Source: a virus (taxonomy: Duplodnaviria > Caudoviricetes). From it: a stretch of DNA of 64,000 nt. Shown piece by piece: positions 1 to 64,000 of the stretch. Location of the stretch: positions 33,400 to 97,399 of IMG/VR virus record IMGVR_UViG_2576861683_000003; one strand, written 5' to 3'. The first letter of the stretch is position 1; each line of letters opens with the position of its first letter. The translations under genes and the position numbers were made by a program. Below the pieces are notes generated by a model. That model was not told the origin of the DNA and ran no database searches. It worked only from the letters and a program-made list of their open reading frames with translations.

Positions 1-315
1 ATTTAATTTCACTGCAATCGCGCTGTCAGAAGCTTCAACATCCTGCCATACCATCCCTGCTGGCATGCCTTCTGTCTCCACAACTTCATTATTTTTGACC
101 AACGCTACTGTGCCTGCTTTTAGCGTGACCCCTACTTTTTTGTTAAGTAAAAAGACACCTTCCGTGATCCCATCCCCCACACTTTTTATTGCAATATCGG
201 TCAATGCAACCGTGGCAACTTTCCCCACAAAAACTAGCTGACCACTTTTGATCATATGTTGAGTGGTGTTATGTATGGTGATGGTGTTTCCTGCTTGTAC
301 ATAATTTTTAGCCAT
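1..315 (-). CDS. DUF2190-like capsid accessory protein (3' end outside window)
   Basis: Hand translation MAKNYVQAGNTITIHNT...GVFLLNK; AAGGAG RBS; follows ClpP-capsid gene. Confidence 0.75.
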   Translation of the reverse strand, partial: MAKNYVQAGNTITIHNTTQHMIKSGQLVFVGKVATVALTDIAIKSVGDGITEGVFLLNKKVGVTLKAGTVALVKNNEVVETEGMPAGMVWQDVEASDSAIAVKLN

Positions 316-403
316 AAAAACTCCTTCCGATGCCGAAGCCCCGGATTTTAGATATAAAAAAAGCCCATCAGGGCATCAGGATAAAACGAAGAAAAAAGAC
401 GTC

Positions 404-2386
404 TTACTTACCCGTCACTTTCAGTAGACCGCGATAATCAACTGGCGCTACACCCGCATCAATACGCACTTTCGTAGTGACACCATCAGAGGTAAAGCCT
501 TCAAGCTGATCAATATACGGTACATCAATCCCATTTAAGTACGCCACTTCAATGGTGTCGCTACCTTGACGTGAGGCCATATACCAATCTTTTTCGCTTG
601 CATCATCTAAACGAGGTTCGGCAATAATTTCCGCTAAATCACGCACTGGGTTAATAATATTGGAATTAACATCCGCGCCTTTCACACTGCCTGATTTAAC
701 CACTTGAATAGCTTGTGTTTCCAGTGTGGTCGGTACCAACATAAACGCAGGACGAATATTGAGTGTACGCTCACCTTCTTTCTGTTGACGCATCGCGGTG
801 CGACCTGCACTGATGGTTTCTACATCCATCCCGCCGGTGATCATGTTTTTATGATCGGCACTAAATAGTGCTTTTTTATCGCTCATTTTTTCATTGTTGA
901 TAAGCACCGCATACACCAAATCACCGACAGTGGCTTTCGCTGCACGACCGAACTTCATTGGCACATCCGTCAGCATATTCATGTCATCATTGATGATGGC
1001 TTGACGGGTAATACTAAATAATTCACCGTAAGTCGCTAGCGCAATGGTTTCGCCTTTATCATCGAGCGTAACGTATTTATACTCGGCACCTTCACGCACT
1101 TGACGTAAGGAAGGGAATGCCCCTAATCCCACACGGTGTGCGGTTTTAAAGTCGCTGAGTTGCCCTTTTTTCGTCCATTTTTCAAAGGTTTCTTCGTTTT
1201 CTTCCCAACCCAGTAAAATCGCTTTGTTTGCGACATCCAGCAGGATATTACCGAAGTCAGACGTGCTGTGCGTAAATGCCATTCCAATCATTTGCATCGG
1301 ATTATACGTAGCCACACCGATGCCACGCTCCGTCAGTGATGCGCGTGCTAACTCACGCAGTGTCATGCTATTAAAGGCGTTATCTTTTTCATAATCTTGA
1401 TAACCCGCACGCGCCATCACAGAGGCACGCACACTGTCACCCACGATATTGCCGTTTCCAGCGTAAATATGCGCATTACCTTTATTTGATGGTTCAGGAT
1501 TTTGTTGTTGTGCAACCGTGTTAAGTAATTGCTCACGCGCTTTCTCAACAGAACAACTCGCATCCGATAAACAAGTGATCATCAAATCATTGTGACGACC
1601 ACCGAACATGGCAAATAAATCTTTAATCCCATTTAAGCGCGCCTGATCATTTGCATTCGGTTGTTGTTCTGGTGTCGGTACCGGAGTTGGATGAGGCTGT
1701 GTAGGGCTAGTGGTATTTTTCGGGGTAATTTGATTTTTAATTGCACTTGGCATAGATGAAAATTCCTCAATTCGTTTAGATGTAAGACTTGCCATTGCTT
1801 TTACTGGCTCAATCACTTTATCGGCGAAACCGTGTTCAACACACTCGTCACCATCAAGCCATGTTTCCTGCTCTAACATGGCGGTAATTTCTTCGGTTGT
1901 TTTCCCTGTTTTCGCCACATAAGCAGGGATTAATACGTTTTCTAACTTGTCGAGCAAATCAGCATATTCACGCATATCATTCGCATCCCCCCATGAAACG
2001 CCCCACGGTTTGTGGATCATCATCATGGCATTTTTCGGCATAATGACCGTATCACCCACCATCGCAATGACTGATGCCATTGAAGCCGCTAATCCATCGA
2101 TATAAACCGTGATTGTTGCGGAATGGTTTTTAAGTTGGTTATAAATGGCGATACCATCAAATACTTCACCACCGGGAGAGTGAATATGCAGATTGATATG
2201 ACTGAGATTACCCAGCGAGAGTAAATCCTCCGTAAAGCGTCTTGCGCTAATTCCCCACCCACCAATTTCATCATAAATATAGATATCTGCAGTTTGGTCT
2301 TCTTTAGCTTGCATGCGAAACCAGTTTTTTTCAGTTACTGGCTCCGACATTTTAGGCATCGTTATCAGGTTCTTGTTGTTTAGCAT
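404..2386 (-). CDS. ClpP-like prohead protease / major capsid fusion
   Basis: HIHSPGGEVFDG, GLAASMAS, MMIHKPW ClpP motifs; P/T-rich linker; capsid C-terminus (RIDAGVAPVDYRGL); start approximate. Confidence 0.9.
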   Translation of the reverse strand: MLNNKNLITMPKMSEPVTEKNWFRMQAKEDQTADIYIYDEIGGWGISARRFTEDLLSLGNLSHINLHIHSPGGEVFDGIAIYNQLKNHSATITVYIDGLAASMASVIAMVGDTVIMPKNAMMMIHKPWGVSWGDANDMREYADLLDKLENVLIPAYVAKTGKTTEEITAMLEQETWLDGDECVEHGFADKVIEPVKAMASLTSKRIEEFSSMPSAIKNQITPKNTTSPTQPHPTPVPTPEQQPNANDQARLNGIKDLFAMFGGRHNDLMITCLSDASCSVEKAREQLLNTVAQQQNPEPSNKGNAHIYAGNGNIVGDSVRASVMARAGYQDYEKDNAFNSMTLRELARASLTERGIGVATYNPMQMIGMAFTHSTSDFGNILLDVANKAILLGWEENEETFEKWTKKGQLSDFKTAHRVGLGAFPSLRQVREGAEYKYVTLDDKGETIALATYGELFSITRQAIINDDMNMLTDVPMKFGRAAKATVGDLVYAVLINNEKMSDKKALFSADHKNMITGGMDVETISAGRTAMRQQKEGERTLNIRPAFMLVPTTLETQAIQVVKSGSVKGADVNSNIINPVRDLAEIIAEPRLDDASEKDWYMASRQGSDTIEVAYLNGIDVPYIDQLEGFTSDGVTTKVRIDAGVAPVDYRGLLKVTGK

Positions 2387-3842
2387 TTTGTGCCCCTTTG
2401 TCATTAGCAGGATCAGTATCAAATACCAGTCCTAATCGTTTATTTTCGTCAATTTCGGTTTTACGACGACGTTTCACATCCGCAGGGTTTCCCCCTTTGG
2501 CGCGTATCCAGTCACTTTCTGTTGACGCACCACCACGTAACAAAGTTTTCCATGCCTCAGATTCTTTTTTCGGATCAATCCACGGCATCACAGGTCCACT
2601 GTAAACCGCATTAAACAGGGATTTAGGGTCAACATCTGGTGGCACGGCGACCACACCACTGGCTATCGCCATTTTTAACCAATTGCGATACATCGGACGG
2701 CTAATGCCCGCCACAAAGGTGTCTTGAAAAATGTTATAGCCTTCAAATGACTCCACCAGCTCTTGTCGTTGAGCGCTATATGTGCCGTTATAGTCACGGG
2801 CGATACTGGAATAACTACCCCGACTGCCCGCAGAAACCGCACGTAATTGCCCATTGCGAAAGGTTTGTAGATTAGGGTTGGGGCGGTCTGATTTGATCAT
2901 GCCCACTTCTTCACCCGGCTTTAAACCGTCGTAAATCATGCCCGGCTGAATATCAATATTACGTTGCTCATCTTCGTCGTATTCACCTTCAGGGAAAGAG
3001 CCGGCATCCCCTTTTTTGATGTACATCCCCAATGAAGCTGCAATACGTGCGGAGGTCAATTCCGCATCTTCGTAATCTTTTAACGCACTTAAGCGCATTA
3101 AGATCCCCGAAAACAAACTGACACCCCGCGCTTGATGAAGCCGACGAGTGAACTTCAAGTGCAACATATTTTCAGCATCGATGGTTTTGATATCCCCCAA
3201 ATTGGCACTGAATTGGGGGAGGTTTTTATATACCTGATACCCTGTGGGTCGCCCCCACTCATTGAACTTAATGCCTTGGATAATCTTACTTTCTGGCATA
3301 TTCATGTGAATAGGCACAAAGTCAGGCTCTAAGGCTTCGAGCCAAAAATAGATATTGGCTTGAGGATCTAACCCCTTGGCTTTACCTTTGACGAGCTGAG
3401 CAAAGACTTCACCATCACGTAGCCACGTTCTCACCAATAAACGTTCTAATACAGGGCGACTAAATTGCCCTGTCACTTCGGGTAACACGGACCATTCCGC
3501 CCAGGCTTGACGAATTTGCGACGCTAAATCCTCATAGATTTGCCCTGCGCCATCTAAGGGCTGAGGCTCAACAATAATGCCCTTTGCCCCGACAATGCGT
3601 TCTTCCATCTTGTCGAGAATGCCGATAGAGATATCATGATTGTTATCTAGCCATCGCGCTTGCTCCCGTAATGATGTGCCACCAAATTGAGTCAGTTGGT
3701 TACCATTACGATTTTCACGTTTAGCGGGATGAGTACGAGTGGGTAAAACGGCTTCATAGGCTTTAATTTGTAAGCGAGAGCGGAGGCGCGAAGCTTGCCA
3801 GTTTGGGGCGAAATAACCAATGGCACTGTCTAATAATGTCAT
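2352..3842 (-). CDS. Portal protein, lambda family
   Basis: LREQARWLDNN, QARGVSLF, WIDPKKE motifs; position between gpW-like gene and protease. Confidence 0.9.
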   Translation of the reverse strand: MTLLDSAIGYFAPNWQASRLRSRLQIKAYEAVLPTRTHPAKRENRNGNQLTQFGGTSLREQARWLDNNHDISIGILDKMEERIVGAKGIIVEPQPLDGAGQIYEDLASQIRQAWAEWSVLPEVTGQFSRPVLERLLVRTWLRDGEVFAQLVKGKAKGLDPQANIYFWLEALEPDFVPIHMNMPESKIIQGIKFNEWGRPTGYQVYKNLPQFSANLGDIKTIDAENMLHLKFTRRLHQARGVSLFSGILMRLSALKDYEDAELTSARIAASLGMYIKKGDAGSFPEGEYDEDEQRNIDIQPGMIYDGLKPGEEVGMIKSDRPNPNLQTFRNGQLRAVSAGSRGSYSSIARDYNGTYSAQRQELVESFEGYNIFQDTFVAGISRPMYRNWLKMAIASGVVAVPPDVDPKSLFNAVYSGPVMPWIDPKKESEAWKTLLRGGASTESDWIRAKGGNPADVKRRRKTEIDENKRLGLVFDTDPANDKGAQNAKQQEPDNDA

Positions 3843-4054
3843 CTAAACCTCGCTAATTTATACATTGGATTACCTCGTTTTCGTGATATCAACGCCGATA
3901 AACGAGATTCCCAACGCTCACGACCTTTGATGATCTCGTTAAGATTTTCCATTGTCATGGCTTGCCCATTAAAGGTGATGGATTTGCCTTTTAATACCGC
4001 CTCTTCCGCTAAACGGTATTGCTCAATCATGTGTTCAATTTCTTCTTTCGTCAT
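3839..4054 (-). CDS. Head-tail joining protein (gpW-like)
   Basis: 71 aa from ATG 4054, GKSITFNGQAMTMENL; ATGA overlaps on both sides. Confidence 0.75.
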   Translation of the reverse strand: MTKEEIEHMIEQYRLAEEAVLKGKSITFNGQAMTMENLNEIIKGRERWESRLSALISRKRGNPMYKLARFR

Positions 4055-6153
4055 ATCCAGCCTCCGCTGTTTGATACCGGTGCCCATGCTGATACGGCAG
4101 GCGTTTCCTGTTTTTGGGTTTCGGGTGAGGGTTTTATTTCAGGCTCTGTGGCGATATCGGCAATTGGCGGGGATGAGGAAAGCATTACATCAGGCAATCT
4201 CGCCCATTTAGGCGGTTTTTCCCAATTAATATTCTCGTACCCTTTTAATATCACCAAGGCATGGGCGTAAACCATCAGGTCAAATGCCTCATTAGCACCT
4301 CGACCCGGCTTTTCCCAATGCCCTTTTTCATCACGCTCTTCATACGTCAACTCGTCATAGAACGATTCATCCAGCCAATCAGGGAAATGAATATAATTAG
4401 GTCCGACGGTATCGCGCGATAACGCAGAACTGATCCGGTCTTTGAGTTGATCCGTTTGTAGTAAATAAAGAGGCACATCCCCTTTCGCTTGGGCGCGCCG
4501 TTCTGAACGACTGGTGTTATCAGGGAATGATTTAGTAATTAACTTACTGCGTTTATGCCCGTCGCCCTTAAAGAGATAGACTTTACGGTGTAATCCCTCT
4601 TTTCGACAGCGACGCCAAAATTTATAAGCATTATCAGTGACACCCTCTTCACCACCAGAGTCCACGCCCAACATCATGATTTCCATTTCATGGTGAGGGT
4701 AATGTTGCAATGGATAGGTTTTCTCTAATACATCCGTGATTAATACTTGCCAATCCTCAGGATAAGAGCCCGGATCAATTCGACGGCATTCACCGTTGTT
4801 GTCATAACGTAGGGATTGGGTTATTTCAAAGCGGTCAATCACCCAGCGTTCGCCTTTTTCACCGTAACCGACCACCTGAACCACAAAGCGTCGTTTTTTA
4901 CCGCCCTGTACGTCAACTGTGGCAACCAAGAATCGCACGCCATCTGGCACAACTGACTCTTCCCAGTTTTCTACACGATTTATAAGTTCATCACTCCGGC
5001 GCTGTTCTTGTGCTGTGCGCGGTAAATAAGGTAAACCCCAGTCTGTATTCGTGACCGCTTTTAAGGTTTCTTCACTGCCGGTTAATTCGTATTCTTGTTC
5101 TGCAGTCAGTAATTTATAAACTAACTGAGACAACGTTTGATAAGCAGCAGCAGGTCCTTCCATCCAAAAAGAGGCAATACGCGAACGACGCCCTGTGCCT
5201 GAGATCTTCCCTTGCTTATCAATGGACTGCCCTTCAATCAACCACACCCCTTTATTATTGAGATCCCGTTTTTGATGGGGCTCGATACGACCTAAACAGT
5301 GCTGACATTCCACATACGCCGATTCGCTGGCTTCTACGGGATCAGGATTGTCACGATACCCCTTTACTGCATCATAAATAGGCTGAAAATATTCGTGGCA
5401 GTGAGGACATTGCCAGTACCAGCGACGGCGATCCCCCCGATTATAGAGCGATAGAATGCCCGTTGTGGGCGGAGCTTCATGAGGCGATAAGCGACTCCAT
5501 TTAGTATCTGTGATATCACGCCCCGGAGAACTTTCCACCAGCGTCATACCCGCTGACATAAAAGTGGTTGTCCGTTTTGAGGCTAAAGAAAAGCCATCTC
5601 CTTCACCGTCGATGTCTTCTGGAAAACGGTCATAATCGGTGAGTGCCACACACTTAAAATCAGATGAGGACATCACATTAATCGATGGCCACCCCATTTT
5701 TAAAAAACTGCCCGATAAAAAGTATTTATCAAACACGTTATTATCGTTACGACGAGGGCTGAGTTGTTTGCTGACTTCAGGACTGCAACGAAAGGTGCGA
5801 GAAAGCCGTTTTTTACTGTGCTCTTGTGCTTTGTCTTGCGTCATTTGCACCAGCAACATATCAGAAGGGTCGCACACAATATTGTAAATCACCCACCCAT
5901 CAATTAACCCGACCGTCTTTCCTGTTCTCGCAGGTCCGACAAATATCACTGCATCATAGAGCCGTGACGATAAACAATTCATAGGTTCAACAATGTAAGG
6001 GGATACTGCTGGGTCCCAAGGAACAGAGTTACCCGCTCCCACAGGCACGCGCATATATTTTGCCACAGCATCCGCAACCGGCATTCGCCTCGGTGCTTTA
6101 ATGAGTTGAACTACATTTTTACGTAATAAAGAGGCAGATATTGGTTTAACCAT
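4051..6153 (-). CDS. Terminase large subunit, gpA family
   Basis: Walker A GPARTGKT, ESSP, two CxxC pairs, VDVQ, NEAFDLMVYA. Confidence 0.92.
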   Translation of the reverse strand: MVKPISASLLRKNVVQLIKAPRRMPVADAVAKYMRVPVGAGNSVPWDPAVSPYIVEPMNCLSSRLYDAVIFVGPARTGKTVGLIDGWVIYNIVCDPSDMLLVQMTQDKAQEHSKKRLSRTFRCSPEVSKQLSPRRNDNNVFDKYFLSGSFLKMGWPSINVMSSSDFKCVALTDYDRFPEDIDGEGDGFSLASKRTTTFMSAGMTLVESSPGRDITDTKWSRLSPHEAPPTTGILSLYNRGDRRRWYWQCPHCHEYFQPIYDAVKGYRDNPDPVEASESAYVECQHCLGRIEPHQKRDLNNKGVWLIEGQSIDKQGKISGTGRRSRIASFWMEGPAAAYQTLSQLVYKLLTAEQEYELTGSEETLKAVTNTDWGLPYLPRTAQEQRRSDELINRVENWEESVVPDGVRFLVATVDVQGGKKRRFVVQVVGYGEKGERWVIDRFEITQSLRYDNNGECRRIDPGSYPEDWQVLITDVLEKTYPLQHYPHHEMEIMMLGVDSGGEEGVTDNAYKFWRRCRKEGLHRKVYLFKGDGHKRSKLITKSFPDNTSRSERRAQAKGDVPLYLLQTDQLKDRISSALSRDTVGPNYIHFPDWLDESFYDELTYEERDEKGHWEKPGRGANEAFDLMVYAHALVILKGYENINWEKPPKWARLPDVMLSSSPPIADIATEPEIKPSPETQKQETPAVSAWAPVSNSGGWI

Positions 6154-6165
6154 TTTCCCCTCCTT

Positions 6166-6645
6166 TTAATCCTCCTTAAGCTCATCGTCTGCTAGCACTT
6201 TTATCGCTATTTGATCACGTAGATCATCAATCACCGCTTGTATTTGAAAAACCGCCGACGGTGTTAATGCACAATCGCGCTCTAATATATCCGGTAGTGT
6301 TTCCAACACCTGTATCATTGCTTTCGCTAAAGCAGCATATTCACGAGCAACATCGGATGCAGGTAATAACTCACCTATTTCTTGCTCGAATTTCAATCGT
6401 TCTCGTTCTGATTGATACCACGCTTTGCGATCTTGAGGTTGCATTTCTTGGCTATTAATCGATGCAGGAGCTTTCATTGTTTCGGCTAAAATATCGCTAA
6501 GTGCATAAAGTTTGAGGTTTGAGTTATTGGTATTAACAGGTGTGATATTTTTAAGGCGTGATGAAACGGTCTGTCGATGTATCCCTGATAATGTCGCTAT
6601 CTGGCTAATATTAAGTGTTAGCTGTTTAAGTTTTTGATCCATCAT
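6166..6645 (-). CDS. Terminase small subunit (Nu1/DUF1441-like)
   Basis: N-terminal wHTH (LNISQIATLSGIHRQTV), DRKAWYQSERERLK; directly upstream of gpA. Confidence 0.85.
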   Translation of the reverse strand: MMDQKLKQLTLNISQIATLSGIHRQTVSSRLKNITPVNTNNSNLKLYALSDILAETMKAPASINSQEMQPQDRKAWYQSERERLKFEQEIGELLPASDVAREYAALAKAMIQVLETLPDILERDCALTPSAVFQIQAVIDDLRDQIAIKVLADDELKED

Positions 6646-6663
6646 TGTGTGTAAATAGAGAAT

Positions 6664-6690
6664 AAAAAACCCGCGTTAAACGGGTGTTCA
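6664..6690 (-). terminator. Intrinsic terminator after the 166-aa moron
   Basis: Minus strand CACCCGTTTAACGCGGGTTTTTT hairpin + U tract. Confidence 0.6.
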
Positions 6691-6705
6691 CAGTGGTATT
6701 TAACT

Positions 6706-7206
6706 TTATTGTGTTAGGGAATCAATATAGTCAAAAAGAAATTGAGCATCTGTTTCGTTTAATTTATTAAAATATTCGGCTTTTCTTTTGTCAAAATCTT
6801 CACCTTTATGAGGCCATTTATTACACCAATAATCTATATTTGTATTTTTCTTGAACCACTGTTTTTGATATTCATGTTCATTGACCAGTTTATAAAGTTC
6901 TTTTTTTGTCTGACCTCTAGTTCTTGTTGCAGAAATTATAAAATTACAGTTTTCTTCAATTAACTCTTCCACTGCTTTTCTTATAATTTTTTCGTTATCA
7001 CCACCTGTAGATATCCCTATTTTTAAACCCTCTTTCTCAAAAATAGCTATTTCATCATTTTTAGCTAAAGGGTTTTCTTTTGGTTCTAAACGAACAGTAT
7101 AGCTTTTATCTGATTTTAATTTTCTAATCAATTGAATTAGTGTTTGTGTTTTACCACGCTTACTTGCACCAAAAACACGTAACATTAATTTATTTTCAAG
7201 TTTCAT
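6706..7206 (-). CDS. Hypothetical small P-loop NTPase-like protein (moron)
   Basis: Walker A GASKRGKT after a hydrophobic strand; AT-rich; own terminator. Confidence 0.6.
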   Translation of the reverse strand: MKLENKLMLRVFGASKRGKTQTLIQLIRKLKSDKSYTVRLEPKENPLAKNDEIAIFEKEGLKIGISTGGDNEKIIRKAVEELIEENCNFIISATRTRGQTKKELYKLVNEHEYQKQWFKKNTNIDYWCNKWPHKGEDFDKRKAEYFNKLNETDAQFLFDYIDSLTQ

Positions 7207-7329
7207 TATGAGAATTCCATTTGTAAGTAATGAATTATGATATACGTGCAGAATATAATTAATACAAGTTACTACATCACATTCTTATGGATATTAAGGA
7301 AATTTTCCTGTGGAAAATCATGTGCTATC

Positions 7330-7497
7330 AATCTGATGATGAACAAAAAACGTTCATAACCATCAGCGTTTATTATTTATATATTTAAAAATCAATAAGT
7401 TAATTAAGTAGTGATGATGTTGGAATAAAATACAAAAATTTGGCGTTTTCCGCGAAGCCCCCGCCCCGCGGGAAGGGAGACTATTGGAAGTACCTTT
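7330..7497 (-). promoter_or_regulatory. Probable cos region of prophage 1
   Basis: GC-rich CCGCGAAGCCCCCGCCCCGCGG, repeated TGATGATG, IHF consensus AATCAATAAGTTA at 7390-7402; upstream of terminase genes. Confidence 0.55.
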
Positions 7498-7887
7498 TTA
7501 ACTGTTCTTCAATCTAATAAGGTTTGCTTCTAAAAGGCTAATAACTACATCGGCTTGCCCATTATGATTTTTAGGTAAATCATTATTGCTTTTTTGATAT
7601 AGTCGAAAACACTCGGTGGCTGTTATGTTTGGGTTCTCTATTGCTAATGCTAAAAGTTCTTTCGCATGGCGTTTATTATCAGCACCCGCGTTATAATCAT
7701 TTGATGGGATGTTCTTCACTAAACCAAGCTCACATAAACCCAAAAAGGCACCTTTAGGGCATCCTTTATTAATTGATGATTTACTAGTTGTTTCTTTTGA
7801 TATCGCATTAGTCCATTGTTCACGTAAATTTACTTTATCATCATAATTCAATGCAGTCTGTACTGCTGCTTTACCATAAGTTCCCAT
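7498..7887 (-). CDS. DUF6979-like hypothetical protein
   Basis: YGKAAV...KGCPKGAFLGLCELGLVK...HNGQADVV; family from recall; GAGG RBS. Confidence 0.55.
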   Translation of the reverse strand: MGTYGKAAVQTALNYDDKVNLREQWTNAISKETTSKSSINKGCPKGAFLGLCELGLVKNIPSNDYNAGADNKRHAKELLALAIENPNITATECFRLYQKSNNDLPKNHNGQADVVISLLEANLIRLKNS

Positions 7888-8221
7888 ATATAACCTCATG
7901 CCTGATTATTTATAAATAATACTAACACTTATTTAATTTTAGTTATATTTTGTGAGGTTGTTCGTTTTTAATACCTGTAAAATAGGAAAGTGCTAGAAAG
8001 GTTCCTTAAAATATTTATACCATATATTATCCATAACATTAATTATGTAACTAATAACAGTAATCATATGTATAACCATACAATTAGTCAAAAACTTTAC
8101 TTAACCAACTAAATGAGTATCCTAAGAACACTCGCTTAGTTGGTGATCTAATTTTTAATAAATAAAGAAAATGGTAATAAACTACTACAGATTTAATTTA
8201 ATCAATTAATTTATCAGACAG

Positions 8222-8779
8222 TTAAAGATGTTCTGGTGGTTCAAAACCATTCAAAATAGAAACAGCATAAACATTCGCTTTGTCACGACTAACTGGGGTG
8301 TAGCTCTCATCTACTTTTCTGTCAGTAATTCGGCTGAAAACAACATCATCTTTATTATCTATTTGAATAATCCATGTAACAAGGTATTTATCCGTACCTA
8401 ATAATCGATAAATTGTATCATCTATTGATTTTTCTTCTTTACTAAAATGTTCTAATTTACCAAACACAACTGTTCCTGCATTTATTATTACAAAAACAGT
8501 TATAATACCTACTGCCGCAACAATCCAGCCACCTCCAGGTTTGTACATAAATTCAAGTAAAATAAGTCCGATGCTAATTAACCCTAAGATTAAAAATAAA
8601 ATAATGTAGAACCAAAATATTTTGTGCGTTAACCAGCTTGTCTTTATTTTCTTTTTTTTTCTATCATTCATCGCTCTAAACATTGCAAAACATGCAATAA
8701 ATGAAAATATAGCTAACGTAAGAAAATTCATGGAATTTTTTAGTGCTTCAATAAGTTGTTGCTCCATAATACCCACCAA
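8222..8779 (-). CDS. Hypothetical membrane protein (about 3 TM)
   Basis: 185-aa ORF with three hydrophobic stretches; AT-rich. Confidence 0.6.
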   Translation of the reverse strand: MVGIMEQQLIEALKNSMNFLTLAIFSFIACFAMFRAMNDRKKKKIKTSWLTHKIFWFYIILFLILGLISIGLILLEFMYKPGGGWIVAAVGIITVFVIINAGTVVFGKLEHFSKEEKSIDDTIYRLLGTDKYLVTWIIQIDNKDDVVFSRITDRKVDESYTPVSRDKANVYAVSILNGFEPPEHL

Positions 8780-8848
8780 TTATTTAATAAGAGAATATTA
8801 TATTATGGACAAATTTCCACATTATTCCAATTATGAAGTACTATTTTT

Positions 8849-9492
8849 TTATTTAGCTATATTTATAACTTCTTCAAGTAATCGACTTATTTCCTGTGGT
8901 AATAAAACCTTTGCCATTCGCAGTGCTCTATCTTGATAACAAAGTACAGGCTGAACAGGTAATGCATCACCAAAACGAATAAGTAATCTAGGGCTAGTTG
9001 GTTCTACCTATCTCGACAAGTACCACTAAGTAAGCGTTTTAATCGTTTTTTATTTTTACGACCTTTCCTCGCTTTTTTGCGTTGGAATATGCCATAAACA
9101 TCCTTTAACTCACCAATAAATATATTATTTTTAGCTTTCAAGCTATTCAGCTTATTTCTTGATAATTTACCGTTTTTGTTTAATTTTATATTTTTAGGTT
9201 TAAGCAATGATGCGCCATTCAATTTATGGACACCTCTGATCTCAAATGGCATTAAATATCCAATGGCGATATTCATCACAAATACTTTCGCCTTTAAATT
9301 ATTTTTACGAGCCCCTCGGCTTTTAATACTTTTAATCGTAAATAGGAGTAAGCTTTCTAAATTACATTGTAATGCAATCTTTTGTACATTTTCTATTTTA
9401 CGGGTAGCAATCGTAAGAGCGAGTGCTGCTGTAAATAGGATTTGCTTTCGAATAGTGTTAAGTTGATTTGTTAGATCCGTTAAATTAGCCAT
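8849..9492 (-). pseudogene. Frameshifted basic phage late-region gene
   Basis: MANLTDLTNQLNTIRKQ... stops at 9004; a shifted frame continues PRLLIRFGDALPVQPVL...IAK to a stop at 8849. Confidence 0.6.
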
Positions 9493-9713
9493 AATTTCCC
9501 AAAAAACTAGCAACCAATAAAAACTCTATCAACGCCACTCAATGAATGACTTTTATTGAATCAACTAATCATAGCTAACATATTATATGGATATGGCGAC
9601 AATACGACTCCAAATTTTCTAGACAATTTAAATCGAGACTATTATGCTTAATTTGCTATTGATAAATGGCAATTATAACTATTTGGAAATACTCATTTTA
9701 AAAGGAATTAAAT

Positions 9714-9953
9714 ATGATTTATTATTTAGAAATTAGAGATCCTTATGATAAGGATTGTAACCTTGAACATCTAAAGAGTAGTGAGCCTTTTATGTCATTT
9801 AATCTTGGTGACACTATAAATGGGCAATCAATTCCTGTAGAGGGTGATATGGCGTATCCTCATAACCTTGTTATTACAGATATTGAACACTTTATTTTTA
9901 CTATTAAAGATATTATCCATCATAAAGTGATGCTGTATACGAAAGTAAAATAA
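9714..9953 (+). CDS. Hypothetical 79-aa protein (antisense moron)
   Basis: AAAGGA RBS; converges on hairpin GCGCTCCTATTGGGGCGC at ~9994-10011. Confidence 0.55.
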   Translation: MIYYLEIRDPYDKDCNLEHLKSSEPFMSFNLGDTINGQSIPVEGDMAYPHNLVITDIEHFIFTIKDIIHHKVMLYTKVK

Positions 9954-10015
9954 CTCTTTAGTTTAATGTAAAATAACTTTGTTATTTTATCTTGCGCTCC
10001 TATTGGGGCGCTTTC

Positions 10016-10477
10016 TTAGTTCATACACTTTGTATTTACATATTCCTGTAACCCCTTAATCATTCTTTCCGACTCTGCAATTCGTTCTCTAAGTAACCAA
10101 TAATTTCGGATAGCGGTGTCAGTAGGTTTGGTGGGGGTTGCATCATCCATGCTGGTGGAAGAATTTGTGGTGATACGGGAGGAACACTCGGCTCTGATAT
10201 ACACCCGCTTAGGATTGCGCTCAGCCCAAATACGCAACCCATCAATTTCCTTTTTCGCATTAACTAGCTCCTGAGTGTGTTTAATATCGAGTTGATTTAA
10301 TAGAGTTACCCGTTTTTGATAATCGTGATTTATATTCACTAGCTCTTTTAAACGACTGGCTAACTCCCTATTAGCAGCGTTTAATCTATTCAGTTTTTTT
10401 GATTGCTCATTTACCACGATATAACCACCAGCAATAATAACTATCGCTATAGTCGCGATATAAAAATTCCAATTCAT
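10016..10477 (-). CDS. i-spanin (Rz-like)
   Basis: N-terminal TM, coiled coil, RNYWLLRERI...GLQEYV..C; paralog of 45958-46419. Confidence 0.85.
   Translation of the reverse strand: MNWNFYIATIAIVIIAGGYIVVNEQSKKLNRLNAANRELASRLKELVNINHDYQKRVTLLNQLDIKHTQELVNAKKEIDGLRIWAERNPKRVYIRAECSSRITTNSSTSMDDATPTKPTDTAIRNYWLLRERIAESERMIKGLQEYVNTKCMN
10060..10260 (-). CDS. Embedded o-spanin lipoprotein (Rz1-like)
   Basis: Nested in Rz in another frame; lipobox LSGC; Pro-rich PPAWMMQPPP. Confidence 0.8.
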   Translation of the reverse strand: MRKRKLMGCVFGLSAILSGCISEPSVPPVSPQILPPAWMMQPPPNLLTPLSEIIGYLENELQSRKE

Positions 10478-10483
10478 TATTGA

Positions 10484-10642
10484 TTAATACCTATGATGAG
10501 AAATAGCGCGTTGACAACGTTTAATTAAACTCGCTTTATCATTGGAACAAGAAGGATCAATGGAAAGATAAAAACTGAAGATAACAATAAGAAAAAGAGT
10601 AATAATAAAACACAAAACAATAATTAAAGATTTCCATGGCAT
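10484..10642 (-). CDS. 52-aa membrane peptide between endolysin and spanin
   Basis: Hand translation MPWKSLIIVLCFIITLFLIVIFSFYLSIDPSCSNDKASLIKRCQRAISHHRY; paralog at 46422-46580. Confidence 0.7.
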   Translation of the reverse strand: MPWKSLIIVLCFIITLFLIVIFSFYLSIDPSCSNDKASLIKRCQRAISHHRY

Positions 10643-11094
10643 AAAGCAGATTCCATTTCACGACGATTAATTAAGCCTTTCCATACTTTTCCACCAGCAT
10701 AAATCCAGTGTTTCATTTCTTCACAAGCACCATGTTGATCACCCACATTTAATTTTTTGAGTAAAGTAGAACGTGAAAATGCTGTTATTCCAACATTAAA
10801 AGCAAAAGAATATAAAGAGGCTTTAGTGTGATTATCGAGAGATACTTTAACTAAAGCATCGACTTGTTGTTGTATTTTAATAAAATCTTTTTGTAATAAA
10901 GCATCACATTCTAGCTGTGTGTATAGCCTATTCTGAATGATGTCATTGCCAGTATGGCCGTAGCAAACCGTCAGTACACCCGCAACATCATAATAGGATT
11001 TATATTTTATTCCTTCTAAATAACTAATAAGAGTTAAGGCTATAGTAACGGCACTGGTGCTACTTAATACAATTGCTTTCCGTTTTAATTGCAC
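10624..11094 (-). CDS. SAR endolysin (GH24 lysozyme)
   Basis: E-x8-D-x5-T triad (EGIKYKSYYDVAGVLT), VCYGHT, Ala/Ser-rich N-terminus; GTG start. Confidence 0.9.
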   Translation of the reverse strand: MQLKRKAIVLSSTSAVTIALTLISYLEGIKYKSYYDVAGVLTVCYGHTGNDIIQNRLYTQLECDALLQKDFIKIQQQVDALVKVSLDNHTKASLYSFAFNVGITAFSRSTLLKKLNVGDQHGACEEMKHWIYAGGKVWKGLINRREMESALCHGNL

Positions 11095-11208
11095 TTAAGA
11101 TCCTTTTTATTAAAAAGTATCATTTCATTAATATAATTAAATCTTATAATTCAATTTAGTATTCAATTATGTTATCATTAGAAAAATAAAAATTAGAGAT
11201 AAAATATA

Positions 11209-11574
11209 ATGAAAAAATTCGATATAGATAAAATAATTAAAAACTTATCGGACAATGATGTAAAAAAAATAAATCAAACCTATAACAATCAAACCAATAA
11301 AGAAGATAGTTTCAAAAAATGGTTTTTTGACACATTTATCTTTGATCGTATCTTATTTGAAGGATTATTTTTATCATTAAGCATAATGTTTTTACTCATT
11401 ATTACAATCCCAACAACATCACAAATTTTCTCTGCTTTTTTAGCCTTGATTTTTATTTATTTTTTCATTAGCTTCATAATAACCATCTATGATTGTATTA
11501 ATAATAAAATATCACTAATTTTATTTTTTAGAGTAAAGAGAATTGCAATAATGACCTACCTAATGGAAAAATGA
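11209..11574 (+). CDS. Hypothetical 2-TM membrane protein
   Basis: 121 aa, two hydrophobic helices; convergent with the DUF4225-like gene. Confidence 0.55.
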   Translation: MKKFDIDKIIKNLSDNDVKKINQTYNNQTNKEDSFKKWFFDTFIFDRILFEGLFLSLSIMFLLIITIPTTSQIFSAFLALIFIYFFISFIITIYDCINNKISLILFFRVKRIAIMTYLMEK

Positions 11575-11616
11575 TCTATTTGTAACTGAAGTGAATCAAG
11601 AGAAAATCAATCTAAC

Positions 11617-12585
11617 TTATTGAGTATTTTCATTAGATGATTCATCGTTATTATATTTCTTTAATATTAGAATAAATTTCCCCATATTGTAGCCTAAAGT
11701 AGTGAGTAATAATGGATTGCTTTGAACCCTAAATTTTCGATTGAAATCTAATGAACTCCAACGAAATAAGCGAGTACCTTTACTGGTAAATAATCTATCA
11801 AAATGCGTTGCTCTATAAGTTTTTCCTCCCATGGTGACAGGTAAATGAATAATACGATTAGGTGAATCATATTTAGCAAAAGCAGCAAATCCATTATATA
11901 GGCTGACAGTCATATCAATAACATCATAACCTATTTCACCATGACTCTCATTCAACCCCCAAAATTTAAAACTTTGTTCAATACCTTTTTTTATAGGATC
12001 TTCTCCTATATCAAATTCACCATCAGTAAACTCATATACTATATCTGATACACCTTCAAAAACTTTACCGCCACCTAACCCTATACCAATAAATCCAGCA
12101 CCTTGCATTTCTTTATTTCTAATTTTACGACCAATCTTAAATGTTAAATATCCAAAAGCACTTTGTATTCCTCCTCCTATAATAGTTTGACTGCTTTTAA
12201 GATAAAAATAATATCCCGTTCCAGAAAAAGTTTTAGTTAATTCATAAACCTCTTTGCTCCGTTTTCTTAATTGAGAATAAGCAGACATTTCAGTTTCATA
12301 CTCAGTTTCTATTTCATCGAGATACTGCATTATTTCTGGCAGATACCCCACACCAAATGCCTCTTTTGCTTTATCTCTAAAGCTGTTAGCTCGCTTATGT
12401 CTTTCTTTATGATTATATGTAGCACGATAAAAATCAGCTCGAATTAACCTCACAACTTCAGACATTTCACTTCTATAACCTTGTTTACAATAGTCGTCTG
12501 TAAGAAGATATCTAGCTGATATTTCAGATAGTTTTTTAATATCATTAGCATATCTTTCAAATTTTTCTTCAAAACTAGAAAACAT
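11617..12585 (-). CDS. DUF4225-like protein (Hcp-linked putative effector)
   Basis: GGGIQ, Gly-rich hydrophobic segment, GYDVIDMTVSLY, RLFRWSSLDFNRK; TAATG coupling to hcp; family from recall. Confidence 0.7.
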   Translation of the reverse strand: MFSSFEEKFERYANDIKKLSEISARYLLTDDYCKQGYRSEMSEVVRLIRADFYRATYNHKERHKRANSFRDKAKEAFGVGYLPEIMQYLDEIETEYETEMSAYSQLRKRSKEVYELTKTFSGTGYYFYLKSSQTIIGGGIQSAFGYLTFKIGRKIRNKEMQGAGFIGIGLGGGKVFEGVSDIVYEFTDGEFDIGEDPIKKGIEQSFKFWGLNESHGEIGYDVIDMTVSLYNGFAAFAKYDSPNRIIHLPVTMGGKTYRATHFDRLFTSKGTRLFRWSSLDFNRKFRVQSNPLLLTTLGYNMGKFILILKKYNNDESSNENTQ

Positions 12586-13064
12586 TAAAATACCCTTTCA
12601 TCCCAAATACTATAAGAACTTGTTCCTGCGGTTACATGTTCCCATGTTATTGACTTAAACCGTATTGATAATGACTCTTCGGGTTGAACTTCATTATGTG
12701 TTATAGAATTAGGATAGAAACAACTGATATTTACTATTGAAGCATCCGTTAATTTTATTTTGTAGTATAACTCCAATCCACTATTACCAGATGTTCTATA
12801 AAAGAAAAATTCACATGTTAATAACTCATTAGAGACTAATGATTGAGATAATAATGGGGAGGCCTTATCGATTGTCTTACGTATATCTATAGGTTGAAAG
12901 CTTACATTTTGATGCATTGAAAGATTTGATGAGAATTCATAAACTAAAATTTCATCTTCATGACCAGATTGATATTTATTACCAATAGAATCAAATGTAG
13001 AACACCCTTTTGAAATTAAACCTTGATTATTTCCATTTAACTTTAAATAAATAATATTTGCCAA
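12585..13064 (-). CDS. hcp: Hcp/TssD-family protein (orphan)
   Basis: IYLKLNGNNQGLISKGCST...GHEDEI...KTIDKASPLL...YYKIKLTDA...PEESLSIRFKSITWEH; probable TTG start at 13064 with GGAG RBS (159 aa). Confidence 0.88.
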   Translation of the reverse strand: MANIIYLKLNGNNQGLISKGCSTFDSIGNKYQSGHEDEILVYEFSSNLSMHQNVSFQPIDIRKTIDKASPLLSQSLVSNELLTCEFFFYRTSGNSGLELYYKIKLTDASIVNISCFYPNSITHNEVQPEESLSIRFKSITWEHVTAGTSSYSIWDERVF

Positions 13065-13284
13065 TTTATACATCTCCATTTCTAGAAAGTCATAATCCAT
13101 CATTTAATAGACATCTAATAAATAAAACCTGAAAGTCCATTTAATTAAGAATAGTTTAACAATCAAATATTACTTACTATATAAACAACTGAATAATATT
13201 CAATTGTTTTATTGCGTTATTAAAATTAAAAATATTTAAATTATACTTAAGATAAATAATTCTTATTAAGAAGTTATTTATATT

Positions 13285-14310
13285 TTATGTATTTCTTAAA
13301 TAATTATTTATCTCCCCTTTCGTCACCTCAAATCTCTCCTTCTCTAACTCCACTCCCAACACGTTTCTATTTAACTTTAATCCCGCCTTTATCGTTGCCC
13401 CTGATCCCATAAAGAAATCGGCCACTAAGTCCCCTTCACGACTACTAGAACGAATAATATGTTCCATCAGATCTGAAGGTTTCTCGCAAGGGTGTTTGCC
13501 GGGGTAATATTGCACTGGAGGATATGTCCACACATCAGTGTAAGGAACATCAGCCGTAACAAAAAAAGGACGCTTCAATAATCCGTATTCTTCAACCAAT
13601 ACTTGATAACGTATCTGAGAAATTTTATGTTCTGACAGCAAATCATCATAGGTACGTGATAACGGTGATAACTGATCAATATGCGTAGCTCGTTGTGAAA
13701 ATAATATTTGTAACTTTTGATAATCATCCTTTAATGGTAATTGCCACTGACTGCGACCAAACCAGTGATTAGCCATTTTCTTCCCTGTAACTTTATTTAT
13801 TTGTTTAACACTAACCTGTAATGCTGATCGTGCATCGATAAAATAATCCATAAGAGGTTTAAATACTCGTTGCTTGAGTTCACGACACTTTATAACAAAC
13901 TCAGCCCCTTTTGCTTGTACTGGCCTTTGATAATGTTCCGCAAACAATATTCGTTCTGTCGAAGGAAAAAACGTACGCAGGCTTTCTTTATTCTGACGTC
14001 TCCAAGGGCCTGAAGGTTTAGCCCAAATAATATGACTTAACATATTAAATCGCCCTTTTACTAATAATTCAGTATCAGAGGCAAGCTTAGAGCCACAAAA
14101 CAAATACAAGCTTCCATTCGGTTTCAATACTCGCCAAAACTCAGTTAATACGTCATCTAGCCACGCTAAGTATTCAGCTTCATTTGCCCACTGATTATCC
14201 CATGCACAAGATTTAACCCGAAAATAAGGGGGATCTGTCACTATCAAATCAATACAATTCTCTGGTAACGCTTTCAGCACAATTAATGCGTCATTATTAT
14301 ATAATTGCAT
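13285..14310 (-). CDS. DNA methyltransferase (N4/N6, beta-class order)
   Basis: DPPY first, HPCEKP, DFFMGSG; paralog of 49338-50357. Confidence 0.9.
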   Translation of the reverse strand: MQLYNNDALIVLKALPENCIDLIVTDPPYFRVKSCAWDNQWANEAEYLAWLDDVLTEFWRVLKPNGSLYLFCGSKLASDTELLVKGRFNMLSHIIWAKPSGPWRRQNKESLRTFFPSTERILFAEHYQRPVQAKGAEFVIKCRELKQRVFKPLMDYFIDARSALQVSVKQINKVTGKKMANHWFGRSQWQLPLKDDYQKLQILFSQRATHIDQLSPLSRTYDDLLSEHKISQIRYQVLVEEYGLLKRPFFVTADVPYTDVWTYPPVQYYPGKHPCEKPSDLMEHIIRSSSREGDLVADFFMGSGATIKAGLKLNRNVLGVELEKERFEVTKGEINNYLRNT

Positions 14311-14407
14311 CTATATCCTTTATTGAGGCAACAAAAAAGCCAGAAATTATCAAATTTCTGACTTGTATTTATATTTAATATAAAAGAGTGCAAAAACAGG
14401 TGGTAAT

Positions 14408-14791
14408 TTATAGCTCTTTTATTGGATATGTTTTTTCCGTTTTAGCACCATCACTATAAATTTCAGAAATCGTGATATCCCCACCATTTACAGAATATTT
14501 CACAATGCTATCTAGAGGATCATCCCTCCATCGACCAATACTATCAGCATTATTTGATGCCCAAATTACCTTTTCACCGTTTAGCTTGCATTTAATAGCC
14601 CAGCGACTGTTATCTACTGAACGAATGTAATGAACATAAGCAATACCGTTTTCAATAGTATCTAATTGCATAATCTTATGATCTCGACCAAACATGGTTG
14701 CCGCAGACGCTTTACATACTTGCCCTACATCGACATTTTGTGCAAATACAGAAGAACTAAACAGTAGTGATAATAATAAGATTTTTTTCAC
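14408..14791 (-). CDS. Hypothetical secreted/periplasmic protein
   Basis: Sec signal MKKILLLSLLFSSSVFA; two Cys. Confidence 0.7.
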   Translation of the reverse strand: MKKILLLSLLFSSSVFAQNVDVGQVCKASAATMFGRDHKIMQLDTIENGIAYVHYIRSVDNSRWAIKCKLNGEKVIWASNNADSIGRWRDDPLDSIVKYSVNGGDITISEIYSDGAKTEKTYPIKEL

Positions 14792-14976
14792 AAATTTAAT
14801 CTCTCATTTAAGATAAGTCATTATGCATATCGTCAATTAATCGAAAAGCTTTATCTTGAATTTTTATTTATAAAACAATTATTCAATCTTATCTTTATCT
14901 ACGGTTTATCAAGTGTAAATTCATCTTTTATGCAAGAAAAATACAAACTAATACCTTTTCTTATAATATAAAGTAT

Positions 14977-15183
14977 TTAATCAATTCTTTTACTTGTTCG
15001 CTTATAAAAATCATCTTGTTTTAAAATTAATTCCGCCATTTCTAATTGAGTGAGTAAAAACTCACAACTTTCATAACTGAGTTTAGATTCACTTACGATT
15101 TCTATTATATTCTTACACGTACTTTGTGATATCATTTCTAATATATCATATGCCTGAATAGTCATATCACTCTGTTTTATCAT
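14977..15183 (-). CDS. Small wHTH-like phage protein
   Basis: Paralog of 50432-50626 (KQ.DMT.QA, CEFLLTQ.E.A). Confidence 0.7.
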   Translation of the reverse strand: MIKQSDMTIQAYDILEMISQSTCKNIIEIVSESKLSYESCEFLLTQLEMAELILKQDDFYKRTSKRID

Positions 15184-15488
15184 GATATTTCACACCTTTA
15201 TTTTAAACAAATAATATATCTAAAGGTGTAACTCTTCATCCTATAAACAGCAAGTTCTTTTGTCAGATTATTTTTAAATAAATAACTTTATTGATAATTA
15301 TAAAAACAAAAATATTAATTTATATATTTAAGATATTTTTATAAATAGAAATACTAATCTACTACATTTAAAAATAGGAATCACTTCAATTGAAAAAATA
15401 CAATAATTATTTAAAATAAAAAATGTTAACCGATGTATTAACAAATTACTTATAATACATTATTTCATCAAACTCATATGGGTATATT

Positions 15489-15761
15489 ATGATTAATAAA
15501 AATTGGCATGCAGCAGATATTATCGCATCATTAAAGAAAAAAGGGACAACGTTAGCAGAGATCTCCAGAGGTGCTGGTTTAAGTTCCTCAACTCTAGCTA
15601 ATGCGTTGTCCCGACCATGGCCTAAAGGTGAACAAATTATCGCTCAAAAACTTAATTTGCCACCCTCAACAATATGGCCTGAAAGATATTTTGATGAAAA
15701 CGGAAATCAAATTATCCGAAAGACAAGAGAACAAAAATTTAATGATAAAAATAAAGAATAG
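15489..15761 (+). CDS. Ner/Nlp(SfsB)-family DNA-binding protein
   Basis: WHAADIIASLKKKGTTLA...LSSSTLANALSRPWPKGEQIIA...IWPERY. Confidence 0.88.
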   Translation: MINKNWHAADIIASLKKKGTTLAEISRGAGLSSSTLANALSRPWPKGEQIIAQKLNLPPSTIWPERYFDENGNQIIRKTREQKFNDKNKE

Positions 15762-15769
15762 ATTCATCA

Positions 15770-16030
15770 TTAGCAATATTTATTATAATATAATTCAATG
15801 ATATCTTCTGCCAGATTATCATTAACAGTATAAAAATAACATTCAGGCAAATTAAGTACTTTGGCTAGCTTACATACCATATCAAAGCTTGGTTTATGTA
15901 ACCCAGACTCGTATTGCGAAATTCTAGAACGAGAACTAGCTATTTCCATTCCAACTAAAGCACCTAATCTTGCCTGAGTTAACTTTGCCCTTTTACGGGC
16001 ATATCTCAATCTAATAGGAACCATAATCAA
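15770..16030 (-). CDS. XRE-family HTH regulator
   Basis: RLRYARKRAKLTQARLG...ISQYESGLHKP...LNLPECYFY. Confidence 0.85.
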   Translation of the reverse strand: MIMVPIRLRYARKRAKLTQARLGALVGMEIASSRSRISQYESGLHKPSFDMVCKLAKVLNLPECYFYTVNDNLAEDIIELYYNKYC

Positions 16031-16197
16031 AAACTAATTAATATTTTAAATTCATAATGGTTTTGTGATTTTTATCTTCATTATCCTCCTTATAATAAAT
16101 ACTTGGTAAACTCTGTAAATGTGACATTATTATATTAATGTTTTTATTTTATATCATAAAGTAAAAAAACGCGTATAGCACTTTTTTAAAACGAATT

Positions 16198-16458
16198 TTA
16201 TAGTGGATTATATTTTTCATTATAAATAAAAATTAGCTCTTCTGCGAATTCATCATTTAAAGTGTAAAAATAATTTTCTGGTACTTTCAATATTTTGGCA
16301 AATCGGCAAATAGTTTCAAAATTAGGACGATGTGTGCCTGACTCATATTGGCAAACTCTAATTTTAGCTGACTCCTCATCTATCCCAGCTAAAATCCCCA
16401 ACTCCTCTTGAGTTAATTCAACTCTTGCTCTTGCCGTTTTTAGTCTTTTAGGGATCAT
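16198..16458 (-). CDS. XRE-family HTH regulator (paralog of 15770-16030)
   Basis: RLKTARARVELTQEELG...VCQYESGTHRP...LKVPENYFY. Confidence 0.85.
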   Translation of the reverse strand: MIPKRLKTARARVELTQEELGILAGIDEESAKIRVCQYESGTHRPNFETICRFAKILKVPENYFYTLNDEFAEELIFIYNEKYNPL

Positions 16459-16684
16459 AATAACTCTAACATTTAAAATGAAGATGTAAGTTTATATCAT
16501 AAAAATTCAAACCTTAAAAATTAAGCATTACTTAACAAGATTAGGCTATATAAACATTAATTAAAGTAGTATTTGATGTTTCATTATTTAATATTACCAT
16601 TTTAGATAAATTATAAGCTAGGTAAATATCTTTATTTTTATTAGATTAACAGCTAATTTGCGTAGCGCGTTAATACTTTTTTAT

Positions 16685-17079
16685 TTAATTTGTTTTCTTA
16701 TAACAAGAAACTTCATGATCCATCTCTAAACGTATTTCTAACATTGCCAGCCCACCTTCAACAAAACCCTCTGCGACTTGTATAATTTGACGAACTCGGC
16801 TTTCACTTATTTTCCAACGCCTCGCAATACTTCTTTTAGGATGCTGATAAATATAATGTAATATAAGTGCATTCACCTCTTCTTCTTTTCTCAGTTGTTT
16901 AGGCGAGCGATAGCTGAATCAATGATCAATCCATCATCATCGCAACAACTTATACGAGATGATGATTGATAAGGTAATATCCCTTTAAAACCCGCAGCAA
17001 TATGAGAATAATCCACACCACTTTGTACATCAGATGCCCAAGCACCCCATCGTTCTAATACTTGCTGTATATCTCTCAT
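16685..17079 (-). pseudogene. Antiterminator Q, split by a 1-nt frameshift
   Basis: [14 protein letters not shown]...CCDDDGLII ends at TGA 16891-16893; one extra A restores [17 protein letters not shown]...AEGFVEG. Confidence 0.8.
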
Positions 17080-17092
17080 GTCGCAAATACCT

Positions 17093-18163
17093 TTATCCAA
17101 TACTATTGTGGTGTGTTGAACGCGCAATTAACTGTGCGGACTGATACCAAATTTCTTTCCAAAGCGCTTTAGCATTATGAATATGCATTCGCCCTAAACC
17201 ACGTTGTAAGGCGATTTTTTTCGCGAGGATCTGAAGGGCTGTTTTAGGCTTCCATGCTGAACTAAATAACAGACTAAATGTGTTATCTCTTTCAGCACAA
17301 TCGATTTCAATAGGGATCTCACCCTCCTTTAAGCACCGCCCATTTTGATAAGCCGGTCGTCCTTTTAATTGCCATTTTTTCGCTTTATCAAGATACTCTG
17401 CACAATTGTTTTTATGGAACAGAGTTTTAGGTCTTAAATAATCCTGCATTTTATTATCATTAAGCCATTTTGCTGTTAGGTAATCGGTAATTAAGATCAA
17501 TTCATCAACTTGAAAACCATCAGCTAACCTCGCTCGAACATAGCTCAACGTGGTTTGACATTCTCGATAATGGGAGTGGGTTTTTTTATTAAAATAGCGA
17601 ATAATGTCTATTTCAGGTCGCTCACGATTTGATAATGAGCAATCTGAACAAGATCTTTTAAGGTTACTCTTTGTAGTAATCTTTGTTGTATTCTCTGTAA
17701 GAAGAGCCCTACTTGAACCGTTCTGAGACTGACTTTTGCTTCCCTTCGATTGTTCCTGTTTGGCACCATCGAATGCACGTATTTTCGTTTTATTATCACT
17801 ACCTTCTTCACTCGTATTTTGCTCTTCATCTACTGTTTTCAAAATCTTATGCTGATAATTAATACTATAAAAGTTAGTACGATCATGAAGGTGTTTGTTG
17901 AGCTGTCTCACTTCAATCAATCCAGCCGTTCGAAGATGAGTAAAGACGCGTTTTAGTGTTGATAGAGATAAGTAGGGAAACTGTAAATGCCAATCAGGTA
18001 ATGTATTGTAGATCCATCGCCGTCCTTCATATTCAACACCCGATGTTGTTTCTGTTATCCAATAATGTAATTGTTGCAAAACAATTGCTTCGTATAACCC
18101 AATTTGAATGGCTAATTCAGGTATGACTATCTGAGGACGTGTTTTTTCCATTAATAATTTCAT
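17093..18163 (-). CDS. Phage replication initiation protein
   Basis: N-terminus homologous to 55398-56492 ([23 protein letters not shown]); C-terminal YLRPKTLF domain. Confidence 0.8.
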
Positions 18164-18484
18164 GTGAATTCCTTTTTCTACCATTCTTTTAAAAAAAAGA
18201 TGCGCATCAAATTAAAAATAATTTAATTGAAAAAATAACAAAAGATGGTAATTCCACTTTTGTTTTGTAAAATATTCCGTTGCATTAATTTTAATTAGCA
18301 CACTTAACGAAAAAATCTAATTCGTTATTACTATTGAAACTATCGTGAGTTAAATTAATAGGATTAATTTAAATAACATCTTTATAGATTAAATTAATCA
18401 GTTATCGATTACGCTATTAAAATTAACAAATAGAGAATGGACACGCAAATCATTTTTACTTAAATAAAAGGAAATGGGAATTAC

Positions 18485-19144
18485 ATGAGAAACAAAATGC
18501 ATACCCGAATTAGAGAGCGTCGATTGCAATTAGCTTTAACACAAGAGTCATTAGCAAAGATGTTAAGTGTCAGCCGAGTTTCTATTACAAAATGGGAAAC
18601 CCAAGTCACCGAGCCCGATGGGGAAAACTTACAAATGCTGGCTAAAGTTCTTGAAGTTTCACCCGAATGGTTACTTTATGGTGGAACATCATCCGATGCT
18701 GATGCATTAATAATCACACGCAAGACAATGAATATTCGTCAAATTCCCGTTATCACACTAGAGCAAACCCTTGATTGGAATGCACGTTATGAAACATTAA
18801 GATTGAGTGATATTCAAACTTGGTGTTATGCGACAGTACCTGTTTCTGAGCAGGCTTATGGGCTTGTGTATCAAGGTGAATCAATGACTAACCCTTACTC
18901 GCTCCCCTCCATACCAAAGGGCTCAACGATTATTATCGAGCCGGAATTTAAAAATAATATTGAATTATATGGAAAAATAATCATCGCGAAAAATAGTATT
19001 ACCCATGATGTGGTAATTAAGAAATTGATATCAGAACCCCCTCATCTTTATTTGGTTTCATTAAATACCGCCTTTACGCCTATATTATTAACTCATGATT
19101 ATCAAATTATTGGTTATGTGATACAAATTATTCAAACACTTTAA
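18485..19144 (+). CDS. CI/LexA-like repressor (HTH + S24)
   Basis: RIRERRLQLALTQESLA HTH; GESM Ser and IKKL Lys. Confidence 0.85.
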   Translation: MRNKMHTRIRERRLQLALTQESLAKMLSVSRVSITKWETQVTEPDGENLQMLAKVLEVSPEWLLYGGTSSDADALIITRKTMNIRQIPVITLEQTLDWNARYETLRLSDIQTWCYATVPVSEQAYGLVYQGESMTNPYSLPSIPKGSTIIIEPEFKNNIELYGKIIIAKNSITHDVVIKKLISEPPHLYLVSLNTAFTPILLTHDYQIIGYVIQIIQTL

Positions 19145-19400
19145 CTTATTTAGTTTAATTTATTGAGCTGGATCACTTCAGCTCAATATGTACTTCCCCT
19201 TACAGTGTTATTGTCTATAAAGAAACATAGAGTACAATTAATCACAATTAACAAACACCCTCTCATTTAAAAAATAAAGAAACAAAAGACGAAAAATATA
19301 ATTACATATTAATTAGTCATCAAATAAATACAGCATTCATTTATTTAAAATAAAGGAATAATCATTATTAATTCATTTTTAATAATATAAGGAAAGAATA

Positions 19401-19643
19401 ATGCAAGTATTAACATTAAAAGAATGGGCTGAGAAACGATACAAAAGTCGTCCGCCGTCTCTCACCACATTAAGTCGCTATGCGCGATTAGGTTTTTTCT
19501 GCCCTCCCGCAAGGAAAGAAGGTGGCATGTGGCGAGTAAGAGAAGATGCAGATTTAGTCGGCATGTTAGCTATCCCTTCAATCAATACCTTTGATGATCC
19601 AATATTAAGGAAGATACTGAAAGATGATCGGACGACCTCGTGA
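19401..19643 (+). CDS. xis: Excisionase
   Basis: LTLKEWA...PPARKEGGMWRVREDA; overlaps int; paralog of 62650-62892. Confidence 0.88.
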   Translation: MQVLTLKEWAEKRYKSRPPSLTTLSRYARLGFFCPPARKEGGMWRVREDADLVGMLAIPSINTFDDPILRKILKDDRTTS

Positions 19644-20751
19644 GAAAAACATTGATATCCCAAATTTATATACAACGTATCACCCAAGAATGCGAAAAAT
19701 GTATTGGCGATATCGTCATCCTATAACGGGTAAATTTCATTCTTTGGGCGCAGATGAAACTCAAGCACGACTAATCGCCATCGAAGCCAATAGCCGTATT
19801 GCAGAGCAAAGAACGCGTCAAATTCTAGCCATCAGTGATCGTATTGCAACTGACAAAGATGAGTCGATTACGGTTGCCACATGGTTAGATCGTTATTGGA
19901 ATATCCAAAAAGAGCGCTTAGATCAAGGAGAGATACAACTTGCCACCTATCGACAAAAGAAAAAACCCATCGCCCTTATGCGCCAAAAATTAGCTTTACT
20001 CCCATTGGATAAAGTAGGTACTCGAGATTTGGTCAGTATTCTCGACGAGTATAAAACGGCGGGACAATCGCGTATGGCACAGGTCGTTAGATCCGTTTTT
20101 AGTGATATTTTTAAAGAAGCACAACATGCGGGTGAAGTTCCACCAGGTTATAACCCCGCATTGGCAACCAAAAGGCCAAAAACTCGGATAAAACGTCAAA
20201 GATTGACTTTAGATGAGTGGCATCAGATTTATGATTTAGCAGACAAACAACACCGTTATATGGGTAATGCGATGCTCCTTGCTATCGTAACAGGTCAGCG
20301 TATTAGCGATATCTCACGGATGCGTTTTCAAGATATTTGGGATGACCATTTACATGTTGTTCAAGGAAAAACGGGCGCTAAAGTGGCCATTCCCCTTTCT
20401 TTACGCAATCAGGCCATCAATGTTTCACTTAAAGAAATCGTTGACCGCTGTCGTGATCGCGTGGTAAGCCACTATTTAATTCACTATTTTCGGAGTACAT
20501 CACAAGGGCAACGAGGAGGTCCAGTCACCGCAAATACGATGACAACGAATTTCACCAAAGCAAGAAATAAAACCAATATTGATTGGGGTGAAGGAATGCC
20601 AGCGTCCTTTCATGAGCAACGTTCATTATCAGAACGTTTATATCGAAAACAGGGTATCGATACGCAAGCTTTATTAGGACATGCCACTCGAGCACAGACA
20701 GACCGTTATAATGATGTTCGTGGAAAAGAATGGATAACCATCGCGTGTTAA
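19624..20751 (+). CDS. int: Tyrosine integrase, phage-21/lambda type
   Basis: Arm-binding N-terminus; TGQR, FHEQRSLSERLY, LLGH, RYND catalytic residues. Confidence 0.93.
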   Translation: MIGRPREKNIDIPNLYTTYHPRMRKMYWRYRHPITGKFHSLGADETQARLIAIEANSRIAEQRTRQILAISDRIATDKDESITVATWLDRYWNIQKERLDQGEIQLATYRQKKKPIALMRQKLALLPLDKVGTRDLVSILDEYKTAGQSRMAQVVRSVFSDIFKEAQHAGEVPPGYNPALATKRPKTRIKRQRLTLDEWHQIYDLADKQHRYMGNAMLLAIVTGQRISDISRMRFQDIWDDHLHVVQGKTGAKVAIPLSLRNQAINVSLKEIVDRCRDRVVSHYLIHYFRSTSQGQRGGPVTANTMTTNFTKARNKTNIDWGEGMPASFHEQRSLSERLYRKQGIDTQALLGHATRAQTDRYNDVRGKEWITIAC

Positions 20752-20882
20752 TCTTATTTCTGACCTTATTTTAATTCATCAGATAATCTGCAAATGATAA
20801 TTTTCGCCACGTTTATCATGCGGTTTGCAGATTATTTTCTTTCTTTTCCATTTCGCCATAAACAAAACCTTATCGCCTCTTT

Positions 20883-20895
20883 TAACGTGTTGATT
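20883..20895 (-). promoter_or_regulatory. IHF consensus site in att arm of prophage 1
   Basis: AATCAACACGTTA on minus strand matches WATCAANNNNTTR. Confidence 0.5.
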
Positions 20896-21003
20896 TTAAC
20901 ACTTACGTTTTATTCATTGTTTGTTTGGTTTTGCTACATTAGGCTACTTTTAATACAAAAATACGCATCAACACGTTACACGTACTCATAAAAAATCCTG
21001 TAA

Positions 21004-21031
21004 CAAAAACGGGAACCCTTAAGTTCCCGTA
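21004..21031. terminator. Hairpin downstream of icd 3' copy
   Basis: ACGGGAAC-CCTTAA-GTTCCCGT stem with U tract on minus strand. Confidence 0.75.
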
Positions 21032-21054
21032 ATCAATTCACAACACTAATTATA

Positions 21055-21219
21055 TTACATATGTTTGATAATCGCGTCACCAAACTCGCTACATTTCAGC
21101 AGTTTAGCACCTTCTAATTGACGTTCGAAATCATAAGTGACAGTCTTAGCAGCAATCGCGCCTTCCATACCTTTAATGATTAAGTCAGCGGCTTCTGTCC
21201 AACCCATGTGGCGTAGCAT
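21055..21219 (-). pseudogene. icd: Displaced 3' end of isocitrate dehydrogenase (icdC-like), att junction
   Basis: Translates [54 protein letters not shown]; icd similarity stops abruptly at ~21220. Confidence 0.93.
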
Positions 21220-21305
21220 TATATAAACCCGCTATCATTAACTAATTGTTTATTAAGGTATATTTACTCTTGTTTGGTTCAAAAGACCATGAATATGCCT
21301 TTTTA

Positions 21306-21318
21306 TAACTAGTTGATT
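21306..21318 (-). promoter_or_regulatory. IHF consensus site in att arm of prophage 2
   Basis: AATCAACTAGTTA on minus strand, ~90 bp from the junction. Confidence 0.55.
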
Positions 21319-21424
21319 AACATAATGCTTTTATTGGTTTTGATAACCATGTGTATTATTTTATTACTATACTTATATCTGAGTGAACAACTAAATAATA
21401 TGTTAAGTTGAATGTAATAATAAA

Positions 21425-22411
21425 TTACTGTTTTGATTTTAAAATATCCTTTAATATTAATAAAATATTTTTTTCTTCATTCATTTCTATTCTATCTCTT
21501 TCTAAAGATACTGTTGACTGTCCTTTTTCAAGAATAAAATTTCTTTCTGTTTTAATAAGTTCATTTAAAATATCTATTTTTAATTCTTCATTTTTTATAT
21601 CATTTAAAATTCTTATTCCTAAAAATTTAGAATCAATATTAGTTAATTCATTCTGAAAATACTTCACCTCTTCAAATCCATTTTTATAAAGTCTTAAGAA
21701 AAAATAAGCAAAAATCTCAATAAGAATAACAAATAAAACTCTAGGTATAATATGAAATAAATATAATATTTTATCAGTAATAACAACTGGCTCTGTTACC
21801 ACATATCCAAGATACACAATGCCGACTATTGCAATAGCCACACCAACAACTAAATTGACTCCTCCCCTTCTATTTAATCTATCTATTTCCCCTTGTAATC
21901 TACGTGTTATATTTTCCTGATATCTAAATAAACTAATTCTATCTTTATAATTTTTTACATCTTCTCGTAAACTGATATTTGCTGCTTTTATCGTATTATT
22001 GATGATTCTTTTTTTAGCTTGAGATATTAGCTTCTCTTTTTCATCATTAGTTAAATCAATACTTTCTGTATTCTGTGCAAGATTTGAAATCTTCTCATTC
22101 AATTCCATTTTAATAGAAGCAATCTCAGTTTTTATTATTTTTAATATATCCCTCTTATCATAGTCATCACTATTTATACCACGCCCTATTCCACGATTAA
22201 CATATGTAATTAAGATAGCACTAATTGTTGCAACAATAACAGATATAAAAAAAACCTTATAATTATCAATCAAATAAATAACCCTTTCTTTATAAAATTG
22301 GCTCAAACTCATAAAAAATACAACAAAAAAAATACTGCTAAGTAATATAGTCAAAACTATTATATATTTTCTCAAATAACACCCCTTATAAACATAAATA
22401 TTTTTAGCCAA
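21425..22411 (-). CDS. Hypothetical membrane protein (2TM - coiled coil - 2TM)
   Basis: 328 aa, very AT-rich; C-terminal IEIFAYFFLRLYK...KYFQNELTN. Confidence 0.7.
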   Translation of the reverse strand: MAKNIYVYKGCYLRKYIIVLTILLSSIFFVVFFMSLSQFYKERVIYLIDNYKVFFISVIVATISAILITYVNRGIGRGINSDDYDKRDILKIIKTEIASIKMELNEKISNLAQNTESIDLTNDEKEKLISQAKKRIINNTIKAANISLREDVKNYKDRISLFRYQENITRRLQGEIDRLNRRGGVNLVVGVAIAIVGIVYLGYVVTEPVVITDKILYLFHIIPRVLFVILIEIFAYFFLRLYKNGFEEVKYFQNELTNIDSKFLGIRILNDIKNEELKIDILNELIKTERNFILEKGQSTVSLERDRIEMNEEKNILLILKDILKSKQ

Positions 22412-22449
22412 TTTAATAACTAGAGTATTATACTAAAAATTATTTCGTT

Positions 22450-22498
22450 GTCATGGGGTGTCAGAGATATAGGTTCAAACCCTATAACACAAAACAAA
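22450..22498 (+). pseudogene. Degenerate 3' half of tRNA-Pro(GGG), probable fossil att
   Basis: GTCATGGGGTGTC matches the enterobacterial tRNA-Pro(GGG) anticodon arm as recalled, then T-arm ATAGG-TTCAAAC-CCTAT; no 5' half, no CCA. Confidence 0.65.
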
Positions 22499-22958
22499 AT
22501 TAACCATGAAATCAACCACTTATTTTTTTTGATTTTATGACTAAAATTGCTTAGTATAAAAAAACATCAAATTCACCTTATTTAAAACCCACTTATCGCT
22601 CTATTCCTATGCTATAATTACTCTAAAATACATTAATATAGCTTATAAAGAATTTACAGAAGTAACACAAGAAGATAAAAACAACGTTATTCTATCTGTA
22701 AGTAGTGTTGCATATAAAAATAATTAGCGTTTTATTGTGTAAGAAACAAGAAGTTGCCTGATGCGAAATCGATGCAATACTTGAAAATGGAATAATAATC
22801 ATCAGTTAATATTTGAGTTAATAAATTTTTATAGAATATAACTAAGTTTGGCTATCAGCCTTGAGCAAGAAGCCAGCAATTTTTCTATAAAGCACTTTTA
22901 TCTTTTCAATACAACATGCAGAAATTCAATCAATTACTATCTTATTTTGAGGATTTAT

Positions 22959-23969
22959 ATGACTCCACAATTACTAAAATTTCACTCTGAAACTCCAGTA
23001 TTGATGATGCCAAATGCTCCCTCCGTACTAAAAAATAAAAGATTAGATGGCACTGAAATGCTTTTTACACCTACTCGGGGGGATAAAGTTCATATTTCGG
23101 GCATTTCAAGAGATTATCACCTTTATATCATGGCCTCCAGAATATCTTCATCCTTTAACACTACCGCTGAATGGAACGCTCATCATAAAAAGATTGATTG
23201 TGAAATTATTTTCCACACTTTTCCTACCGAAACTATAGTTAAAGCTGAGATATTATTTGATGGTAGTTCACCGTATCCAATTCCATCCATAATCGATGTA
23301 TCTTGCATAAAATCAGTAAAACCAATTCAATACGATAATCTAGGTTATTTTGTAGGACTCGAGTTCACTTATACTGATCCCAATAAAGAAAGTAATAGTT
23401 TCTTTTTAAACGCGGGTCTCATGCCTTTTTTAAAGTTAATAAATCCTCCAAAATTTCTTACTGATTTCAACATTGAATACATTGGAATAGCTTGTGGACC
23501 TAGTGGAACAAGGAATGTATTTCAGAGAGCAAACGCACATGAAAAAGCCGTAGAGATTCAAGCGGATATAATACAAAAAAAAGGAAACCGTTCCCTTTAC
23601 ATTTTTGCTTATAACCCAGAGTTTGTTGTTTTAAATAAACGTGGTCCTTCGATAACCACTTCCAGAGATATGATAGTATCTTTAGTCAAAGGAGGAGCCA
23701 ACAGCATTTATGAGGCAATGGAAGCAAGTTTGATTGCTTACTTTCAGCCTGAATATAATACAGAGTTTAAAGATTTTCCCTCGAAACGACCACATTGGTT
23801 AACTGGGAAAATTAATTCGTTTGATGGCATAGTTCTAAATATCAATGAGATAGAAGTTAAGCTTGTTTCCGATTACTCTAATATCATAGCTTCACCATGG
23901 ACATTTGGCCAATTTTCAACTGCTGCTCAACCAGCGCGTCCAGAACATATTGTGAATATAAATGTTTAA
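22959..23969 (+). CDS. Hypothetical protein with GIY-YIG-like C-terminal motifs
   Basis: YIG...QR...HEK...EASLIAYFQPEYN; GAGGA RBS before ATG 22959; hairpin ATGTGGC-ACAC-GCCACAT at 24013-24030. Confidence 0.55.
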   Translation: MTPQLLKFHSETPVLMMPNAPSVLKNKRLDGTEMLFTPTRGDKVHISGISRDYHLYIMASRISSSFNTTAEWNAHHKKIDCEIIFHTFPTETIVKAEILFDGSSPYPIPSIIDVSCIKSVKPIQYDNLGYFVGLEFTYTDPNKESNSFFLNAGLMPFLKLINPPKFLTDFNIEYIGIACGPSGTRNVFQRANAHEKAVEIQADIIQKKGNRSLYIFAYNPEFVVLNKRGPSITTSRDMIVSLVKGGANSIYEAMEASLIAYFQPEYNTEFKDFPSKRPHWLTGKINSFDGIVLNINEIEVKLVSDYSNIIASPWTFGQFSTAAQPARPEHIVNINV

Positions 23970-24161
23970 ATTGTCTTTAAGCACCAAGTTGATTTCATCT
24001 TTTTGATAAATGATGTGGCACACGCCACATAAAATCATCTTAATAGCACATTCACTCTTGTCTCAAAGTTAAATACTAACTAGGATATTTGACGTTGAGC
24101 TGTCACAGCATGGATTTTAATCTGAGCCAATACAATTAATTATTAAAGCAATTCATCATCT

Positions 24162-25841
24162 TCACTTAAATCTAAATGCTCTTTCATCTTGCCTACACAC
24201 CTCTTCCATCTCACGCATTCTCACGTTATAGATTGATTGCTCTGGCATCTGTACACGAACAGAAATAAAGCGACCATCAGGGATATCAATTGGGTCGCCG
24301 TCATTGAAGCCGTCAATATCATTGTTGGCAAACTCTGGTGCATTAGGGTGAGTACGGTGATACGTTTTAACGAGAATAGAGCCGTCCTCATTTACTTTAT
24401 AGTCAACCCATATCAACGGTTGTTTATTAACATCAAGTGGAATTTCAAGACCACCATCGACACCGCCCCAACCTGCATCTGAATTAAAACCGAGCACACC
24501 TTCAATGAGATATTCACCCTTTGCTACTCGAGTAACCGTAGCGCCTTCTGATTCATCGTTAGTGGTGAAGGTGCCGTCAGGATTGATGTCGATGATTGGA
24601 GAGGCGCGTTTAATAAAACCATTGCTATCAGTTGTTGTATTAGCCTCGCTATATATCTTCCTTACTCTAGTAAACCCATCACTAATACGGACATCTGAAG
24701 TATATGAATATGTAACGCCATTTGACGCATTAACAAATAAACCGGCCTTAATTGTTGAATTATAAGCAAGGTGAATGCCGCACCCATGATTTGTAAAGAG
24801 GTTAGTCCCGCTACCACCACCCTGCATAAAAAAAGAAGTGTGATGGGTGTTTTTTAAATCATCATTAGTAAATGTTGGGTTTATAGAACCTAAACCATAA
24901 TCACCAACTAGCATTAGTGTTCCACCTTTCCTTTCTGGAAATCTAATACTATTACCAGAACCATCATAGGAAAGATAAAATCCGTAAGGAACACCCTTTT
25001 CAGCTCTCAATAACCCAAAATAATTTGTTGGATTAGACTTATCCGAACTATAAAGCCCTTGGTAAGACATTAACTGACCATTAAATCTCTGAGTTTCTGA
25101 GTTTGTCAAAGAGGCTAATACAGACCAATCAGACCAAGCTTTTGCGTTTACGCGAATCCTATTAGCAAGCAATGGAGCTTGTACAGTACCACCCGACTGT
25201 ATTTGTAAAACAGATCCAGTCCCATCCCCGCCTTGTCTTGTAGAAACAATAAGAGGCTTATATGGTTCAAAATAGTTAGCTGAATTAGCTCCACCAGCAC
25301 CATAAAAACCAGCAGAAGTTATATCGTTAGCGTCACGCGGTGTTAATGGTATGATAGGGCCATTATCAGCAGTTGCTCCAACACCAAAATCCCCAATATG
25401 TACTGTTTTATTATCATCCGCTTTTTTACTAATATCCCCTTGCATCTTCTTAATGCTATCTAGTGTAATAACTTCACCATTTGGCATTTCAATTTTTGTC
25501 TGCCCAGTCTGAGTCATCCATGTATTCATCGCATCGAGAAAATATTGCGTGTATGCATTTATGGCAACCATCGTTCTAGCTGCATCGCTATTATTATCAG
25601 GCTCAGTAATATGAATTGAAAATGTGGTGTTAGTTGCGGTAGCTAATGCAGGCTGTGCTAATACTAATTCAGTGTCGGAATTAACGGATTTAATCATGTA
25701 AGGAATATTCGTGTTTCCTGATTTAATTAAAATAGTCATTCCGATATTAATGGCTGGATTATTATTTTTAAATTTAGTGCCGGTTCCACGAACAATAGCA
25801 GACCCTGACACTGTGTTAACAGTGCCTGTTGTGTATATCAT
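24162..25841 (-). CDS. Tail fibre protein
   Basis: MIYTTGTV..VRGTGTKF N-terminus, GDFGVG/GDYGLG repeats, DSNGFIKRASP C-terminal domain; follows J. Confidence 0.85.
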   Translation of the reverse strand: MIYTTGTVNTVSGSAIVRGTGTKFKNNNPAINIGMTILIKSGNTNIPYMIKSVNSDTELVLAQPALATATNTTFSIHITEPDNNSDAARTMVAINAYTQYFLDAMNTWMTQTGQTKIEMPNGEVITLDSIKKMQGDISKKADDNKTVHIGDFGVGATADNGPIIPLTPRDANDITSAGFYGAGGANSANYFEPYKPLIVSTRQGGDGTGSVLQIQSGGTVQAPLLANRIRVNAKAWSDWSVLASLTNSETQRFNGQLMSYQGLYSSDKSNPTNYFGLLRAEKGVPYGFYLSYDGSGNSIRFPERKGGTLMLVGDYGLGSINPTFTNDDLKNTHHTSFFMQGGGSGTNLFTNHGCGIHLAYNSTIKAGLFVNASNGVTYSYTSDVRISDGFTRVRKIYSEANTTTDSNGFIKRASPIIDINPDGTFTTNDESEGATVTRVAKGEYLIEGVLGFNSDAGWGGVDGGLEIPLDVNKQPLIWVDYKVNEDGSILVKTYHRTHPNAPEFANNDIDGFNDGDPIDIPDGRFISVRVQMPEQSIYNVRMREMEEVCRQDERAFRFK

Positions 25842-25852
25842 GATTTATTTCC

Positions 25853-28800
25853 TTATTGCTTGCAGGCTAATAGTGTTATTTTGAAATATCTATCTTCGCT
25901 GTCATATCTAAATACACCCGGTGTATTCGCTTTTAACGTTGTTGATGGTGAATTCCAATAATAAAAATCATCGACTCGTCCACCATTTTTAATTTCAAAA
26001 AATTTATCATCGTTTAGCCATAATCGACACCACTTGCTATTATGTGTCGTCGCTATGGTAACTACTTGAATAACGCGGTCAAAAGATTGTGGTGGTATCG
26101 TAATTGTTTCTCCATTACCAAGAGAATAAAACTTAACTATGTCACCTTCGATATTCTCCACTTTTAAAGTGCCCTTAATTTCACAATCTTTATCAATAAT
26201 TACATTATTCATTGTGCCTTTAGTGGCTTTAATTTCTCCTCTAAATTTTGCATTATCAAATTCAGCGTATCCATTTTTATTAATTATCCAGCCTGATTTT
26301 CCCGACACATAATTATTTGATTGAATAACATTTCCTATTTTTGCATTTGTAATCGAGCCATCTTCGATAAATAAATCTCGAACGAAGAACTGCCCATTTT
26401 TGGCATACATGAATAATTCCATCTTGCCATTTGCAGGGTTATACCAAGCAAAGTTATTTGCGTTATAACCAAAGAATGATTCCAGTTTTCCATTCTTAAC
26501 CTGAGCACTAATTACTTGTCCTGCTGCATTGTATTTCACGTTGTTATGAACAATCGTGATATTAATGGAATGAGTGACAACACCGTCACCGGTCTGACTA
26601 AATTCAGCCTGCATTTTTTGGTTAATCATGCCCTGCTGTTCACCAAATTGGGCTTGTACCTGTTCTTCGGATTTAGCCATTGCTTTATTCGTTTCAGATA
26701 TCGCTTCTTTGTTTGTCACAATATCCGCAGCAATACGCCCCATTTCCTTATCTGTATTGCCTAACTTCTGATTGGTGTCGGCTAAATTTTGGTTAGTTGT
26801 TTTTAACTCTGTGCGGATCTCCGTAGTTGTTTGACCGAAAGCTTTATTTAGCTCGGTAATTGACGTTTGAGTCTCTTTAATTGCAGACGTGTTATCACCA
26901 ACAGCAGAATAGATTTCTTTAACTTCCTGTGCCCATGCTTCGTTATCCGTTGCACGAACTTGCCATAGCTCTTTGATTCCAGCTTGTGATTGACCGTGTT
27001 TCACTAACAAACTGCGTGATAGTTGAGAGTCAGCATTACTAAGAATAATTGCTGTCTCAGCATTCCAATCCAAGCGTTCACTGAGTTGCCGACCGGCTTC
27101 TGATGACATGAAGTGCCCATCAAGCTCTGGCAATATTGTACCTACATCAAACTCCGATTCTCCCCGAATAAACTCAGTCCATTCAGATTGATTGCCTGTT
27201 TTATCCACCAGCCTTGCTCTAAAATAAAACGCTACACCTGCTGATAAACCTGCCATTTCATAGGTTTTAGATGGGTAAGGAACATCAGATAACAGCATCA
27301 GACCTTCACCATCATTCGTTTTGCTGTACTGGATTTCAGTTTTTAATGTATCACTGGTGTTTTCACCAAATCCCCAGTCTAGCTTAATGCCAAATACTAA
27401 GGGCGACGCTCTAAAGTTAACCGGTTTGGGTGGGTTACCCATTTTTCCGGTTAACGTTTTTTCGTCAGAATATCCCCATCCGCTTGAGATCTCAGAAGCA
27501 TTAATAGCTCGAACACGGACTAAATATCGACCGGCATAAACATTAGGAACCTCAATAGAGTTAATGGAGCTTCGAGGCATATTGACCCAATTGCCTTCGT
27601 TTCTACGCCATTGCGCTTCATAAGAGATTGCATTTTCAACTTGTGACCACTGTGCTCGCATCGTTTCAATGCTAACGCCTTGGCTTACAATGGAGTAAGA
27701 GTCGATGACAATATTTTTCGGGGCTTGCTGGTTATTAGGAGGAATAACACTAATGGGCCTTTCATCAATCAATGCGCCAGAATCAACATGTTCATATTTA
27801 CTGGGATCATGCTGAATGGCTGTAATAGTAAATTGATTAGACTCATTTTCTGTAACACTAACAACGCGATATTGTTGCGCATACAGCTCTTCTGATTCGA
27901 CAACCCAAACACATTCTGCCTCTGGTGTCTCACTGTATTCCGTTGTAACCGTGATCACCTTCCCTGATACTGTTTGTATCGTTCTTGCTTGCGATTGCCC
28001 TGAAGGAAGATTGAGAATTAAGCGATCACCACTCACAGCACTTGAAACGCGATCTAACGTGATATTTCTGCCATCGATGGCACTTACTCGACCGCCAGTG
28101 ACTTTTCCTGACAACAGTTCATCAGCAACAGCGATAATGTAACCGGGTTGCGGAATGTTCCCATCTAACCCGACAGAGAATGTCACCATTCTGTCTTTAT
28201 TGTTTGTCAGTATTCCCCAACGCCCTTTCCTGTTTGCCTCACTTTGCCGGGTGCAACCAATTGCGGTAACTTCTAATTGATTAAACCCAAACCGAGAAAC
28301 TAAATCAGGTTCAAACACTGGCTCCATTGCATCAGCATATCCATTTTGCGGATCTGAATACGAAACCAATGCTGTGGAATACTTTTCTTTACTGCTACTG
28401 CTTGAATAAATAAATTTTCCATCAATCACATTGGCTCGGGTATAGCTATAATCAATATCACGAGGCATATCCGCTAATGTTACAATCTGACCGCCCCCCC
28501 AATAGGTCATTCCTCGAAAGATGGCGGCAAAGTCACGTAACACGTTATACGCTTCATTTCTATCTTGCACATAAACATCACAGACATAACGAGGTTCTGT
28601 GCCATCACCACCTTTCCCATCGGGTACCAATTGATCACAATACTGCGCTATACGGTATAACTCCCATTTATCAATCTGTTGTTGATTTATTCGTTGTCCA
28701 AGACCAAATCTATCGGAAATAACAATATCGTAGAAAACCCATGCGGGGTTATTGGTCCATGCCCATTTAAAGGAACCATCCCATACGCCCGTGTAGGTGC

Positions 28801-29584
28801 GATCAATAGGATTGTAATTTGAGGGTATTCGGATTATGCGCCCTTTCGGTTTGCACGTTATTTGCGGAATAGAACCGTTGAATTGTTTAGAGTCGAATTC
28901 GATATAAAGTAACGCTGTATGAGGATAGGTAAACTTAGCATCAATGACTTCAGTGTAACTTTGCAAAACAACCGTATCACCGATTTTACTGCTATTAGCA
29001 TCATTAGAAACTTTTCTAACACGTAGTGACCATGATGTTGTCGATTCAGATAAATCAATTCTGTGTGCTCGCTCATAACCTGATGTCGTTTTTCCTTTCA
29101 CGGCACTATCAATAACGGTTTTCCAACTACCACCATCAGTTTGTAAATCAATGGCGTATTTAACTTCATTACCCACCAAATCCCCATTATCTTCTTGCTT
29201 GAATAATGAAGGCCACTTTAGACGAACCCGAATAGCTGATAATTGTGAATTGGTAAATGTGTGAACCCACGGTGTTTTACTCGAAATCGTTGAGCCAACA
29301 TTGATCTCATTTTCAGCACTAGGTAATCCTTGAATATAAGTCTGTGCTTGTGTGCCTGGTCTAAAATCCCACGTCACACCACTAAAATTTGCATTTCCTT
29401 CAGTGTCTTCTAACGGTGTGCCATCAAGGAAGATATTTTGTGCCGTTAACTCTCCGGCAAATTCTCCCTCACCCAAGGCAATGAGTAACTTTGCTTTAGC
29501 AATAGATTGCAAATCATCAGGTTGCTCAACAGGCACACGAGGACTACCACCGCCCCCTTTTTGACCGTGAATTGTTTTTCTCAT
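25853..29584 (-). CDS. Tail tip / host-specificity protein J
   Basis: GQKGGG, GEGE, WTNNPAW, FN3-like and coiled-coil regions, IEDGSITNAKIG. Confidence 0.92.
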   Translation of the reverse strand: MRKTIHGQKGGGGSPRVPVEQPDDLQSIAKAKLLIALGEGEFAGELTAQNIFLDGTPLEDTEGNANFSGVTWDFRPGTQAQTYIQGLPSAENEINVGSTISSKTPWVHTFTNSQLSAIRVRLKWPSLFKQEDNGDLVGNEVKYAIDLQTDGGSWKTVIDSAVKGKTTSGYERAHRIDLSESTTSWSLRVRKVSNDANSSKIGDTVVLQSYTEVIDAKFTYPHTALLYIEFDSKQFNGSIPQITCKPKGRIIRIPSNYNPIDRTYTGVWDGSFKWAWTNNPAWVFYDIVISDRFGLGQRINQQQIDKWELYRIAQYCDQLVPDGKGGDGTEPRYVCDVYVQDRNEAYNVLRDFAAIFRGMTYWGGGQIVTLADMPRDIDYSYTRANVIDGKFIYSSSSSKEKYSTALVSYSDPQNGYADAMEPVFEPDLVSRFGFNQLEVTAIGCTRQSEANRKGRWGILTNNKDRMVTFSVGLDGNIPQPGYIIAVADELLSGKVTGGRVSAIDGRNITLDRVSSAVSGDRLILNLPSGQSQARTIQTVSGKVITVTTEYSETPEAECVWVVESEELYAQQYRVVSVTENESNQFTITAIQHDPSKYEHVDSGALIDERPISVIPPNNQQAPKNIVIDSYSIVSQGVSIETMRAQWSQVENAISYEAQWRRNEGNWVNMPRSSINSIEVPNVYAGRYLVRVRAINASEISSGWGYSDEKTLTGKMGNPPKPVNFRASPLVFGIKLDWGFGENTSDTLKTEIQYSKTNDGEGLMLLSDVPYPSKTYEMAGLSAGVAFYFRARLVDKTGNQSEWTEFIRGESEFDVGTILPELDGHFMSSEAGRQLSERLDWNAETAIILSNADSQLSRSLLVKHGQSQAGIKELWQVRATDNEAWAQEVKEIYSAVGDNTSAIKETQTSITELNKAFGQTTTEIRTELKTTNQNLADTNQKLGNTDKEMGRIAADIVTNKEAISETNKAMAKSEEQVQAQFGEQQGMINQKMQAEFSQTGDGVVTHSINITIVHNNVKYNAAGQVISAQVKNGKLESFFGYNANNFAWYNPANGKMELFMYAKNGQFFVRDLFIEDGSITNAKIGNVIQSNNYVSGKSGWIINKNGYAEFDNAKFRGEIKATKGTMNNVIIDKDCEIKGTLKVENIEGDIVKFYSLGNGETITIPPQSFDRVIQVVTIATTHNSKWCRLWLNDDKFFEIKNGGRVDDFYYWNSPSTTLKANTPGVFRYDSEDRYFKITLLACKQ

Positions 29585-29603
29585 TAGATTATTCCAAATA
29601 GAT

Positions 29604-30197
29604 TTATTGCTGATCTTCTACATAAATACCTGCAGAAATGATGGCGCCACCAATAGTTCTTTCGCCATAGAGCACTGGCACTGGGTAACCTTGAGAAACG
29701 GTATTAGTAGGAGAGCCAAATGCATACGAAGGTTTGTTTTCACCCTGATCTTGCATTGCAAGACCTTTCGGCTGAGGTGAAAGCATTTGAATAACACCGC
29801 CGATAGCGACCGATGCGCCAACAGCAAACAAAAGGTTACTGGCCCATAATGCGGAACCCCAAGGTAGCCATATAGCGGCAGCAACAAGGACGGCACCAAA
29901 AATAGTCTGAAAAACACCCCCTCTTTTGCTCCCCATCACAATGGGAACGATACGAATAATTTCTTCTGATATCGGGAAATTAAGATCATCAACACCGATA
30001 TTCTTTTTCCCTTTAAATACGGCGTATGTTAATCCTCGTGATTTACTGGTATTTAAATACTGTTCAAATCCATTTAAGGTACAACAAAGTGCTCTGATTG
30101 CTTCTGATGTTGTCGTAATTATGCGCTGATGAGTTTTACCAAATGTTTTTCCTAATATTCCGCTTAACTCTATTGTTACCATCTTTTCTTCTTGCAT
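29604..30197 (-). CDS. Tail assembly protein I
   Basis: GSKRGGVFQ, QGYPVPVLYGERTIGGAIISAG. Confidence 0.9.
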   Translation of the reverse strand: MQEEKMVTIELSGILGKTFGKTHQRIITTTSEAIRALCCTLNGFEQYLNTSKSRGLTYAVFKGKKNIGVDDLNFPISEEIIRIVPIVMGSKRGGVFQTIFGAVLVAAAIWLPWGSALWASNLLFAVGASVAIGGVIQMLSPQPKGLAMQDQGENKPSYAFGSPTNTVSQGYPVPVLYGERTIGGAIISAGIYVEDQQ

Positions 30198-30253
30198 AAA
30201 AACTCCATAAAAAAACCCGCACTTGGCGGGTTATATTTAAGATGTTTGAATGA

Positions 30254-30754
30254 TTAATGATTTACTTTATTTTCAAAATCTTCAGTAAATTTTGATCTTA
30301 ATGATTCTGGAAAACCGTTTGTTATAGCGTTTATGTCCATTTTATAAAATGCTATTAACTGTGCTCCGTTATATGTAGGTTTTGATTTTTTCATTTCTTC
30401 GACAAATTTAGTTACTGCTTCTTCATCAAATTTCAGTCCATCACTTCCTCTAATAACAAAATTAGAAGCAGACCATTTACCTATATCAAAAAATTCACTT
30501 TCAATTGATTGATTATTTATTTGTTGATTATTAGTAAGAGATGATTTACCTCCTCTAATTTCTTCAACAATAGCGCCACAGCCTGCAAAAATAGAACCTA
30601 TTAACGTTAAAAAACAACCGATGGACATAGAAACTACTGCATTAGGAAATAATCTAACAGAATCATATTCCGTTTTAATATTCATTAATATTATCAATCC
30701 GATAATTATACTGATAACACCAATAGCAAATGTAAAAAAACCAAATTTTTTCAT
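30254..30754 (-). CDS. Moron membrane protein between tail K and I
   Basis: Two N-terminal TM; AT-rich; terminator AACCCGCCAAGTGCGGGTTTTTTT at ~30208-30232. Confidence 0.7.
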   Translation of the reverse strand: MKKFGFFTFAIGVISIIIGLIILMNIKTEYDSVRLFPNAVVSMSIGCFLTLIGSIFAGCGAIVEEIRGGKSSLTNNQQINNQSIESEFFDIGKWSASNFVIRGSDGLKFDEEAVTKFVEEMKKSKPTYNGAQLIAFYKMDINAITNGFPESLRSKFTEDFENKVNH

Positions 30755-30844
30755 TATTACTCCATATCAGTTTTTATAATTAAACGTGAACATGTTAATA
30801 ATTTGATAATAAGAATGAAAGGCAAATATAGAAATAAATACTTT

Positions 30845-31555
30845 TTATTTAATTAATGATAAATGACGCAATATAATAATTGTTCTATCTCGCCAATAAC
30901 CACCATAAGGAACTCGTTGGCTTAATCTCCCATAAAGGTGATGCAACAACATACCATCATCCAGAATAATACCGGCATGATTTGCAACATTAGATTGAAC
31001 CTGCATAACAACCATATCGCCTGTTTGTGGTTCACCTTCTACTTTCACAAACCCTGCTTCTTGCCAATTATCCATATAGCGATCTTCACCTTGCTCCCAC
31101 CACGGATAATCAACACGATAATCAGGTAATACAATATTATGTGTCTGCTTAAAATAACTCATGATTAGGCCCCAACAATCCGTAAAACCAAGCACAAATG
31201 GACGGCCAATAAGAGGAAGTTCGCCTCGAGGAAGAATTTCACGAAAATCCCCCTCGGGGTAACTGACAATATACCAAGGGACACCCAGTGCATCACATTG
31301 AGCCTGATCTAGCTCAGAAGGTTGAGTTGTGACATCTGGATGACTATGAACAATACCAATAACGACGCCTTGGTCTTCACATAATGCATAGTCTTGAGGA
31401 GAAATAACGAAGTGCTCTTGAGGTTTTGTAGCTACATTTACGCAAGGTAAATATGTCTTTACTCTGGATTTTTGTACGATAACGCCACATGCTTCTTTGG
31501 GATATTCCTTTTTTGCATGAGAAAATATCGCCTCTCGTATTTTTTTTTGCATCAT
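30845..31555 (-). CDS. Tail protein K (JAB + NlpC/P60)
   Basis: EACG, HSHP, DCWGL, NHAGI..LHH. Confidence 0.92.
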   Translation of the reverse strand: MMQKKIREAIFSHAKKEYPKEACGVIVQKSRVKTYLPCVNVATKPQEHFVISPQDYALCEDQGVVIGIVHSHPDVTTQPSELDQAQCDALGVPWYIVSYPEGDFREILPRGELPLIGRPFVLGFTDCWGLIMSYFKQTHNIVLPDYRVDYPWWEQGEDRYMDNWQEAGFVKVEGEPQTGDMVVMQVQSNVANHAGIILDDGMLLHHLYGRLSQRVPYGGYWRDRTIIILRHLSLIK

Positions 31556-31557
31556 TA

Positions 31558-32307
31558 TTATTTCCGTAACAATGAGGTTCCGACAAAGCCACCAAAAGGA
31601 AGAGGATTATTTTTACCAAATCGCGGTACACACCCCGTTTTCAATAAACCACTACACTTATCTAGTGATGGATCGTCAACAGGATTACCCTGTTTATCAA
31701 AATAACCATTTTGCCCTGCATAATCACACCCATCTCCCGATTTATATTGCCCACGTAAACACCACGTACACATTGAATGTAGTTGCCGAGTAGGTATCAT
31801 CACACCTTGTAAATCCATTGGACTCGCCAGTGTAAATTCAACAAATTCATTTGTTTCTGCACTTTTACTATCAATATAAAAGACAGATACTCGCTCTTGG
31901 GTGGGATCAGCAGAAGTATTCCCATCACTAAAATTCTCCGCATCGAGATAATGAGAAAGTGTATCGTGAATAATCACTTTTGCTTTCAACATATCATCAT
32001 AATGCAGACATAATGCGGTTATTGAGCTATCTAAATTAGCCACTGATAATTTAGGATTAGCACTAGATCCCGTTGTAGAGGACTCTAACCCTTCTATTTG
32101 AACTGGCCATGCCCCATATTCATTCCCTTGCCACCAAATGGACTTAGCCTCTATTTCTCCTTTAGCCTTTTGCATCTCCTCTTCCGTGATGGGAATATTG
32201 TATGCATGGAATCTCAGAATATTAGAAACACCAAATTCTGTACCATCAACTTCAAAAAGCCGGACAGTATTGCCCGGCTCTAATTTTTGATAATCGGCTG
32301 TGATCAT
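31558..32307 (-). CDS. Minor tail protein L
   Basis: Four C-terminal Cys (CTW..GCDY..DKC..GC..RFG), PFGGF. Confidence 0.92.
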   Translation of the reverse strand: MITADYQKLEPGNTVRLFEVDGTEFGVSNILRFHAYNIPITEEEMQKAKGEIEAKSIWWQGNEYGAWPVQIEGLESSTTGSSANPKLSVANLDSSITALCLHYDDMLKAKVIIHDTLSHYLDAENFSDGNTSADPTQERVSVFYIDSKSAETNEFVEFTLASPMDLQGVMIPTRQLHSMCTWCLRGQYKSGDGCDYAGQNGYFDKQGNPVDDPSLDKCSGLLKTGCVPRFGKNNPLPFGGFVGTSLLRK

Positions 32308-32636
32308 GATTTAAATGCCTGAATAAAAACTAAAGAAAGGGTGTAATTTCCTGCACCGTTCGGAATGAGTTTGTGTTCATCACAACGATACAATCCAAGT
32401 GGCTCAAGAGGCGGTTTCCAGAAAAATGACTTTATTCCTGCGTGTTTATCAATAAAGTGACGAATAGCTGAAATATAATTTTCATCACCCACAAACTCCA
32501 TTGACCATTTCTGACTGCGTGAATTTAAACCATTACCAGAAACTTGTTCATAACCATCCCCAAACTTGACTTTCCTTGTGTTGTAAGAGACATCTTCAGT
32601 AGGGTTTACACGCGGACACCAAGTGAATGTTTCCAT
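32304..32636 (-). CDS. Minor tail protein M
   Basis: METFTWCP, FGDGYEQ, GLN, F.WKPP. Confidence 0.9.
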   Translation of the reverse strand: METFTWCPRVNPTEDVSYNTRKVKFGDGYEQVSGNGLNSRSQKWSMEFVGDENYISAIRHFIDKHAGIKSFFWKPPLEPLGLYRCDEHKLIPNGAGNYTLSLVFIQAFKS

Positions 32637-32638
32637 TT

Positions 32639-35600
32639 TTAACGGCCTCCTCGAGTTGCATTCCAAATTAAACCACCCGGCCTAATATCTTTGGACATGA
32701 ACTCTCGGTAACGACTATCAACAAATCGGCCAATCTCCGCACCAAACTGCTCGAATCCATTCGTTGATTGAGTTTCTGAATTACCGTTACCGTCAATGGT
32801 AATGTAAACCTGAGGTGCTGAAGTAGCGCCCTGATTATTACCACCAACAACTCTAACCCCTAAGTTGCCATCTGCGGTTCGGGTTAATGGCATTATAGCC
32901 TCACTCCCCGCCTCACCCATGAGTCCGAGATTAGGCGCACCACCCTTAGCAAAGGCAAAATAAGTGGGTGAGCTAACGATTTGATTACTATAAGAACCAA
33001 GGCTCTCTGAACTATGCACCCCGCCTTTAGCGTGGGCAACACCACCTAAAAATCCACCAACAGCGCCCATCCAACCACCAGCACCTGCCATTGTATTAAG
33101 GCTATTCACTATTGCCGCATTAATGAGTACATTCTGAATAGATTTCAACACGCTAACAGACCAATCTTTCCAGCTGGCTTTATTACCATTTAGTTTATCG
33201 CTGATAGTATCAACCATTCCTCCCATTGCATTTTGAACAACAGAGGCTGTTTGAGCAGCATAGTTACCACTTTCCTGAACCCAATCTTTCATTCCACGCG
33301 TTATACCTGCGGTCCAGTCAGATTCAGCGAGCGCTATATTTCGATACTTAAGATCTAATGCATCTAATGCTTTAGATCTGGCTTCAATATCTTCTGTTTT
33401 CTTTGCAGATTCATTGTAGATACGGTCTATTTGCTGGCTTTCTTCAAAGTAGCTTTTTTCTCTTGAACTCATGCTATTGGTTTGAGTCGCTAACGTAGCT
33501 TCATCGTTAAATTTGACTGCGGCTTCTTGCAGTTTTTTACGAGCCTCTTCCATATCACGATGCTTTTTGACGGCATCATCTGCTTTTTGTGTCCATTCTG
33601 CGAGAGCGACAGATGAACGTTCAATCGCTTCTCTTTGCTTATCCGTCCATTTAGCCCCATTTTCATGTGATGCTGCATAAAGAGAGGCGGCTTTTTCGCC
33701 TTGTGAAGCTCTAACCTTCTGAACCTCTGTTGCCACACTTAAATCTGCTATCTTCCGCTCATATTGTTCTGCGGTTCTTTCAGCTTCTTTTTGCGCTTTT
33801 TCATAGGCGCTTTGTGTTGCCTTTCCTGTTTTAAGAGATTCATTTAGCTTTTCTCGATTTTGAAAAGCTGTCACTAGGTTATTAATATACTTCTGACGAT
33901 TTTCGGCATGCTCTGGCGTGTTGGTTAACCCCACATCATCGGCAGAAAATTCGGCCTGTTTAATAACTCTAGCTTCACCCGTTAATGAAGATAGGATTTT
34001 CTCTCGCTCAGAGTTATTTATTAGCGTTTGCTGTTTATCATCTAGTGGTGCATTAGGAATACGCATAGGAATATTGACTAGTGCCTGCCGAGTAGCGAGC
34101 ATATTGTTACCAATATTCATGATCTGATTGAACTTCGTTTGTTCAGCATTCATAAACAACAAGGCTTGATGGGCTTTATTTTGCTCTGATGCCTGTTGTC
34201 GAATTAAGAATACTCGTTGTTCTTCAATATTTTTTAATGCAGACTGAATTCCCGTCGATTTCTCTTGCATTTGAATGAGGCGTTCTTTTTCTGCTGCAAG
34301 ATCTTTTTCAGCTTCAGCTAATTGATTAACAACATCAGCTTCACTAGTTAGATGATTTATCATGAAATCACCCATCTTAGGACCAGGTGATGCAAGTATC
34401 TGCTGGTAACCTCTAATTTGTTTCTCTAGATCATCAACTTTACCTTTTTGCTCTGTAACTAGCCTATTTTGTTCAGTGAGTGAATCATTCGTTTTATCGT
34501 AATTGTCAGATACATCAGGAAGAGACATCTTTCTTAAATTCTCTTGTACCTGATTAATAGTTTCGGCATATTCCCGAGCAGAACGCCGCGCTTCCTCTTG
34601 ATTCTGATACATAATGTACCAAGCAGAAGCACCTGCCATAACAAGTCCGGGGATCCCACCTATTAGCCCCATAGCACCGCTCATTAATCGAGATCCTGTC
34701 GATGTGATTCGATTAAGATTCTCTTGGGCAGTACGCCTTGCTGATATATTTCGATTTAATGTTGCTTGCGCTGAAGCTAATCGACGCTCAGCCAATGCTT
34801 GTTGCTCGGCACTTTGTGCTGAAGCTCTAGCTTGCTGTGCTCGATAGACTGCTGCCCTTGCTCGAGCCGTTGATATTTTAATACCTTGTAACTGAGCTTG
34901 AGCTAAGGCGATTTCATTTTTTGTTGCACGCGCAACCCCAATGGTTGCATTCGCCACACTCGTTGTCAGCCCACCAAAATAACGCGCCAGACCTAGACCA
35001 ATTAACACACCAGAAACAGAGGCTATACCATCAATATTGTTCGCGATCCCCTCCATTGCGGTTGATAGTGTGCGAGTAGCACCTGATGTTTCATTAACAT
35101 TGCCGATCCATGCCATGAACGCATTTTCAATCTTCTGTGCAGACCCACTTACCGTGGCTGGCAATTGCTCAAACTCGGCTCGTAACTGTTGCGTATTCGT
35201 CAGGATAGGAACAATTTTATCCATCGTGAGTAGTCCATTTTGCGACATTTCACGCAGGCCACCAATCGTCGTTCCCATACCATCAGCTAGCATTTTTGCT
35301 AATCGCCCACCATTCTCCATGACGGCATTAAATTCTTCACCACGAAGAACTCCCGAACCTAATGCTTGGCTTAGTTGTGTAATAACAGAGCTGGTTTCTT
35401 CAGCACTGGCGCCAGAGAGCTTTAATGCGGTAGCAATGGTTTCGGTGACTTTCGCAACATCACTTGAGGCATAACCCGCATCACGCATGGATTGTGCAAC
35501 ACGGCTGTATAGATTCGTATTCGCTGCAATCGATGTGCCCGTTCTTTGGCTCAACGTCATTAACTCTTGCTGTGCTTGTTTAAAATCTTCCAGCGAGGTA

Positions 35601-35905
35601 GACGCTAATTTTAATCGACCGCTGAGTTGACTCCATGTGTCTGCATAATTGATAAGTTGCTGTGTTGCAAAAGCTCCTGCAAATGCACCCGCAACGCCTG
35701 ATACAGTATTTTTAATGGACGATAACTCACCATTTAGATCATGGATAGCGCGTTGCATTTCACGAGATGCACCACTGGCGCGTCGCCCACCTTGCTCAAT
35801 GATCCGATAATAGTTTTCTCCCATACGCGAAGCCCGCGCTATTTCAGATTGAAACGAGGAAGAATTAGCAGAAATTTTAATAATCAGTTCACGCAGTTTT
35901 GCCAT
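32639..35905 (-). CDS. Tail tape measure protein
   Basis: 1088 aa Ala-rich helical; QLSQALGSGVLRGEEFNAV; GLMGEAGSEAIMPL. Confidence 0.93.
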   Translation of the reverse strand: MAKLRELIIKISANSSSFQSEIARASRMGENYYRIIEQGGRRASGASREMQRAIHDLNGELSSIKNTVSGVAGAFAGAFATQQLINYADTWSQLSGRLKLASTSLEDFKQAQQELMTLSQRTGTSIAANTNLYSRVAQSMRDAGYASSDVAKVTETIATALKLSGASAEETSSVITQLSQALGSGVLRGEEFNAVMENGGRLAKMLADGMGTTIGGLREMSQNGLLTMDKIVPILTNTQQLRAEFEQLPATVSGSAQKIENAFMAWIGNVNETSGATRTLSTAMEGIANNIDGIASVSGVLIGLGLARYFGGLTTSVANATIGVARATKNEIALAQAQLQGIKISTARARAAVYRAQQARASAQSAEQQALAERRLASAQATLNRNISARRTAQENLNRITSTGSRLMSGAMGLIGGIPGLVMAGASAWYIMYQNQEEARRSAREYAETINQVQENLRKMSLPDVSDNYDKTNDSLTEQNRLVTEQKGKVDDLEKQIRGYQQILASPGPKMGDFMINHLTSEADVVNQLAEAEKDLAAEKERLIQMQEKSTGIQSALKNIEEQRVFLIRQQASEQNKAHQALLFMNAEQTKFNQIMNIGNNMLATRQALVNIPMRIPNAPLDDKQQTLINNSEREKILSSLTGEARVIKQAEFSADDVGLTNTPEHAENRQKYINNLVTAFQNREKLNESLKTGKATQSAYEKAQKEAERTAEQYERKIADLSVATEVQKVRASQGEKAASLYAASHENGAKWTDKQREAIERSSVALAEWTQKADDAVKKHRDMEEARKKLQEAAVKFNDEATLATQTNSMSSREKSYFEESQQIDRIYNESAKKTEDIEARSKALDALDLKYRNIALAESDWTAGITRGMKDWVQESGNYAAQTASVVQNAMGGMVDTISDKLNGNKASWKDWSVSVLKSIQNVLINAAIVNSLNTMAGAGGWMGAVGGFLGGVAHAKGGVHSSESLGSYSNQIVSSPTYFAFAKGGAPNLGLMGEAGSEAIMPLTRTADGNLGVRVVGGNNQGATSAPQVYITIDGNGNSETQSTNGFEQFGAEIGRFVDSRYREFMSKDIRPGGLIWNATRGGR

Positions 35906-35924
35906 TTTATCCTCGCAAAAATAA

Positions 35925-36206
35925 TTAATTTTCTGAAATAGACTGAAAGAAATTCTCTAACCCATTAGAACTATCATCACTTTCTTGGGTTGCTTTGGGA
36001 TCCCACCGTAAAAGCACATCAGAAAGCGTGCATTTACCGCCTTGAGAGTGATAAATAGAAGAAACGATATGTGCTGTTTGAATATCACTGCGAATATCAC
36101 CGATGGGATTAATGCGATCAAAAGCCATCCACATCCGAAGTTCACTCAAGCTCATTTGGCGAGTGAGTTCATCAAGAGTGCGCCCCATACGGAGCGCCAA
36201 TGTCAT
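35925..36206 (-). CDS. Tail chaperone T part (G-T frameshift product)
   Basis: In -1 frame relative to G; LALRMGRTL...PIGDIRSDIQ. Confidence 0.8.
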   Translation of the reverse strand: MTLALRMGRTLDELTRQMSLSELRMWMAFDRINPIGDIRSDIQTAHIVSSIYHSQGGKCTLSDVLLRWDPKATQESDDSSNGLENFFQSISEN

Positions 36207-36229
36207 TAAAAAGAAAGTATCAGGCTGGG

Positions 36230-36610
36230 CTACTTTTTTTCTGCATCATCAACCGAAATAGTTAAATCGAGCGCTTGTTTTAATAAACGAGAATGTACTG
36301 GACCATAAATAGCCATTACATCGTTAATGTCTGATTCATCAAAAACGACCTCCCCGTTTTCATCACGCAACACATCAATAAACATCACAACATCGGCACG
36401 TAAATTACGTTGTGCAATTTCAATGTCAGATAACGAATGTTCATCTTCAGCATTATCATGATGAATAATTTCACGCCACTTCATCCATGCAGGTGATGAC
36501 GGTTCACGAAGCATGACGACCGCATTTTCCCATTCAGCAACATTCACTTTCTTTGTGCGAAAGGCGTTCTTTTCACTTAAAGCCAGTGACTTTAATGACG
36601 GTTTTTTCAT
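36230..36610 (-). CDS. Tail assembly chaperone G
   Basis: Between tail tube and tape measure; ends GCA GAA AAA AAG TAG. Confidence 0.85.
   Translation of the reverse strand: MKKPSLKSLALSEKNAFRTKKVNVAEWENAVVMLREPSSPAWMKWREIIHHDNAEDEHSLSDIEIAQRNLRADVVMFIDVLRDENGEVVFDESDINDVMAIYGPVHSRLLKQALDLTISVDDAEKK
36233..36240 (-). promoter_or_regulatory. Programmed -1 frameshift site A AAA AAG
   Basis: -1 slip reads K-V-A-Q-P-D-T-F-F-L-M-T-L in frame with 35925-36206. Confidence 0.8.
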
Positions 36611-36612
36611 GG

Positions 36613-37080
36613 TTATTCGCTACCTTTATTTAAATTAACAGTCCCGTTTTTAATCGGCTTAGATTTACCTTTTAAACGTAGGGTAAATGAAGCGGAAACC
36701 ACACCTGAAGTAGAAACACTCCAACTGTTTTGACGCACTTCGGCTAAAAAGGCATAGCCAATACCCGAAGGGAACTCCACTTTAAATGCATGAACTTCAT
36801 CATTTTCATACGCGGTACGTAATGTTTCTTGGCCTTCATCATCAGTGAAATTACCATTAATGGTGAGCTCTGCAGGTGCGGATAATCCATTGGTAACTTC
36901 TTGCTCCTCAGAACAGAGCGTGGTGACATCAATATCTGATTTCTGCCCACCGGTATAACTGATTTCTTTTGTTGAACAAGAAATCCCTAAAAATACCGCA
37001 TCAGCTGGGTTAACTTCTGTTGCGGGTAATTTCGAGACACTGATTTTAGTGCCTTGTGTTTTTTCATATTTACTAGACAT
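36613..37080 (-). CDS. Major tail tube protein
   Basis: YTGGQKSDIDVTTLCS, GQETLRTAY; position. Confidence 0.85.
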   Translation of the reverse strand: MSSKYEKTQGTKISVSKLPATEVNPADAVFLGISCSTKEISYTGGQKSDIDVTTLCSEEQEVTNGLSAPAELTINGNFTDDEGQETLRTAYENDEVHAFKVEFPSGIGYAFLAEVRQNSWSVSTSGVVSASFTLRLKGKSKPIKNGTVNLNKGSE

Positions 37081-37145
37081 GATCATTTCCTATTGGCATA
37101 AAAAAACCACCTGAAGGTGGCTTTAGTGTGAATAATAAGGCGATG

Positions 37146-37481
37146 CTATTGCCAAACTTGGCACTCAAACGTTGCTCTAAACAATCCTGTATCTGGCTCG
37201 TAGTCTTGTTTCTCTGAAATTTCAACAGGGCTTAATTTTGTTAAGGCATTAGCAAATAACAAGCGAAGCGTTCTCGCTTCATCAATCGTATCGGCATAAA
37301 CATCAACCTGAATATTCGTCATTGTTTCGGCTTGCCCCTTCAGTACATCGCCTTTGACATCGTACAAAGAGAAGACACACCAAGGCGCTGTTATTGCAGG
37401 GTTTGATTGTGGAGCAACATACGGAAAAACTTTATCAGGTAATACAGGTGATAAAATTGAGTAGATATCCGCCTCTGTCAT
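37146..37481 (-). CDS. Tail terminator (DUF3168-like)
   Basis: VFPYVAP, IQVDVYA, YEPDTGLFR; position. Confidence 0.8.
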   Translation of the reverse strand: MTEADIYSILSPVLPDKVFPYVAPQSNPAITAPWCVFSLYDVKGDVLKGQAETMTNIQVDVYADTIDEARTLRLLFANALTKLSPVEISEKQDYEPDTGLFRATFECQVWQ

Positions 37482-37918
37482 TTTCCTAGCGCCTCATCAA
37501 TCGCTCTATTTAACTCGCTAATGGCTAAATTGGCTGCCTTATCCGATTCACGATCAAAAGTGGGACGTATAAAAGGCCTTGGCGCCATTTTAGAAGTGCC
37601 CTCTTCAAGAAAACGCCAATAAAAGGCATTATTAGGATGATCACTTTTCATGGAGGTATCACTGTTTGTGCCTGATGCGTTACTCCCTCGAACATAAACG
37701 CCCGAAGAAACCTCGCCTTTATTGCGCATTCTGTGATTACGGGTCACTATATTTCGTGCTAATTTTCCCGTCTTTCGTGGTGCGGACGTTCTGATTTCAT
37801 CACGTAATAACGTTGCGGCCGCATTAGTTGCTTTTCGCATCGCTTGATGACTTTCAGCTCGGCTTAAAACATCTAACTCTCTTGATAAGTCGAGTAGATC
37901 GGAGAAATCCAAATTCAT
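37478..37918 (-). CDS. HK97 gp10-family protein
   Basis: APRKTGKL, FYWRFLEEGTSKMAPRPFIRP. Confidence 0.88.
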   Translation of the reverse strand: MNLDFSDLLDLSRELDVLSRAESHQAMRKATNAAATLLRDEIRTSAPRKTGKLARNIVTRNHRMRNKGEVSSGVYVRGSNASGTNSDTSMKSDHPNNAFYWRFLEEGTSKMAPRPFIRPTFDRESDKAANLAISELNRAIDEALGK

Positions 37919-38238
37919 GATTGTTTAACTCCTTGTTTGCATAGCAATTCTAATCGAGTCAATTTCTCATCAGGAATGACTGACTGAATGTCATAAATTT
38001 GCTCACGCCAAACCATTCTGCAGGTACTGTTAATATCGGGTCGATAACGCATCCACACTCTAACAGTAACCTCTGACATTTCAGCATTAGCGGATATCAG
38101 CTCACGACCAGAAAGATGTTTTACTTCGCATCGCACTGAAGCGATATCAACCCACTCTTTTTTAAGTTGCCCTGAAGGTAATTTAATGGGTACGTTCTGT
38201 TGAAATATGACAGTTTGGCGCAATCTTCCTGCTTTCAT
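37915..38238 (-). CDS. Head closure protein
   Basis: MKAGRLRQ, SGRE, RYRPDI, YDIQSV. Confidence 0.85.
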   Translation of the reverse strand: MKAGRLRQTVIFQQNVPIKLPSGQLKKEWVDIASVRCEVKHLSGRELISANAEMSEVTVRVWMRYRPDINSTCRMVWREQIYDIQSVIPDEKLTRLELLCKQGVKQS

Positions 38239-38543
38239 GATTGCCCTCGCATGGGTCTGATACGATATTCACGCAATGCATTACATAGCGACTCGGGGAG
38301 TGATTGACCTTCACGATTCTCATACCAAAAACCAACCATTTGCATGAGCCTTATTTTTATATCTTCGGAAAGAAGTAAGCCATAATGATCACTTTCAGGT
38401 ATTTCATCATCATACAATTTTCGGTTTGTTAATCTTTCCACTTCGGCTATTGCCGACGATAGATTTTGTTGAAGCAAATCATCATCCTGATCACCATCGA
38501 TATAACATTGGCGTTTCAATTCATCGATAGTTGGAAATGCCAT
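38235..38543 (-). CDS. Head-tail connector (gp6-like)
   Basis: ELKRQCYID..DDDLL, GFWYENRE. Confidence 0.85.
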   Translation of the reverse strand: MAFPTIDELKRQCYIDGDQDDDLLQQNLSSAIAEVERLTNRKLYDDEIPESDHYGLLLSEDIKIRLMQMVGFWYENREGQSLPESLCNALREYRIRPMRGQS

Positions 38544-38638
38544 GAAACCTCCAATAAATCCTGCGACCTATCCCGATCGCAGGCACAAAAAAACCGCAAT
38601 TAAGCGGTATATATGAAACTGAGATACATAAACTCAGA

Positions 38639-39847
38639 TTATTTAGTGGCTCCAGCTTTCAGTAACTTCACAGCATTACTGTCAACCAACATAGAGCCAA
38701 CGCGTTTCGTCGTATAGAAATGTACAAACGGTTTGTTGGTGTATGGGTCACGTAACATACGTACACCAATACGATCAAGAATAGTGTAACAGCGGTTGAA
38801 GTTACCAAAAGCAATCGGCACAGCGTCAGCTGATACATCAGAAAATTGCTCATTTTCTGCAATGCCATACCCTAATAATGCAGAAGGTTGCCCTAATTGC
38901 AGACCGGGTTGCCACAAGTAATTACCTTGAGCATCTTTCAGTGTGCGAACTTGGAATAATGTATTGTTATTCATCATAAATTTAGCACCTGTGCGATACA
39001 CTTTTCGCATGGTATAAATTAATTTCATAACTTCATCCGCCGTGATTTCTGTCGGTTTTTTCAATAACAAATGCTGTAACTTACCCCATTCACGCTCTTT
39101 GTCGCCTTTATCGTCACTGCCGTATGCCAATAGGCCTTTAGGCTTTTTAATACCGTCACCGTGGGTAAATACCGCTTCTTCCTGCTCCGCAAATTCTGTG
39201 GCTAACTCACTGGTGATGAATTGCTCAACATTAAAAAAGGCATCATCAAGCATAGTTTGAGTAGCCGCAGGATTACCGTAAATTTCTCCCCATACAGGCT
39301 CAATAGAGGCGAGTTTTGATGTGTTGGTTTCGGGGCGTTTATCCACTTCACCCACCCATCCACTATTAGTGCCACCTTGATTAATCAGGCGTTTAAACTT
39401 CTCTGTGCCAACCGTAATCACATTACACTCTTGGCGCATAACCACTTCATCACGCAATGCCGTAATGATATTACGATCCAGTTCTTCTGGTACCGCATAA
39501 CCGCCGTCAGGATCTGAACCGACCTGCATTGCTTTACGCTCTAATTCCGCAAGGCCATCATCTGTACCTTTACGCACAAATAATTCAAACGCGGTTTTAT
39601 GCTCAGAGACATCTTTATTCGTCACGTTACCATCTGGACGTTTTACTGAAGCAAGTTCCGCTTCTAAATTGCTTTTTAATTCATCCAGCTCTGATAATTT
39701 TTCATTTAAGGTATCAACGGTTGCTGATAACTTACTTTTTTCAGCTTCAATCGCATCGATACGTTTATCATTCGACTTTTTAAATTCATCAAACTGACCT
39801 TTTAATTCCTGCGCAACTTCACTGACGTCTTTATGATCAATAGCCAT
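38639..39847 (-). CDS. Major capsid protein, HK97 family
   Basis: Coiled-coil delta domain, DGGYAVP, LKDAQGNYLWQP, FGNF. Confidence 0.93.
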   Translation of the reverse strand: MAIDHKDVSEVAQELKGQFDEFKKSNDKRIDAIEAEKSKLSATVDTLNEKLSELDELKSNLEAELASVKRPDGNVTNKDVSEHKTAFELFVRKGTDDGLAELERKAMQVGSDPDGGYAVPEELDRNIITALRDEVVMRQECNVITVGTEKFKRLINQGGTNSGWVGEVDKRPETNTSKLASIEPVWGEIYGNPAATQTMLDDAFFNVEQFITSELATEFAEQEEAVFTHGDGIKKPKGLLAYGSDDKGDKEREWGKLQHLLLKKPTEITADEVMKLIYTMRKVYRTGAKFMMNNNTLFQVRTLKDAQGNYLWQPGLQLGQPSALLGYGIAENEQFSDVSADAVPIAFGNFNRCYTILDRIGVRMLRDPYTNKPFVHFYTTKRVGSMLVDSNAVKLLKAGATK

Positions 39848-39860
39848 AATTTTTCCTTTA

Positions 39861-40511
39861 TTATTTAAAAATAGATTTCAATGTTTCTAATGCTTCTTGC
39901 TCAACATCACGCAGAGAAAGTGCATCGTAGCCTTTGGCCATAAAAGCCTTGGCTTGTGTTCGCGAAAGCCCAACATCGCGCAGGACTCGCTCAATACTTT
40001 TTTGTGTGGGTAATTCACCACGAGCAAATGCCGACTTCACATCACTGACTCGCGCTTCATCATTGGAAGGAAATGTCACTAAGCTGACTTCCCATAGGTC
40101 GATTTCTTTCAGTAGAAAGGCATCTTTACTGCGGTCATATTCATAATCTTTAAGAATGTAACCAATAGAAAGGCCGGAGAGTGATCCGGCCTTCATATGA
40201 GCATGTGCACGTTTAGATAAAGGATCGTCATCAATTAACAGGCGACCTTTTACATAGAGTCCAGTGCTGTCTTCTCTCATTTCGGTATAAATACCAATAG
40301 GCTCAACCATTTGGTGTTGCCAAAGTAAAGCAGGTAACGCACCTTTTTCTTTCCACTGACTCAGAGAATTAAGAAAAGCCCCCGGCATCACAATATCGGC
40401 ATAACTGTCTTTTACCCCGAAAACGGAGCCGTAGCCTTCAAACTCGCCAGAGTCACTAACAGACTTAATTTTCAATGGCACATCAAGCCGTTGTTTGGTC
40501 GTCATCGGCAT
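39861..40511 (-). CDS. Prohead protease, HK97 family
   Basis: FEGYGSVF, LLWQH, GLSIGY, LWEVSLVTFPSN. Confidence 0.93.
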   Translation of the reverse strand: MPMTTKQRLDVPLKIKSVSDSGEFEGYGSVFGVKDSYADIVMPGAFLNSLSQWKEKGALPALLWQHQMVEPIGIYTEMREDSTGLYVKGRLLIDDDPLSKRAHAHMKAGSLSGLSIGYILKDYEYDRSKDAFLLKEIDLWEVSLVTFPSNDEARVSDVKSAFARGELPTQKSIERVLRDVGLSRTQAKAFMAKGYDALSLRDVEQEALETLKSIFK

Positions 40512-41712
40512 GCGCTTTCTCCTCTTGTTTTTGGGTTTCTGGCTTAGTAGTCATGTTCATCGGTGTGAGATAAATATCGCCACCCTCACGCGGATTTAAC
40601 TCTTCGAGTTCACGACATTCATTAGGCGAATAAATCCCCCAGTTAATGCCTGTTGAGTAGGCTTCAAATCGCGATTTCATATCACCACGTAATAAAGCGC
40701 CAGTATTAAATTTGGCATAAAAAGTCCCTTGTTTACTGGCTTTTACTAGCCCTGCATTAATACGTTGCTCTATACGAATAAGGTAGGGAACAAGTGAGTA
40801 GTTAATAAAACCAATACCCAAGTTTTCAATGTTATTGAATGTGGCGCGATCGGTGTTTTGCACCATGTGAAGGGGAACACGAAAAATACGGCAAATTTCC
40901 TCTAACTGAAACTTTCGTGTTTCAAGAAATTGCGCATCCTCAGCCGATAAACTGATTTGTTGCCACTTCAACCCCATTTCTAAAATCATCGGTTTGTGTG
41001 CATTGGCTAACCCTTGGTGCCGTTCACCGAAGTCAGATTTCAGTCTTTCGTAAGCATCATCTTTTAGATATTGATCCGTTTGTAATACACCACTTGTCAC
41101 CGCACCGTTTCCAAATAAACGCGAACCATGCTCTTCGGTGGCTAATCCTAAACCAATGGCTTGACGTGCATAGGCGATCGGACTTAATCCCACTAAACCA
41201 TCAAGAGTAAAAATCCGCACATGCCAGATTTCTTGCTGTGTCAGTGTTTCACTTTTACCATTTGGAAATGTCACCTGATACTCAGGCTCCCATTGGCTAT
41301 TTAATTTTGGCGTGACACAACTAGGATCGAGAGGTAGTAATTCAACTACTTCGCCTAGGGCGTACACCTTATAAGCATAAAAATTCCCCCTTAAACACAA
41401 ACAGGCAATTAATAGTTCCCAAAGCTCTTGTGGTGTCATGTAATTATTGGGCTTAACCGCCAGTAATTTGTGTAACCGTTCTTTGGTGGCGCGTTTATTT
41501 CCTCTTTCTAATTGTTCATATAAAGAACATGGCAACATCCCTACCGATTCTGCAAGAACACGAATACAACTAAATACAGAAGTCAGTTGCATAGCGAGTT
41601 GTGTACTCACTCTTCGACCAGAATAAGTGTCATAAGACAATCCAATTAACTCACTCAGTTCTGATGAGGTCATCTCTTTCTGAGATTTCTGAAATAACCC
41701 AGGAAAAAACAT
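40483..41712 (-). CDS. Portal protein, HK97 family
   Basis: VFSCIRVLAESV, GLSPI, DAQFLETRK, ICRIFRVP. Confidence 0.93.
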   Translation of the reverse strand: MFFPGLFQKSQKEMTSSELSELIGLSYDTYSGRRVSTQLAMQLTSVFSCIRVLAESVGMLPCSLYEQLERGNKRATKERLHKLLAVKPNNYMTPQELWELLIACLCLRGNFYAYKVYALGEVVELLPLDPSCVTPKLNSQWEPEYQVTFPNGKSETLTQQEIWHVRIFTLDGLVGLSPIAYARQAIGLGLATEEHGSRLFGNGAVTSGVLQTDQYLKDDAYERLKSDFGERHQGLANAHKPMILEMGLKWQQISLSAEDAQFLETRKFQLEEICRIFRVPLHMVQNTDRATFNNIENLGIGFINYSLVPYLIRIEQRINAGLVKASKQGTFYAKFNTGALLRGDMKSRFEAYSTGINWGIYSPNECRELEELNPREGGDIYLTPMNMTTKPETQKQEEKAHADDDQTTA

Positions 41713-41891
41713 TATTCCTCCTTGTTATTTCTTGGTTGTCCAAGCGCTCTTGAAACAAGGTATGACCATAAAAGGCACAGTAAACCCGCACAAATATACC
41801 CTATCGGTGGGTAGATTAACCAAGCGCCACATGACAACAAAAAGGCACCCGCAATCCCAACCAATAAGGCTGTTATTGTTAAAAATTTCAT
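41712..41891 (-). CDS. 59-aa membrane protein between terminase and portal
   Basis: Hand translation MKFLTITALLVGIAGAFLLSCGAWLIYPPIGYICAGLLCLLWSYLVSRALGQPRNNKEE; TAATG coupling to portal. Confidence 0.7.
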   Translation of the reverse strand: MKFLTITALLVGIAGAFLLSCGAWLIYPPIGYICAGLLCLLWSYLVSRALGQPRNNKEE

Positions 41892-41900
41892 TAAATTTCC

Positions 41901-43634
41901 TTAGAGAGAGCGTAAGCCTCGAGAAACGAGGACATCAGAGAGGTTTTGTTCCTGATCTCCACCATTCACCAATAATCGACTCATGCCTGTAAATAGTGCA
42001 ACAGGGCCGTCTATTTTGGCTTCAGGGGTTGATTTATTAGGGAAAATATTGTCGTTTTTGTCCGGTTTAACCGTGACGTTCGACATCATCCAGTTCATAA
42101 CAGGGTGTTGACCATGATGAAACTTACCCGCATAAACCAGTGCTTCAATCTCTTTCATGGATTCAGAAAAGTTACGCACCGTTTGAGCAACTTCAACAAG
42201 GGGTAACCCTTCTTCAGCCAGTGATAAACTAAATTGTGTCGCACTCCACGGGTCAAAACCCAGTTCGTTTAAGTTCTCGCCCGTCACCCATTCAATGATT
42301 TCTTCTTTAATTTGAGCATGATCGACAACTTCGCCATCGGTTAACGTGAGATACCCCATATCAGCCCATTTGCGATAAAGTTCTGCCATTTGTTTAGAGC
42401 AACGCTCAAGCCGGTCTTCGGGTAACCAAAACTTAAAATCAGCATGAACATGACCGTTATCGGGCTGTTTCCATACTTTAGCGGCTGCACAAATATCGAT
42501 TTTATTGGCAAGATCAACACCGACCCACAACGGATAAGTTTGTAATTCTTGTTGTGATGCGAGTTCAGGCGCACTATCCCACTTCATCATATCCATCCAT
42601 GAAGATTCAGCAGTAACCCAAATATTCATGTGTTTGGTGAAGAAGTTAATCCGTGCAGAAACCTGCTCTTTGGCTTTCTTGGCTAAACGGCGTAAATCAT
42701 CCCAGCGCTTACAAACACCGAGACCCGGATTCGCTTTTTGCCATACGGTTTCATTAAAGGGATCATCGTCCTTATCTAAGGTATAAATAATCGCGAAAAA
42801 CGAGTCATCATCCACTTGGCCACGAAGCACTTTAATACCGTAATCCCGTAGTTCGTAACAAATTCCCTCTTTATTAAAACCCGCAGTGGTGATCCCAAAA
42901 AGAAGAGACTGCAGACGCGCACCAGTGGCGGTTTCTAATACGTCCCACACATCACGAGTTTTGTGTGCATGTAATTCATCAACAATACCGCAATGAATGT
43001 TTAAACCATCGAGGTTGTTGGCATCACTAGAAAGCGGTTCAAACTTAGAGGCAGTTCTTTCTTGATAGATAGCGAGTTTATTAAACTCAAATAAACGTCC
43101 CAATGTCGCTTTGGACTTCTTCAGCATGTTCTTCGCATCTTCAAATACGATACGAGCCTGATCACGTGTCGTTGCTGCAGAATAAACTTCGGCACCACCT
43201 TCACCATCGGCACCGGTCATATACAGCCCAATACCTGATGACAATGTGGATTTTGCATTTTTACGTGCAACCTCGTTATAAGCTGTGCGAAAACGACGAA
43301 CAAAGACAACATCACCGTCTTCATCTATAACTTCTTTACCCGTTTGTTCATCAATTAACGGAATAACAAAACCAAAAATATTAATTAAGATAAAAATATG
43401 CCAAGGCATTAAATCAATGGGCTTACCGGCCAATGCCCCTTTGACATGAGGAATAAAATTGTAAAAATCGAGTATGTGCTGTGCGCGATCTTCAATGAAA
43501 TAGATGCCACGCTCAGGCCCATGCTCTAAATCATTCAAAAACCGTTGGCACGCTAAACGTACCAATTCGCACGCAACAATTTCTCCAGCAACCACCTGTT
43601 CGGCGTACTGAATTCCATCTGCTACGATTGCCAT
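41901..43634 (-). CDS. Terminase large subunit
   Basis: VARKNAKST, VDELHAH, ITTAG, GVDLA, KIDGPVA. Confidence 0.93.
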   Translation of the reverse strand: MAIVADGIQYAEQVVAGEIVACELVRLACQRFLNDLEHGPERGIYFIEDRAQHILDFYNFIPHVKGALAGKPIDLMPWHIFILINIFGFVIPLIDEQTGKEVIDEDGDVVFVRRFRTAYNEVARKNAKSTLSSGIGLYMTGADGEGGAEVYSAATTRDQARIVFEDAKNMLKKSKATLGRLFEFNKLAIYQERTASKFEPLSSDANNLDGLNIHCGIVDELHAHKTRDVWDVLETATGARLQSLLFGITTAGFNKEGICYELRDYGIKVLRGQVDDDSFFAIIYTLDKDDDPFNETVWQKANPGLGVCKRWDDLRRLAKKAKEQVSARINFFTKHMNIWVTAESSWMDMMKWDSAPELASQQELQTYPLWVGVDLANKIDICAAAKVWKQPDNGHVHADFKFWLPEDRLERCSKQMAELYRKWADMGYLTLTDGEVVDHAQIKEEIIEWVTGENLNELGFDPWSATQFSLSLAEEGLPLVEVAQTVRNFSESMKEIEALVYAGKFHHGQHPVMNWMMSNVTVKPDKNDNIFPNKSTPEAKIDGPVALFTGMSRLLVNGGDQEQNLSDVLVSRGLRSL

Positions 43635-43637
43635 TCA

Positions 43638-44108
43638 TCATTTGCGCTTTTTCAAAAATGCCTCAAAAGGATCTTCTTCGGCAGGAGTGTTCATAGTGAC
43701 TTTTACTCGAGAAGCGGGAGTCATACCAAATTCACTTAACATGGCACGAATACGTTTCCATGCGTCTGCCTTCATTGCAGCAGATGGATGCGCCTTTATC
43801 ATCAATCCACTTTCTGTATTGTTTTTGTAGGTATAGCCTTCTTCATCGAGAACATTACAATGATGTCGATATTCAGTGTAAGCTTCGACGAGTAACTCCA
43901 ATGCCTTGGCATCCATCTGACTCATGACACCCATTGCATCAAGTTCTTCAGCAATACGCTTAAACCAATACTTACCTTGCTTAGTGAAATGCTTCGGAGT
44001 TGGGGGTACCCCTTTTGGCGGTTTTGGCTCTTTTTTATTAATCGGTCGTTTTGATGGGTTCCCCCTCACTAATTGCAGATGTGACGGGGTTTTAGGCGGT
44101 CCAGCCAT
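43638..44108 (-). CDS. Terminase small subunit, P27 family
   Basis: GNPSKRPIN, EFGMTPASR. Confidence 0.9.
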   Translation of the reverse strand: MAGPPKTPSHLQLVRGNPSKRPINKKEPKPPKGVPPTPKHFTKQGKYWFKRIAEELDAMGVMSQMDAKALELLVEAYTEYRHHCNVLDEEGYTYKNNTESGLMIKAHPSAAMKADAWKRIRAMLSEFGMTPASRVKVTMNTPAEEDPFEAFLKKRK

Positions 44109-44139
44109 AATAGAAATCTCCTATCAATAATCGCTTGGG

Positions 44140-44235
44140 GTTCCCCAAAAAAAGTTTTCTAACCTGCGGTGATGTGAAAAGAGGTAAGGGGGCGGTCCTA
44201 TAAGGCGAAAGTGGTAGAGATTTGACCCTCCCTCC
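44140..44235 (-). promoter_or_regulatory. Probable cos region of prophage 2
   Basis: GGGAGGGTCAAATCTCT...GGACCGCCCCC...CCGCAGGTTAG between HNH gene and terS, the usual place in HK97-like phages. Confidence 0.6.
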
Positions 44236-44320
44236 TACCTATACGTTATAATTGCATATCGAAATTAAATATTTTTATAACTTTATTTAATTGTTATATA
44301 TCAATCTGTTAGGTTTGATA

Positions 44321-44668
44321 TTAGATTCTTTCTTTTGCTGTCTTAGTTCTATGACATGAAATACATAACGACTGTAGGTTCTCTTCCGTATCGGTACCCC
44401 CATGTGCCTTAGCAATGATATGGTCAACTGTTTTTGCTTCGGTTGCCCTTCCTGCTTTTAGGCACTCCTGACATAGATACTTATCACGCTTGAGTATACG
44501 TACTCGTAACTTATCCCATTGGGTACCATAACCACGTTGATGACGAGACTTACCGCGCTGGTGGGTTTCCCATCCTAAGTTCTGATGTTCTTCACAGTAA
44601 CCGTTGCGTTCTGTTGTTGTCTTGGCGCATCCTTGTTTACGACATGCGCGAGGTATGCGAGGTGGCAT
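44321..44668 (-). CDS. Terminase-associated HNH endonuclease
   Basis: RDKYLCQEC, VDHII..HGG, NLQSLCISCHRTKT. Confidence 0.9.
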   Translation of the reverse strand: MPPRIPRACRKQGCAKTTTERNGYCEEHQNLGWETHQRGKSRHQRGYGTQWDKLRVRILKRDKYLCQECLKAGRATEAKTVDHIIAKAHGGTDTEENLQSLCISCHRTKTAKERI

Positions 44669-44731
44669 GTTATTTCCTATAATTTAAAGAGGAGAATAAT
44701 ACCCTTTATTGAACATAGGGTATTTTCACCT

Positions 44732-45109
44732 TTACTTCTGACTACACCACGTTCTGTTATTTAGTTCATTCGTAAGCTTAGCCCATGCCTGACGTTCAAT
44801 TTCTCGTGCCTGCATTAGCTCATTAATATCTGCATCTTGTCGATCAGCTCGCATACGTAAATCTGCTAGTTGAGCATTAACGCTCTGCTCTGACTTATTA
44901 CTGACAAGTACACCTTTGAACTCAGCCGAATTAATAAAGGCATTTTTAATAAAAAATTCACCAGATGATTGAAAGATGAATTGTGAATTTGATTTAGACT
45001 TCACGCCTACATCTTGCATTAGTTGTTTAATGCGAGTGAATTGCTCTTCTAGCTTATCTAACTCACTTGTATCTACTGAGACTTTTAATTGAATAGTGTT
45101 ATCTGACAT
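44732..45109 (-). CDS. Hypothetical phage protein
   Basis: GGAG RBS, coiled-coil segments. Confidence 0.6.
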   Translation of the reverse strand: MSDNTIQLKVSVDTSELDKLEEQFTRIKQLMQDVGVKSKSNSQFIFQSSGEFFIKNAFINSAEFKGVLVSNKSEQSVNAQLADLRMRADRQDADINELMQAREIERQAWAKLTNELNNRTWCSQK

Positions 45110-45267
45110 ATCTATCTCCAATAAAAAAACCACCAGCTATTAACTGATGGCTTCTAATACAAAAATTTTTAATTATTTATTTAAAAAATAAAAAAACTAT
45201 CTTATCCTTAAATTGAGCACACTAGCTCATAAGTACAGATATTCATTCCTAGCTTACGGGAGGTTAT

Positions 45268-45396
45268 ATGTTTCTCGTATATACTATTATCGTTATTGCT
45301 TTTTTTATATCTTTAGCAACAATAGAACCACCAGATGGCGAACAGGTTTGTTTTGATATAAATAAGAAGCAAATAGGACATGCGTATGTCGTATGA
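45268..45396 (+). CDS. Putative 42-aa hydrophobic peptide
   Basis: GGAGG RBS; MFLVYTIIVIAFFISLATIEPPDGEQVCFDINKKQIGHAYVV; followed by TGAAAGTCCTG...CAGGACTTTCA hairpin. Confidence 0.5.
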   Translation: MFLVYTIIVIAFFISLATIEPPDGEQVCFDINKKQIGHAYVV

Positions 45397-45894
45397 TTAT
45401 ACCTGAAAGTCCTGTTAGATAACTTCGACTCAGGACTTTCATATTTAAATCATCTAGTTATAGTGAAATAAAATATCAATCCTCATTTAACATACTTATG
45501 TCTCTCCATAGTCACGCCCTTTCTTCTACCTACAGCTGACGTTGCTGATAATGACCGAAAAATAACAAAATGGTGGTATTCATTGTTTTTGATTCTCACT
45601 ATGCGCTATCTATCGAGAATAAAACAGGTCACGGCTAACATAGGAGACAGCGACAATGCGACGCATTAAAAACTTCGCTATTACGAGGCGATTGTTTTCT
45701 AAAAACTTACGTTGATTATTAACAGATTGGCTTACTAGATATTGGTAATCTATTGTTTTCACACATACTAGTGAAAGCCCTGTGGGAGCCCAGACTCACA
45801 GGGTGATTTTTATCTTGTTTTTTTTATTTAGGTAGTAGATAGGTTAATCAGAATTATCAATATGGTATATATACTTACTTAAGCTATAGTAAGT

Positions 45895-45959
45895 AAGTAT
45901 CACTATACTTTGATTGATATTTTGTTAGTTTGCCCATGCACCCATGCTGGGCTTTTTTT
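45895..45959 (+). ncRNA. Putative ~60-nt sRNA convergent with the spanin gene
   Basis: -10-like TATAGT at 45885-45890, U-rich body, terminator GCCCATGCACCCATGCTGGGC-T7. Confidence 0.35.
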
Positions 45960-46419
45960 AGTTCACACACTCCGCTCTAATGTAATCCTGCAACCCTTTA
46001 ATCATCTGTTCTGACTCGGCAATTCGCTCTCTGAGTAACCAATAATTTCGGATAGCGGTGTCAGTAGGTCGGGCGGTGGTTGCATAAGCCAAGCTGGTGG
46101 AGGGAGTGGTTTTGACTTTGGGACACTCGGCTTTGATGTACACCCGCTCAGGATGACGCTCACTAATATCACGCAAGTGACTAATTTCATTCTTAGCATT
46201 CGCTAGCTCCTGCGTATATTGAGTATCCAACTGATTTAATCGCATTATGCGTGCTTGATAGTCAGTATTAATAGACTTCTGTTCTTCGAGAGCAATCGTT
46301 AGTTCTTTGTTTGTTTCTACTAATAGATTAATTCTGTTAGCTTGCCAATTAATCACCCAATAGCCTCCCACAATGATGCCTACCATCACAATGACAGCAT
46401 AGAGTTTCCCGTATTTCAT
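45958..46419 (-). CDS. i-spanin (Rz-like)
   Basis: N-terminal TM, coiled coil, C-terminal Cys; in lysis cassette. Confidence 0.88.
   Translation of the reverse strand: MKYGKLYAVIVMVGIIVGGYWVINWQANRINLLVETNKELTIALEEQKSINTDYQARIMRLNQLDTQYTQELANAKNEISHLRDISERHPERVYIKAECPKVKTTPSTSLAYATTARPTDTAIRNYWLLRERIAESEQMIKGLQDYIRAECVN
46002..46199 (-). CDS. Embedded o-spanin (Rz1-like)
   Basis: Lipobox LSGC, PPPAWLMQPPP; nested in Rz. Confidence 0.82.
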   Translation of the reverse strand: MLRMKLVTCVILVSVILSGCTSKPSVPKSKPLPPPAWLMQPPPDLLTPLSEIIGYSESELPSQNR

Positions 46420-46421
46420 GA

Positions 46422-46580
46422 TTAGTACCGATGATGTGAGAGAGCTACCTGACAGCGCTTTTCTAAACTGGCTTTATCATTAATACATGAATTATCAATT
46501 GAGAGATAAATGCCACCAGCGACCGTGATGAATAATACGAGGATAAAGCTAATAACGATAATTAAAGGTTTCCATAACAT
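46422..46580 (-). CDS. 52-aa membrane peptide between endolysin and spanin
   Basis: MLWKPLIIVISFILVLFITVAGGIYLSIDNSCINDKASLEKRCQVALSHHRY; paralog of 10484-10642. Confidence 0.7.
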   Translation of the reverse strand: MLWKPLIIVISFILVLFITVAGGIYLSIDNSCINDKASLEKRCQVALSHHRY

Positions 46581-47032
46581 AGTGCTGACTCCACATCTCT
46601 ACGACTGACTAACCCTCGCCAAACCTTTCCGCCCGCATAAACCCAGCGCTTCATTTCTTCACAAGCGCCATACTGATCACCTGCATTTAATTTCTTTAGC
46701 AACGTAGAACGAGCAAAAGCTGTGGTACCCACATTAAAAGCAAAGGAATATAGAGAGGCTTTTGTTTTATCATCCAGAGGTACTTTAACCAGAACATCAA
46801 CTTGTTGTTGCGTTCTGATAAAGTCTTTCTGAAGTAACTCGTCACATTCTTGCTGTGTGTATGTCTTACCTTGAATAATGTCTTTGCCTGTATGCCCATA
46901 ACAAACTGTCAAAACACCTGCAACATCACGATAAGGCTCGTAACGAACACCTTCAAAGTAACCAATCACTGTTATCGCAATACTTACCGCACCAGCACTC
47001 GCAACTGCAACTACCTTCTGTTTTAGATTCAT
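46562..47032 (-). CDS. SAR endolysin (GH24 lysozyme)
   Basis: EGVRYEPYRDVAGVLT triad; Ala/Gly-rich N-terminus like phage 21 R. Confidence 0.92.
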   Translation of the reverse strand: MNLKQKVVAVASAGAVSIAITVIGYFEGVRYEPYRDVAGVLTVCYGHTGKDIIQGKTYTQQECDELLQKDFIRTQQQVDVLVKVPLDDKTKASLYSFAFNVGTTAFARSTLLKKLNAGDQYGACEEMKRWVYAGGKVWRGLVSRRDVESALCYGNL

Positions 47033-47301
47033 TAAATGTCCTTTTTAGCTTTAGTCAGCATCTCGCCAACTATCTTTTCTATGTCTTGCGGATCGCTAGA
47101 ACAATTTCGATGAACTAATTCAGCAAATAACGCTGTTCGTTTCCGCTGTTCTCGCTGTGTCATAAAGTAAGTTGCTAATCCAAGGAGCATGCTGAATCCC
47201 ATCCCTATTACAAATCCCCATTCATAAAGTGAAAGACTTGCAAAAAAGGCAGTTAAACCAGCCGTTCCGTAGGTAGCATTGGTCAATTTTTCCATGCGCA
47301 T
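47032..47301 (-). CDS. Holin with Met-Arg-Met dual-start motif
   Basis: Two hydrophobic segments, charged C-terminus, ATG CGC ATG starts, TAATG coupling to endolysin. Confidence 0.85.
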   Translation of the reverse strand: MRMEKLTNATYGTAGLTAFFASLSLYEWGFVIGMGFSMLLGLATYFMTQREQRKRTALFAELVHRNCSSDPQDIEKIVGEMLTKAKKDI

Positions 47302-47400
47302 ATACACCCCCTACGGAGTGTCCGTTGAATATTGAAAGGAAATTTATGTGTAATTATCTACTCACATAATATTTAGTAAAAAATCTAGAAAGTGAAATAC

Positions 47401-47433
47401 AAAAAAGCCACTATTAAAACAATAGTGGCTTTT
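47401..47433. terminator. Bidirectional intrinsic terminator
   Basis: AAAAAAGCCACTATT-AAAAC-AATAGTGGCTTTT. Confidence 0.75.
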
Positions 47434-47447
47434 AAAATTTATTTTGC

Positions 47448-48596
47448 TTAAGCTTTCTTTTTCAAGACGAATGGCAATACGCTATCATCTCTTAACAACT
47501 CATTTTCTTTTAACTTTGTTATATACATTAAATCCTGCACTGGTAACGGAAATAAATCTAATAACTCATTTTTTAAAAGAATAGAGTGAGAATCTAGTAA
47601 GTTTATCAGTTTATTAATAAATGCAGGCTCTTCTCGGAGAATTAAATCATCTAGTGGCTCTTTTTTCCTATATGGAGCAAGTTGCCTATAAACATATCCT
47701 TTCTGATTATCGCTCATTAGTCCTAAGTTATGAGCTCTATTTGTCATACATTGCAATGAAACAATCCATCTTTCTTTAAGTTTTTCAAGAGCTGGCAAAC
47801 TCGGAGAATAATATTCTCGGCTAAAAGTTTTTGCTGGTAACAAAAAACAACTAGCAAAATAATTTGCCTGCCCTTCTACTTTTTCAAATAAATATTTGTC
47901 ATCAATATAATCATCCTCAACTGAACGATGAAGGATTAAATGTCCTAATTCATGCGCAATACTAAAACGAGTTCGAACTGCGGTTCTTGTGTTATCAGTT
48001 ATTATTATGGGTCTATCATTATCCCAAAAAGAAAAAGCATCAACCTTTTCTGCGGCATGAAGATTTGCAACAATAATGCCTTTGTTTTCCAAGAGTCGAG
48101 TTAAATTTGAAATAGGCCCGTCACCCATATTCCAATATCTTCTTACTTTAGTCGCTATATCTTCAATATCAGCATCTTCTAATACTTCGAAGTCTGGAAT
48201 ATCAATAGGTGGCAACTCAACATTAGGTAGCTGTACATACTTCATACACTCTCGAATGATTAATGAAACCCATCTTCCTTTTGTTCTACCTTTAATTCTT
48301 TCCTTTTTAGTTGCAGTACTTCTACTCCTAAAATGTACTGCTCCTTCAATTTCAGGAGAACCCTCAGTACTAAGAAAAAACCTTTCAGGAAATCCAAGAA
48401 CTTTACTTATCATAGAAAGTGTATCTGGAGATGGATTCTTTAAACCTTTCTCAAATGATGATATTGCCTGCCTTGAAATATCAAGAACTCTTGCCAACTC
48501 AGCCATTGTTAAACCTTTAGCCTCCCTCGCTTCTGTCAAACGATTCGGGTTAATACTACGTTCAGTGTGCAAAGTTGAAACTAGTGTGCTTGTCAT
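47448..48596 (-). CDS. XRE-HTH + ImmA/IrrE (M78) metallopeptidase fusion
   Basis: RLTEAREAKGLTMAELA HTH; RFSIAHELGHLILH; EGQANYFASCFLLP. Confidence 0.9.
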   Translation of the reverse strand: MTSTLVSTLHTERSINPNRLTEAREAKGLTMAELARVLDISRQAISSFEKGLKNPSPDTLSMISKVLGFPERFFLSTEGSPEIEGAVHFRSRSTATKKERIKGRTKGRWVSLIIRECMKYVQLPNVELPPIDIPDFEVLEDADIEDIATKVRRYWNMGDGPISNLTRLLENKGIIVANLHAAEKVDAFSFWDNDRPIIITDNTRTAVRTRFSIAHELGHLILHRSVEDDYIDDKYLFEKVEGQANYFASCFLLPAKTFSREYYSPSLPALEKLKERWIVSLQCMTNRAHNLGLMSDNQKGYVYRQLAPYRKKEPLDDLILREEPAFINKLINLLDSHSILLKNELLDLFPLPVQDLMYITKLKENELLRDDSVLPFVLKKKA

Positions 48597-49201
48597 TTTT
48601 CGTTCTGCTTAAGAAGCGTTTCAGTCAGTATTTTAAATTTATCATCTAATTCATCATCAACTTTTTCTATTTCTACCTCATTTGGAGAGTAGATCGCCAC
48701 AGATTCAGTATAAATAATCCCTGAACTATCTGGTGTTGGTATAGTTAAGTTAAGAGTTGAGATTGCTTGATTCTTACCACTATGCAATAAATATACGTGT
48801 CCGCTAGATTGACCTATATGTTCTATGTTTTCAATTTCTTCAAATAAATCACGGTTCAGTGAAGAATAAATAGATCTGTATTTTGCAGCCCTTGGTAATA
48901 CTCCTTTGCTTTCTACACTGTGAGCAGTCAAAGCCCAGCCATTAGAATGCAAAGTTGGATGTCGTGAGTTTTTAGCTGTATTGAGAGAAATGTCACATTG
49001 AATTTTCAAACTATTAGCCGCTTTTTCTACAAGCATATCAGAATACAGCCATTTCAAATATGATTGAGCCTGACGCCAGAAAGAGCCAAATTCTTTTGCT
49101 CCTTGAAAAGACAATAAATATGCCTTTGAAAGGGACATAGATAATTCTTTACGACATTCCATATCAAAAGCTGAAACCAATTGTTTGGAGTAATTATTCA
49201 T
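48593..49201 (-). CDS. Hypothetical protein coupled to the XRE-IrrE gene (candidate toxin)
   Basis: 202 aa, ATGA overlap with downstream gene; TTGACA ~60 bp upstream. Confidence 0.7.
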   Translation of the reverse strand: MNNYSKQLVSAFDMECRKELSMSLSKAYLLSFQGAKEFGSFWRQAQSYLKWLYSDMLVEKAANSLKIQCDISLNTAKNSRHPTLHSNGWALTAHSVESKGVLPRAAKYRSIYSSLNRDLFEEIENIEHIGQSSGHVYLLHSGKNQAISTLNLTIPTPDSSGIIYTESVAIYSPNEVEIEKVDDELDDKFKILTETLLKQNEK

Positions 49202-49337
49202 GCCATACCTATTCCATTTATATCAAGTCAACTAATTTTACAAAAACAAGCTATTTTGTCAACCAAAATCATATGGGTTTTAACTGCTAATATTTAATGG
49301 CTAATAATTAGAAGAATATTCACCCGAATCACCTACT

Positions 49338-50357
49338 TTATAATTTCGTATTACTCATTTCCTCTCTTGTTTGCTCAAAGCGCTCTTTCTCAAGCTCGAC
49401 ACCTAAAACCTTTCGATTAAGTTTTAGTGCTGCTTTCAGAGTTGCACCTGACCCCATAAAGAAATCAGCAACCAGATCCCCTTCTCGACTGCTAGAGCGA
49501 ATAATGTGTTCCATTATGGTTGATGGTTTCTCACAAGGGTGCTTGCCGGGATAGTATTGAACAGGAGGATAAGTCCAAACATCGGTGTAAGGCACATCTG
49601 CAGTCACAAAGAATGGTCGTCTTAATAAACCATATTCTTTTATTAACTCTTGATAGTCTTTTTGTAAGGTAAATTGCTCTCGTTCTAACTCACTAAAGTG
49701 ACGAGATAACGGTGATATTTTTTCTTGTTTATCAGCAATGTGTGTAAACAGTGTTTGTAACTTTTTATAGTCTTCTTCGCTAGGTAATTGCCACTGACTA
49801 CTACCAAACCAATGACTGCACATTTGCTTACCTGTTGCTTGATCTATTTCTTTTGAACTTACCTGCAGTGCTAAACGAGCATTTCTAAAATAATCAATCA
49901 GAGGCTTAAATACATTCTGTTTTAGCCCTTTGCATTTTAAAGAAAATTCAGAACCTTTAGCTGTGACTGGTTTTTGATAATGTTCAGCAAAGAGTATTCG
50001 CTCTGTTGAAGGGAAAAAGGCACGTAGGCTTTCTTTATTTTGTCGTCGCCATGGACCTGAGGGTTTAGCCCAAATGATGTGACTTAATACATTAAATCGC
50101 CCACGAACTAGCAATTCAGTATCTGACGCCAATTTAGAGCCACAGAATAAATACAAACTTCCATTGGGTTTTAATACCCGCCAGAACTCAGCTAATACCT
50201 CATCAAGCCAAGACAGATATGCCTCAACACTATCCCACTGATTATCCCATGCACACGATTTCACTCTGAAATACGGTGGATCTGTGGCGATTAAATCAAT
50301 ACTGTTATCAGGTAGTGTTTTTAATACAGAGAGTGCGTCGTCGTTAAATAGTTGCAT
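49338..50357 (-). CDS. DNA methyltransferase (N4/N6, beta-class order)
   Basis: DPPY, HPCEKP, DFFMGSG. Confidence 0.9.
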   Translation of the reverse strand: MQLFNDDALSVLKTLPDNSIDLIATDPPYFRVKSCAWDNQWDSVEAYLSWLDEVLAEFWRVLKPNGSLYLFCGSKLASDTELLVRGRFNVLSHIIWAKPSGPWRRQNKESLRAFFPSTERILFAEHYQKPVTAKGSEFSLKCKGLKQNVFKPLIDYFRNARLALQVSSKEIDQATGKQMCSHWFGSSQWQLPSEEDYKKLQTLFTHIADKQEKISPLSRHFSELEREQFTLQKDYQELIKEYGLLRRPFFVTADVPYTDVWTYPPVQYYPGKHPCEKPSTIMEHIIRSSSREGDLVADFFMGSGATLKAALKLNRKVLGVELEKERFEQTREEMSNTKL

Positions 50358-50431
50358 CAGAAGTCCTTTTCTACACAATAAAAAAGCCGATGACGGTTAA
50401 AGCCACCAGCTTTATAAATTCTTTATATTTT

Positions 50432-50626
50432 TTAGGCTGTACGCATATAGCTATTTCCTTGCTTTGCGACAACCCCTGCTATTTCAAACTGAGTTAATAG
50501 AAACTCACAATTTTCATTACTTAGCCCAGTTTGATTTGAAATTGCTTGTACTGTTTGCCAATCATTTTTTGAGATTGTTTCAAGTACACAACTTGCCTGC
50601 TTTGTCATATCACACTGTTTTAACAT
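50432..50626 (-). CDS. Small wHTH-like phage protein
   Basis: Paralog of 14977-15183; GAGG RBS. Confidence 0.7.
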   Translation of the reverse strand: MLKQCDMTKQASCVLETISKNDWQTVQAISNQTGLSNENCEFLLTQFEIAGVVAKQGNSYMRTA

Positions 50627-50777
50627 GATATTTTATACCTCTGGTGAGTTATTGTGCATAACTACACATGTAACTCTGACCAAATAGAACAGCAAGTCTT
50701 ATTTGTTTAAATAAGAAAAAAGACCACCTAGGCGATCTTTAAGAGATTTATAACAGATTAAGGTTGAACTTCCTTAT

Positions 50778-51299
50778 CTACTCAGCATCTTTTTCTTTAG
50801 TTAAACAATAACGCAAATTTTGTCTAATCGCTTCAATTGACCAGATCCAAAAAGCGGTTCCGACAAACTCAGAAACTAATGCTTGATAACCTGCTGTCCA
50901 AAGCCAGCTAGATAGCCCTAATAAAGGTACAACTAAACCATGAGCAAAAACAGAAACACCAATACCAAAACAAATACCGTGTAATAATTTAACCTTTGGT
51001 AAGTATTCAGCAATAACACAATATATCACAGCGATAACTATTGAGAATAATATATGAACACCATTACCGCCCCAATTAATACTATACCCCATCCAATGAT
51101 AAGTCATAGTATCTATATTTAATCCGAGTTTTTCTAATAAGACGACTGGAGGTGGTGTCGTTTCAAGTGTTCTCGGTGGAATTAGGTCTTCAAAACCAGA
51201 TTTTACTAAAGCTGAAAAGATACCCGCTATAATACCAACGTATATTGCTATACTAATATGCCTAGAACTTTTTTTCGTTAATTTAAACAAATCAATCAT
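50778..51299 (-). CDS. yagU: YagU/DUF1440-family inner membrane protein
   Basis: GIIAGIFSALVKSG.E...PPRT, INWGG..VHILFS, AEYLPKVKL. Confidence 0.8.
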   Translation of the reverse strand: MIDLFKLTKKSSRHISIAIYVGIIAGIFSALVKSGFEDLIPPRTLETTPPPVVLLEKLGLNIDTMTYHWMGYSINWGGNGVHILFSIVIAVIYCVIAEYLPKVKLLHGICFGIGVSVFAHGLVVPLLGLSSWLWTAGYQALVSEFVGTAFWIWSIEAIRQNLRYCLTKEKDAE

Positions 51300-51500
51300 T
51301 ATATATACTCGCTCTATAAATTGAATATTATGAGTATAGTAGAGATAAGAATACCTGTTTATTATTTTAATTATTAGTTAAATACTGCAGATTTATTCTT
51401 ATAGGATAACAATAAATTTCATCTTAAATATAAACAAACAATCAATGAAAACAAAAAACTTCCAAAAAATTTTTTAATTAATAATTAAAAATATATATTA

Positions 51501-51590
51501 AAAAAACAAAACCCCGCAAAAAGCGAGGCTCATAAGCTAATTGACCTTGATGTCACTCTTATCACAATATCATCATTTTTACGTACGTAA
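51501..51590 (-). promoter_or_regulatory. Late promoter pR'/qut and terminator tR'
   Basis: Just after Q: TTTACG-N16-TATTGT then GCCTCGC-TTTTT-GCGGGGTTTT. Confidence 0.6.
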
Positions 51591-51595
51591 AGTTT

Positions 51596-51979
51596 TTATA
51601 TGATTTTTTCCACGTATCGATCCATCTCTAATGGAACATCTAGCATCATTAACATACCTTCTATTATTCCCTCTGCCTTTTGTAATTTTTTACCTATATG
51701 CCCATCAGAACAACTGTGCTTGTTAGCAAGTTGCATAAATGTCATTCCGAATAAATAGTAATCAAGCAATAGGTCATGCATATCACTATTCTTTTTATTC
51801 AATTGCGCCATACAACTAGAAATAATTATTGCATCGTCTTCACAACATTGAGGACGTGCTTTAACTTTACTTGGTATTAATCCACTAAATCCCGCAGCAA
51901 CCGAATACCATTGGACCGACTCAGTATTATCTGCCGACCATGCTCCCCAGCGTGATAAAACTTCCTGTATATCTCTCAT
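51596..51979 (-). CDS. Late antiterminator Q
   Basis: [29 protein letters not shown]. Confidence 0.88.
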
Positions 51980-52007
51980 GCCTAATACTCCTCGTGCCGT
52001 ACACACG

Positions 52008-53033
52008 TTAAATAAATGCACCGATGCCTAATGAACGGTTTAAAAAATGAAATAACAATTCGAGTTGATTGCCGTGAGTGGCTTCCCATTGTTTTGGGTC
52101 ACGGTGTAACTCGTCATGGTGAATGCGACACAATGGAATAGTAAATAAGTCGTGAGCTTTCGTTCCCATTCCTCCCATGCCATGACCTATGATGTGGTGC
52201 GGATCATCAGCCTGTTGTCCGCAGATACAACAAGATTGAGTTTTTACCCATTGAAGCCACTTGGTATTTTGCCAACGTTGCATTTTAGGTTTAAGAAGAA
52301 ATGACGCTGGTGGCTCTGGATCTATAACAACTTTAATAACCGGCTTTATCGCATCTAGACGCGCATTCATTGCGGATAGTGCCGTTACGTTACTTGGAAT
52401 AATGTCAGATTCAGGAAAACCGCCGTGAACTCTGCGTTCTTCTTGTTTATCTGACCAATTTAAAATCTGGCGCAATATCGCTTCGGGTAATTCATCAACC
52501 AAGTTATGCATTACTGCAAATGAGAAAAAATCAGGTATTGTCAGCTGGTGGCCACTATCTAATCTCAAACGACTACGGATAGTATCCAGCATCCAATTGA
52601 TACGATTTTTATGAGCCAATTCAGCAACCCACCCAGCAGATGAATTGCGAATATGATTATCATGATGCCAACAGGTGCGGATCACACCAGCCTCGTGAAA
52701 TGTCGTCACTAATTCATGGTGATGGTAATTATCTTCATCGTTATCAATCTGGCAGCACTTGATATTACGAATAACCCACGAGTCCATCGGCGCCACTTTA
52801 TCGACAGTGTGGATCACTTTTTTACTATTGAGAAATTGGACGATGTGCTTATTGTTTAAAATAGGCTGTTCATCACCCGTTAATGCGCCTGAGGGCAACA
52901 CATCTAAACTTTTAGGCACATCACTAATAATCACACGGTGGTGCTTTTTAAATTGCTCGAGTAATTCAGCGCCTGGTTTAAGTAATACAACGCCCAGTTC
53001 ACGTTGAATGTAGGGAGTTAACAGTAATTTCAT
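52008..53033 (-). CDS. DUF968-family phage protein
   Basis: [41 protein letters not shown]. Confidence 0.85.
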
Positions 53034-53740
53034 TAGATGATATCCCCTACTTTATATTCAGCCCATAGCCCTGCGATCCACTTCACGCCTTTAGCGGTAA
53101 ATCGTGATTGTGCAAAGGCATGATTATTAGTTTGGTTAGTACCCGTCTTTATCTCAAAGCGACCAAGATCGACATGAGTTTGATAAGGCGTAAAGGTATT
53201 ATTCAGGCGATACATGATTTTCTTATCTATTAGAAAACAGCGAAAATCCGTTTCTTTCACCTGCAGTAATTTGCACACTTGGCGAAACGTCATAGAACCC
53301 GTGGATAAAACATAATTATCAACAAACTGAGCCTTAGGTGTCGCAATCGCCAATTCACTTTCCAGCTTTTGTTTTTCTTCTGCTAAGTCTGCAGCTAATC
53401 GCAATGCCTCTGGTAATGTTTGAGGAATGAGAGGTTGCATTTTTGACTCTAATTCCTGCCAGCGATCGACAATTTTCGCTGTGAACTGAGGTGATAATCG
53501 AGCCACCAGCACTAAGGAGTCTCTTTTATTAAAACGATATTCAGTATATTGATTGCCGTTATGCTCAAAAGGGAACTCAGCCAATGGCTGGGTTAAAATT
53601 CGAGCAACAAACAGCCTATCTGCAGAACGTTTAACATCTGAGTGATTACTTCCCGTTAAACTAGCAATCTCTCTGCTAGACATGGTTAATTCGCGATTCA
53701 TTGCGGGTAATGCTGAAACTTCCATTGTTCTTTGCATCAT
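53033..53740 (-). CDS. Antirepressor (Rha-like N-terminus + KilA-C/ANT)
   Basis: MSSREIA, IVDRWQELE, PQTLPEALRLAADL, FTAKGVKWI. Confidence 0.85.
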   Translation of the reverse strand: MMQRTMEVSALPAMNRELTMSSREIASLTGSNHSDVKRSADRLFVARILTQPLAEFPFEHNGNQYTEYRFNKRDSLVLVARLSPQFTAKIVDRWQELESKMQPLIPQTLPEALRLAADLAEEKQKLESELAIATPKAQFVDNYVLSTGSMTFRQVCKLLQVKETDFRCFLIDKKIMYRLNNTFTPYQTHVDLGRFEIKTGTNQTNNHAFAQSRFTAKGVKWIAGLWAEYKVGDII

Positions 53741-53757
53741 GCTATTTCTCTCCACTT

Positions 53758-54141
53758 TTACTCGTGACCGTACATCACGTTATTAAATGAGCGGATAGTG
53801 ATTTCTAACTTTCCCCCCTTTACGACTTCCATCAGCATCACATCCATGTGCTTCACTTGCTGATCATCTTCCCAAACACCCGCGTGTGTTAATGCATCAA
53901 ACGGGGCTTTTAAAAAGTTATCGATGTCTCTACGCTGTTTTGTTGGTGGATATAAGCGAACCAAGACAGAGACATTTTCTTTAATCGCTTTAGGTTTTCT
54001 CTTTAACTGCTCATACACAGAAGCAATGGTGCTAATTCGAAACTTACGCCCTTTTTCACTGATCAGCGTTCTACCTTTAATGTTTCGCCAATACGAGTTA
54101 ACACTAGGTGGAAATGGCAACGTAAGCATGAGTTCAGGCAT
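53758..54141 (-). CDS. rusA: RusA Holliday junction resolvase
   Basis: LPFPPSVNSYWR, RRDIDNFLKAPFDAL, DDQQV. Confidence 0.92.
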   Translation of the reverse strand: MPELMLTLPFPPSVNSYWRNIKGRTLISEKGRKFRISTIASVYEQLKRKPKAIKENVSVLVRLYPPTKQRRDIDNFLKAPFDALTHAGVWEDDQQVKHMDVMLMEVVKGGKLEITIRSFNNVMYGHE

Positions 54142-54214
54142 AAGTCCCCCATAAGCCAATTAGTAATGTCACTACAAACCAAAAACCTATAAACAGCGCG
54201 TATTTAGTTAGCAT
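54134..54214 (-). CDS. 26-aa hydrophobic peptide
   Basis: MLTKYALFIGFWFVVTLLIGLWGTYA; AGGAG RBS; overlaps both neighbours. Confidence 0.5.
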   Translation of the reverse strand: MLTKYALFIGFWFVVTLLIGLWGTYA

Positions 54215-54374
54215 CGTTTACACTCCTTTTATCCCAAGCTTTCAGAGCTTCATCCGCATTATTAGCAATAGGGCCTCTTGCTCCACATTTCTGACAGCGA
54301 GTGAATGTATTGATCATCACTTGCATGACTTCTAGTTTTTTAGAGTTACAGAATGGACAGCTTTTATTGTTCAT
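54204..54374 (-). CDS. Lar-family restriction alleviation zinc-ribbon protein
   Basis: Hand translation MNNKSCPFCNS...RCQKCGARGP...EALKAWDKRS. Confidence 0.75.
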   Translation of the reverse strand: MNNKSCPFCNSKKLEVMQVMINTFTRCQKCGARGPIANNADEALKAWDKRSVNDAN

Positions 54375-54766
54375 TAGTGATTACTCCTTACTGCTCTGAC
54401 TAACGAATCGTAGGGCTCAGTTGGTAATTTCCCCATATGTGCAAAATTAGAGGTGGCGTGTTTTACCCATATGATTGTTGGAATACCTCGTTTTTTTGCT
54501 TTCTGAGCATTTAGCTTTTCGAGGTAGACGGATTCTCCTGACTTACGCTCCTCTATCATTGCGTTATGAACTTTTTTAGCCTCATTCATCACTTGATAGT
54601 AAAGCGGGTAATTTTCACTAACTCTGGTTAATGCACCGAGACTATGGAGATGAGCAAGTGCACGAGAGGCACCACCTAAAGTGGTTTCTAAATCACGAGT
54701 AATAATGTCGCGATCTACTACTTCACCGACTTTGTACAACGCTAAAATTTGCTCTGTGATTTTCAT
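54374..54766 (-). CDS. Hypothetical wHTH-like phage protein
   Basis: Coupled ORF in replication operon. Confidence 0.6.
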   Translation of the reverse strand: MKITEQILALYKVGEVVDRDIITRDLETTLGGASRALAHLHSLGALTRVSENYPLYYQVMNEAKKVHNAMIEERKSGESVYLEKLNAQKAKKRGIPTIIWVKHATSNFAHMGKLPTEPYDSLVRAVRSNH

Positions 54767-55401
54767 GCGACACCTCTCGATACAAGCCATTTCGCTTGTT
54801 CAATAAATGTTTTGCCGATCTGCTCTAGCTCACTACGTTGAATGTAATCAATGGCTTTACCATTCCACGTTTTATCAAAAACCACGATAGCACCAGCAAA
54901 AAACGCCCCTGTTGGTACTTGGGTTTCATCTGCAGGAACAAACCATACGGGAACATCAAAACCAACACGACCGCGAATAAAACAAATATGATCCGCTTCT
55001 TCACACCACCATGTTTCGCTTGTGGCAACTTTCAACAAGAAAACATAGCGCCCGCCTTTTTCACGCATCGCTAACGCATGATTCATAATGTGGCGAACAC
55101 CAGTAACAGCTTGTTTTTCATGATATGAACTACGTGAATAGGGTGGATTAGCGAAAGCTGCACCGCCAATTTCTTTCAGTTTTTCTGACCAGTCTTGAGT
55201 GAGCGCATTATCCTCAACGGTGTAAAAATTTTGGCATTTGCTGTTTTGTGCATCGGTAAAGAGATCTAGCGTGAAAGGTCCATAGAGCGAATTGATACCC
55301 CAATACAGATTTTCAGGTGTTCGCCACTGATCGCCTATTTCTTTTAATTTATGAGCAGATTGGCTTTTTAATGCCTGTAATTTCAGTGCGTAATCAATCA
55401 T
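54763..55401 (-). CDS. Phage N6-adenine methyltransferase (Dam family)
   Basis: DQWRTP, FTLDLF, FANPPYS, GRVGF. Confidence 0.88.
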   Translation of the reverse strand: MIDYALKLQALKSQSAHKLKEIGDQWRTPENLYWGINSLYGPFTLDLFTDAQNSKCQNFYTVEDNALTQDWSEKLKEIGGAAFANPPYSRSSYHEKQAVTGVRHIMNHALAMREKGGRYVFLLKVATSETWWCEEADHICFIRGRVGFDVPVWFVPADETQVPTGAFFAGAIVVFDKTWNGKAIDYIQRSELEQIGKTFIEQAKWLVSRGVA

Positions 55402-56492
55402 TGCTGAACCTCCTGTGACATTTCAGTCGCCTGCTTCCAAATACTGTTCCATGCTTGGCGACCAGAAAACTCACTCATACGACGAATGCCTGTTTTACCC
55501 GCTAATTCAAGTGCAATCTCTTCAATACGGTTTTGAGGTTTAGAACGAGAACCAATCAAGCGTGAGAATGCGCTGTCACGTTCAACGGTATCAACTTGAA
55601 CCTTTGGCTCATCCTTTGGCTTTTGGCTACGAACAATCAGCTCATCAAAGTGTTTACGTAATTTACGGGGACTTAAAATGTTTTGGTGCCAGAATGAATC
55701 TTTGTTGGCCCAATCGAACAAGGCACAAATTTGCTCATGGGTACGTCCATCGATTTGACGCATCAAACGAATATCGTTCGCCCAATCATACCAAGTAGGC
55801 TCTAGCGCGGATGGATTCAGTTTTTTAACACGGCCAAACATCCATTTTGCCGTTTTCAAATCACCTTCATCACCCCATTTCTGGAAATTAGTGCTGTAAA
55901 TCACGGCTTCTGGATAGCGAGTTAAAAAATCATTTTTCGGCTGGTCGCTGGATTCGCCAGAATTCTGCGACGAATGATCTGTTTCTGTTGTACTCTCTGA
56001 AGTAATCTCTGTTGTATTCTCTGTAAGAACAGGCCATTTTGACCCGTTCAGAACAGCGCATTTTGAACTGTTTGAAGGTTTCAATTTGCGCTTATCGATA
56101 AGGTCATTTTGAACTATTCGATTAGATGAATTATCATCGTTCGACTGGGTCATATTGACCTCATCGGTCAGCAAGTGGTGATCGTAGTTAATCGCATAAT
56201 AATTAGTACGGTCATGGTTCGATTTATTGATTTGCTCTATGCGTAAAACGCCCTGCTTTTTCAAATTGGTAAAAGCACGTTTAATCGTTGATTCAGAGAA
56301 AAAAGGAAATTGATTCTTCCACTCTTCGACGGTGTTATAAATCCAGCGTGATCCGTCATATTCAACACCTGAAGTAGTTTCAGTTAGCCAATATTGAATT
56401 TGCTGTAACAGCATCGCCTCATTTAAACCAAGACGTACCGCTAATTCAGGAATAACGACTAAAGGGCGACTTTTTAGTAATAATAAACTCAT
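55398..56492 (-). CDS. Phage replication initiation protein
   Basis: N-terminal HTH region, internal iterons, FWHQNILSPRKLRKHFD. Confidence 0.85.
   Translation of the reverse strand: MSLLLLKSRPLVVIPELAVRLGLNEAMLLQQIQYWLTETTSGVEYDGSRWIYNTVEEWKNQFPFFSESTIKRAFTNLKKQGVLRIEQINKSNHDRTNYYAINYDHHLLTDEVNMTQSNDDNSSNRIVQNDLIDKRKLKPSNSSKCAVLNGSKWPVLTENTTEITSESTTETDHSSQNSGESSDQPKNDFLTRYPEAVIYSTNFQKWGDEGDLKTAKWMFGRVKKLNPSALEPTWYDWANDIRLMRQIDGRTHEQICALFDWANKDSFWHQNILSPRKLRKHFDELIVRSQKPKDEPKVQVDTVERDSAFSRLIGSRSKPQNRIEEIALELAGKTGIRRMSEFSGRQAWNSIWKQATEMSQEVQQ
56034..56170. repeat. Iterons of the phage origin
   Basis: About five copies of CA(T/A)(T/A)TTGA(A/C)C-like motif, the first four at 22-23 bp spacing, inside the rep gene. 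Confidence 0.7.
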
Positions 56493-56504
56493 CTTGCCAC
56501 CTCA

Positions 56505-56684
56505 TTACTTAATACGTGTGTACATCTCTTTAAAACGCTGTACAGGTTCACACTGTGGGTCGTCACAACCATCAAGCATAAAAATAACGCGCTGTTTTTC
56601 TCTGTCATAACGAACAACATGAACAACAATACCCCTGTGATTTTTGTAGTAGCGATCAAGTTGGTTTGGGTTCTCATTGTTCAT
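56505..56684 (-). CDS. DUF4222-like small protein
   Basis: Hand translation MNNENPNQLDRYYKNHRGIVVHVVRYDREKQRVIFMLDGCDDPQCEPVQRFKEMYTRIK. Confidence 0.75.
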   Translation of the reverse strand: MNNENPNQLDRYYKNHRGIVVHVVRYDREKQRVIFMLDGCDDPQCEPVQRFKEMYTRIK

Positions 56685-56853
56685 TGCCCGCCCTTAATCC
56701 ACGATTCAAATTGAAATCATCTACCAGCCAACGCATAAACTGGTAGTTTGTTTCTTCATAGCCTTCTGGTACTTTAATTTCATAGACAAAACGACCATCA
56801 CGCATTGAAGCCCGTACTTGCGTACGGCATGCTAAGTTTGATAATCTACTCAT
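56674..56853 (-). CDS. Hypothetical 59-aa phage protein
   Basis: MSRLSNLACRTQVRAS...RAGNEQ; preceded by TGTGTGAAGAGAA; overlaps next gene. Confidence 0.5.
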   Translation of the reverse strand: MSRLSNLACRTQVRASMRDGRFVYEIKVPEGYEETNYQFMRWLVDDFNLNRGLRAGNEQ

Positions 56854-56938
56854 GCTAATTTCTCTTCACACAATTGAAATTTGCAAACCGAAGCCAGCGA
56901 CCGTACATCGTTGGCTTCACCCTTTCTAAAGCCCATCA

Positions 56939-57397
56939 TTATTTTTTCTTCCTATGTAATGAGATAAATGCATTAACAAATGCACGACCACTTGCTATTA
57001 CGCGATCTAGCATTACGTTAAGTTGTTTTTCTTCTTCACTATCAACAACGCCATCTTCTAAGCTTTTTTCTAAAAAAATTGCCAGCTCGCCTTGTTTTGA
57101 GCCAACTTTGTTGTGTAGACGAAATAATTCAGGCTCATCTATCTCGTCGGGTTTAATACGTTCCACCAGCAACATCCGGCTTTCTCTTGCAATAAATTCA
57201 GCGAACAAAACAGTTTTAGAAATATCTTGCATTGCTAATAACTCGTTTAAATCAAATGAACGACAGCCGTTTTTTTCATACAACTTGTTGTTGAATGAAG
57301 TTAACGACATACCCAAAGCGCCCGCCATTGCCTCACGACCGCCTTGTACTTCGTCACACATTTCTTTAACTATCTGTTTTATTGATTTGTTACTCAT
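56939..57397 (-). CDS. YmfL-family regulatory protein (cII position)
   Basis: GGREAMAGALGMSLTSFNNKLYEKNGCRSF. Confidence 0.85.
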   Translation of the reverse strand: MSNKSIKQIVKEMCDEVQGGREAMAGALGMSLTSFNNKLYEKNGCRSFDLNELLAMQDISKTVLFAEFIARESRMLLVERIKPDEIDEPELFRLHNKVGSKQGELAIFLEKSLEDGVVDSEEEKQLNVMLDRVIASGRAFVNAFISLHRKKK

Positions 57398-57435
57398 TTC
57401 CTACCCTTAATCGTGATTTTTTGTAGTTAACTGCT

Positions 57436-57663
57436 TTAAACGGTTTTGTTATTTTGTTGTTGATAACGATGTGGGTATAAGATCTCTAATTCAGTTATTT
57501 TCCCACGATAAAAAGCTGTTAATTTTTCAGCCAGTTCCAAAGAAGCTGTTTGAATACCTCTTTCTAATCGTGAAAGATTTCCTACATCACAATTAATGGC
57601 ATTAGCCACTTCTGAAATTGTTAGATTTAGTTCTACCCGAACTTTCCTTAATGGTGTTTGCAT
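57436..57663 (-). CDS. Cro-like HTH protein
   Basis: Divergent from cI; DVGNLSRLERG helix nearly identical to cI DVGNISRLER. Confidence 0.88.
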   Translation of the reverse strand: MQTPLRKVRVELNLTISEVANAINCDVGNLSRLERGIQTASLELAEKLTAFYRGKITELEILYPHRYQQQNNKTV

Positions 57664-57676
57664 AGAGCCCCCTTAA

Positions 57677-57738
57677 ATGCGTTATACGCATATTACCACA
57701 CAGATAAATATGCGCAATACGCTTTGTGTTGTACGCAT
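57677..57738. promoter_or_regulatory. OR operators (three 15-bp sites)
   Basis: ATGCGTTATACGCAT (57677-57691), ATGCGCAATACGCTT (57710-57724), TTGTGTTGTACGCAT (57724-57738). Confidence 0.75.
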
Positions 57739-57758
57739 AAATAAAGTTGAATTGAGGT

Positions 57759-58415
57759 ATGAAAATAGGAACAAGAATTAGAGAGTTGAGAAAGAAAAAA
57801 GGATTAACAATCCTTCAGTTGGCCACCGCTATTAATAGTGATGTGGGCAATATTTCTCGCCTTGAAAGAAATATACAAGGCTATACAGAAAACACTTTAG
57901 TAAAGATAGCAGAAGCACTGGGAGTATCTGTTGCAGATTTATTTACTGAAAATGCACCAGAGCCAGATGAAATCAAATTTATAGGAAAAGTGCCGTCAGG
58001 AATGGTTCAAGTACGTGGTGAGGCGTTCTTAGGTGTTGATGGTGCTGTTGATATGATTGAGGCTCACAATGGATGGCTGAAGATATACAGCGACGACGTT
58101 GATGCATACGGACTGAAGGTTAAAGGCGATAGTATGTGGCCTCGTATTCAATCTGGTGAGTACGTTGTCGTTGAGCCAAACACAGCTGTCCGCTCTGGTG
58201 ATGAGGTTTTTGTTCGCACTGTTGAAGGTCACAACATGATTAAGATATTCAACAAGACTCGTGATGGTGATTATCAATTTACTAGCATCAATAACTCACA
58301 CAAGCCAATAACATTACCACCTGATCAGGTTGAGTCAATGCACTATGTGTCAGCTATTGTTAAGCCAATTAAATATATAGACGTATGTGAAAAAACAGGT
58401 AGAGCTTTGTTTTAA
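57759..58415 (+). CDS. CI repressor (HTH + S24)
   Basis: HTH; VKGDSMWPRI Ser and MIK Lys. Confidence 0.9.
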   Translation: MKIGTRIRELRKKKGLTILQLATAINSDVGNISRLERNIQGYTENTLVKIAEALGVSVADLFTENAPEPDEIKFIGKVPSGMVQVRGEAFLGVDGAVDMIEAHNGWLKIYSDDVDAYGLKVKGDSMWPRIQSGEYVVVEPNTAVRSGDEVFVRTVEGHNMIKIFNKTRDGDYQFTSINNSHKPITLPPDQVESMHYVSAIVKPIKYIDVCEKTGRALF

Positions 58416-58465
58416 TGGCCTGACGATACGTTTTAGGGTTTAGTAATAAAAAACAACATGAGGAT

Positions 58466-59233
58466 ATGGTGGTGATAAGAGTTGGCAGACTACATCCCGG
58501 TGGGGAGCATATAGGAGAGGGACAACACAACCCAATAAAAGGAATTGCATCATTTCAAATAGGTGATGACATAGAGGAACTTGTTGTATTTGCTAAAAAA
58601 TTATCAGATAGAGAAATGTCTATTGAGATTATTTGTGCAACTTTAGGTAGAAAAATTGGATTATCAATACCAGAGCCTGTTATTTTGTTTGATGAAGATG
58701 AAAAGCTATTTTTTGGGAGTGTAGATGCTGAATATCCAAGTCTTGCACATTATATAAAAGATACTAAGGATCCCTCTGTTGAACGTAAACTATCAACATG
58801 GAATGGGTTAAATAATGCAGCATTCTTTGATGAATGGATAGCCATGGATGATAGAAGTAATGGAAACCTATTATTCGATGGAGAAGAGTTTATTCTCATA
58901 GATCATGAATCAGCTATTCCATCAGGATTGCAATCAGACCAATCAGGAATTGATTTTTACTGCAACCAATTACTCGACATATTGTTAGGCGAATTAGATA
59001 GAAATAATGAATTAGAAGTTCAAAAATTAGCTAATGATGCTAGAGCCTGGTCACACAAAAACTCTGACGGACCGACTAGTTATACTGATAGTTTTTTATC
59101 AAAAACAATTGCAGAAAAAAATAGAAATCAACTGATGTCTTTTTTATCATCTCGTATAGAAATGTTAGGTACCATGCTTTATCATCAAATAAAGCCAAAT
59201 CAGATACAGATGCAATACGATGCTAAATCTTAA
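58466..59233 (+). CDS. HipA-like Ser/Thr kinase
   Basis: Gly loop GEGQHNP, FAKK, EIIC, FDEWIAMDDRSNGNLL, LIDH. Confidence 0.85.
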   Translation: MVVIRVGRLHPGGEHIGEGQHNPIKGIASFQIGDDIEELVVFAKKLSDREMSIEIICATLGRKIGLSIPEPVILFDEDEKLFFGSVDAEYPSLAHYIKDTKDPSVERKLSTWNGLNNAAFFDEWIAMDDRSNGNLLFDGEEFILIDHESAIPSGLQSDQSGIDFYCNQLLDILLGELDRNNELEVQKLANDARAWSHKNSDGPTSYTDSFLSKTIAEKNRNQLMSFLSSRIEMLGTMLYHQIKPNQIQMQYDAKS

Positions 59234-60101
59234 TGAACTATTAAACACAGCACCCAAAACACCTGCACTTACTGGTGAATGGGTATCAGTGTATCTAGAA
59301 CCAATGATTGGCTCTGGAGAAAGGCTTACGATTGCAGTTGCAGCACAATGTACAAACAGACTTATTGATGTAAGACCTGCTATACGGCAAGAGGTTATCG
59401 ATGTCATGTTCGGCCATCGTAGTAAAGCGTTTAACTCTATGATTGAAGTTATAGCAACGAGCCTTAAGCTACATATAGAAAATACTGGCTCATTTCATAC
59501 TTGGGTTCCACCTATTGGCGGAGTAACATTAGGAAGAGTAAAAAAAGCCGCTTCTAAAGACTTGATTGGTATATTAAGACAGGCAATAACATTATCGTCT
59601 AGCCTCTCAACTATGTTAGATGATAGGTCTAATCTTAATTCCGTAAAAAAACAAAATAAAACAGAAAAAGATAGATGGACCACTCAGTTACAACAAGCTG
59701 TGATAGAGTCTGACACAAAAAGACAGGGCTATTTTAATGCTAAGTATGATTTCAAAAATAAGCGAATGGCCGCATCCGTATTTTATTTGAGTGAACATGC
59801 AGCAATCAATACTGGCAAGCTATTGCCTAGTTCATTGAGTAATTTAGTCGCACACAGCAAAGCTAAAATAGCAGATCTGTCATTAATAAAAAGCCACCCA
59901 GACTTATTACATAGAGATACTCACGAATTTATTTTGTTCAAGCCTAACGATGACGATCCTCGTTATAATGACAATGAAATTGCTAAAGTAAATAGTGCAT
60001 TTCTTATCCTTAAAGATTTAGCCGAAAAAGATGAAATAATACTGACTGCTGTTACAGATGTTCAAGAAGGCGCAAACCGCATACTAAGAACAGCAGCATA
60101 A
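59220..60101 (+). CDS. Kinase partner, DUF3037-like N-terminus
   Basis: VYLEPMIGSGERLTIAV resembles DUF3037 as recalled; 14-nt overlap with kinase. Confidence 0.55.
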   Translation: MLNLNELLNTAPKTPALTGEWVSVYLEPMIGSGERLTIAVAAQCTNRLIDVRPAIRQEVIDVMFGHRSKAFNSMIEVIATSLKLHIENTGSFHTWVPPIGGVTLGRVKKAASKDLIGILRQAITLSSSLSTMLDDRSNLNSVKKQNKTEKDRWTTQLQQAVIESDTKRQGYFNAKYDFKNKRMAASVFYLSEHAAINTGKLLPSSLSNLVAHSKAKIADLSLIKSHPDLLHRDTHEFILFKPNDDDPRYNDNEIAKVNSAFLILKDLAEKDEIILTAVTDVQEGANRILRTAA

Positions 60102-60106
60102 CTACT

Positions 60107-60133
60107 CCAGCCCTCCCCTCGAGGGCTTTTTTG
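60107..60133 (+). terminator. Terminator of cI-kinase operon
   Basis: AGCCCTC-CCCTC-GAGGGCT-TTTTT. Confidence 0.8.
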
Positions 60134-60245
60134 TACCCTCTCCCCATCAAAGAAGTGAGCTGTATTCCAACCTAAGATTTTTCAAAAGCATAAACAAAAA
60201 ATCAAACGGATAAAATCCGCCTTTAAGTTTTGGTAGAAATTAAAT

Positions 60246-60280
60246 ATGCGCTTGACGCATTTGTGTAATATGCATATACT
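60246..60280 (+). promoter_or_regulatory. PL promoter with OL operators
   Basis: TTGACG-N17-TATACT overlapped by ATGCGCTTGACGCAT and TTGTGTAATATGCAT, matching the OR sites. Confidence 0.8.
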
Positions 60281-60336
60281 GGCTTTATCAGATAATGATT
60301 GTTCGATAAAAAATGTATTCAGCTGTAGGAGCCGCC

Positions 60337-60540
60337 ATGACAACTGAACCAACAATCATACCGCCAGCTAATTTCACTGATGCAGATGTTGTTGATTGGA
60401 TGGAAGAGAAACTATCGTCTATCAAAGTCCTCGGTGAGTTAAACGCAAGACGTGAAGAGCTGGTGGATAAACTAGCAAAACTGGATGCTGAAATAGACGA
60501 GTGCAGAATCAAAAGTGCTATTCAGATACAAAGTGAATAA
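60337..60540 (+). CDS. First PL-operon gene, small coiled-coil protein
   Basis: AGGAG RBS; MTTEPTIIPP... Confidence 0.65.
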   Translation: MTTEPTIIPPANFTDADVVDWMEEKLSSIKVLGELNARREELVDKLAKLDAEIDECRIKSAIQIQSE

Positions 60541-60559
60541 TTTTTATGTGTGAAGAGAA

Positions 60560-61033
60560 TCAATGGTGTGGAGAGGTAGGTAGATCACCAGCAATCCAAG
60601 AGATAAGTGATTCGAATTTGGATAATTCAGTGTCATCGTCTAAGTCTAATTGAATCGATGCTCTTTTGAATGCGGGGTTGCACAAGGCACCAAGAGTAGA
60701 AATATCACTTTGTAGAAGTTTAATTAGCTGTTTATCGATTTCTTCAGCATCTAATTTCTGACTTTCTATATTGTACTTTAAAGAAAGATATTTTTTAGCT
60801 CTTGAATTAGCTAAGTAAGACGTTTTACCAGGTTGGTAAATAAACTGAAAAGCAGATAAAGCGGCAACCAATAGACCAGCAGTGAATAAGTTGAAGCCAG
60901 ACGCCATAACAGAGCTACCAAGAACAATTAATGAAAATGAAATGAATTTATCAACTCTATCGGAAAAAACACTTTGCATTTCATTTAAATAGTAAGAATA
61001 CGTGATTGTGAAAAGAGGATCTTGGTGGCTCAT
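60560..61033 (-). CDS. SLATT-like 2TM membrane protein
   Basis: Helix, TM hairpin, then P...A...Y..L pattern; AAGG RBS. Confidence 0.55.
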   Translation of the reverse strand: MSHQDPLFTITYSYYLNEMQSVFSDRVDKFISFSLIVLGSSVMASGFNLFTAGLLVAALSAFQFIYQPGKTSYLANSRAKKYLSLKYNIESQKLDAEEIDKQLIKLLQSDISTLGALCNPAFKRASIQLDLDDDTELSKFESLISWIAGDLPTSPHH

Positions 61034-61045
61034 TTTAATACCTTA

Positions 61046-61159
61046 TTATCTTTGTGGTTTTGGTTGAGGTGCCGGTCTCCTAGGTACTTGACCATCAGGT
61101 GTTGGTTTTTCTGATGGTGCTGGTTTTCTAGGTAGCTGCCTTTCTTCGTAAGTCATCAT
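61046..61159 (-). CDS. 37-aa Pro/Arg/Lys-rich peptide
   Basis: MMTYEERQLPRKPAPSEKPTPDGQVPRRPAPQPKPQR; ends 12 bp before the 2TM gene; start uncertain. Confidence 0.55.
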   Translation of the reverse strand: MMTYEERQLPRKPAPSEKPTPDGQVPRRPAPQPKPQR

Positions 61160-61375
61160 TAACAGTTCTTCTGTTTTGTTGGGGTGTATTAATAATAACC
61201 AATTTCTGTCTGTTGGGGAATAGCAGAAACCACCACCGCCTGAGGTGGCAAAATAATCAGGCACAATATTTGAAGTGTGAATTCATTTTTATTTTTTATT
61301 AGCGACATCAGGGAAATTTAATCTCGATTAATTCGAGAGGAATTCTTATTACCTAAAAATTGTGTGGAGAGAATA

Positions 61376-61909
61376 ATGTCTTATATTGCAACAGCAACAA
61401 ATAAACATTTCTATTATCTCGATGTACGGATCGAAGATATAGATATTCAAGATATTGCCAATGGTCTTGCTAATGAATGTCGCTTTAATGGACAGATTGA
61501 TAATTTCTATTCTGTTGCTCAGCACTCGGTATATGCAAGTTATTTAGTTGCACCTGAATTTGCTTTAGAGGCCCTACTTCATGATGCCAGTGAAGCCTAT
61601 GTAAAAGATCTGCCATTACCGCTTAAAAAGCTATTGCCTGAATATAAATTAATTGAATTACGTGTAGAAAAGATAATCCGCAAAAAATTTGGGCTACCTG
61701 AATCTAAATCTGATGCGGTTCATTTTGCTGACTTAATGATGCTAGCCACAGAAAAGCGTGATTTAGAAATTGATACAGGTAGTAACTGGTTAATGCTTGA
61801 AGGTATTCCAGCAAGTGATTTTGTTGTTAACCCACTAACACCCCCACAAGCAAAAGCCTTATTCCTCCGCCGTTTTAATGAACTTTATAAGGGAACTGAA
61901 AATGGCTAA
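61376..61909 (+). CDS. HD-domain phosphohydrolase (YfdR/YfbR-like)
   Basis: [27 protein letters not shown]. Confidence 0.88.
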
Positions 61910-62318
61910 CGGATCAGTAAACAAAGTAATTCTTATTGGCAATTTAGGGCGTGATCCTGAAATTCGTTATCTTCCCTCTGGTGGTGCTGTTGCTAATTTA
62001 GCTGTGGCCACATCAGAAAAATGGCGCGATAAACAAACGGGTGAAAATCGTGAAAAAACAGAATGGCATCGTGTCATTTTGTTTGGAAAGCTTGCAGATA
62101 TCGCCAGTGGCTATTTGTGTAAAGGCTCACAAGTTTATATCGAAGGTCAACTGCAAACACGGGAATGGGATGATAACGGTGTTAAGCGTTACACAACTGA
62201 AGTTGTTGTAAAGGTTGGTGGCTCGATGCAGATGCTAGGTGGTGCAATTAAATCGACAGCTTCACAGACAACACCACTATCACAACCACCCGTAGGTTTT
62301 GAAGATATTCCATTTTAA
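61902..62318 (+). CDS. ssb: Single-stranded DNA-binding protein
   Basis: [22 protein letters not shown]-terminal EDIPF. Confidence 0.95.
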
Positions 62319-62476
62319 GTAAAGTAAGTAAAAGCGATAACAAAGACAACGATGGTTACAATAAAAACTAGCGATATACCAACGACTAAATCAAGTAATG
62401 TGCTAGATATTTTTTCTATTTTATCTAGCTCAAAATCATCATTTAAATCTTTGTTTTCTTTTCCATTACCAAACAT
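62315..62476 (-). CDS. 53-aa C-terminally anchored membrane peptide (antisense moron)
   Basis: Hand translation [53 protein letters not shown]. Confidence 0.45.
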
Positions 62477-62649
62477 ATATAAATTTCAATTAGAGTTAAA
62501 TTTACATTTTGTCTAAATATCTTAGTTAATCAAGCGAATTATTCACCTTAAATTAAATTATTAAGATATGTAAGCAACAAATAGCTACTAATTATTAGTA
62601 TTAACTAATATCTATTTAAACTGTGTACGGACAGTGTGGAGAGAAAAAT

Positions 62650-62892
62650 ATGCAAATGTTGACTTTAGAGGAGTGGGCACAAGAAAGATATAAAAGTCGC
62701 CCACCAAAGTTAGGAACGCTACAACGATATGCTCGTGGTGGCCTGTTCTACCCACCAGCAAGGAAAGAAGGTGGCATTTGGCGCGTGAGAGAAGATGCCG
62801 ACCTTGTCGGTAATTTGACATCACCGGTTATCAATAACAACGATAACCCTATTTTACAAAGGATCCTCAAAGATGGCTGCCAGACCTCGTAA
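62650..62892 (+). CDS. xis: Excisionase
   Basis: MQMLTLEEWA...PPARKEGGIWRVREDA; overlaps int. Confidence 0.9.
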   Translation: MQMLTLEEWAQERYKSRPPKLGTLQRYARGGLFYPPARKEGGIWRVREDADLVGNLTSPVINNNDNPILQRILKDGCQTS

Positions 62893-64000
62893 AAATAACG
62901 TCAATATCCCTAACCTTTATCCATTATTTAGTCGTAAAGCTAACAAGGTTTATTGGCGTTACCGCCATCCTGTAACAGGTAAATATCATGCCCTCGGTGA
63001 CAATGAAGCCGAGGCCAAAGCAATAGCCATTGAAGCTAATACAAGGTTAGCGGAACAACGTAGCCGACAAGTTATGGCTATTGGTGATCGGGTGGCAAAA
63101 ATAAAAGGTAAAGAAATTACGGTTAATACTTGGTTGGATAAATACTGGATTATTCAAGAAGAGCGTTTAAAAGAAGGTGATATAAAGCCGAATACTTATA
63201 AACAAAAAAGGAAGCCAGTAGATTTAATGAGGCAAGCCTTATCCATGAAACCATTACCCGCTGTTGATGCCAGAGATATTGCTGAAATTCTGGATGAATA
63301 TAAATCTAATGGCCAACACAGAATGGCACAAGTGATTCGCTCGGTTTTAATTGATGTATTTAAAGAAGCACAACATGCAGGTGAAGTTCCTCCTGGTTAC
63401 AACCCTGCCCTTGCCACTAAACAACCGAAACGAAAAGTAACTCGCCAACGCCTTAATTTTGATGAATGGAAAAAGATATTTGAGATTGCTGATAAACAAC
63501 ATCGTTATGTCGGGAACGCGATGTTGCTTGCACTTATTACGGGCCAACGATTAGGTGATATTTCCTCAATGAAGTTTAATGATATTTGGGATGACCATTT
63601 GCATATTACTCAAGAGAAAACGGGTACTAAATTAGCTATTCCATTATCACTACGTTCTGAACAATTAAATATGTCATTACGTGATGTTGTTGCCCGTTGC
63701 CGTGATCGCGTTATTAGCCCTTATCTTATTCATTACTTTCATACTACTTCACAATCTAAACGTGGTGATCAAGTTACTGCAAATACACTAACGACTAACT
63801 TTAAAAAGGCGAGAAATAAAACGGATATTGATTGGGGAGAAGGAACACCTGCAACATTTCACGAACAACGATCTTTATCTGAAAGATTATATAGAGCACA
63901 AGGTATAAACACTAAAGATTTACTCGGTCATAAGAACCAAATTCAAACAGATAAATACCATGATGATCGAGGAAAAGATTGGATAAAAATCGTGATTTAA
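62873..64000 (+). CDS. int: Tyrosine integrase, phage-21/lambda type
   Basis: MAARPRK, TGQRLGD, FHEQRSLSERLY, LLGH, KYHD; stop codon at window end. Confidence 0.95.
   Translation: MAARPRKNNVNIPNLYPLFSRKANKVYWRYRHPVTGKYHALGDNEAEAKAIAIEANTRLAEQRSRQVMAIGDRVAKIKGKEITVNTWLDKYWIIQEERLKEGDIKPNTYKQKRKPVDLMRQALSMKPLPAVDARDIAEILDEYKSNGQHRMAQVIRSVLIDVFKEAQHAGEVPPGYNPALATKQPKRKVTRQRLNFDEWKKIFEIADKQHRYVGNAMLLALITGQRLGDISSMKFNDIWDDHLHITQEKTGTKLAIPLSLRSEQLNMSLRDVVARCRDRVISPYLIHYFHTTSQSKRGDQVTANTLTTNFKKARNKTDIDWGEGTPATFHEQRSLSERLYRAQGINTKDLLGHKNQIQTDKYHDDRGKDWIKIVI

Follow-up and report, generated by a model that had tools for sequence, protein, structure and literature searches.

A kinase and partner cassette behind cI as a candidate diverged branch of the HipAD defence family

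Closest described systems

The combination of a HipA_2 kinase with a DUF3037 protein is already known as a kind of defence system, listed by PADLOC as candidate PDC-M66, by DefensePredictor as DS-6, and elsewhere as HipAD (PMC13092281, citing Brenes & Laub 2025, Cell Host Microbe 33:1004). DS-6 gives anti-phage defence, and the substitution D139A abolishes protection (PMC13092281 and its supplement). Retron-Sda1 holds a stand-alone HipA/DUF3037 defence, for which deletion of HipA ends defence and deletion of DUF3037 is toxic (PMC12548924). More distant is HipBA of Escherichia coli K-12, in which HipA phosphorylates GltX and HipB is an HTH antitoxin; classical HipA kinases lead to persistence (summarised in PMC13092281).

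Here, we describe a two-gene cassette located directly behind the cI gene in a 64-kb window, that is the whole stretch of viral DNA that was analysed. An earlier note on this DNA had considered the cassette a top candidate for an uncharacterised defence system and could name no characterised one with this exact pair of proteins. This claim does not hold for the kind of system, since a HipA_2 kinase with DUF3037 is the validated PDC-M66, or DS-6/HipAD (PMC13092281, PMC12548924), nor does it hold for the location, since HipAD sits in the same cI-adjacent slot of Escherichia phage PhiR5_1 (PV340545.1). The genes of this phage run in the order cI, HipA, HipD and then kil-gam-bet, with HipA and HipD annotated as 'HipA toxin' and 'HipD antitoxin' and overlapping by 4 nt. 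What is new is a branch so diverged that its partner protein escapes both Pfam and PADLOC. With a probability of roughly two in three, we read the cassette as a deeply diverged branch of HipA_2-DUF3037 (HipAD), in which a kinase toxin and a partner antitoxin would form an abortive-infection cassette of the lysogen in the rexAB position.

Position and anatomy of the cassette

The features of the region are collected in Table 1. Within the 64-kb window, the motif ATGCG-N5-CGCAT is matched exactly at only two places, one in OR and one in OL, and these operator palindromes bracket the unit formed by cI, the kinase and the partner. An additional operator-like site with one mismatch lies within the partner gene (60068-60082) and was taken as a chance occurrence, as matches that tolerate mismatches are found at background frequency. 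The PL-like promoter points rightwards, and the plus-strand genes downstream of it include those for SSB and a lambda-type integrase. A nucleotide search of the cassette region against a phage collection returned no match.

Table 1. Coordinates of the cassette and of the flanking immunity region in the window
Feature	Position	Strand	Evidence or remark
cII-like gene (Phage_CP76)	56939-57397	-	next after the cro-like gene, same strand
cro-like HTH repressor gene, 75 aa	57436-57663	-	Pfam HTH_3, E 1.5e-9; diverges from cI
OR-type operator cluster in the cro/cI interval	57677-57738	.	exact palindrome at 57677; copies with 1 and 2 mismatches at 57710 and 57724
cI-type repressor, 218 aa	57759-58415	+	HTH_3, E 1.3e-11; Peptidase_S24, E 3.1e-18; phrog_4 transcriptional repressor
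Spacer between cI and kinase, unstructured	58416-58471	+	SD GAGGA at 58460-58464; fold z = +0.76; no terminator
HipA_2-family Ser/Thr kinase, divergent, predicted toxin/effector	58466 (ATG, 255 aa) or 58472 (GTG, 253 aa) to 59233	+	Pfam HipA_2
Partner, 293 aa, two-domain, predicted antitoxin/sensor	59220-60101	+	ATG 14 nt inside the kinase gene
Intrinsic terminator, end of the cI-kinase-partner unit	60109-60133 (stem 60109-60127)	+	7-bp stem with 5 G-C pairs, TTTTTT; -12.1 kcal/mol, z = -3.43
OL-type operator over PL-like promoter	60246-60280	+	exact palindrome at 60246; TTGACG-17-TATACT, 10/12

All the anatomical features listed as seen in the earlier note were borne out. Searches of the 50-bp gap behind cI (58416-58465) found neither terminator-like sites nor a stable RNA structure, and no promoter-like site scoring at least 9/12 was detected between cI and the kinase. 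The 293-aa partner overlaps the kinase gene as described, a single strong terminator closes the unit before OL, and the interval between cI and this terminator contains no small HTH open reading frame that could encode a HipB-like protein. The coupled pair is thus placed, as had been proposed, in a slot equivalent to that of rexAB, bracketed by OR and OL.

A second locus relates this slot directly to HipAD. In an E. coli prophage whose flanks are 96-98% identical to those of PhiR5_1, a cassette of the type studied here is found where PhiR5_1 has HipAD. The two cassette types share the slot that separates cI from the PL operon in lambdoid prophages and are swapped within near-identical backbones.

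The likeness of the cassette to RexAB and to the Stk kinase of phage 933W is positional and functional only, and consists of the location beside cI and presumed co-expression with cI. RexAB has an established function in the abortive-infection exclusion of other phages, and Stk is a prophage kinase switched on by a superinfecting phage. Neither is related to the cassette by family or sequence, and the effector chemistry is unlike that of RexB: the two proteins have no Pfam match to RexA, RexB or Pkinase, and neither matches a Rex family in Pfam, PHROGs or PADLOC.

The cassette type is distributed more widely than this slot. Across 64 genome and virus loci, almost all that have an intact partner open reading frame also have the kinase gene directly upstream of it; apart from one fusion, the exceptions are a small number of copies that are broken or lie at a contig end. 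The partner is obligately linked to the kinase. The fusion (n=1) is a natural in-frame kinase-partner protein of 584 aa. The two genes overlap by 14 nt in the window and usually by 4-14 nt in related loci. Members of the branch occur in Enterobacterales, Vibrio, Alteromonas, an Acinetobacter phage and Betaproteobacteria, usually straight behind cI, and the upstream genes represent many immunity types (Peptidase_S24 in 16 of 30 distinct upstream genes, HTH_3 in 17 of 30) and come from both Gamma- and Betaproteobacteria. Alteromonas phage P24 has the order HTH gene, kinase, partner. In Vibrio coralliirubri, the pair is found outside a prophage immunity region and adjoins a patatin gene. Because some pairs are located outside immunity regions, expression from PRM is not intrinsic to the module.

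A HipA_2 kinase with a possible DUF3037-like partner

The kinase belongs to the HipA_2 family, of which it is a divergent member. It probably starts at the GTG at 58472, giving 253 aa, rather than at the ATG at 58466, because the GAGGA sequence lies just 1 nt from this ATG, homologues open with MIRxGRL, and the database entry has 253 aa. Pfam HipA_2 (PF20613) matches the window kinase weakly and over the core only (residues 34-156), with 32.1 bits for a cut-off of 27, and the PADLOC model PDC-M66A gives 24.9 bits (E 2.6e-6). Profile comparison by hhalign with kinases that adjoin genuine DUF3037 genes resulted in a probability of 97.2% (E 3.8e-11). The 'HipA toxin' of PhiR5_1 was also recovered, by BLASTP with 25% identity over the core (E 4e-5) and by hhalign with 94.8%. 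Searching the PDB by sequence, with both proteins of the cassette and their profiles, gave no match.

The kinase has kept the Lys, the Glu, the catalytic Asp and Asn and the Mg-binding Asp. More specifically, none of K44, E54, D129, R130, N134 and D146 varies among 16 kinase homologues, which carry the motifs FDEWIAMDDRxNGNLLF and LIDHE, in line with the intact catalytic motifs reported previously. In the window kinase, the Asp of DDRSNGN is the residue that BLASTP places opposite D139 of DS-6A and PhiR5_1 HipA, and it is this Asp that the earlier note had chosen for a kinase-dead mutant; the choice agrees with the loss of defence caused by D139A (PMC13092281). Compared to HipAD, the kinase has the same catalytic Asp and the same arrangement of about 250 aa followed by an overlapping two-domain partner of 275-293 aa. 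Nevertheless, it scores 32 bits on HipA_2, whereas PhiR5_1 HipA scores 258, and it lacks the Gly-rich stretch past the Lys (K-G-x-G-x-G) that is seen in canonical HipA_2 members. Neither PADLOC nor Pfam would recognise the system. With HipBA, it shares a distantly related kinase superfamily and the pairing of a toxin kinase with a neutralising protein; the window kinase, however, is half the size of HipA and has no Pfam match to HipA_N, Couple_hipA or HipA_C, the gene order is kinase then partner, and there is no HipB-like HTH antitoxin.

The partner has an N-terminal domain (approximately residues 1-126), a disordered linker (128-150) and a C-terminal domain (150-293) predicted to adopt a restriction-endonuclease-like fold. 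Its family comprises at least 748 representatives at 50% identity and has no entry in Pfam, NCBIfam or PADLOC. Conservation is concentrated in the N-domain, which contains the motif E-P-x3-S-G-E-R, and neither a catalytic triad nor an acidic/lysine set is conserved in the C-domain among 172 family members; an active nuclease was rejected on this ground. A match of the partner to PADLOC PDC-M01B (E 0.005) is absent from the other family members tested and was taken as chance.

The only lines pointing to a DUF3037-like partner are predicted structure and language-model features. Structure comparisons covered the whole partner model and the C-domain. The reference fold consists of an N-terminal DUF3037 domain and a C-terminal DUF1829/restriction-endonuclease-like domain, and the partner model suggests the same two-domain layout; the AlphaFold models compared here reach moderate confidence, with pTM values of 0.47 and 0.56. 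The 293 aa of the partner are near the 275-281 aa of HipD and of long DUF3037 proteins, and in the AlphaFold models the order of secondary-structure elements is identical: b-b-b, long helix, b-b, helix; linker; a-b-b-b-a-b-a-b-a. Foldseek returned the same two best matches, BFVD A0A516KZK0 and A0A516KTX2, for the partner model (E 5e-19 and 1.1e-5) and for a genuine DUF3037 model (E 2.3e-9 and 1.9e-11). Flexible placement of the two domains keeps the TM-scores low (0.37-0.48). Foldseek of the whole partner model against the PDB found nothing at E <= 0.001; the restriction-endonuclease-like fold surfaced only with VIA-align, by which the C-domains of the partner and of the DUF3037 protein match the same restriction-endonuclease-like chains, the best match of the partner C-domain being the catalytically inactive ERCC1 domain. 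Both families have P-x3-[ST]-G-E on the second strand, and 27 of the 30 nearest clusters in the ESM Atlas share a family set with some DUF3037 members (19% in the listed cluster), with a score of 0.95.

At the sequence level, no similarity of the partner to HipD, DUF3037 or PDC-M66B could be detected. Pfam DUF3037 (PF11236) yielded no match for the window partner at E <= 1, for 60 diverse family members at E <= 0.1, or in a six-frame scan, and PDC-M66B matched neither the window partner nor, at E <= 0.01, the 60 diverse members. For comparison, authentic partners such as HipD reach 85-87 bits with the DUF3037 model and 57-81 bits with PDC-M66B. HMM cross-searches between the partner and DUF3037 gave a non-significant 8 bits, compared to 5 bits for shuffles. 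Comparison by hhalign resulted in E 0.47 over the full length, and the E-values for the separate N-domain (0.16) and C-domain (0.02) were discounted, as mismatched-domain controls did as well. BLASTP and hhalign against HipD found nothing, and an NCBIfam search for a link to DUF3037 found nothing significant. The label 'DUF3037-like' given by the earlier note is favoured by predicted structure and language-model features, and no sequence model supports it; the structural evidence suggests that the partner may be homologous to DUF3037.

Proposed function and alternative explanations

The cassette is best read as a lysogen-expressed, phosphorylation-based exclusion module. As two-gene prophage cargo (a 'moron') at the lambda rexAB position, it would probably share the cI transcript that starts at the maintenance promoter in lysogens. 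The kinase would act as a growth-arresting effector, and the translationally coupled partner would bind it and hold it off. The restriction-endonuclease-like C-domain, apparently non-catalytic, may read a nucleic-acid or phage-protein cue, so that a superinfecting phage could free or out-titrate the partner. The freed kinase would then phosphorylate an essential host or phage factor, aborting the infection and protecting the lysogen population. Two switch models had been put forward previously, and the data on relatives favour the one in which the partner restrains a toxic kinase over the one in which the kinase neutralises a toxic partner.

The latter arrangement, with the partner C-domain as a toxic nuclease effector controlled by phosphorylation, appears highly improbable: the C-domain has no conserved acidic/lysine catalytic set, its closest structural counterpart is itself inactive, and in Retron-Sda1 it is loss of DUF3037 that is toxic and loss of the kinase that ends defence (PMC12548924). 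The cassette might instead serve the life cycle of the phage itself, through host physiology, lysogen fitness, prophage induction or plain addiction. Its place in the immunity operon suggests expression in the lysogen, which would fit lysogenic conversion or addiction as well, and classical HipA kinases give persistence rather than defence. We nevertheless regard such a role as improbable, given that the relatives with proven function depend on the kinase for their protection against phages, that the cassette is found where an almost identical backbone has HipAD, that it also occurs outside prophages beside the Vibrio patatin gene, and that it is found, like defence morons, behind many unrelated cI alleles.

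An alternative to which we give some weight, although it is unlikely, concerns the origin of the partner. The kinase lineage may be the same and the partner unrelated, in which case a HipA_2-type kinase joined to a non-homologous regulator or sensor would constitute a sister of HipAD whose trigger and control logic are separate. Partner swapping is known for toxin-antitoxin and defence modules, all sequence tests against DUF3037 or HipD were negative or equal to controls, and the partner forms a large family of its own. Against this stand the similar length, two-domain layout and secondary-structure order of DUF3037, the common top Foldseek matches, the P-x3-[ST]-G-E motif and the ESM features leading to DUF3037 clusters; taken together, these would be hard to obtain by convergence. 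A diverged HipAD branch is thus the reading that we prefer.

If the partner proved independent of DUF3037, the rexAB slot of lambdoid prophages would be occupied by alleles of at least two kinase exclusion systems that work by different mechanisms. Prophage kinase defence by HipAD/DS-6 was validated only in 2025-26, and the cassette extends this family past the reach of Pfam, PADLOC and DefenseFinder-type models. The allelic swap between HipAD and the cassette in a near-identical backbone represents a natural experiment on specificity, and comparing the two partner families could show which features of the antitoxin or sensor matter.

Anatomy of the immunity region

The lambdoid immunity region of the window is a mirror image of the customary lambda map (see the table). 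The earlier note had described a kinase with intact catalytic motifs and an overlapping partner in the rexAB slot, separated from cI by a 50-bp gap without a hairpin and closed by one terminator before OL. This layout is borne out: no terminator-like site was found in the 50-nt spacer between cI and the kinase, and the arrangement of genes, terminator and operators around the pair places it in the lambda rexAB position, between cI and OL/PL, where it would be co-transcribed with cI. The exact palindrome ATGCG-N5-CGCAT has just two copies across the 64-kb window. The cassette, at 33-39% GC, is somewhat richer in AT than cI and the replication genes (41-44% GC). GTG 58472 (253 aa) is the most likely start of the kinase, in preference to ATG 58466: GAGGA is found at 58460-58464, homologues open with MIRxGRL and the database lists the protein with 253 aa.

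Just right of OL, two ORFs antisense to the PL operon, neither with a Pfam match, were singled out earlier, separately from the pair, as a sieB-like exclusion candidate. A further ORF of the PL operon has a weak Pfam match to YfbR-like proteins (HD-domain 5'-deoxynucleotidases; E 0.0018, below cut-off).

Coordinates of the immunity region and of the compared loci (L-numbers; others are window positions)
Feature	Position	Strand	Remarks
cII-like gene	56939-57397	-	leftwards; Phage_CP76
cro-like HTH gene	57436-57663	-	reads leftwards
Palindrome copy	57677		cro/cI intergenic region; degenerate copies at 57710 and 57724
cI	57759-58415	+	rightwards; HTH_3 + Peptidase_S24
Spacer 3' of cI			50 nt; without stable fold (z = +0.76)
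Kinase ORF	58466-59233	+	255 aa from first start
Partner ORF	59220-60101	+	293 aa; ATG 14 nt inside kinase ORF
Strong intrinsic terminator	60109-60127		plus T-run; downstream of partner; fold z = -3.43
Palindrome copy	60246		overlaps promoter-like site (10/12) directed rightwards
Antisense ORFs	60560-61264	-	157 aa, 72 aa
PL-operon ORF	61364-61909		181 aa
Right of cassette		+	small ORFs, SSB gene, lambda-type integrase
Acinetobacter phage qsb1 pair	L002:4687-6609
E. coli prophage, divergent kinase cassette	L004:5130-6890		swapped interval
PhiR5_1, HipAD	L079:3127-4855		swapped interval
Vibrio coralliirubri locus	L006:3390-6876
Partner remnant, Pseudomonas silensiensis	L015:5980-6735		125 aa
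Partner remnant, Nitrospirales MAG	L016:5887-6384		165 aa
Fusion ORF	L018:5086-6840 (= IMG/VR locus L065:4086-5840)		kinase residues 65-283, partner 299-583

The kinase and its linkage to the partner

Pfam HipA_2 (PF20613) matches the kinase with 32.1 bits against a cut-off of 27, covering the core alone (residues 34-156), and PHROGs assigns it to an unnamed family. The Lys/Glu pair K44 and E54, the catalytic loop D129-R-x-x-G-N134 and the Mg-binding D146 (LIDHE) are invariant across 16 homologues with 31-89% identity to the window kinase. Canonical HipA_2 kinases carry a K-G-x-G-x-G stretch after the Lys, whereas this branch is without it. The profile of the window kinase family nevertheless matches that of DUF3037-linked kinases, drawn from six genuine HipA_2/DUF3037 gene pairs of Gammaproteobacteria, with 97.2% probability (E 3.8e-11). 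Compared with the 'HipA toxin' of Escherichia phage PhiR5_1, the window kinase shows 25% identity (BLASTP, E 4e-5) and a match of 94.8% in hhalign; the Asp of its DDRSNGN motif aligns with D139, and D139A abolishes DS-6A defence (PMC13092281 supplement).

Genomic context was compared across 13 loci from genomes and 51 from IMG/VR. Where the partner ORF is intact, the gene immediately before it is nearly always that of the kinase, usually with an overlap of 4-14 nt. The pattern is broken by a few copies that are damaged, imprecisely called or at contig ends, by two kinase-less remnants and by one fusion. The remnants, cut down or split to the N-domain alone, may have decayed or may represent an N-domain form that stands by itself. 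In Plasticicumulans acidivorans DSM 23606 the two genes are fused in frame into a single 584-aa ORF, which argues for physical interaction of kinase and partner as one complex, although this fusion was seen in one genome and may be an assembly error.

Among 30 distinct same-strand genes upstream of the pair, which represent many immunity types and come from sources including Gilliamella and Caballeronia, 16 carry Peptidase_S24 and 17 HTH_3. Alteromonas phage P24 has the order HTH gene, kinase, partner. In the sewage isolate vB_AbaS_qsb1 (PV107591.1) the pair stands behind an Arc-like repressor gene, not cI, with BRO and Arc-like genes alongside and tail genes as flanks; the module also occupies a P22 immI-like slot. 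In V. coralliirubri no prophage immunity region surrounds it; a gene for a patatin-like phospholipase and a 67-aa ORF immediately precede it, at a locus near pheST that may be a small defence island. The pair is therefore a self-contained mobile module.

Relationship of the partner to DUF3037

The partner belongs to a large unannotated family (at least 748 representatives at 50% identity, E <= 1e-3; phrog_21150, E 1.6e-89), nearly all of about 280-300 aa. Neither Pfam DUF3037 nor PADLOC PDC-M66B matched the window partner or 60 diverse family members, and no DUF3037 turned up when all six frames of the entire provirus were scanned. Against alignments of 29 to 119 genuine long DUF3037 proteins, full-length hhalign (E 0.47) and HMM cross-search (8 bits versus 5 bits for shuffles) were not significant, and in per-domain hhalign mismatched-domain controls scored as well; direct sequence comparison with HipD, the DUF3037 protein of HipAD, found nothing. 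The label 'DUF3037-like' in the earlier note is thus not a sequence-level fact, but predicted structure points towards it.

More specifically, the AlphaFold2 model (pLDDT 76.5) has three parts: an N-domain in which a long helix follows three strands and is itself followed by two short strands and helices; residues 128-150 as a disordered linker; and a C-domain of order a-b-b-b-a-b-a-b-a. A genuine DUF3037 protein of 276 aa, modelled with pLDDT 85.5, has the identical element order and shares the top two BFVD matches, A0A516KZK0 (window partner 5e-19, DUF3037 model 2.3e-9) and A0A516KTX2 (1.1e-5 and 1.9e-11). Both have a motif in the second N-domain strand, E-P-x3-S-G-E-R in the partner family (E34 99% conserved) and P-F-V-E-T-G-E in DUF3037. 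In ESM Atlas, 27 of the 30 nearest clusters fall in a family set labelled DUF3037 (score 0.95), a label that 19% of the listed cluster's members bear. We consider remote homology to long DUF3037 proteins likely (about 0.7), not proven. That an unrelated protein was swapped in would fit the insignificant sequence comparisons, but the agreement of the two models makes this unlikely.

HipAD and the proposed mode of action

The earlier note knew of no characterised system with such a pair. However, PADLOC lists the combination of a HipA_2 kinase and a DUF3037 protein as candidate PDC-M66. This system was validated under the name DS-6 in DefensePredictor (PMC13092281); the same source renamed it HipAD, citing Brenes & Laub 2025. 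In Retron-Sda1, HipA/DUF3037 is a stand-alone defence; deletion of HipA abolishes defence, and deletion of the DUF3037 gene is toxic (PMC12548924). The PADLOC novelty check suggested earlier gave a weak PDC-M66A match for the window kinase and none to PDC-M66B for its partner.

PhiR5_1 carries a HipAD (HipA, 258 bits on HipA_2 and 53 on PDC-M66A; HipD, 85 bits on DUF3037 and 57 on PDC-M66B), its genes being arranged as cro, cI, HipA, HipD, kil, gam, bet, exo. L004, a prophage of E. coli, is 96-98% identical to PhiR5_1 at the nucleotide level over the replication genes and from kil to exo, and 90% identical over the C-terminal half of cI. No similarity is left from the stop codon of cI to a point about 10 nt beyond the cassette; in the same place, after cI and before kil-gam-bet, L004 has a partner homologue 53% identical to the window's, plus its kinase. 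It is a clean swap: one breakpoint falls at the cI stop, the other just beyond the cassette. Because near-identical flanks enclose dissimilar intervals, the divergent kinase cassette and HipAD are alleles of one slot.

Kinase homology, the obligate pairing with the partner, position and the published phenotypes of relatives point to abortive infection as the most likely mechanism: the kinase would be a toxin, expressed in the lysogen and kept off by the partner as antitoxin and putative sensor; phage infection would release it, and the resulting phosphorylation would abort the infection. Reversed roles, with the partner as nuclease toxin, appear very unlikely, since no acidic/lysine catalytic set is conserved across the family in its C-domain, which is probably a binding module and not a nuclease. 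A non-defence lysogen function or a plain addiction module is improbable, if less so. The earlier interpretation as phosphorylation-based defence named the right kind of system but erred on novelty: the window cassette, currently unannotatable, is on this analysis most likely a variant of a HipAD-type system, the variant being new and the system known.
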